Origin: a virus | Taxonomy: Duplodnaviria > Heunggongvirae > Uroviricota > Caudoviricetes | Direction: 5' to 3' (one strand) | IMG/VR virus record: IMGVR_UViG_2698536369_000029 | Coordinates: 1-16,353 of that record | Length of the DNA stretch: 16,353 bases | Shown here: piece by piece, positions 1 through 16,353 of the stretch | Layout of the letters: each line of letters opens with the position of its first letter | Position numbering within the stretch: the stretch's first letter is position 1 | Made by a program: the position numbers and the translations under genes | The notes under the pieces: model-generated | The model's database searches: none | What the model was told of the DNA's origin: nothing | Seen by the model: the letters and a program-made list of their open reading frames with translations, nothing else

Positions 1-1314
1 CTAACCCACTGATTTTAATAAGTCTCTTGTGTCACTTTGGTGACCATGGGACATCATTGGGACATAATCTGCCAGCTTCTGATTCAGCATTGCGATCTGT
101 TCTGCATTACTGTCAGTCATCCATGCTCCGTATACATTGAACACCATCTGGGCACTTGCATGGCCCATCTGGCTGGCAATGAAGCTTGGGTTTGCTCCGG
201 CAGATAATGACCAGCACGCATAAGTGTGTCGTGACTGGTATGCTTTCCGGTGCCTGATGCCCGCACGCTTAATGGCTGTTTCCCATGAGTCGCCAATAGA
301 ATCTACCTTGTAGATAAAACCGACCTGTTTGCTTTTTCTAACCACCTGGGGGTTAAATACGAAAGTACATTCATGATTCACTGAACGCCCATATTCACGT
401 AGTTGAACCTTGATGTGGTGCTGCTTACCCAGTCTTGTCATTTCAGCCTGATTTTTCAGGACACTGATAGCGGGCTGGATAAGATGCACAACCCTGTTTG
501 TACTTGCTTCAGTTTTAGGTAGAGTGAACTCACCGAGTTTCGTATAATTGCGCCTGATAGTAATAGTTCCTGCTTTCAGATCGATATCTTCCCAGGCCAG
601 GGAGACCAGTTCACCGTGACGCATTCCTGTGTACACAGCCAATGACCACAGGTTTTTCGTCTGCTGATGTCGGCAAGCATCTATCAGGCGAATAAATTCG
701 TCACGAGTTAGCGGATCTGGCTCTGCCCTGGCTCTTTTAAGAGGCTTAATTCCCTGGAAGGGATTTGCTTCTAAGTAACCGTGATCTGCAGCAAACTGAA
801 ACATTCCAGCGATTGTCGTCATGTAATAATTTACAGTAACGACGCTCCGTCCTTTTGCTGCTGCTTTGTTTTTCGTTGAATTCTGATACCCGGTCAGCAA
901 ATCTTTCCTGATATACAGCAATTCCTCTTTAGTTACCGATGACACCAGTCTGCTGCCTCCAATTTTCGGAACCATCGTTCTTGCAACGGATTCATAGCGA
1001 TTGAATGCATTTGCAGAGATTTCCATTCGTTTCAGATCCAGCCACTTTTCTTCAAGTTCCTTCACCGTAATTTCTTTTTTATTTACCCCAAAAGCCTTGA
1101 GGTTAGGAGAGTCAGGGAACTGCGCAGCGTAATCAAAGTTTCCTGTACGAATAGCAAAACATACAGATGTCCGCAGCTCTCCGGCGATCTTCCTGTTCTT
1201 GGCAGTGTCAGGGACACCAAGATTTTCCCTGACACGTTTACCTTTAAAATTAAACCAGATGCGTAATGTGCCACCGTGGTTTTCGACGCCTGTTGGATAT
1301 TTGACTTTATCCAT
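1..1314 (-). CDS. int: Tyrosine-type site-specific integrase (phage integrase)
   Basis: 437-aa ORF with N-terminal arm-binding-like region and C-terminal catalytic region carrying R..H-x-x-R..Y-type residues (IRHRKAYQSRHTYACW, NVYGAW). GGAGG Shine-Dalgarno 5 nt upstream of the ATG at 1314. Stop codon lies at window positions 1-3, so the att site is outside the window. Confidence 0.85.
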   Translation of the reverse strand: MDKVKYPTGVENHGGTLRIWFNFKGKRVRENLGVPDTAKNRKIAGELRTSVCFAIRTGNFDYAAQFPDSPNLKAFGVNKKEITVKELEEKWLDLKRMEISANAFNRYESVARTMVPKIGGSRLVSSVTKEELLYIRKDLLTGYQNSTKNKAAAKGRSVVTVNYYMTTIAGMFQFAADHGYLEANPFQGIKPLKRARAEPDPLTRDEFIRLIDACRHQQTKNLWSLAVYTGMRHGELVSLAWEDIDLKAGTITIRRNYTKLGEFTLPKTEASTNRVVHLIQPAISVLKNQAEMTRLGKQHHIKVQLREYGRSVNHECTFVFNPQVVRKSKQVGFIYKVDSIGDSWETAIKRAGIRHRKAYQSRHTYACWSLSAGANPSFIASQMGHASAQMVFNVYGAWMTDSNAEQIAMLNQKLADYVPMMSHGHQSDTRDLLKSVG

Positions 1315-1369
1315 TGATACCTCCAGACGCCCAAGAGCGATACGAGCTTACATACTTCATGGCATTAAA

Positions 1370-1606
1370 TCACCCAGGTTGTTTGTTTTTCATTGAAGCG
1401 ACCCAGGCATCTATTGCTTTTCTGTTATACATACATTCGCTGGATGGCTTTGGATTACCGTCTGGTGATACGTGAATATACTCTCTTCCTACCATCCAGC
1501 ATTCTTTCCGGGCCCGGAGAATTGTGCCTGGTTTGAGCCCGGTAATTGCGATAAGAACGCTTTCACAAACCCATTCATTGGGAGCCAGTTGAATCACATT
1601 GCCCAT
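1370..1606 (-). CDS. xis: Excisionase (lambda Xis-like)
   Basis: 78-aa ORF directly upstream of int. Contains an EW...R.RKECW.VGREY segment resembling the lambda Xis core (RRWVRECRIFPPPVKDGREY). GAGG Shine-Dalgarno upstream of the ATG. Confidence 0.65.
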   Translation of the reverse strand: MGNVIQLAPNEWVCESVLIAITGLKPGTILRARKECWMVGREYIHVSPDGNPKPSSECMYNRKAIDAWVASMKNKQPG

Positions 1607-1614
1607 GCATTACC

Positions 1615-1761
1615 TCACACAACACTCAGCCCACGGCAGTGGCACCACACTTCAAACATTCGTTTCACAATTTCACGGCTGTAGAAACCGTCAACATCTC
1701 GCGTCAGGTCATAGCGATTGCCGTAACGCTGGCGTACCCATAGCTCAAACGCTTTATTCAT
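1615..1761 (-). CDS. Small hypothetical phage protein (48 aa), not in the supplied ORF track
   Basis: Hand translation of the minus strand gives MNKAFELWVRQRYGNRYDLTRDVDGFYSREIVKRMFEVWCHCRGLSVV. AAGGA Shine-Dalgarno about 9 nt upstream. It fills the gap between the upstream gene and xis. Confidence 0.35.
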   Translation of the reverse strand: MNKAFELWVRQRYGNRYDLTRDVDGFYSREIVKRMFEVWCHCRGLSVV

Positions 1762-1764
1762 TCT

Positions 1765-2007
1765 TTATTTCCTTTTCATGACCCGTAATTTTTTCAGATG
1801 AGTTTCCTGTTCTGTTTCTGCCAGAATTTGTCGGTATTTCTGGTGATCGAGCCGTTCAAACAGTTCATTAAAATCGTTTATTTTTACCGACTGTGTTCGC
1901 CCATCCATTCTTCTGTACAACACAGTGTTATTTATGCAGCGAATAATTTTTACCGGGTAACCGGCACTGTCGGTATACAGTTGTCCCTGATTAATCAAAG
2001 CGAACAT
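1765..2007 (-). CDS. Hypothetical phage protein (80 aa)
   Basis: Internal ATG (MFALINQ...) preceded by GGAGAAAAA Shine-Dalgarno. The longer track ORF 1765..2130 overlaps the upstream gene and lacks an RBS at its first ATG. Confidence 0.5.
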   Translation of the reverse strand: MFALINQGQLYTDSAGYPVKIIRCINNTVLYRRMDGRTQSVKINDFNELFERLDHQKYRQILAETEQETHLKKLRVMKRK

Positions 2008-2038
2008 TTTTTCTCCTGCTCTCTGAATAGTGAGAACT

Positions 2039-2410
2039 TCAGAGCCGTATGTTTGTAGCGGGTTCAATACTGATAATTTCTGCTGAGATAAGCATCCCGG
2101 CAAGCCAGAGTTCTCCGGACAGGTCTTCATCCTGACATATCAGTTCGCCAATATTAATGGTGGCCATGATATCTGTTCCCCCTGTGCGCTCATCCTCGAC
2201 TTCTTCATAAGGCAGTGTTGCGTACAGGCTTTCAATAGCGCAACTGATAACATCCAGTCCGGTCAGATTGCCGCCGACAGTAACTTCGAATGTTTCGCGG
2301 TATTCCCATAACCCGAAAGTTAATCGAACGGTTTGTTTTGCCATACGTCCGCATGACGTCAGATTCGGGTCATAGTTCATTATTTGCGGTTGGGCATTAT
2401 GGGTGTTCAT
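2039..2410 (-). CDS. Hypothetical phage protein (about 123 aa)
   Basis: ORF in the leftward operon. Start chosen at MNTHN (AAGGGA upstream); the alternative upstream ATG at 2482 would overlap the SPFH gene. Confidence 0.45.
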   Translation of the reverse strand: MNTHNAQPQIMNYDPNLTSCGRMAKQTVRLTFGLWEYRETFEVTVGGNLTGLDVISCAIESLYATLPYEEVEDERTGGTDIMATINIGELICQDEDLSGELWLAGMLISAEIISIEPATNIRL

Positions 2411-2450
2411 CTGCTTTTCCCTTAGCCCGGCGGTCTGCCGGGCGTATAAG

Positions 2451-3278
2451 TTATTTAACCTGGATAAATGGTGTACTGGCACCGCTGGTCATGTATTGCG
2501 GCAGTGTGCCGTTCCATTTATTAATGGCTTCCAGTTCCATAACACCAGGGTTCTGGCGCAGAGCTTCACCGCGTAAACGAATAGCATCGGCTTCGGCCTG
2601 GGCTTTTGTGCGAATGGCGTCAGCCTGTCCGGCAGCTTCCGCGCGCAACATGTTGGCTTCCGCTTCGCGCTGTTTTACTTCCTGTTCGCGTTGCAGGGTC
2701 TTCTGGTTTGCCGTGACTTTGGCATTAATGCTGTCGATAACGGTTGGCGGGTACTCCGGCTTACCCACATATGAGAGACTCATTACCTGAATACCGATGG
2801 GCGTCATTTCTGCCTGAATGTCTTTAAGGGCTGCATCCAGCAGCTCAGACTTGCCGCCGTCGATAAATTTGTCAGTGGTCATTTTGCTGGCCAGTCGGTT
2901 GAGTGCGTCGGCGATCTTCTGGCGCAGGTCAGTGTCGGTAATGTCATCCACGCCTTTGCGGTAGGTCTGAAACACCGTGGTAACTTTGGATGGATCAACT
3001 TTGTAGGCCACACCAATGTGATAGCCGATGGTTGTACCGTCACTCATCTGGAAACTGAACGGTTCATCGTAGGTCTTCATTTGCTTGAAGGTGGGGAAGA
3101 TGTAAACTTCAGTATTCCAGCCAGTCCAGTAGCGACCAACACCGACCACCTCACCGACGCCTTTGTCGTCGCCCAGTTTATTTACCTTGATGCCAACATT
3201 ACCTGGTTCAACGCGATCGCAACCGACAAGGCCAATAGTCGGCAGAACAATGGCTAAAGCAAAAATAATTTTTTTCAT
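2451..3278 (-). CDS. SPFH/band-7 (prohibitin-like) domain lipoprotein
   Basis: 275 aa. N-terminal signal peptide with lipobox LVGC (MKKIIFALAIVLPTIGLVGC), an SPFH-like core, and a C-terminal Ala/Glu/Arg/Gln-rich coiled-coil tail. AAGGA Shine-Dalgarno 6 nt upstream. Confidence 0.8.
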   Translation of the reverse strand: MKKIIFALAIVLPTIGLVGCDRVEPGNVGIKVNKLGDDKGVGEVVGVGRYWTGWNTEVYIFPTFKQMKTYDEPFSFQMSDGTTIGYHIGVAYKVDPSKVTTVFQTYRKGVDDITDTDLRQKIADALNRLASKMTTDKFIDGGKSELLDAALKDIQAEMTPIGIQVMSLSYVGKPEYPPTVIDSINAKVTANQKTLQREQEVKQREAEANMLRAEAAGQADAIRTKAQAEADAIRLRGEALRQNPGVMELEAINKWNGTLPQYMTSGASTPFIQVK

Positions 3279-3463
3279 CTTTTATCCTTAGTGAAAGAAA
3301 GACCTTTGTAAATGGCATAAATGCAGGGCGGGGTCAGAAACGCCAGTGCAAAGCCAGAAATAACAGCTATCGTATCCTTCATGGATATAAGGAACGGAAC
3401 AAGTAATCCGTAAATACATGCGATAATTGCCAGTAAAATTACTATTGTGAAATACAGTCTCAT
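3275..3463 (-). CDS. Small two-helix membrane protein, translationally coupled to the SPFH gene
   Basis: 62-aa highly hydrophobic ORF whose stop overlaps the SPFH start codon by 4 nt. No strong Shine-Dalgarno. Candidate NfeD-like partner, by position only. Confidence 0.4.
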   Translation of the reverse strand: MRLYFTIVILLAIIACIYGLLVPFLISMKDTIAVISGFALAFLTPPCIYAIYKGLSFTKDKR

Positions 3464-3487
3464 TGGTCTGTGGTATCCCGATATTTT

Positions 3488-3594
3488 TAACCGACTGACA
3501 GCACAATAAAGAGAATAATGATTTCAGTTAGTGTCAGTACTGTGGCAAGGATTAAAATCAGTTTTACTCTGTTTAATTCACGGTTGCTTTTCAT
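3488..3594 (-). CDS. Possible 35-aa hydrophobic peptide
   Basis: Hand-translated minus-strand ORF MKSNRELNRVKLILILATVLTLTEIIILFIVLSVG. No recognisable RBS, so it is weakly supported. Confidence 0.2.
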
Positions 3595-3640
3595 ACAAAC
3601 GGTTAGTAAAAAACTGGAAGAATTATTTTCTTCTTAATAT

Positions 3641-4222
3641 TTAATGTGTCACTGGCGCTTCTGGCATACCATGAGTATTCAGGTCGTTAATCATTTCATC
3701 CAGAAGGAGTTCAAGCCCTTCGCGCCCCATAGCAGAAACAATGAAACCATTATCAGGATCTGCGATGAGCATATTTTGATAGAGAAACAGAACTCGCCCC
3801 ATGCCTTCAGCTTCGCCATATTTTTCAATAAATCCCCATTCGACATGGTTTTGCAGGGCAATGCGAAGTGATCCTGGGTATATACTCATGCAACCATGCT
3901 TCCCCTTATAAATAACAGCGCGATCTGTAGTTCCGTTATCGTTAGGGATATCAATGGTGCCGTTCTTGCCTTCTTCTTCATTTATAAACGTCGTCACATA
4001 CAGCCATCGCCATTGAGCAATCTTCATATCGACTGAAAATCGTCCCAGTAATCCGGCATCATCGGCTTCAGCAATACATTGCATAATTCTTAAACCGTGA
4101 GAATTTGGATAATCGTATTCACCATCATTAAGCCGCTGTACGGCCTCAACATAATCAATGGTTGTATTGCCAATTTTTATGCCATGTGGCGTAACTTCTG
4201 GTCGGAACTCTGAATGATTCAT
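3641..4222 (-). CDS. Hypothetical protein (193 aa), function unknown
   Basis: Start at internal ATG (MNHSEF...) with AAGGAG Shine-Dalgarno 8 nt upstream. The first ATG of the track ORF (4279) lies inside the upstream gene. Confidence 0.6.
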   Translation of the reverse strand: MNHSEFRPEVTPHGIKIGNTTIDYVEAVQRLNDGEYDYPNSHGLRIMQCIAEADDAGLLGRFSVDMKIAQWRWLYVTTFINEEEGKNGTIDIPNDNGTTDRAVIYKGKHGCMSIYPGSLRIALQNHVEWGFIEKYGEAEGMGRVLFLYQNMLIADPDNGFIVSAMGREGLELLLDEMINDLNTHGMPEAPVTH

Positions 4223-4407
4223 AATGTTTGCTCCTTTGCTGGTGGAATAATCGTGTAGCCAGCTCTTTTTGCCATCCACAGAAATGTATCCATGCAGCCA
4301 ACGAATTCATTATCCAACAGATGTTTTGAGTAAATTACTTCACCATTTTCAATGGTTAGCAACACTCTAACTTTTTTATGTGTTATGTTCTGTTGTTTTT
4401 CTTTCAT
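4219..4407 (-). CDS. Small hypothetical protein (62 aa), translationally coupled to the 3641..4222 gene
   Basis: GGGAGA Shine-Dalgarno 7 nt upstream. Its stop overlaps the downstream start (ATGA overlap). Confidence 0.45.
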   Translation of the reverse strand: MKEKQQNITHKKVRVLLTIENGEVIYSKHLLDNEFVGCMDTFLWMAKRAGYTIIPPAKEQTL

Positions 4408-4603
4408 TTATTTATCTCCCATATGCTTTGCGCAAATACAGGTTGGCTATATGAAGATAAGAATCTCCATGTTGTGCAATGAGGCAGGCAGTTTTATACG
4501 ATGCCTTATGTTTCAGGAAGGTCATAACATAATCTCCTGCGAATAAAGATTGCAACAATCCCCGGCGATAAAACCGTAATAAACATTCAGGGGATATTTA
4601 TTG

Positions 4604-4969
4604 TTATTGCGCTAATTCTTTTTCGGCAGCAGATTTTGCATATTCACATGCAAAATTCAGAATTTCGCTGCCAAGTGTTTTTGTTTCGTGATTACTGGAC
4701 ATATGTAATACCTGTGTTGCATGCAATAAATGATAAACATTTACCGCAAATGAGTCCGGCTCCAGACAAATGCCTTCATAATCATCTTGTTGTGAGGTTG
4801 TTTCTGTCATTGCTCCTGAAGTGCATGCGAGCCTGTTTTTGACAATTCTCTTTCCTCTAATCACTATATCGGCAACATCTATTGCCTTTACAACCTCCGG
4901 GAGAAGTTCCGGGTTTGTATAATCAAAGTCATCAACATGGAGAACAGTTATGTTTTCGAACTTTTTCAT
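4604..4969 (-). CDS. Hypothetical protein (121 aa)
   Basis: ORF with AGGA Shine-Dalgarno about 4 nt upstream of the ATG. No recognisable domain. Confidence 0.5.
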   Translation of the reverse strand: MKKFENITVLHVDDFDYTNPELLPEVVKAIDVADIVIRGKRIVKNRLACTSGAMTETTSQQDDYEGICLEPDSFAVNVYHLLHATQVLHMSSNHETKTLGSEILNFACEYAKSAAEKELAQ

Positions 4970-5097
4970 GGCTTCCTCAGCTGACTTATATGTTCTGCTA
5001 TATAGCGAGTCTCAGAAGTGTTTTCATATTGAGACTGTTTCCGCAATGATTGATAAAAATGTTCGCATGTACCTTGAGGGGCGAAGCGGCGATTATG

Positions 5098-5646
5098 TCA
5101 CCATTGGTATTGGTTCTTCCGTAGAAGAGCTTCGCGAGATAAGGAGCAAACTTGTTGAGATGCGTCATGGTGTTGCTGCTCCTCACTTTTTGGTTGCTCC
5201 GGAGGAGTAACCTCGCCAGTTAACAGCCACATCGGATCGCAGCCAAGAATATTTGCCAGTGGGATAAGCATACTGATGGTTGGTTCATACTCTCCGCTCT
5301 CCCACTGAATGATGATTTCTTCATCGAGATCGAGCAGCCTGGCGAGTTCGGCGGTTGTTAAGCCGCAGGCTTCGCGTTGGGTGCGAAGGTTAACCAGCCA
5401 GCTTTTAGGAAAGGATTGTTTTTGTTGTGCAGGAGAAGCCGCAGATAGAGCATATTCATGGATAAATTCCATTACCTCAATGCCCAATTCCTTTGAGCGA
5501 GCACAATCCAGAAGATGGAATGTGCGTACAGCACTTAGCAAATTTGCAATATTTAATGCAAAGGAATCAAGTTCTAAGCCTTCAAGCGTAACACAGCCGC
5601 AGTTGATAAAATTAGTTGTTTCTGGACTTGCTTTTAGTGTCTTCAT
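5098..5646 (-). CDS. HTH (XRE-type) DNA-binding protein with the HTH in the C-terminal half; first gene of the leftward early operon
   Basis: 182 aa. The segment CGLTTAELARLLDLDEEIIIQWESGEYEPTISMLIPLANILGCDPMWLL is a typical XRE helix-turn-helix, preceded by an unrelated roughly 80-aa N-terminal domain. GGTGG Shine-Dalgarno-like upstream. Confidence 0.55.
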   Translation of the reverse strand: MKTLKASPETTNFINCGCVTLEGLELDSFALNIANLLSAVRTFHLLDCARSKELGIEVMEFIHEYALSAASPAQQKQSFPKSWLVNLRTQREACGLTTAELARLLDLDEEIIIQWESGEYEPTISMLIPLANILGCDPMWLLTGEVTPPEQPKSEEQQHHDASQQVCSLSREALLRKNQYQW

Positions 5647-5699
5647 ATACCCACCAACAATTTTAAATTGAATTTAATCAAGTTATAATTGATGGTGCG

Positions 5700-5728
5700 A
5701 TATTATGCTTTGAGAAATAGGCTGTCAA
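5700..5728 (-). promoter_or_regulatory. Candidate leftward early promoter (PL-like)
   Basis: On the minus strand: TTGACA (plus 5723-5728), 17-bp spacer, TAATAT (plus 5700-5705), about 50 nt upstream of the 5646 start. Flanked by ATCAAGT/ATTGAT motifs related to those in the cI-cro intergenic region. Confidence 0.45.
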
Positions 5729-5758
5729 GAAAAAATTGATATCGTGTGTTTTAGGCAG

Positions 5759-5780
5759 AAAAAAACGGGCAAAGCCCGTT
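5759..5780 (-). terminator. Rho-independent terminator downstream of the cI-like gene
   Basis: Plus-strand AAAAAAACGGGCAAAGCCCGTT; on the minus strand this is a GC hairpin (CGGGC/GCCCG, 3-nt loop) followed by a run of 7 U, immediately after the repressor stop at 5792. Confidence 0.55.
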
Positions 5781-5791
5781 AAAATCAAAGA

Positions 5792-6481
5792 CTAACCAAA
5801 TCTGTTTATATTGAATGGTACTGATGAGATCACTTTAGACTGGATATAAAGCAGAGCTAACCCCTCTTTTTCGATGCTCCATGGTTGATAATTGGGGTTA
5901 TCAGATAACACCATGATTTTGCTTCCAATTTTTTGAAGTCTTTTCACGTAGCATTCTCCATCAAAACAAAATGCATAAATGCCATCGCCATCAAAATAAG
6001 TTACTGTCTTATCAAGAAAAAGAAGGTCGCCAGGTGAGATTGTGGGAGCCATACTGTCTCCTCTGGCGTTACCTATTTCTATATTTTTGAATGCCCGATT
6101 TCCAACAAGGCGTCGGGCATATTCAGGATCAAGTTCTATTGAGCGCACTACATCTATCAAGTCACCACGGACATGAGTTCCATCACCGCAACTAAACTCA
6201 ACATCAAGGACATTAAACACGACGCTATCTGTTCTTGTCTGGTGTTTCTCTTGCGAGGAAAAGGTTGGTGAGGAGTCTTCACCTAAGAACCAGGATTGTG
6301 GATAACCGCTAATCTCGGATAAATGCGCGAGCTTATCACTCCGTGGAAATGTTTTTCCTGTTGTCCAGTACTGCACTGATTGCGCACTCACACCTAACTT
6401 GCGGGCCAGTTGAGCCTGAGTCCATCCTTTTGCTTTCAGCATCGCGGCTATTCGATTTTCCGTGTTTTTGACGTTCTTCAT
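5792..6481 (-). CDS. cI: CI-like phage repressor (N-terminal HTH plus C-terminal S24/LexA-type autopeptidase)
   Basis: N-terminal XRE HTH (WTQAQLARKLGVSAQSVQYW) and C-terminal S24 domain with the catalytic Ser in GDSMAPT and a downstream Lys (YVKRL). Start set at ATG 6481 with AGGA Shine-Dalgarno; the track ORF starts two codons earlier at a TTG. Confidence 0.85.
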   Translation of the reverse strand: MKNVKNTENRIAAMLKAKGWTQAQLARKLGVSAQSVQYWTTGKTFPRSDKLAHLSEISGYPQSWFLGEDSSPTFSSQEKHQTRTDSVVFNVLDVEFSCGDGTHVRGDLIDVVRSIELDPEYARRLVGNRAFKNIEIGNARGDSMAPTISPGDLLFLDKTVTYFDGDGIYAFCFDGECYVKRLQKIGSKIMVLSDNPNYQPWSIEKEGLALLYIQSKVISSVPFNINRFG

Positions 6482-6614
6482 GACCAAATCCTGTGGGTTT
6501 CTTTACAAGGATAAATCTTTACTTGATTTTAGTGTATTCGATCCTTTTGCAACTTGCATGTTAATTTAAACTTGATGTATTCTTGATTTATAAAGTTAAT
6601 GTTGGTGCTTTATT
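6482..6614. promoter_or_regulatory. Divergent cI/cro control region (OR-like) with repeated operator-like motifs
   Basis: 133-bp AT-rich intergenic region between divergent repressor and cro genes. ACTTGAT-like motifs recur at 6521, 6552 (ACTTGCA), 6570 and 6581 (TCTTGAT). Confidence 0.5.
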
Positions 6615-6887
6615 ATGAAAGGAAATGATTACGACAAACTTCGTGCATTAATTGCGCAAAATGCCATAGCGCGAAATCTTGGTGTGACGCCGCAAGCGGT
6701 GAATCAGTGGTTTTCAAAAAACACAATTCCTGCTCGTTTCGTTTTACGCGTATGTGAAGTAGTTGCATGGAAGGTCACGCCACATGGCTTAAGGCCAGAT
6801 CTTTATCCTCACCCTGAAGATGGAATTCCTGATTCGTTACGCAAAATTTCAAATCCAAGCTTAGCGCACACAGAGGACGAGAAGTGA
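6615..6887 (+). CDS. cro: Cro/YdaS-like HTH regulator
   Basis: 90 aa. NLGVTPQAVNQWFSKNTIP...LRPDLY matches the remembered YdaS/Cro-type pattern (LGVSPQAVNQW...RVP...LRPDIF). Divergent from cI. Confidence 0.75.
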   Translation: MKGNDYDKLRALIAQNAIARNLGVTPQAVNQWFSKNTIPARFVLRVCEVVAWKVTPHGLRPDLYPHPEDGIPDSLRKISNPSLAHTEDEK

Positions 6888-6927
6888 TGGTGGTGATATG
6901 AGCGAAAAAATAACTATTAAATACGAT

Positions 6928-6950
6928 GGGGCAACCATTTCGATTGCCCC
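6928..6950. terminator. Hairpin between convergent genes (possible bidirectional terminator)
   Basis: GGGGCAA-(9 nt)-TTGCCCC inverted repeat, A-rich on its plus-strand 5' side (T-rich after the hairpin on the minus strand). Lies between the cro stop (6887) and the stop of the minus-strand gene (6958). Confidence 0.3.
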
Positions 6951-6957
6951 AATCACA

Positions 6958-7251
6958 TTAGCGTTCGCTGAGAAGTTGTTGGTAAGCCTTAAAGGATGCG
7001 AACTGCATTCTACCTTCGGCATTGATTCCAATGCCTTCGCTTGTACACCAGGTGATGAACTCGGCTGTATCCGCTTCAACTTTAATAACTCGTTGCCCGC
7101 TTCTTTCGACACGCTTAATCAATTTTTCAGCGTCGTGTTTCCACTCGGTGTAACTGTCGGAGAGCACATCAGCATCAGTAAAAATATTTTTGAGCTCATG
7201 ATACTGAATCGCATCGCGAAACCAGAATAAACCAACGGCCTGAACTTTCAT
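6958..7251 (-). CDS. Hypothetical protein (97 aa) convergent with cro
   Basis: Very strong AAGGAGG Shine-Dalgarno 7 nt upstream of the ATG at 7251. Charged, protein-like composition. Preferred over the fully overlapping plus-strand ORF 6898..7230. Confidence 0.5.
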   Translation of the reverse strand: MKVQAVGLFWFRDAIQYHELKNIFTDADVLSDSYTEWKHDAEKLIKRVERSGQRVIKVEADTAEFITWCTSEGIGINAEGRMQFASFKAYQQLLSER

Positions 7252-7364
7252 GTCGAACCTCCTTTGGTTCTTTTGTTTATAGGGATCAAAAGGATAACTG
7301 AAGGAAGGTTCGGCACCAATAAGTACGAATGTGCGGAATCTTAAAAGAATTTATCCGTAAGGAG

Positions 7365-8078
7365 ATGGCAGTGAACACCGCAATTTTTAACGACAAAGCA
7401 TCCATGACCAGCGTTGAGATCGCAGAGCTGGTGGGTAGTCAGCACTCAGATGTTAAACGTAGTATCGAACGCCTGGTTGCTAAAAACATCATCCGGAAAC
7501 CGCCAATGGCTGTTTCCGAGAAAATCAATAACTTAGGTTTTAAAGTTCAATATGAGCATTACCTGTTTGAAGGAGAACAAGGTAAGCGCGACAGCATCAT
7601 TGTCGTCGCACAGCTCTGCCCTGAATTCACTGCTCGCCTGGTAGATCGCTGGCGTGAACTGGAAGAACAGATCCGTAAGCCAATGAGCGAAATTGAAATG
7701 GTTGCTGCGATGGCTCTTGAAGCTGTTCGCCAGCAGAAACGGATCACTCAGGTGGAAGAAAAAGTCAGCCATGTTGCCGAAACAGTTGAGCAAATCAAAA
7801 AGGGCACCATTCGTGAGGGCTATGCCGGATATCGCCAACTGAAAGCAAAAACCGGTTTGTCAGATGATAAATGCCGCAATCTGGTGAACGCCTATCAAAT
7901 TCCTACAGACACCCATGAGTTCATGACGCCGGACGGATTGTTGTCACGTCGCGCAATTGTTGCTGTGGAACCGTTTATGGCTGCTTTTTATCGGGTTATG
8001 GAGGAAGCAGAACCGCGAGGGACTCGCTGGTATCACCCGAAAATGGGGTTATTTCAGGTTATTGGTTGGCAGCGGTGA
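7365..8078 (+). CDS. rha: Rha-family phage regulatory protein
   Basis: MTSVEIAELVGSQHSDVKRSIERL followed by ...FEGEQGKRDSIIVVAQLCPEFTARLVDRW matches the remembered Rha family signature. Start is ATG 7365 directly after TAAGGAG, or GTG 7371 with better spacing. Confidence 0.75.
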   Translation: MAVNTAIFNDKASMTSVEIAELVGSQHSDVKRSIERLVAKNIIRKPPMAVSEKINNLGFKVQYEHYLFEGEQGKRDSIIVVAQLCPEFTARLVDRWRELEEQIRKPMSEIEMVAAMALEAVRQQKRITQVEEKVSHVAETVEQIKKGTIREGYAGYRQLKAKTGLSDDKCRNLVNAYQIPTDTHEFMTPDGLLSRRAIVAVEPFMAAFYRVMEEAEPRGTRWYHPKMGLFQVIGWQR

Positions 8079-8102
8079 AAAAAAGCCGGGTAGTGACCCG
8101 GC
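8078..8102 (-). terminator. Hairpin with flanking homopolymer run, terminator-like on the minus strand
   Basis: Plus-strand AAAAAAAGCCGGGTAGTGACCCGGC: a 7-bp GC stem with 4-nt loop; on the minus strand the hairpin is followed by T7. It sits immediately after the Rha stop codon. Confidence 0.4.
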
Positions 8103-8190
8103 TCGCTCAACGTTGGTAAAGGCAACTTCACTGAGAAGTAAGCCAGTAACATCCAAGAACATTTGCGTTAGTAAAAATACCAGTAAGCAT

Positions 8191-8853
8191 ATGAATGTTT
8201 CAAGCCTAAATATTGATTCTGCAATTTCGGGACGTTACACTGTTCCTGCACCTTATAAAGCGGGTGCCGGGATTGGCGTCCTGGAAATGTTATCGGCGAT
8301 ATATGACGCGCCAGCGTCTTTTTTATCGTCTGCGTCTGCGCACACCCAAATTATGGTGGGCTGGACGGGGGCACCGAAAGGTGCGCCGGTTTCCGATAAC
8401 GCCGGTTACGCCAACCCCGTTCAGTTCACCACCAGCGAAATTGGCGTTTCCGGTGGTGAAGGTAATTCACTGTTATCGGAGGCTGCCATCATGGCTACAG
8501 TCCCAACTTCCCCATACCTGAAAATCGAAGTCGTCAACGGCAAGGCCGTTATTTTCTCCCTGCATGTTGCCTGCCACTTTAAGCGCATGCACCAGAACAT
8601 CGTCGACAAAATCGAGTATCTGAACTGCTCACGTGAATTCTTCTCCCGTAATTTCATTCCGGGTACTTACCACGTGTATGGCGATTCCCTGCGTGGTTAT
8701 TACATCACCCTTGATGGTCTGATGATGCTTCAGCTTGGGTTAAGTCTGCGCACAATGCGGTACTACGAGAGCTGTATTGAAGCATTTCATGAGGCCGAAA
8801 CCAGCCTGACTCACACTGCTTTCAGCCGTAATCAATGGGAGGTGCGCCCATGA
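8191..8853 (+). CDS. Hypothetical phage protein (220 aa; alternative start at 8491 gives 120 aa)
   Basis: Long ORF with E. coli-like codons throughout. ATG 8191 has only a weak RBS, whereas the internal ATG 8491 has GGAGG 8 nt upstream. A terminator-like hairpin (8305-8324) lies inside the longer version, so the true start is uncertain. Confidence 0.45.
   Translation: MNVSSLNIDSAISGRYTVPAPYKAGAGIGVLEMLSAIYDAPASFLSSASAHTQIMVGWTGAPKGAPVSDNAGYANPVQFTTSEIGVSGGEGNSLLSEAAIMATVPTSPYLKIEVVNGKAVIFSLHVACHFKRMHQNIVDKIEYLNCSREFFSRNFIPGTYHVYGDSLRGYYITLDGLMMLQLGLSLRTMRYYESCIEAFHEAETSLTHTAFSRNQWEVRP
8305..8324 (+). terminator. Terminator-like hairpin plus T-run (GACGC-GCCA-GCGTC-TTTTTT)
   Basis: 5-bp GC stem, 4-nt loop, 6 T on the plus strand. 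It lies within the N-terminal part of the 8191 ORF, so it is either an early-operon terminator (if the gene starts at 8491) or a coincidental coding hairpin. Confidence 0.3.
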
Positions 8854-9074
8854 TTCGCCGCGTCGTTAATTCCCTGTATCACCGATACAACCGTTGCCCC
8901 CGTGTGGGGCAGTGGTTTGCCACCAGCAACGGCCATGTTCTGCGGGTTTGCCTGGTCAGTACCGAAAGCCAGAAAGTCGTGTGTGAATTACTGGGGCGTA
9001 ACTACACCATCAGTTACCCACTGGTGGCGTTTCAGTCCGGAAAAATGTTTAAACGCCTGGGAGGCGCCGTGTGA
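8850..9074 (+). CDS. Small hypothetical protein (74 aa)
   Basis: ATG 8850 with GGAGGTG Shine-Dalgarno; ATGA overlap with the upstream stop, and its own stop overlaps the downstream GTG start. Confidence 0.45.
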   Translation: MIRRVVNSLYHRYNRCPRVGQWFATSNGHVLRVCLVSTESQKVVCELLGRNYTISYPLVAFQSGKMFKRLGGAV

Positions 9075-10063
9075 GTCGTTACGCTCCAACACCGGAAGTT
9101 ATGGCTATTGGTCAAATTAATATTTCCGGCAATGTCACACCAGCGAACTGGTGGAAACATATTCGGCTACCCAGTGGTCGTCCGGATGCGACCGCTATCG
9201 CCCTGCTCTCAGAGATCGTTTACTGGTACCGCCCGACAGAAGTCAGGGATGAACATACCGGGGCTTTGCTGGGATATCGCAAGCGTTTTCAGGGGGACAA
9301 GCTGCAAAGAAGTTATCAGGCGTTTGCTGAGCAGTTTGGTTTCGGGAAAAGGGAAACCGCGGATGCGTTGAAGCGCCTTCGTGATGCCGGGTTTATTTCC
9401 CTGGATTTACGCACTGTGGAAATGCTCGACGGTGTGAAATGCAGCAATATTTTGTTTGTCGGGATCAACCCACAGGCAATTGCTGCCATTACTACTCCTT
9501 CTTCTGTTTCGCCAGAAAGTAACAGCAATAACGCAATCAGCGATACAGCTATTACGTTAAAACGGAACACCCCCCAACGTCATAACGGAACAGGGGATAC
9601 GCCGAATGTTGATACAAATACAGAGATTACTACAGAGATTACAACGGAGACTAAAAACACTATTGGCGCATCCGCTGACGCGTCTGCACCAGCGCGTTCT
9701 GCCCGACAGGAATATTCACCGGAATTTGAACAGGCCTGGCAGGAATATCCCAAACGTGCTGGTGGTAATTCCAAGTCGGCAGCCTTCAAAGCCTGGAAAG
9801 CCCGTCTCAGGGAGGGAATAAAACCGGAGACCATGCTTGATGGTGTGAGACGTTATGCCGCTTGGGTACGTGCTACAGGAAATACCGGCACACAGTTCGT
9901 GAAGCAGGCTGCGACGTTCTTTGGACCCGATCGTCACTTCGAAGACTTCTGGCAACAGCCAGCCGCTCCCGGAGGTGGGCGACAGCGACAGGTCGATGTC
10001 CTGGCTGGCCTGGGAGCCATGTCTGACAAATTCGGTAAATCCAGTGACAAATTGACATTCTGA
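9071..10063 (+). CDS. Replication initiator/organiser protein (lambda O-like by position)
   Basis: 330 aa. GTG start with GGGAGG Shine-Dalgarno 8 nt upstream. Two domains separated by a low-complexity linker (NGTGDTPNVDTNTEITTEITTETKNT) whose DNA carries iteron-like repeats. Sits directly upstream of the DnaC-like and DnaB-like genes. Confidence 0.6.
   Translation: MSRYAPTPEVMAIGQINISGNVTPANWWKHIRLPSGRPDATAIALLSEIVYWYRPTEVRDEHTGALLGYRKRFQGDKLQRSYQAFAEQFGFGKRETADALKRLRDAGFISLDLRTVEMLDGVKCSNILFVGINPQAIAAITTPSSVSPESNSNNAISDTAITLKRNTPQRHNGTGDTPNVDTNTEITTEITTETKNTIGASADASAPARSARQEYSPEFEQAWQEYPKRAGGNSKSAAFKAWKARLREGIKPETMLDGVRRYAAWVRATGNTGTQFVKQAATFFGPDRHFEDFWQQPAAPGGGRQRQVDVLAGLGAMSDKFGKSSDKLTF
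9596..9654. repeat. Iteron-like direct repeats inside the initiator gene (candidate ori)
   Basis: ACAGAGATTAC occurs twice with a 12-bp period (9620-9630 and 9632-9642), followed by the degenerate copy AACGGAGACTAA. GATAC/GATTAC cores also at about 9596 and 9611. Confidence 0.4.
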
Positions 10064-10073
10064 GGTGACAGCG

Positions 10074-10952
10074 ATGATGACGTTTAACCTGCGTGAACAA
10101 CAAAAAAGACTACAGGCGCGAATGGATGAGTTACGGGCAGAGATTGCATTTGCTCAGAAGGGCGAAAAGCCATGGCCTTATCGTTCCTGCCTGATGCGTG
10201 AAGGTCGCGGATATTGCGAAAAACACGGTAAATACCATACGCATATACTGGTGTGGAGCGATCGTAATGGCGAGGACAGAGAAAAAATTTCATGCTGCCC
10301 TGACTGCTTGATCGCTGAGGCCAACGATTTGACCATGGAATTGTCGTCCATCAAGGCGGAAGAGCTGACTGATAACGCCGGAATTGCCCTGCGTTTTCGG
10401 GACTGCGAGTTTGATAATTATCTGGAGGTTAATCCTGACGCAGCCAGAAATCTTGCAGCCTGTCGCCGCTATGCGGAGAACTGGCCAGATATGCTGGAGA
10501 ACGGCACCAGTCTTGTTATGACTGGCAGTTGCGGTACCGGGAAAAATCATCTGGCGGTATCAATGGCAAAACACATCATCCGTAACTATCTGGCCAGTGT
10601 GGAGATCACCGACGTGATGCGTCTTACCCGTGCTGTGAAAAACTGCTGGCGGAATGACAGCGAAAAAACAGCGGATGAAGTTATTGAGCATTATGCGTCA
10701 ATGGATTTGCTGATCATCGACGAAGTTGGTGTTCAGTTTGGCAGCGCGGCTGAAATGGCTATTTTGCAGGAAATTATCAATGCCCGGTACGAAAGTATTC
10801 TGCCCACCATCCTGATTAGCAACCTTTCACCGGATGAGTTGTGGGCGTTCATCAGCCCCCGCATTGCCGACAGGATCACAGACGGGGGGCGCAACTGGTT
10901 GTCGTTCAACTGGCCCAGCTACCGTTCTCGTATCAGAGGTGTGGCTGCATGA
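10074..10952 (+). CDS. dnaC: DnaC-like helicase loader (AAA+ ATPase)
   Basis: Walker A GSCGTGKNHLA, Walker B LLIIDEVG, and C-terminal NWPSYRSR, which closely matches the E. coli DnaC motif NWDSYRSR. ATG 10074 with GAGGTGA Shine-Dalgarno. N-terminal Cys/His cluster (CEKHGKYHTH...CCPDC). Confidence 0.85.
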   Translation: MMTFNLREQQKRLQARMDELRAEIAFAQKGEKPWPYRSCLMREGRGYCEKHGKYHTHILVWSDRNGEDREKISCCPDCLIAEANDLTMELSSIKAEELTDNAGIALRFRDCEFDNYLEVNPDAARNLAACRRYAENWPDMLENGTSLVMTGSCGTGKNHLAVSMAKHIIRNYLASVEITDVMRLTRAVKNCWRNDSEKTADEVIEHYASMDLLIIDEVGVQFGSAAEMAILQEIINARYESILPTILISNLSPDELWAFISPRIADRITDGGRNWLSFNWPSYRSRIRGVAA

Positions 10953-12340
10953 CAATACCAGTCTGGCGTAACGATGACCTGGAAGGCGCTGTTATTGGCG
11001 CGTTCTTTCTGCGTGGGGCAGATCCTGAAGTGATGGATATTCTGGCCACACTGCCAGCGGACGTTTTTTCTGTACGAGCGTATCGGGATATCTACACAGG
11101 CATCTGCAGACAGGCCCGTGTTTCAGGTGTGATTGATCCTGTGCTGTTGTGTAATGAGATGCCGGAACTTGCTCCGGTGATTACTGATACCGGGCGTAAA
11201 ACCTGGGTGAAGTCTTCACTGGAGCACTATGTTACGGCGTTGCGTCGCAATGCTGCATTGCGTGATGCAGAAAAAACACTTAATGAGGCGTTGCAGAAAT
11301 TACGTGATGCGCATACCTGTGAAGCAGCTGAAGATGCTCTGAAGGATGCGCAGAACATGATGGCCTCATTGTCGACGGAAAAGGGCGTTATTCAGCCGGT
11401 ACATATTGGTGATGTGCTTCCGGAAGTGGTTGAGCGTGTTGAATGCCGGAATCAGGGACTGGAAAAATCCAGAACGTTGATGACCGGTATTGATGAACTG
11501 GACGCAAAAACGGGCGGCATGGAGCCTGGCGACCTGGTATTTATTGCTGCACGTCCTTCGATGGGCAAAACCGAACTGGCGCTGGATATCATCGACAAGG
11601 TGACTGAGCAGGGGCATGGTGTTCTTCTGTTCACAATGGAAATGGCGAACATCCAGATTGGTGAACGCATGGTATCTGCGGCTGGAGGAATGCCGGTATC
11701 ACGCCTGAAATCTGTCACTCACTTTGAAGACGAAGACTGGGCACGTTTCTCACAAGGAGTGGGGCGGATGACCGGGCGCAATATCTGGATGGTGGACCAG
11801 GCGAACCTGACCATTGATGAGATATGCGCAACAACGAAGCATCACCTGATTAAACATCCGGAAACGGCGCTGGTGGTGGTTGATTATCTCGGGCTGATAA
11901 AAACCCGAACCACGGGGCGTCATGACCTTGCCGTGGGTGAAATCTCAAAGGGGCTTAAAGGCCTGGCAAAATCCGGTGGTTTTCCGTTGATTGCGCTGAG
12001 CCAGCTTTCCCGTGGTGTGGAGTCCAGGCCCAATAAACGCCCTATGAACTCAGACCTGAAAAATTCCGGAGAAATAGAGGCGGATGCAGACATCATTCTG
12101 ATGCTTTACAGGGATGAAGTGTACAACCCGGATACGCAGGCCAGAGGCATTGCAGAAATCAATATCACGAAACAACGTAACGGTTCTCTGGGGACGATTT
12201 ACCGGCGTTTTTATAACGGACATTTTCTGCCCGTAGACCAGGAAAGCGCACAGATTCTTTCCACCCCAATGCAGCAGCCCCAGCCGCGCAGATACAGCAA
12301 TAAGCGAACCGACAGCAGTAAGATGGAGCGTTTCTTTTGA
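10949..12340 (+). CDS. dnaB: DnaB-family replicative DNA helicase
   Basis: 463 aa from ATG 10949 (ATGA overlap with the loader stop). Walker A GDLVFIAARPSMGKTELALDI closely matches E. coli DnaB (GDLIIVAARPSMGKT), with a RecA-like C-terminal domain. Confidence 0.85.
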   Translation: MTIPVWRNDDLEGAVIGAFFLRGADPEVMDILATLPADVFSVRAYRDIYTGICRQARVSGVIDPVLLCNEMPELAPVITDTGRKTWVKSSLEHYVTALRRNAALRDAEKTLNEALQKLRDAHTCEAAEDALKDAQNMMASLSTEKGVIQPVHIGDVLPEVVERVECRNQGLEKSRTLMTGIDELDAKTGGMEPGDLVFIAARPSMGKTELALDIIDKVTEQGHGVLLFTMEMANIQIGERMVSAAGGMPVSRLKSVTHFEDEDWARFSQGVGRMTGRNIWMVDQANLTIDEICATTKHHLIKHPETALVVVDYLGLIKTRTTGRHDLAVGEISKGLKGLAKSGGFPLIALSQLSRGVESRPNKRPMNSDLKNSGEIEADADIILMLYRDEVYNPDTQARGIAEINITKQRNGSLGTIYRRFYNGHFLPVDQESAQILSTPMQQPQPRRYSNKRTDSSKMERFF

Positions 12341-12594
12341 ACAACCAGACCATGACTTTTACGCCTGAACAATTACGTAAACAGGCACAGGAAATGTTAC
12401 GACAGGCGGAACAACTGGAAAAGACAGGCGTAACAAAAGATGCCATTCGTAAGGATATGGTGCCAGCGCTCAGGGAACTGATGCAGGCGAAACACCGCGC
12501 ACAAAAAGCAGTGGATGAGCTGGTGGATTGTGTGGCAGAGCTGGAAACCAAAGTTGGAAAGTTCGAAAAACTGGTGCAGGAGGTACTGCGCTGA
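12337..12594 (+). CDS. Small coiled-coil protein (about 80-85 aa), function unknown
   Basis: Charged, helical-looking sequence (EQLRKQAQEMLRQAEQLEK...). Start is TTG 12337 (GGAG 8 nt upstream) or ATG 12352. Confidence 0.45.
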   Translation: MNNQTMTFTPEQLRKQAQEMLRQAEQLEKTGVTKDAIRKDMVPALRELMQAKHRAQKAVDELVDCVAELETKVGKFEKLVQEVLR

Positions 12595-12962
12595 TGCGTG
12601 ATATGTACGAAGTTTTAGATCGTTGGGGGGCCTGGGCTGCAGCAGATAACAGTGGTGTGGACTGGCAGCCGATAGCAGCAGGCTTCAAGGGGCTTTTACC
12701 ACACGGTAAAAAGTCACGTCTCCAGTGTGATGATGACGAAGGTATCATGATAGACGGTTGTGTGGCTCGGTTGCGAAAGTATAAACCCGAAGAGTATGAG
12801 TTGATCATTGCTCACTTTGTTATTGGTATCTCATTACGCGCTATTGCTAAAAAACGGAAATGTTCAGATGGAACAATACGGAAAGAGATGCAAACAGCAA
12901 TGGGGTTTATTGATGGCTGCTTGTCATTTTTCATTTACTACAATGACTTAAGTTCTATGTAA
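12594..12962 (+). CDS. Q: Late-gene antiterminator Q-like protein
   Basis: 122 aa from ATG 12594 (TGATG overlap, AGGAGG upstream). Cys-containing segment QCDDDEGIMIDGCVARLRKYKPEEYELIIAHFVIGISLRAIAKKRKCSDGTIRKE resembles the remembered phage antitermination Q family. Position after the replication genes fits. Confidence 0.6.
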   Translation: MRDMYEVLDRWGAWAAADNSGVDWQPIAAGFKGLLPHGKKSRLQCDDDEGIMIDGCVARLRKYKPEEYELIIAHFVIGISLRAIAKKRKCSDGTIRKEMQTAMGFIDGCLSFFIYYNDLSSM

Positions 12963-12964
12963 AA

Positions 12965-12999
12965 TCGTTCTACTTTCCCAACTTTTATGTGTATATAAT
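12965..12999 (+). promoter_or_regulatory. Candidate sigma-70 promoter upstream of the methyltransferase (possibly the Q-dependent late promoter)
   Basis: Perfect TATAAT at 12994-12999, about 27 nt upstream of the GTG start; the -35 region is poor (TACTTT/TTTCCC). Confidence 0.3.
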
Positions 13000-13025
13000 A
13001 CCAAGATAAAGTAACGGAGAATCTT

Positions 13026-14066
13026 GTGAACATTCAGGCAGTAGACATTTTTTGTGGTGCGGGGGGCTTAACTTTTGGGCTAAAAAAAGCCGGGATTGAG
13101 GTTTCTCATGGTATTGATATTGATGAATCCTGCCGTTTTGCTATTGAGAGCAATAATCCTTTAACGCAGTTCATTAATCGGTCAGTTACAGAACTGCAAT
13201 CCTGCGATGTGTCTGCTATGTTCAAGGAAGGAAATATTAGATTGCTTGCTGGATGTGCTCCTTGCCAACCGTTTTCCAAGTATCGTAATCCAAATAGCCG
13301 TAAAGACGATACAAAGTGGCGTTTGTTATATGAGTTTCAAAGGCTTGTAAGTGATGTCATGCCAGAGCTTGTGACGATGGAGAATGTTCCTCAACTTAGA
13401 AACCATAAGGTTTTTGAAGGGTTTGTTAGTGCATTAAAGACTCTTGGATATCATTTGTGGTACGACGTTGTAAGATGTTCTGAGTATGGCTTACCTCAAA
13501 ATAGACGTAGATTAATTCTAATTGGTTCCCAATTGGGGCCGATCAGCCTTGATCAAAAAAAAGTTAGCCGTAAAGTTACTGTTAAGGATGCTATTGGTAG
13601 GTTGCCAAAAGTAGGGGCAGGTGAGAAGCTGGAAAGCGATCCCTTGCATCGTTCGCCTAAATTGATGGATATCAATCTTAAACGAATCATGCATTCTTTA
13701 CCTGGTGGTACGTGGGATGACTGGCCTGAAGAAATTAGAGCAGACTGTCATAAAAAGAATTCAGGTGCTACCTATAAAAGCGTTTATGGACGGATGGTTT
13801 GGGACGATACTAGCCCTACGATAACTACCCAGTGTTATGGATATGGAAATGGACGATTTGGCCATCCTGAGCAAAATCGCGCCATAACTTTGCGTGAAGC
13901 TGCGATTTTGCAATCCTTTCCAATGGATTATAAATTCCTTGACAAGGAGACGCCTTTTTCATTCCAAAAATTGGGGACAATGATTGGAAATGCTGTTCCC
14001 CCTATAATTGGTCAGATAATAGGGGAAACATTTATCAGACATGTTGAGGGGATAAATACCCGTTAG
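13026..14066 (+). CDS. DNA (cytosine-5)-methyltransferase
   Basis: GTG start with GGAG 6 nt upstream. Canonical C5-MTase motifs: motif I DIFCGAGG (AdoMet binding), motif IV PCQPFS (catalytic Cys), motif VI ENV, motif VIII QNRRR, and a C-terminal NAVPP-type motif. Confidence 0.85.
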   Translation: MNIQAVDIFCGAGGLTFGLKKAGIEVSHGIDIDESCRFAIESNNPLTQFINRSVTELQSCDVSAMFKEGNIRLLAGCAPCQPFSKYRNPNSRKDDTKWRLLYEFQRLVSDVMPELVTMENVPQLRNHKVFEGFVSALKTLGYHLWYDVVRCSEYGLPQNRRRLILIGSQLGPISLDQKKVSRKVTVKDAIGRLPKVGAGEKLESDPLHRSPKLMDINLKRIMHSLPGGTWDDWPEEIRADCHKKNSGATYKSVYGRMVWDDTSPTITTQCYGYGNGRFGHPEQNRAITLREAAILQSFPMDYKFLDKETPFSFQKLGTMIGNAVPPIIGQIIGETFIRHVEGINTR

Positions 14067-14724
14067 AGGTAATATAATTTTCTGTTGAGTTGATTAATAA
14101 ACGCAAATATAGATCAATTCTTTCTGACCTCGATTTGACTTCTTCTAAAGGGTCTATTTGACCTTTTTTAGAAAAGCTGGTACTTCCATGTGCCAGCTCA
14201 TTTCTGATATCTTTAAGTAAATCTAAGTCAACACCATTTCTACACTCTGGTGAGTTTGCAACAGTTATTCCGTAAGCTTGTGTTATTTTGTGCAATACAG
14301 ACTTGCAAACATTACCATTGAATTCTTTACGTATGTTTAATGAGGCTGAAATGATCCTTTTAGATATATCGGAACCAATTTTTTGATAAAGAGATTTTCC
14401 CGATTCATTATCTGAAATGATACGGTGCAAGATATTTACTTGGAATTTCTCCCTGAGTGATGCGTAATTTACTTCATTATCTTGCAAATGGTCATAAATT
14501 GACTCAATGCATCCTCTGGCAGTGTTTTCAACCTGATTGTACAGCATCATGTGCACGGATGATTTTAAAATGTTAACCCTAAGGGTATTTGATTCTATTT
14601 CATCTTTATGCGTTTGCTGATCTAACTGCTGAGTCTGAGCCTCTAAAGATGACGCAAGAGAAAGCAATTCCATAATATCTCTTGCTCTTTCTTCGTATTC
14701 ATCTCTTAAATCAATCAAACTCAT
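14035..14724 (-). CDS. HEPN-like protein (putative nuclease), second gene of the DUF262-HEPN operon
   Basis: 229 aa, largely helical-looking, with an R-x4-H motif (RNELAHG) near the C-terminus as expected for HEPN. ATG lies 2 nt after the DUF262 stop, with AGGAA Shine-Dalgarno inside the upstream gene. Its 3' end overlaps the convergent MTase by about 32 bp. The specific family (MAE_28990-like) is recalled, not verified. Confidence 0.65.
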   Translation of the reverse strand: MSLIDLRDEYEERARDIMELLSLASSLEAQTQQLDQQTHKDEIESNTLRVNILKSSVHMMLYNQVENTARGCIESIYDHLQDNEVNYASLREKFQVNILHRIISDNESGKSLYQKIGSDISKRIISASLNIRKEFNGNVCKSVLHKITQAYGITVANSPECRNGVDLDLLKDIRNELAHGSTSFSKKGQIDPLEEVKSRSERIDLYLRLLINSTENYITSNGYLSPQHV

Positions 14725-14726
14725 AG

Positions 14727-15884
14727 TTACATTCCTAATAATTTATCTTTGACATAAAATATTCTGTTTTTGAGTTGGCTGGTGTTGTTGGCACTATCAG
14801 CAGTAACTATGGTTTCAAATTCCTCCCCAAACAGCCAGTCTCCTACAGGAATAACCGGAGCCTGTAGATGTGGATTGGCTTTTAAGGCAAGAGCAGTTCC
14901 CACTGCTATGGCTTCGTATCTAGCACGGGGGGTGGTTTTGCTTGTTGGTGTCTTTTTAAACCCCATAGGGAAATGAGCATCTACAAAAGCAAGCATGCTT
15001 TCAAAATCATGTTTAAATTTGTCAACATCTTGTTGTGTGACCCTTTCGGCCTGAACATTAAGATAATTGTCAATAAAAGGAGCGACATAACCCTTATAAT
15101 TTTCTAAATCATTTAAGTATGCAAAAAATCTCAAAACTAACTCACGATGATCGCCATTCGAACGCTTCCGGTCTGATAATGGAGCTAGACTAGCGAAAAG
15201 TGGATTTGTTGAGCAAGGAGTCACAACATCCCTATAGAAAATTGAAGTGGCCGCATCTGAACCATGTCTAACCTCCATCGCTTCCAGTCTCTTAACACCT
15301 GAATTTATTCTTTCGAATAAATCTCTTCTATGTTGCTCCTCAACATCACCTTTCAATTCAATAAATCTTAGTGATGCCCTTAAAAATCGCCTCTGGCGGC
15401 TAGCCAAAAGATCTGAAAATTTGAAGCCCTCTAAACTTTTGAGTTCTTTTAAGTCTTTCAATTCAAACTGATTGTTCCAAAAGTAGTAAATTGAGCGAAT
15501 CCTTTGTGAACCGTCAATAATTTCTGCACGACCATCCAACTCAGGATCTTCATTAAATACGTCGGAGATGTAGAGGTACGGGATTGGAAAATCTAATAAT
15601 ATACTTTCGATGAATCGAGAGGCTGTTTTGATATCCCATTTGTAATCGCGTTGATAATCAGGAATAAAAAGTTCGTTTTTGTCAGTTTCAAGATTATTGC
15701 CATACTTTTGTACAATTAATTCAACGGTCCATTCACGTACGTTGTATCCAATATTTCTCTGAGCAAGCCTAATCTCGTTGTCGGCAGAAGTGACCAAGGC
15801 TGCAATTTCAGCTTTTTTTCTATTTTTCGCGTTTTCATCTTGAATCTGAGCAAGCTCTTCTTTGAGTTCTTTGAGTGTGGTCAT
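14727..15884 (-). CDS. DUF262 (ParB/Srx-like, GmrSD N-terminal type) domain protein
   Basis: 385 aa. Hallmark DUF262 motifs FIPDYQRDYKW and IIDGSQR (DGQQR-type). No recognisable HNH/DUF1524 nuclease domain in the C-terminal half. AAAGGAA Shine-Dalgarno 7-8 nt upstream. Confidence 0.8.
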   Translation of the reverse strand: MTTLKELKEELAQIQDENAKNRKKAEIAALVTSADNEIRLAQRNIGYNVREWTVELIVQKYGNNLETDKNELFIPDYQRDYKWDIKTASRFIESILLDFPIPYLYISDVFNEDPELDGRAEIIDGSQRIRSIYYFWNNQFELKDLKELKSLEGFKFSDLLASRQRRFLRASLRFIELKGDVEEQHRRDLFERINSGVKRLEAMEVRHGSDAATSIFYRDVVTPCSTNPLFASLAPLSDRKRSNGDHRELVLRFFAYLNDLENYKGYVAPFIDNYLNVQAERVTQQDVDKFKHDFESMLAFVDAHFPMGFKKTPTSKTTPRARYEAIAVGTALALKANPHLQAPVIPVGDWLFGEEFETIVTADSANNTSQLKNRIFYVKDKLLGM

Positions 15885-15906
15885 ATCACTGTTCCTTTAA
15901 TTGGAG

Positions 15907-15956
15907 TTGGAAATAGATTGTAAGAAAACTATAACGCGTACGCAAAAAATATTATA
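15907..15956. promoter_or_regulatory. Divergent promoter region (candidate plus-strand promoter; candidate minus-strand -10 for the DUF262 operon)
   Basis: Plus strand: TTGGAA (15907-15912), 17-bp spacer, TATAAC (15930-15935), followed by a second -10-like TATTAT at 15950-15955. Minus strand: perfect TATAAT (complement of 15951-15956) about 65 nt upstream of the DUF262 ATG, with a weak -35. Confidence 0.3.
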
Positions 15957-15994
15957 TCGTGTTAAGAGTGGTTACTACGCCACACAGCTTAAAC

Positions 15995-16014
15995 CCGCCG
16001 CCAGGCGGTTTTTT
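15995..16014 (+). terminator. Rho-independent terminator (plus strand)
   Basis: CCGCC-GCCA-GGCGG hairpin followed immediately by TTTTTT. On the minus strand it is preceded by the A-run and lacks a U-tract, so it is oriented for plus-strand transcripts. Confidence 0.5.
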
Positions 16015-16137
16015 GTGTCCGAAAAACGGCGCAGTACGTTAAACGTGCTGGTGGTTGCGAATACCGGTCTTTCAGCTTGCTGGCTTTTCAGACAAGAGTT
16101 ATTGGTGTGTCACGTTAACCAGAAAAGGGAAAAAGAC

Positions 16138-16242
16138 ATGCTAAAACAGCAGGATATGACCGAAACTGCCAGAGTGGTGTTTAATGAATTGAGCGTCACC
16201 GAACCGGCGACTGTCGGGGAAATTGCGCAGAATACTTACTGA
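16138..16242 (+). pseudogene. 5' fragment of a gene apparently truncated by the IS insertion
   Basis: ATG 16138 with AAGGGA Shine-Dalgarno 7 nt upstream; encodes MLKQQDMTETARVVFNELSVTEPATVGEIAQNTY and stops at a TGA formed by the first three bases of the IS terminal repeat (16240-16242). Confidence 0.35.
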
Positions 16243-16353
16243 ACCGCCCCGGGAATCCTGGAGACTAAACTCCCTGAGAAAGAGGTAAACAGAATGACTA
16301 AAAATACTCGTTTTTCCCCCGAAGTCCGTCAGAGGGCGATTCGTATGGTTCTG
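16240..16353 (+). mobile_element. Left end of an IS3-family insertion sequence (IS629/IS1203-like), continuing beyond the window
   Basis: Terminal sequence TGAACCGCCCCGGGAATCCTGGAGACTAAACTCCCTGAGAAAGAGGTAAACAGA followed by an orfA start. It begins with the TG typical of IS3-family ends and matches my recollection of the IS629 left end. Confidence 0.7.
16294..16353 (+). CDS. IS3-family transposase OrfA, N-terminal 20 codons (partial, runs off window)
   Basis: Translation MTKNTRFSPEVRQRAIRMVL matches the remembered N-terminus of IS629/IS1203 OrfA (MTKNTRFSPEVRQRAVRMVLE...). AGAGG Shine-Dalgarno upstream. Confidence 0.7.
   Translation, partial: MTKNTRFSPEVRQRAIRMVL

Follow-up and report, generated by a model that had tools for sequence, protein, structure and literature searches.

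A DUF262, HEPN and C5 methyltransferase cassette in a lambdoid Escherichia coli prophage: a candidate R-M-like anti-phage module related to PD-T4-2

The window analysed here, the whole 16,353-nucleotide stretch of IMG/VR record IMGVR_UViG_2698536369_000029, carries a cassette of three genes in a lambdoid E. coli prophage at yecE. Gene M (13026..14066, plus strand) encodes a C5 DNA cytosine methyltransferase of 346 aa. Gene B (14035..14724, minus strand) encodes a stand-alone HEPN protein of the MAE_28990 family (229 aa), a predicted RNase effector, and gene A (14727..15884, minus strand) encodes a 385-aa protein with a ParB-type DUF262 domain and a C-terminal helical (ParBDB-like) domain, a predicted NTP-dependent DNA sensor. 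Both the ORF list and the sequence at the A-B junction, 'atg taa ct atg', place the two minus-strand genes 2 nt apart, and the ORF coordinates show M converging on B with a 32-nt overlap of their 3' ends. The cassette is located 3' of Q (12594-12962; PF06530, E=3e-47) and 5' of the lysis genes, in a cargo slot that is occupied by another gene in phiP27. GC content is 0.355-0.41 over 12601-16200, compared with 0.49-0.53 over 7501-12600, and M falls inside the low-GC block along with its neighbours. An earlier interpretation made from the letters alone (the sequence-only reading) had described the close minus-strand pair, its apparent AT-richness and its position as prophage cargo between Q and the late genes, all of which hold. 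Its description of a two-gene unit does not, as on mobile elements a C5 methyltransferase belongs to the unit and brings it to three genes. With a methyltransferase as third partner, the likely logic shifts from that of a plain Abi pair to that of an R-M-like system. Scans of the cassette returned no regulatory RNA (Rfam), nor any inverted repeat that reached 12 nt.

Protein A matches GmrSD_N (PF03235) with E=1.2e-25 and 91 bits (cut-off 33), and the motifs from which a DUF262 domain had first been proposed, ELFIPDYQRDYKW and IIDGSQR, are present in its translation. PF03235 is the single Pfam family found; the proposed lack of a DUF1524/HNH nuclease is thereby upheld, and in fold comparison the C-terminal half of A is helical and matches no nuclease fold. 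Alignment of 79 family members shows that the QRxxxW, DGxQR and FxxxN motifs are kept, with motifs I-III conserved and R79 nearly invariant. We predict that A is an NTP-dependent DNA sensor or switch without a nuclease domain.

Protein B matches HEPN_MAE_28990 (PF18737; E=3.8e-16, 60 bits, cut-off 27) and also HEPN_RiboL-PSP (PF18735; E=6.7e-8); the Pfam matches of A and B are not due to chance. The motif DIRNELAH is present in the translation, and across 84 aligned sequences R174, N175 and H179 are invariant, defining the site as R-N-x-L-A-H. B carries the Rx4-6H catalytic motif within an alpha-helical HEPN fold, the predicted model being moderately confident (pLDDT 69, with residues 85-160 below 50), so that alignment and predicted fold together confirm the HEPN assignment and R-x4-H site of the sequence-only reading. 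The well-characterised active Rx4-6H HEPN enzymes PrrC, RloC, RnlA, Csm6, Cas13 and HepT cleave RNA, and from its membership of this family we infer that B does so too.

Protein M gives a full-length match to PF00145 (E=1.5e-53, residues 4-336) and matches the dcm model TIGR00675 above cut-off (E=9.5e-35). Its translation contains the catalytic motifs DIFCGAGG (I), GCAPCQPFS (IV, with the catalytic Cys), ENV (VI) and QNRRR (VIII), and it starts at a GTG codon preceded by the ribosome-binding site GGAG at 13016-13019. The PDB relatives of M (DNMT1, M.HaeIII, 3g7u) are generic and provide no recognition sequence, and the TRD region, whose conservation within the family is moderate to strong, yields no target motif. 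A published ST131 methylome detected no m5C and lists Dcm and M2.EcoMI as the only predicted m5C enzymes in EC958.

The region upstream of A-B (15885..15975, minus strand) contains invariant blocks in an alignment of six enterobacterial prophage copies, two each from E. coli and Klebsiella together with those of S. bongori and Y. mollaretii. From our own reading of this alignment, a putative sigma-70 promoter of A-B would consist of TTGCGT (15945-15940) and TACAAT (15922-15917) on the minus strand with a 17-nt spacer, TATAAT at 15956-15951 being an alternative -10 on the same strand, and a ribosome-binding site, AAAGGA (15898-15893, minus strand), lies before A. M may have a promoter of its own in the Q-M intergenic region (12963..13025, plus strand), where a TATAAT box is found at 12994-12999. 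A consensus promoter scan gave no convincing minus-strand promoter for A-B and none supporting the box of M; the one basis for a putative promoter function upstream of A-B is cross-species conservation. The palindrome GCGTACGCGT at 15943-15934, in the putative A promoter region, was considered as a universal M target or operator and rejected in that general role, being confined to the enterobacterial prophage copies and absent from other triads. The outer edge bears a GC-rich hairpin with a T-run (15995..16015, plus strand), a terminator-like element made up of CCGCCGCCAGGCGG and then TTTTTTGTGT; of the six enteric copies, five retain a hairpin at this position before A, while that of S. bongori is degraded. 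The sequence begins to match the post-Q region of phiP27 and Stx phages at about 15932-15955, and the inserted cargo ends at this outer edge.

The sequence-only reading treated A and B as partners, and co-localisation of their families bears this out: among loci seeded on B in species-representative genomes, 80 of 80 have an A-family gene directly upstream of B and on its strand. Spacing mostly ranges from a few-base overlap to a separation of about 16 nt, wider values reflecting over-extended or truncated ORF calls. M adjoins the pair in 52 of these 80 loci, the gene order being A>B<M in 32, A>B>M in 7 and M>A>B in 13, while all three genes are present in every one of 76 evaluable IMG/VR phage contigs seeded on A. 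Every context that we examined manually contained M as well: lambdoid prophages of E. coli, Klebsiella, Yersinia and S. bongori, a P2-like phage and Moraxella phages, a Tn7-like element, a Vibrio integrative element, and a Pseudomonas island adjoining McrBC. Of 5,426 complete genomes of E. coli, 107 carry M and 107 carry A-B, and both sets divide 73/34 by identity band. The M distance matrix is correlated with the matrices of A and B at rho 0.55-0.58 (permutation p=0.001), and the A and B matrices with each other at rho 0.88. The B-seeded scan also recovered a triad in a Microcystis aeruginosa MAG (locus L036).

Intact A-B with no adjacent C5 methylase occurs in 22 of 74 evaluable species-representative loci, all of them cyanobacterial and mostly from one clade. 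A substitute methylase in these loci was considered and rejected, their neighbours being housekeeping genes (MetH, ClpB, AcnB, CobN). A-B is thus not obligatorily dependent on a neighbouring M. The record of the P2-like phage P24B2 has a frameshifted M beside intact A-B, although the frameshift may be a sequencing error. Both observations count against the model that we propose below.

The sequence-only reading left the pairing without a name, but one exists: DUF262 plus HEPN is the composition of PD-T4-2 (Vassallo 2022), and the gene neighbourhood had been listed in 2013 (PMC3710099). PD-T4-2, from E. coli ECOR65, protects E. coli from T4 both when cloned and in its native strain (PMC9519451). 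It shares with the present cassette a two-gene core, in which a DUF262 protein is followed by a small stand-alone HEPN protein, and a location in E. coli accessory DNA; the best Pfam/HHpred families of its HEPN protein, PF18735 and PF18737, are those of B. There are also differences. PD-T4-2 lacks a methyltransferase, whereas M is adjacent here, and B is about 60 residues longer than the PD-T4-2 HEPN, with a conserved insert bearing an invariant G137-N138. The window's B has no match to the PADLOC model PD-T4-2_B (PDLC04028) at E<=0.1, and 2 of its 84 relatives match at E<=0.01 (best 2.4e-4). A matches PD-T4-2_A (PDLC04027; E=4.6e-27, 93 bits, residues 72-336) but scores higher on NsnA of Menshen (PDLC03877; E=9.8e-46, 155 bits). 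Throughout the family, PD-T4-2_A is matched by 79 of 79 members and outscored by NsnA in every case, and relatives of A cover NsnA model positions 28-377 of 385 with up to 206 bits. Three candidate stand-ins for PD-T4-2 were set aside: vB_EcoM-689R6, Klebsiella phage ST16-OXA48phi5.4 and P24B2 do no better on PD-T4-2_A than on NsnA, and their DUF262 pairs have no PD-T4-2_B match. On profile scores and the HHpred tables of the Vassallo paper, the cassette appears to be a methylase-bearing relative of PD-T4-2 and a plausible defence module, not a fundamentally new kind of system. PD-T4-2 itself, about 1.54 kb, was cloned and active without a methyltransferase and is non-toxic in K-12 in the absence of a cognate methylase (PMC9519451), which is a further observation against the model below.

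Menshen (NsnABC; Millman 2022) provides a close likeness of A, a near full-length NsnA homologue (E=1e-45) with the same ParB-DUF262 and helical ParBDB architecture, the same three motifs and a matching fold. The Menshen paper proposes that NsnA senses DNA and that the effectors are mostly RNases, and it notes that methylase-linked cases may 'target non-modified genomes' (PMC12065111). The ABC-ATPase NsnB and NsnC are absent here, however; the HEPN gene follows A directly in 80/80 loci, the convergent methylase comes after B in place of any ATPase gene, and the methyltransferase is a conserved partner rather than the occasional neighbour that it is in Menshen. PD-lambda-5, from an E. coli ECOR7 prophage (Vassallo 2022), combines a ParB/HEPN fusion with a methyltransferase and was read as a compacted 'RM+Abi' (PMC9519451). 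It too is prophage-borne and joins ParB-like and HEPN domains to a DNA methyltransferase, but its ParB part is PF02195 and is fused to a DUF4145-type HEPN, whereas here the proteins are separate and the ParB-like domain is DUF262. No PD-Lambda-5 model is among the PADLOC matches of A and B. PD-lambda-5 is analogous rather than orthologous, with a resemblance in domain content only.

GmrSD, BrxU and SspE, type IV and PT-sensing enzymes, are DUF262-DUF1524 fusions, unlike A, which has no DUF1524/HNH; in the present cassette a HEPN nuclease would be supplied in trans and is expected to act on RNA. Type IV systems also have no modification enzyme, while this cassette carries its own M. The 2013 listing placed MAE_28990 HEPN genes in a neighbourhood with 'ParB nuclease and DNA methylase' (Anantharaman 2013, Biol Direct 8:15; PMC3710099). 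It consists of a single line in a table and a general hypothesis of PrrC-like action, with no quantification, phage context or experiment, and it names the ParB protein a nuclease where current DUF262 data point to an NTPase sensor. PrrC-EcoPrrI offers a likeness in that a HEPN RNase is coupled genetically and functionally to R-M and regulated by an NTPase module. The PrrC NTPase is nevertheless an ABC ATPase fused to the HEPN domain, its R-M partner, a complete system of type Ic, brings a nuclease of its own, and there is no sequence relationship with the present cassette past the HEPN superfamily. Our literature search found no named DUF262, HEPN and methylase system beyond those cited here.

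We propose, with a probability of roughly 0.55, that the three genes form an R-M-like anti-phage cassette in which M marks self, A senses DNA and B is the RNase effector. M would methylate cytosines at target sites on host and prophage DNA, and A, through its ParB-type DUF262 NTPase and helical DNA-binding domain, would sense DNA as a nucleotide-driven switch. B would be translationally coupled to A. When A meets DNA without the M mark, B would be released or activated and would cut RNA, stopping phage gene expression and probably leaving the infected cell arrested or dead. The model takes the domains, catalytic motifs, folds and strict genetic linkage described above as its material, and from these we infer A to be a reader of methylation state that controls B, and B to be an RNA-cleaving enzyme. 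PD-T4-2, PD-lambda-5 and the proposed sensor role of NsnA are precedents in its favour.

Convergent, 3'-overlapping genes are typical of type II R-M pairs, and the arrangement of M accordingly favours a classical type II-like system with Abi back-up. A would then be a DNase acting on unmethylated DNA, M its cognate methylase, and B a PrrC-like second-line RNase, held in check by A or M and released only when restriction is blocked. The same reading draws on the 'ParB nuclease and DNA methylase' of the 2013 survey and its proposal of PrrC-like release for R-M-linked HEPNs (PMC3710099), and on weak matches of 60 of the 79 A-family members to the PADLOC 'REase_II' model PDLC03418, all within the DUF262 region. 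The window's A, however, has no match to that model at E<=0.1. DGxQR and its companions are nucleotide-binding and hydrolysis motifs in BrxU and GmrSD, where a separate HNH, absent from A, cuts the DNA, and the C-terminal half of A offers no nuclease fold in its stead. The linkage of B to A, moreover, is no looser than that of any subunit (80/80, rho 0.88) and speaks for a core effector more than for an accessory. We consider a type II-like system unlikely.

Characterised DUF262 sensors (GmrSD, BrxU, SspE) respond to modified, not unmodified, DNA. This counts against the methylation-gated model and would suit a type IV-like one, in which A triggers B on detecting modified phage DNA (in T-even phages, for example, hmC or glucosyl-hmC), while M co-travels but is mechanistically separate, for example shielding phage DNA from host restriction enzymes. 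Methylase-less relatives do act on T-even phages (PD-T4-2 on T4, Menshen on T2/T4/T6; PMC12065111 for Menshen), and A-B stands without adjacent M in the cyanobacterial clade and a Klebsiella P2-like phage. An independent M fits poorly, though, with the 76/76 phage-contig triads, with linkage maintained through three gene orders across phyla, and with the equal counts, identical identity-band splits and correlated divergence of M and A-B; a sensor of cytosine modification beside a cytosine methylase in one cell would also risk self-targeting. This explanation strikes us as improbable. Still less credible is a toxin-antitoxin addiction module that stabilises the prophage with no primary defence role, B being the RNase toxin and A and/or M neutralising it. 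Addiction behaviour is known for R-M-like modules. Analogous ATPase-HEPN dyads are proposed to be toxin-antitoxin systems in the 2013 survey (PMC3710099). The contexts are nonetheless of defence type (beside McrBC, a P2 hotspot, Tn7 cargo, the moron slot downstream of Q), PD-T4-2 with its homologous architecture is a demonstrated defence system, and A, a 385-aa two-domain protein of DNA-sensor type, is unlike typical small antitoxins.

More tentatively, and at somewhat less than even odds, the cassette may represent a methylation-gated, RNA-targeting abortive class of R-M-like systems, in which a ParB-type NTPase sensor without DNase activates a HEPN RNase, carried on phages, transposons and islands from Enterobacteria to cyanobacteria. 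If the R-M-like model holds, a ParB-type nucleotide switch would connect methylation-based self/non-self discrimination with an effector that cleaves RNA, joining classical R-M logic to HEPN abortive infection and a Menshen/GmrSD sensor module. The PADLOC 2.0 models that we ran do not detect the cassette as a system, so it is probably overlooked in current defence censuses or wrongly labelled as type II R-M. At about 3 kb with its putative native promoters, it is readily testable in E. coli and offers clear point mutants. Pandemic ST131-type E. coli and many Klebsiella prophages also carry the cassette, and its presence there may affect phage-therapy host range.

The cassette comprises three genes. 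Gene A (14727-15884, minus strand, 385 aa) and gene B (14035-14724, minus strand, 229 aa) come from the ORF listing, and their coordinates agree exactly with the two-gene operon proposed in the sequence-only reading, whose quoted motifs are all present in the two proteins. Profile searches bear out its domain calls: the sole significant Pfam match of A is PF03235 GmrSD_N/DUF262 (E=1.2e-25) and B matches PF18737 HEPN_MAE_28990 (E=3.8e-16) and PF18735 HEPN_RiboL-PSP (E=6.7e-8), with scores for both proteins exceeding curated cut-offs. Only 2 nt separate the A stop from the B start ('atg taa ct atg'), and the two genes are translationally coupled. Gene M (13026-14066, plus strand) encodes a 346-aa C5 DNA cytosine methyltransferase (PF00145, E=1.5e-53; TIGR00675) with the full set of catalytic motifs in its translation, and its 3' end overlaps that of B by 32 nt. 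The earlier impression of AT-richness also holds, as GC is 0.355-0.41 over 12601-16200 versus 0.49-0.53 in the replication genes, and M is included in the low-GC block with A and B. The observation is fully confirmed, and its interpretation partly so: the third gene was overlooked and the system thereby understated.

Each of the three proteins retains intact, conserved catalytic motifs. Across an alignment of 79 sequences, A keeps the three DUF262 motifs QRxxxW (Q78 and W83 conserved, R79 nearly invariant), DGxQR (D124, G125, Q127, R128) and FxxxN (F190, N194). Residues Y62, E66, G137, N138, R174, N175, L177, A178, H179, G180, S183 and F184 of B are invariant in 84 homologues, down to 21% identity, and the canonical HEPN R-x4-H site falls among them. 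An exhaustive profile search places the B family at 1,274 clusters at 50% identity, nearly all of stand-alone proteins of 205-260 aa. The M family is fairly homogeneous (median pairwise identity 53% across phyla) and is best conserved in the C-terminal TRD part and motifs IX-X.

Every neighbourhood inspected by hand, spanning B homologues of 41-69% and A homologues of 58-84% identity, has A followed by B on the same strand with M convergent. These include a Pseudoalteromonas Tn7-like element, prophages of Yersinia, S. bongori and Klebsiella (three different ones), a Vibrio integrative element, and a Pseudomonas island adjoining McrBC. A scan seeded with the B alignment, one genome per species, followed by our own ORF and HMM analysis, yielded 80 loci, mostly from cyanobacteria including Microcystis and otherwise from Proteobacteria, Verrucomicrobia, Bacteroidota, Planctomycetota and Actinobacteria. 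In all 80, B is directly preceded on its own strand by an A-family gene, and a C5 methylase is adjacent in 52 (32 convergent, 7 co-directional downstream, 13 upstream of A); six loci are too short to judge. The 22 loci with no adjacent methylase are all cyanobacterial, mostly of one clade, and lie amid housekeeping genes. A and B of one Aphanizomenon flos-aquae locus (FACHB-1287, L033) share 94.8% identity with their counterparts in Dolichospermum circinale (L060), where a methylase is adjacent; L033 has none within 6 kb, so M looks to have been recently lost or relocated there. An independent A-seeded scan of IMG/VR phage contigs gave 80 loci, with the full triad in 76 of 76 evaluable, and the GenBank phage collection added the P2-like coliphage P24B2 and nine Moraxella phages. 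M as recorded for P24B2 (L094 2021-3041, Peduovirus) is frameshifted near 2361-2365 beside an intact A-B; unless the shift is a sequencing artefact, A-B withstands the loss of M. The pairwise distances of A correlate strongly with those of B (rho 0.88), and those of M correlate moderately with either (0.55-0.58, permutation p=0.001). From the linkage of the triad and the methylase-less loci together, we conclude that on mobile elements the genes function as a unit of three and that the A-B core can persist without an adjacent M. Two further phage loci lack a methylase: Klebsiella P2-like phage ST16-OXA48phi5.4 (L098 2360-4263) pairs DUF262 with a RiboL-PSP-type HEPN protein, and E. coli phage vB_EcoM-689R6 (L097 2450-4161), beside an integrase at icd, pairs it with a 216-aa protein that has no Pfam or PADLOC match.

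The M and A-B segments were each found in 107 of 5,426 complete E. coli genomes, both split 73/34 by identity. The 73, O25b:H4-ST131 strains among them, carry a lambdoid prophage beside yecE/yecN that is 99.8% identical to the window region, with the order Q, M, (B<-A), a small ORF, an N6-type methyltransferase pseudogene, a large ORF, then lysis and head genes. The other 34 hold a second allele (A-B 84.6%, M 90.6% identical) in the equivalent slot of a different lambdoid prophage. In phiP27 (L096 1240-2469), the slot from Q to the small ORF is occupied by a gene for a 409-aa T5orf172/MUG113 (GIY-YIG-like) protein, and the window, starting at about 15932-15955, matches the sequence that follows Q in phiP27 and Stx phages. 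On this evidence the three genes are exchangeable cargo at a Q-downstream hotspot. The T5orf172/GIY-YIG-like domain is also known from defence genes, which suggests that this slot is a defence hotspot of lambdoid and Stx phages. Elsewhere, other defence or toxin genes border the triad (L004, L010, L011): HigB/HTH in the S. bongori prophage, and HicA/HicB, a BsuBI/PstI-type R-M system or a reverse transcriptase in Klebsiella prophages.

The pairing of DUF262 and HEPN domains is already known, and the sequence-only reading overstated its novelty, as it had been named PD-T4-2. This ECOR65 system is catalogued as 'DUF262, HEPN', was validated against T4 on a plasmid and by native-strain deletion, and was cloned without any methylase (PMC9519451). 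PADLOC profiles identify A as homologous to Menshen NsnA over almost its entire length and as a weaker match to PD-T4-2_A; B fails the PD-T4-2_B profile, and a methylase is present. The locus also lacks the NsnB and NsnC of Menshen and the DUF1524 of GmrSD. PD-lambda-5, termed a compacted 'RM+Abi' system, is prophage-borne and joins a ParB/HEPN fusion with a methyltransferase. Judged by profile tests, the locus is none of these four systems. The cassette was anticipated bioinformatically in 2013, when exactly this ParB, DNA methylase and MAE_28990 HEPN neighbourhood was tabulated by Anantharaman et al. (PMC3710099). Our literature search for the three-gene form found no paper naming or testing it. 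It is best filed as a methylase-linked relative of DUF262-HEPN (PD-T4-2-like) systems.

The three genes are linked and placed in defence-type contexts, and the cassette is real and conserved, and probably functional in anti-phage defence. We put slightly better than even odds (about 0.55) on a mechanism in which M would mark self DNA while A scans DNA; on meeting unmarked DNA, A would bind or hydrolyse NTP and activate B, which would then cleave RNA and abort infection. In GmrSD, BrxU and SspE, DUF262 is an NTPase that senses DNA state and governs a separate nuclease domain, and the well-characterized active Rx4-6H HEPN enzymes, to our knowledge, cleave RNA. NsnA, with the same architecture as A, is the proposed DNA sensor of Menshen, a system whose effectors are mostly RNases (PMC12065111).

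The PADLOC 'REase_II' model PDLC03418 weakly matches 60 of the 79 A-family proteins, within the DUF262 region alone (best E=2.3e-12), so automated tools may mark many such loci as type II R-M; A of the window gives no match to this model at E<=0.1 in the PADLOC profile search. A true type II R-M system, with A as the DNase and B as a PrrC-like back-up, was hypothesized in 2013 and strikes us as unlikely. We doubt still more a type IV-like arrangement in which A senses phage DNA that carries modifications and M has a separate function: the methylase-less clade and the protection that PD-T4-2 and Menshen give against T-even phages fit it, but the 76/76 linkage in phage contigs disfavours it. A TA-type addiction module is the most improbable.

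A palindrome (15934-15943, minus strand), GCGTACGCGT, overlaps the -35 of the putative A-B promoter and might serve as an operator or as a site sensitive to methylation. The prophage copies of E. coli, Klebsiella and Yersinia (L093, L010, L012, L003) all keep it unchanged; it is degraded in S. bongori and not found upstream of A in non-enteric triads. On the plus strand, 15907-16015 contains TTGGAA, a 17-nt spacer and TATAAC, followed ~60 nt on by a strong hairpin and T-run (15995-16015). In its sequence features this unit resembles a lambdoid pR'/tR' late promoter; if so, the 3-kb cassette would part Q (12594-12962) from its target promoter. The window closes inside an IS3-family element, whose left end (16243-16353, plus strand) reads TGAACCGCCCCGGGAATCC...; we take the element to resemble IS629/IS1203, and its transposase orfA starts at 16295 (plus strand; MTKNTRFSPEVRQRAIRMVL). 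The element breaks a small ORF (from 16138) that the 107 related genomes of E. coli keep whole, and their identity with the window ends at 16239. In the early region, near the gene whose counterpart in the related genome is annotated as ash family, isrK (8248-8324, plus strand; Rfam, 63.7 bits) and C4 antisense RNA (8349-8436, plus strand; Rfam, 82.8 bits) form a tandem P1/P7-type antisense immunity element.

Follow-up and report, generated by a model that had tools for sequence, protein, structure and literature searches.

The closest description of the locus reported here is one table line in a computational study (Anantharaman et al. 2013, Biol Direct 8:15; PMC3710099), which predicts an operon of a HEPN protein with a ParB/DUF262 partner and a DNA methylase neighbour and, under a general PrrC-like hypothesis, proposes HEPN RNases in restriction-modification (R-M) neighbourhoods as defence effectors. 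The entry comes without counts, gene orders, methylase clade, host range or experiment, and our literature search for an experimental study of this trio returned only that computational mention and general reviews. Several better-known systems share some of its components. PD-T4-2 from E. coli ECOR65 is a two-gene DUF262 and HEPN system validated against T4, and protects E. coli K-12 when supplied on a 1.8-kb clone too short to include a methylase as well (Vassallo et al. 2022, PMC9519451). GmrSD and BrxU, the DUF262 enzymes studied most thoroughly, attack modified DNA, with DUF262 recognizing modified cytosines. In SspABCD-SspE, a DUF262 sensor is coupled to a host DNA-modification module, and a survey of Menshen (NsnABC) reported solitary methylases beside some loci and speculated that DUF262 may target unmodified DNA.

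We analysed a stretch of 16,353 nucleotides of an E. coli prophage, from a tailed-phage record (IMGVR_UViG_2698536369_000029; hereafter the window), which carries all three genes next to a Q antiterminator gene:

12594-12962, plus strand: Q antiterminator gene (PF06530, Phage_antitermQ), outside the trio
13026-14066, plus strand: C5 cytosine DNA methyltransferase (MTase), ORF of 346 aa with a GTG start and GGAG 7 nt upstream
14035-14066, no strand: convergent overlap of the MTase and HEPN 3′ ends, 32 bp
14035-14724, minus strand: HEPN protein of the MAE_28990 family, ORF of 229 aa, predicted RNase effector
14727-15884, minus strand: DUF262 (ParB/Srx-fold NTPase) protein, ORF of 385 aa, predicted DNA sensor

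All three proteins retain their catalytic motifs. The MTase matched PF00145 in Pfam (E = 1.5e-53, profile positions 2-322 of 324), TIGR00675 in NCBIfam (120.8 bits, cut-off 100.65) and the PADLOC models MTase_II (2.5e-87), DrmMII (4.9e-85) and DruM (7.5e-73). The preliminary description of this DNA had credited the enzyme with all major C5 motifs, and the six diagnostic ones can indeed be read in the translation (I, DIFCGAGG; IV, GCAPCQPFS; VI, ENV; VIII, QNRRR; IX, TLREAAILQSFP; X, GNAVPP); the convergent arrangement with overlapping 3′ ends that it described is equally evident. The HEPN protein matched PF18737 (HEPN_MAE_28990, 3.8e-16, above the 26.8-bit cut-off) and PF18735 (6.7e-8), and belongs to a family of 1279 representatives of 50%-identity clusters. 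R174, N175, L177, A178, H179 and G180 are invariant in the family; the Rx4H motif (R174-N-E-L-A-H179) is also kept in distant loci. The DUF262 protein matched PF03235 (GmrSD_N, 1.2e-25), has a helical C-terminal half and carries the motifs IPDYQR (74-79), DGSQR (124-128) and FERINSG (190-196), of which DGxQR is conserved across relatives; its fold matches those of BrxU, SspE and ParB. Because only 2 nt part the DUF262 stop from the HEPN start, we regard these two genes as an operon. Sequence searches of the PDB gave nothing significant for DUF262 and HEPN and, for the MTase, only matches to the catalytic cores of DNMT1, HaeIII and HhaI, with no assignable target-recognition domain (TRD). The names given to related methylases in the sources are all the generic 'DNA cytosine methyltransferase'.

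Neither DUF262 nor HEPN matched a DNase family in Pfam, NCBIfam or PADLOC. HEPN domains are typically RNases, and HEPN is the sole nuclease-type domain predicted in the cassette. Considered as a Type II R-M system, the locus has an MTase with full catalytic motifs, and a DNA endonuclease (PD-(D/E)xK, HNH, GIY-YIG or PLD) is absent by profile. Because no DNase domain is detectable, the cassette, as predicted, is not restriction in the classical sense.

By family assignment, the trio belongs to the MAE_28990 HEPN-ParB-methylase operon type predicted in PMC3710099: it has a HEPN protein of the same family (PF18737) with an intact Rx4-6H motif, a ParB-fold (DUF262) gene in the operon and an adjacent DNA methylase. 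It matches no complete system in the 2023 PADLOC model set, and several memberships were excluded. The DUF262 protein matches PADLOC PD-T4-2_A (4.6e-27), but the HEPN protein gave no match to PD-T4-2_B at E ≤ 0.01; PD-T4-2 measures 1.54 kb and works without a methylase, whereas the pair in the window measures 1.85 kb and has a methylase linked to it, the two being set apart here by PADLOC models and size. The best model for the DUF262 protein is the Menshen component NsnA (9.8e-46), ahead of PD-T4-2_A, and both proteins have the ParB-DUF262 plus helical DNA-binding architecture; the trio is nevertheless not Menshen, given that 13026-16353 contains no NsnB ABC ATPase gene and no NsnC, and that the downstream partner is HEPN. 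GmrSD and BrxU (Type IV) are single proteins with a DUF1524 HNH DNase and without a cognate methylase, whereas the window has PF03235 only, lacks DUF1524 and has a linked methylase. SspABCD-SspE and Dnd-type systems use a phosphorothioate mark and a fused DUF1524 nickase, in contrast to the predicted 5-methylcytosine and separate HEPN RNase of the trio. PrrC-EcoprrI resembles the trio in that the gene for a HEPN RNase is embedded among those of a DNA methylation system, for defence at the RNA level, but PrrC has its own ABC ATPase domain and accompanies a full hsdMSR with a DNase, whereas the trio has no R subunit and its NTPase is a separate ParB-fold protein.

The block was found in 107 of 5426 E. 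coli genomes, all 107 of which contain the three genes, and falls into two sequence classes (≥99% and about 87% identity) that occupy two different prophages; no E. coli genome with any one of the genes lacked the others. The trio also occurs in Yersinia (lambdoid prophage), Salmonella (an S. bongori prophage), Providencia (integrase island), Proteus (P2-like prophage, in the slot between gpA and portal), Halomonas (Halomonadaceae chromosome) and Pseudoalteromonas, where it is cargo of a Tn7-like transposon (HEPN 41% identical); in Proteobacteria it is always on mobile elements or islands. The MTase/HEPN overlap is 38 bp in Yersinia, 35 bp in S. bongori and 4 bp in Pseudoalteromonas. A megablast search of the INPHARED phage collection gave no match to the cassette. 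The slots are those of variable accessory cargo, with other genes between Q and lysis in related prophages, and this residence in variable cargo slots of prophages and transposons lends contextual support to the predicted anti-phage defence function of the trio.

The genes had been proposed to form one acquired block downstream of Q, and this is borne out: they are AT-rich, lie just after Q and are co-inherited. The GC content is 0.33-0.42 over 13001-16000, compared with 0.50-0.53 in the replication module just upstream, which fits an acquired block. The Q ORF in its longest form spans 12528-12962 (PF06530, 5.8e-47), with a RefSeq-style start at 12594, the equivalent of the start annotated in locus L002, and Q is co-inherited with the trio in lambdoid prophages. 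In the second E. coli prophage, EcPF16, homology is continuous over 12592-16013 (86.5%); the alignment places Q within this common block, excluding an unrelated Q in that prophage.

Linkage extends far beyond enterobacteria. Through the HEPN protein we collected 138 loci, including 80 genome loci (HEPN 20-37% identical) and 52 viral loci, which span many phyla and element types (lambdoid and P2-like prophages, a Tn7-like transposon and chromosomes). DUF262 lies directly upstream of HEPN in 137 of the 138, and a C5 methylase is adjacent in 126 of the 134 informative loci, in three gene orders (94 convergent, 15 upstream co-directional and 14 downstream co-directional, the other 3 being incomplete copies, namely one remnant and two cut by a contig end). 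Every informative member has an intact adjacent methylase in 63 of 70 HEPN clusters (90% identity), and distant convergent loci most often overlap by 4 bp. Genes that stay neighbours while their order changes show the classic sign of functional coupling. Across phyla and types of mobile element, the MTase, DUF262 and HEPN genes are passed on, by descent and by transfer, as one unit; the co-occurrence check suggested in the preliminary description proved strongly positive across many phyla, and its proposal of a link between methylase and nuclease pair stands as a genomic linkage.

The methylases of the trios form one conserved clade: the window's enzyme is 47-57% identical to those beside DUF262-HEPN pairs in other phyla, over distances at which HEPN identity falls to 20-29%. 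Distance matrices correlate at 0.62 for methylase and DUF262, 0.61 for methylase and HEPN, and 0.79 for DUF262 and HEPN. In a search from the methylase side, DUF262-HEPN adjoined 59 of the best 80 methylase relatives on viral contigs; most other relatives among these 80 are not solitary but adjoin a MORC-like GHKL ATPase (HATPase_c_3). The methylases of these methylase-ATPase pairs are of the trio's clade (51-57% identical to the window's enzyme), and the pairs share the convergent or tandem layout of the trio, with a single ATPase of 650-760 aa as partner where the trio has DUF262 and HEPN. Two loci, L009 and L059, have a divergent or unrelated C5 methylase beside an ordinary DUF262-HEPN pair. 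The preliminary description had also considered the MTase as an orphan anti-restriction methylase. Phages often carry orphan methylases and the slot after Q holds varied cargo, so that the gene could be beside DUF262-HEPN by coincidence; co-occurrence from both the HEPN and the methylase sides contradicts this, every such test excludes chance adjacency in a crowded cargo slot, and we give the orphan reading almost no credence.

The remaining 8 of the 134 informative loci, all cyanobacterial, have a DUF262-HEPN pair with intact catalytic motifs flanked by housekeeping genes and no adjacent methylase. Within the methylase-less Nostocaceae group, whose chromosomes pass the pair on vertically among housekeeping genes, the dN/dS of the pair is 0.08-0.23, and such purifying selection indicates that it is functional even where no methylase adjoins it. 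Comparison of Aphanizomenon flos-aquae with Dolichospermum revealed a clean 1.1-kb deletion of just the methylase, with the pair retained. Dependence of the pair on an adjacent methylase is therefore not absolute. These maintained pairs, together with the activity of PD-T4-2 and the recognition of modified cytosines by the DUF262 domains of GmrSD and BrxU, are what could be expected if DUF262-HEPN were a stand-alone sensor-effector, either modification-dependent (Type IV-like) or methylase-independent like PD-T4-2, and the methylase a frequent passenger that, for example, shields the element's DNA from other restriction systems. We consider this unlikely, given that the methylase accompanies the pair at nearly all informative loci, through three gene orders and widely differing elements, that one dedicated clade of it co-diverges with the pair and is almost never solitary, and that a sensor of 5-methylcytosine beside a 5-methylcytosine methylase gene would be self-destructive.

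The same lineages bear on the possibility that the main role of the trio is addiction (post-segregational killing), by which a prophage or transposon would be stabilized: loss of the element would dilute methylation and unleash the RNase, with defence incidental. Such a module would follow the logic of Type II R-M addiction and is compatible with all linkage data, including the confinement to mobile elements and islands in Proteobacteria, but Aphanizomenon tolerates the methylase deletion, and in Nostocaceae the pair is a vertically inherited part of the chromosome with housekeeping genes around it; addiction, which is not exclusive of defence, is in our judgement a rather remote prospect as the main function. 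A guard arrangement as in PrrC-EcoprrI, in which the HEPN RNase is kept inactive by the methylase, alone or complexed with DUF262, until phage proteins inhibit or hijack the methylase, or until a burst of unmodified replicating DNA appears, would make methylation of self secondary. Exactly such logic was proposed for HEPN genes in R-M neighbourhoods in PMC3710099, and the tight linkage and co-evolution of the three genes would fit a protein complex; yet methylase-less pairs under purifying selection would be constitutively toxic if purely guarded, and the methylases of L009 and L059 are easier to accommodate if the DNA mark, not the protein, matters. We regard a guard as improbable.

The interpretation towards which we lean is that the trio is a mobile, self-contained, R-M-like immunity cassette with an unconventional restriction arm, carried as prophage cargo between Q and the lysis genes; it is probably an R-M-like immune system whose weapon is an RNase. 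In such a system, the C5 methylase would methylate a short sequence in the DNA of host and prophage. This sequence is probably shared by the whole family, given that the TRD region (residues about 220-300) is conserved better than any other stretch of the enzyme. With its ParB-fold NTPase and a putative DNA-binding helical domain, as in SspE, BrxU and NsnA, the DUF262 protein would sense DNA, switch under the control of NTP when the mark is missing, and release the HEPN RNase; RNA would be cut and translation would stop, so that the infection is aborted or growth is arrested. A lysogen would keep out superinfecting phages and other DNA that enters the cell, and the prophage's own progeny would leave already methylated. 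Whether unmethylated or methylated DNA triggers the sensor, and what the RNase cuts, are both inferred here. Precedents are SspABCD-SspE, for a sensor joined to a modification, and PD-T4-2, for DUF262 joined to HEPN; the methylase-less cyanobacterial pairs, PD-T4-2 acting without a methylase and the attack of GmrSD and BrxU on modified DNA speak against this cassette model.

Three further features may relate to expression of the cassette:

12994-12999, plus strand: promoter-like −10 hexamer TATAAT, within the conserved TTTCCCAA..TATGTGTATATAATACCA, ~27 nt upstream of the MTase start
15885-15994, minus strand: 5′ region of the DUF262-HEPN operon, with conserved AAGTAACCACTCTTAACA ... TTTTTGCGTACGCGTTA ... 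TACAAT
15995-16008, plus strand: GC-rich hairpin followed by a T-run, intrinsic-terminator-like, closing the cassette on the plus strand; candidate tR′

The TATAAT hexamer, which the two E. coli variants share with the Q-less S. bongori cassette, is possibly PR′ or the MTase's own promoter. The 15885-15994 region, which includes the palindrome GCGTACGC at 15936-15943, is likely to be the promoter/operator of the DUF262-HEPN operon: 14 of 15 non-redundant enterobacterial variants share GCGTACGCGTT unchanged, with coding sequences diverged to 58-77%. The palindromes GCGTACGC and ACGCGT upstream of DUF262 are not over-represented in the window, their sole signal being conservation among relatives, and a consensus promoter scan of 12400-16353 found fewer sites than in shuffles. 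Hairpins equivalent to that at 15995-16008, which lies within the block common to EcPF16, are present in E. coli and Yersinia variants. A more elaborate proposal, which we put forward only tentatively, is methylation-gated abortive infection that combines an epigenetic self mark, a ParB-fold NTPase as reader and an RNA-destroying arm, with one recognition sequence across many phyla; in addition, when a lambdoid prophage enters its own lytic growth, Q-dependent late transcripts that come from the methylase side may be antisense to DUF262-HEPN and silence the operon.

New here are the carriage of the trio by prophages, P2-like elements and Tn7-like transposons, and the methylase-less lineages. 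As the family is large, spans many phyla and matches no complete PADLOC system, censuses of defence systems may miss or mislabel it. About 2% of complete E. coli genomes carry this prophage-borne C5 methylase, which is probably active in lysogens and, if so, affects E. coli methylomes and DNA uptake. If the cassette model is true, the trio would offer, in an E. coli setting accessible to experiment, an R-M-like system that lacks a DNase and in which 5-methylcytosine tells self from non-self and the response is RNA cleavage. Two large classes of immunity, restriction-modification and HEPN-based abortive infection, would thereby become linked, and the sensor role of DUF262 would extend from phosphorothioate and hypermodified DNA to ordinary C5 methylation.

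The window is from an E. coli lambdoid prophage, of which it comprises the left arm; here, genes for a C5 cytosine methyltransferase (MTase), a DUF262 protein and a HEPN protein (together, the trio) form a block directly downstream of the antiterminator gene Q.

Window gene list (coordinates, strand, gene product)
1–1314, minus strand, integrase
5792–6487, minus strand, cI-like S24 repressor
Between the S24 repressor and the DnaC-like loader in the listed order, Rha/Ash regulators
10065–12340, DnaC-like loader and DnaB-type helicase
Directly before the trio, Q antiterminator (PF06530, 5.8e-47)
13026–14066, plus strand, C5 MTase (346 aa; PF00145, E=1.5e-53; all six diagnostic motifs)
14035–14724, minus strand, HEPN protein (229 aa; PF18737, 3.8e-16)
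14727–15884, minus strand, DUF262 protein (385 aa; PF03235, 1.2e-25)

The preliminary description had proposed a C5 MTase with all major motifs, convergent with the DUF262–HEPN operon with a 3' overlap of about 32 bp, in a block downstream of Q. This layout was borne out: six of six diagnostic motifs are present, the overlap is exactly 32 bp by ORF coordinates and the PF06530 gene immediately precedes the MTase. The DUF262 and HEPN genes are 2 nt apart on the minus strand, and the GC content of the block is 33–42%, compared with 50–53% directly upstream. Elsewhere in the window, Rfam matches to isrK (8248–8324, plus strand, 63.7 bits) and C4 antisense RNA (8349–8436, plus strand, 82.8 bits) constitute a P1/P7-type immunity RNA module (8248–8436) between the Rha and Ash genes, and the early-left region near the integrase carries an unusual accessory gene of the SPFH/Band 7 family (2451–3278, minus strand; PF01145, 8.2e-31). 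An IS3-family element, which we take to be IS629-like, apparently contributes its left end to the last stretch of the window (16243–16353; TGAACCGCCCCGGGAATCCTGGAGAC, ATG at 16295). This putative element breaks an ORF of 65 aa (from 16138); strain Ecol_AZ146 has this ORF intact, and homology of the window to that strain ends at 16239.

The DUF262 protein is an NTPase of the ParB fold whose C-terminal half is helical, and its motifs IPDYQR, DGSQR and FERINSG are invariant among relatives; the Menshen survey named such proteins ParB-DUF262 plus ParBDB and interpreted them as a DNA sensor. Pfam, NCBIfam and PADLOC searches revealed no DUF1524 or other DNase domain in this protein. The active-site motif of the HEPN protein (RNxLAHG; Rx4H) is likewise invariant, its structure model is of low confidence and no sequence relatives were found in the PDB. 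Given that DUF262 carries no DNase domain and the HEPN motif is intact, the only predicted nuclease of the trio is an RNase (HEPN). Both partner families are of unknown function in PHROGs. Several known systems were ruled out: Menshen (NsnB and NsnC are both missing), a GmrSD-type Type IV enzyme (DUF1524 is missing, and the trio includes a methylase), a classical Type II restriction–modification (R-M) system (a DNase is missing) and, by the PADLOC 2023 models, PD-T4-2 (B component unmatched).

Megablast with positions 12963–15960 detected the block in 107 of 5,426 complete E. coli genomes, always at 100% coverage (107 of 107), with 73 copies at identities of at least 99% and 34 at about 87%. 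The 87% class resides in a different prophage (dusA integration, lambda-type holin and Mu/P2-like baseplate genes) and again shows the order Q, MTase (forward), HEPN and DUF262 (both reverse), lysis; the segment common to both prophages extends from the Q start to a hairpin terminator (window 12592–16013, 86.5%). The Q family is found in 604 E. coli genomes versus 107 for the trio. In E. coli O121:H19 FWSEC0006, the same slot beside a 90%-identical Q gene (L231, 5196–7500) holds a DNA adenine methylase (plus strand) convergent with a 467-aa ParB/Srx N-terminal-domain protein (minus strand); this slot has no HEPN gene, and the pair may be an analogous module. The Q-to-holin slot of strain FEA3 (L232, 4858–6346) contains two hypothetical genes on the reverse strand (191 and 301 aa), a candidate further cargo system. 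Near HEPN homologues (41–99% identity) are scarce (31 clusters), and the same trio was found in all contexts looked at: in a lambdoid prophage of Yersinia mollaretii, also adjoining Q; in a Salmonella bongori prophage, where Q is not adjacent; and in Pseudoalteromonas, as cargo of a Tn7-like transposon (TnsB/C/D/E). In a Proteus mirabilis-type P2-like prophage (L091, 4001–6928), the trio fills the slot between gpA (replication gene) and portal, presumably the P2 site of tin/old and other defence cargo.

The linkage extends over long evolutionary range. Scanning one genome per species with a HEPN-alignment pattern yielded 80 loci (HEPN 20–37% identical) from Cyanobacteria, Alpha-, Beta-, Gamma- and Deltaproteobacteria, Verrucomicrobia, Planctomycetes, Bacteroidota, Actinobacteria (Collinsella, Micromonospora), Leptospira and Chloroflexi, and the same scan on viral contigs yielded 52 more; gene content was determined by ORF calling and searches with profiles from the three window proteins. 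In 137 of 138 loci, the gene immediately upstream of HEPN is DUF262, and a C5 methylase adjoins in 126 of the 134 informative loci (those with enough flanking sequence to tell): 94 convergent, 15 upstream co-directional, 14 downstream co-directional and three incomplete (one a remnant and two truncated where the contig ends). When HEPN proteins were clustered at 90%, all informative members had an intact methylase next to the pair in 63 of 70 clusters. In nearly all these loci, identities to the window proteins are 47–57% (methylase), 35–45% (DUF262) and 20–29% (HEPN). The exceptions are L009, with a divergent methylase relative (31%) that shares the C-terminal signature, and L059, with a methylase of another C5 family (25%). 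The pairwise-distance matrices of the three proteins correlate (Spearman 0.61–0.79). Because linkage persists across gene orders, host phyla and carrier elements, a functional unit is strongly supported, and the proposed link between the MTase and the pair holds as regards linkage.

The reverse search, starting from the methylase, concerned the suggestion that it might be an orphan anti-restriction enzyme. Homologues in Providencia, Proteus and Halomonadaceae (55–64%) all adjoin HEPN and DUF262; among the 80 best relatives on viral contigs, the pair adjoins 59, a 650–760-aa HATPase_c_3 (MORC-like GHKL ATPase) protein is the partner of 12 (five of the 12 checked with Pfam), a NERD plus UvrD-like helicase protein is the partner of three and only two have no obvious partner. 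The orphan reading is therefore ruled out: in its behaviour, the clade resembles an M component shared by several R-M-like modules. The HATPase_c_3-paired methylases (L093–L096, 5047–7044; L181, 6038–7996; L184, 6239–8530; L200, 3041–5032; L213, 6029–8035; L220, 6483–8609) are 51–57% identical to that of the window, convergent or tandem, and often in prophages beside an S24 repressor. The window MTase also matches the PADLOC DISARM (1e-85) and Druantia (1e-73) methylase models. Across 44 non-redundant members, residues of about 220–300 are best conserved; they make up the stretch between motifs VIII and IX, the usual place of the variable target-recognition domain, and this conservation suggests one recognition sequence common to the family.

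In eight informative loci, all cyanobacterial, the pair has no methylase nearby and adjoins aconitase, MetH or GlyS genes on its flanks (beside aconitase or MetH: L026, L032, L036 and L045, Nostocaceae; L010 and L013). Their catalytic motifs are intact, and the Nostocaceae pairs are under purifying selection (dN/dS 0.08–0.23, dS up to 0.5). In Aphanizomenon flos-aquae FACHB-1287 (L021, 6537–6566), exactly the 1.1-kb methylase gene is missing relative to Dolichospermum circinale (L038, 6537–7655), a natural methylase knock-out in which the pair is intact and 96% identical (pairwise dN/dS 0.5–0.7, based on few substitutions). On the basis of the motifs, the selection and this deletion, the pair can persist, and is apparently in use, without an adjacent methylase; either a trans-acting methylase or conditional dependence is a possible explanation.

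Putative regulatory sites flank the block. A TATAAT upstream of the methylase (12994–12999) is common to the two E. coli variants and the Q-less cassette of S. bongori; this candidate promoter sits where PR' is expected after Q and, if it is PR', we speculate that Q-dependent late transcription would run antisense through the DUF262–HEPN operon. Upstream of DUF262, 14 of 15 non-redundant enterobacterial variants, whose coding regions have diverged to 58–77%, keep one segment almost unchanged (AAGTAACCACTCTTAACA ... TTTTTGCGTACGCGTTA ... TACAAT). It includes the palindrome GCGTACGC (15936–15943), overlapped by ACGCGT (together 15934–15943) in the leader/promoter region of the operon; the overlapping palindromes are kept in 14 of the 15 variants, and S. 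bongori has GCGTCAGC. A promoter with an operator is one possible identity of the segment, a methylation-sensitive site another. At the end of the block, a hairpin is followed by a T-run (15995–16008, plus strand).

The trio is thus inherited as a module, with a dedicated methylase clade and intact catalytic motifs. We infer an R-M-like mechanism in which the methylase would mark resident DNA, DUF262 would read DNA with NTP binding or hydrolysis as the switch, and unmarked incoming DNA would activate the HEPN RNase, leading to translational arrest or abortive infection. SspABCD–SspE provides a precedent for a modification module with a DUF262 reader, PD-T4-2 for a DUF262 plus HEPN system (validated against T4) and PrrC–EcoprrI for the coupling of a HEPN RNase to R-M. 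We lean only slightly towards this R-M-like model, because pairs without a methylase persist and PD-T4-2 is active from a 1.8-kb clone without one (PMC9519451). Smaller weights go to a methylase-independent sensor, a PrrC-like guard and an addiction module, the last of which is compatible with the other models. All three defining features of an operon type described by Anantharaman et al. in 2013 (PMC3710099) are found in the trio, and no experimental study of the trio was found in the searchable literature. The window trio is a well-placed further example of this predicted but never characterized operon type, and its value lies in being a directly testable E. coli prophage copy.
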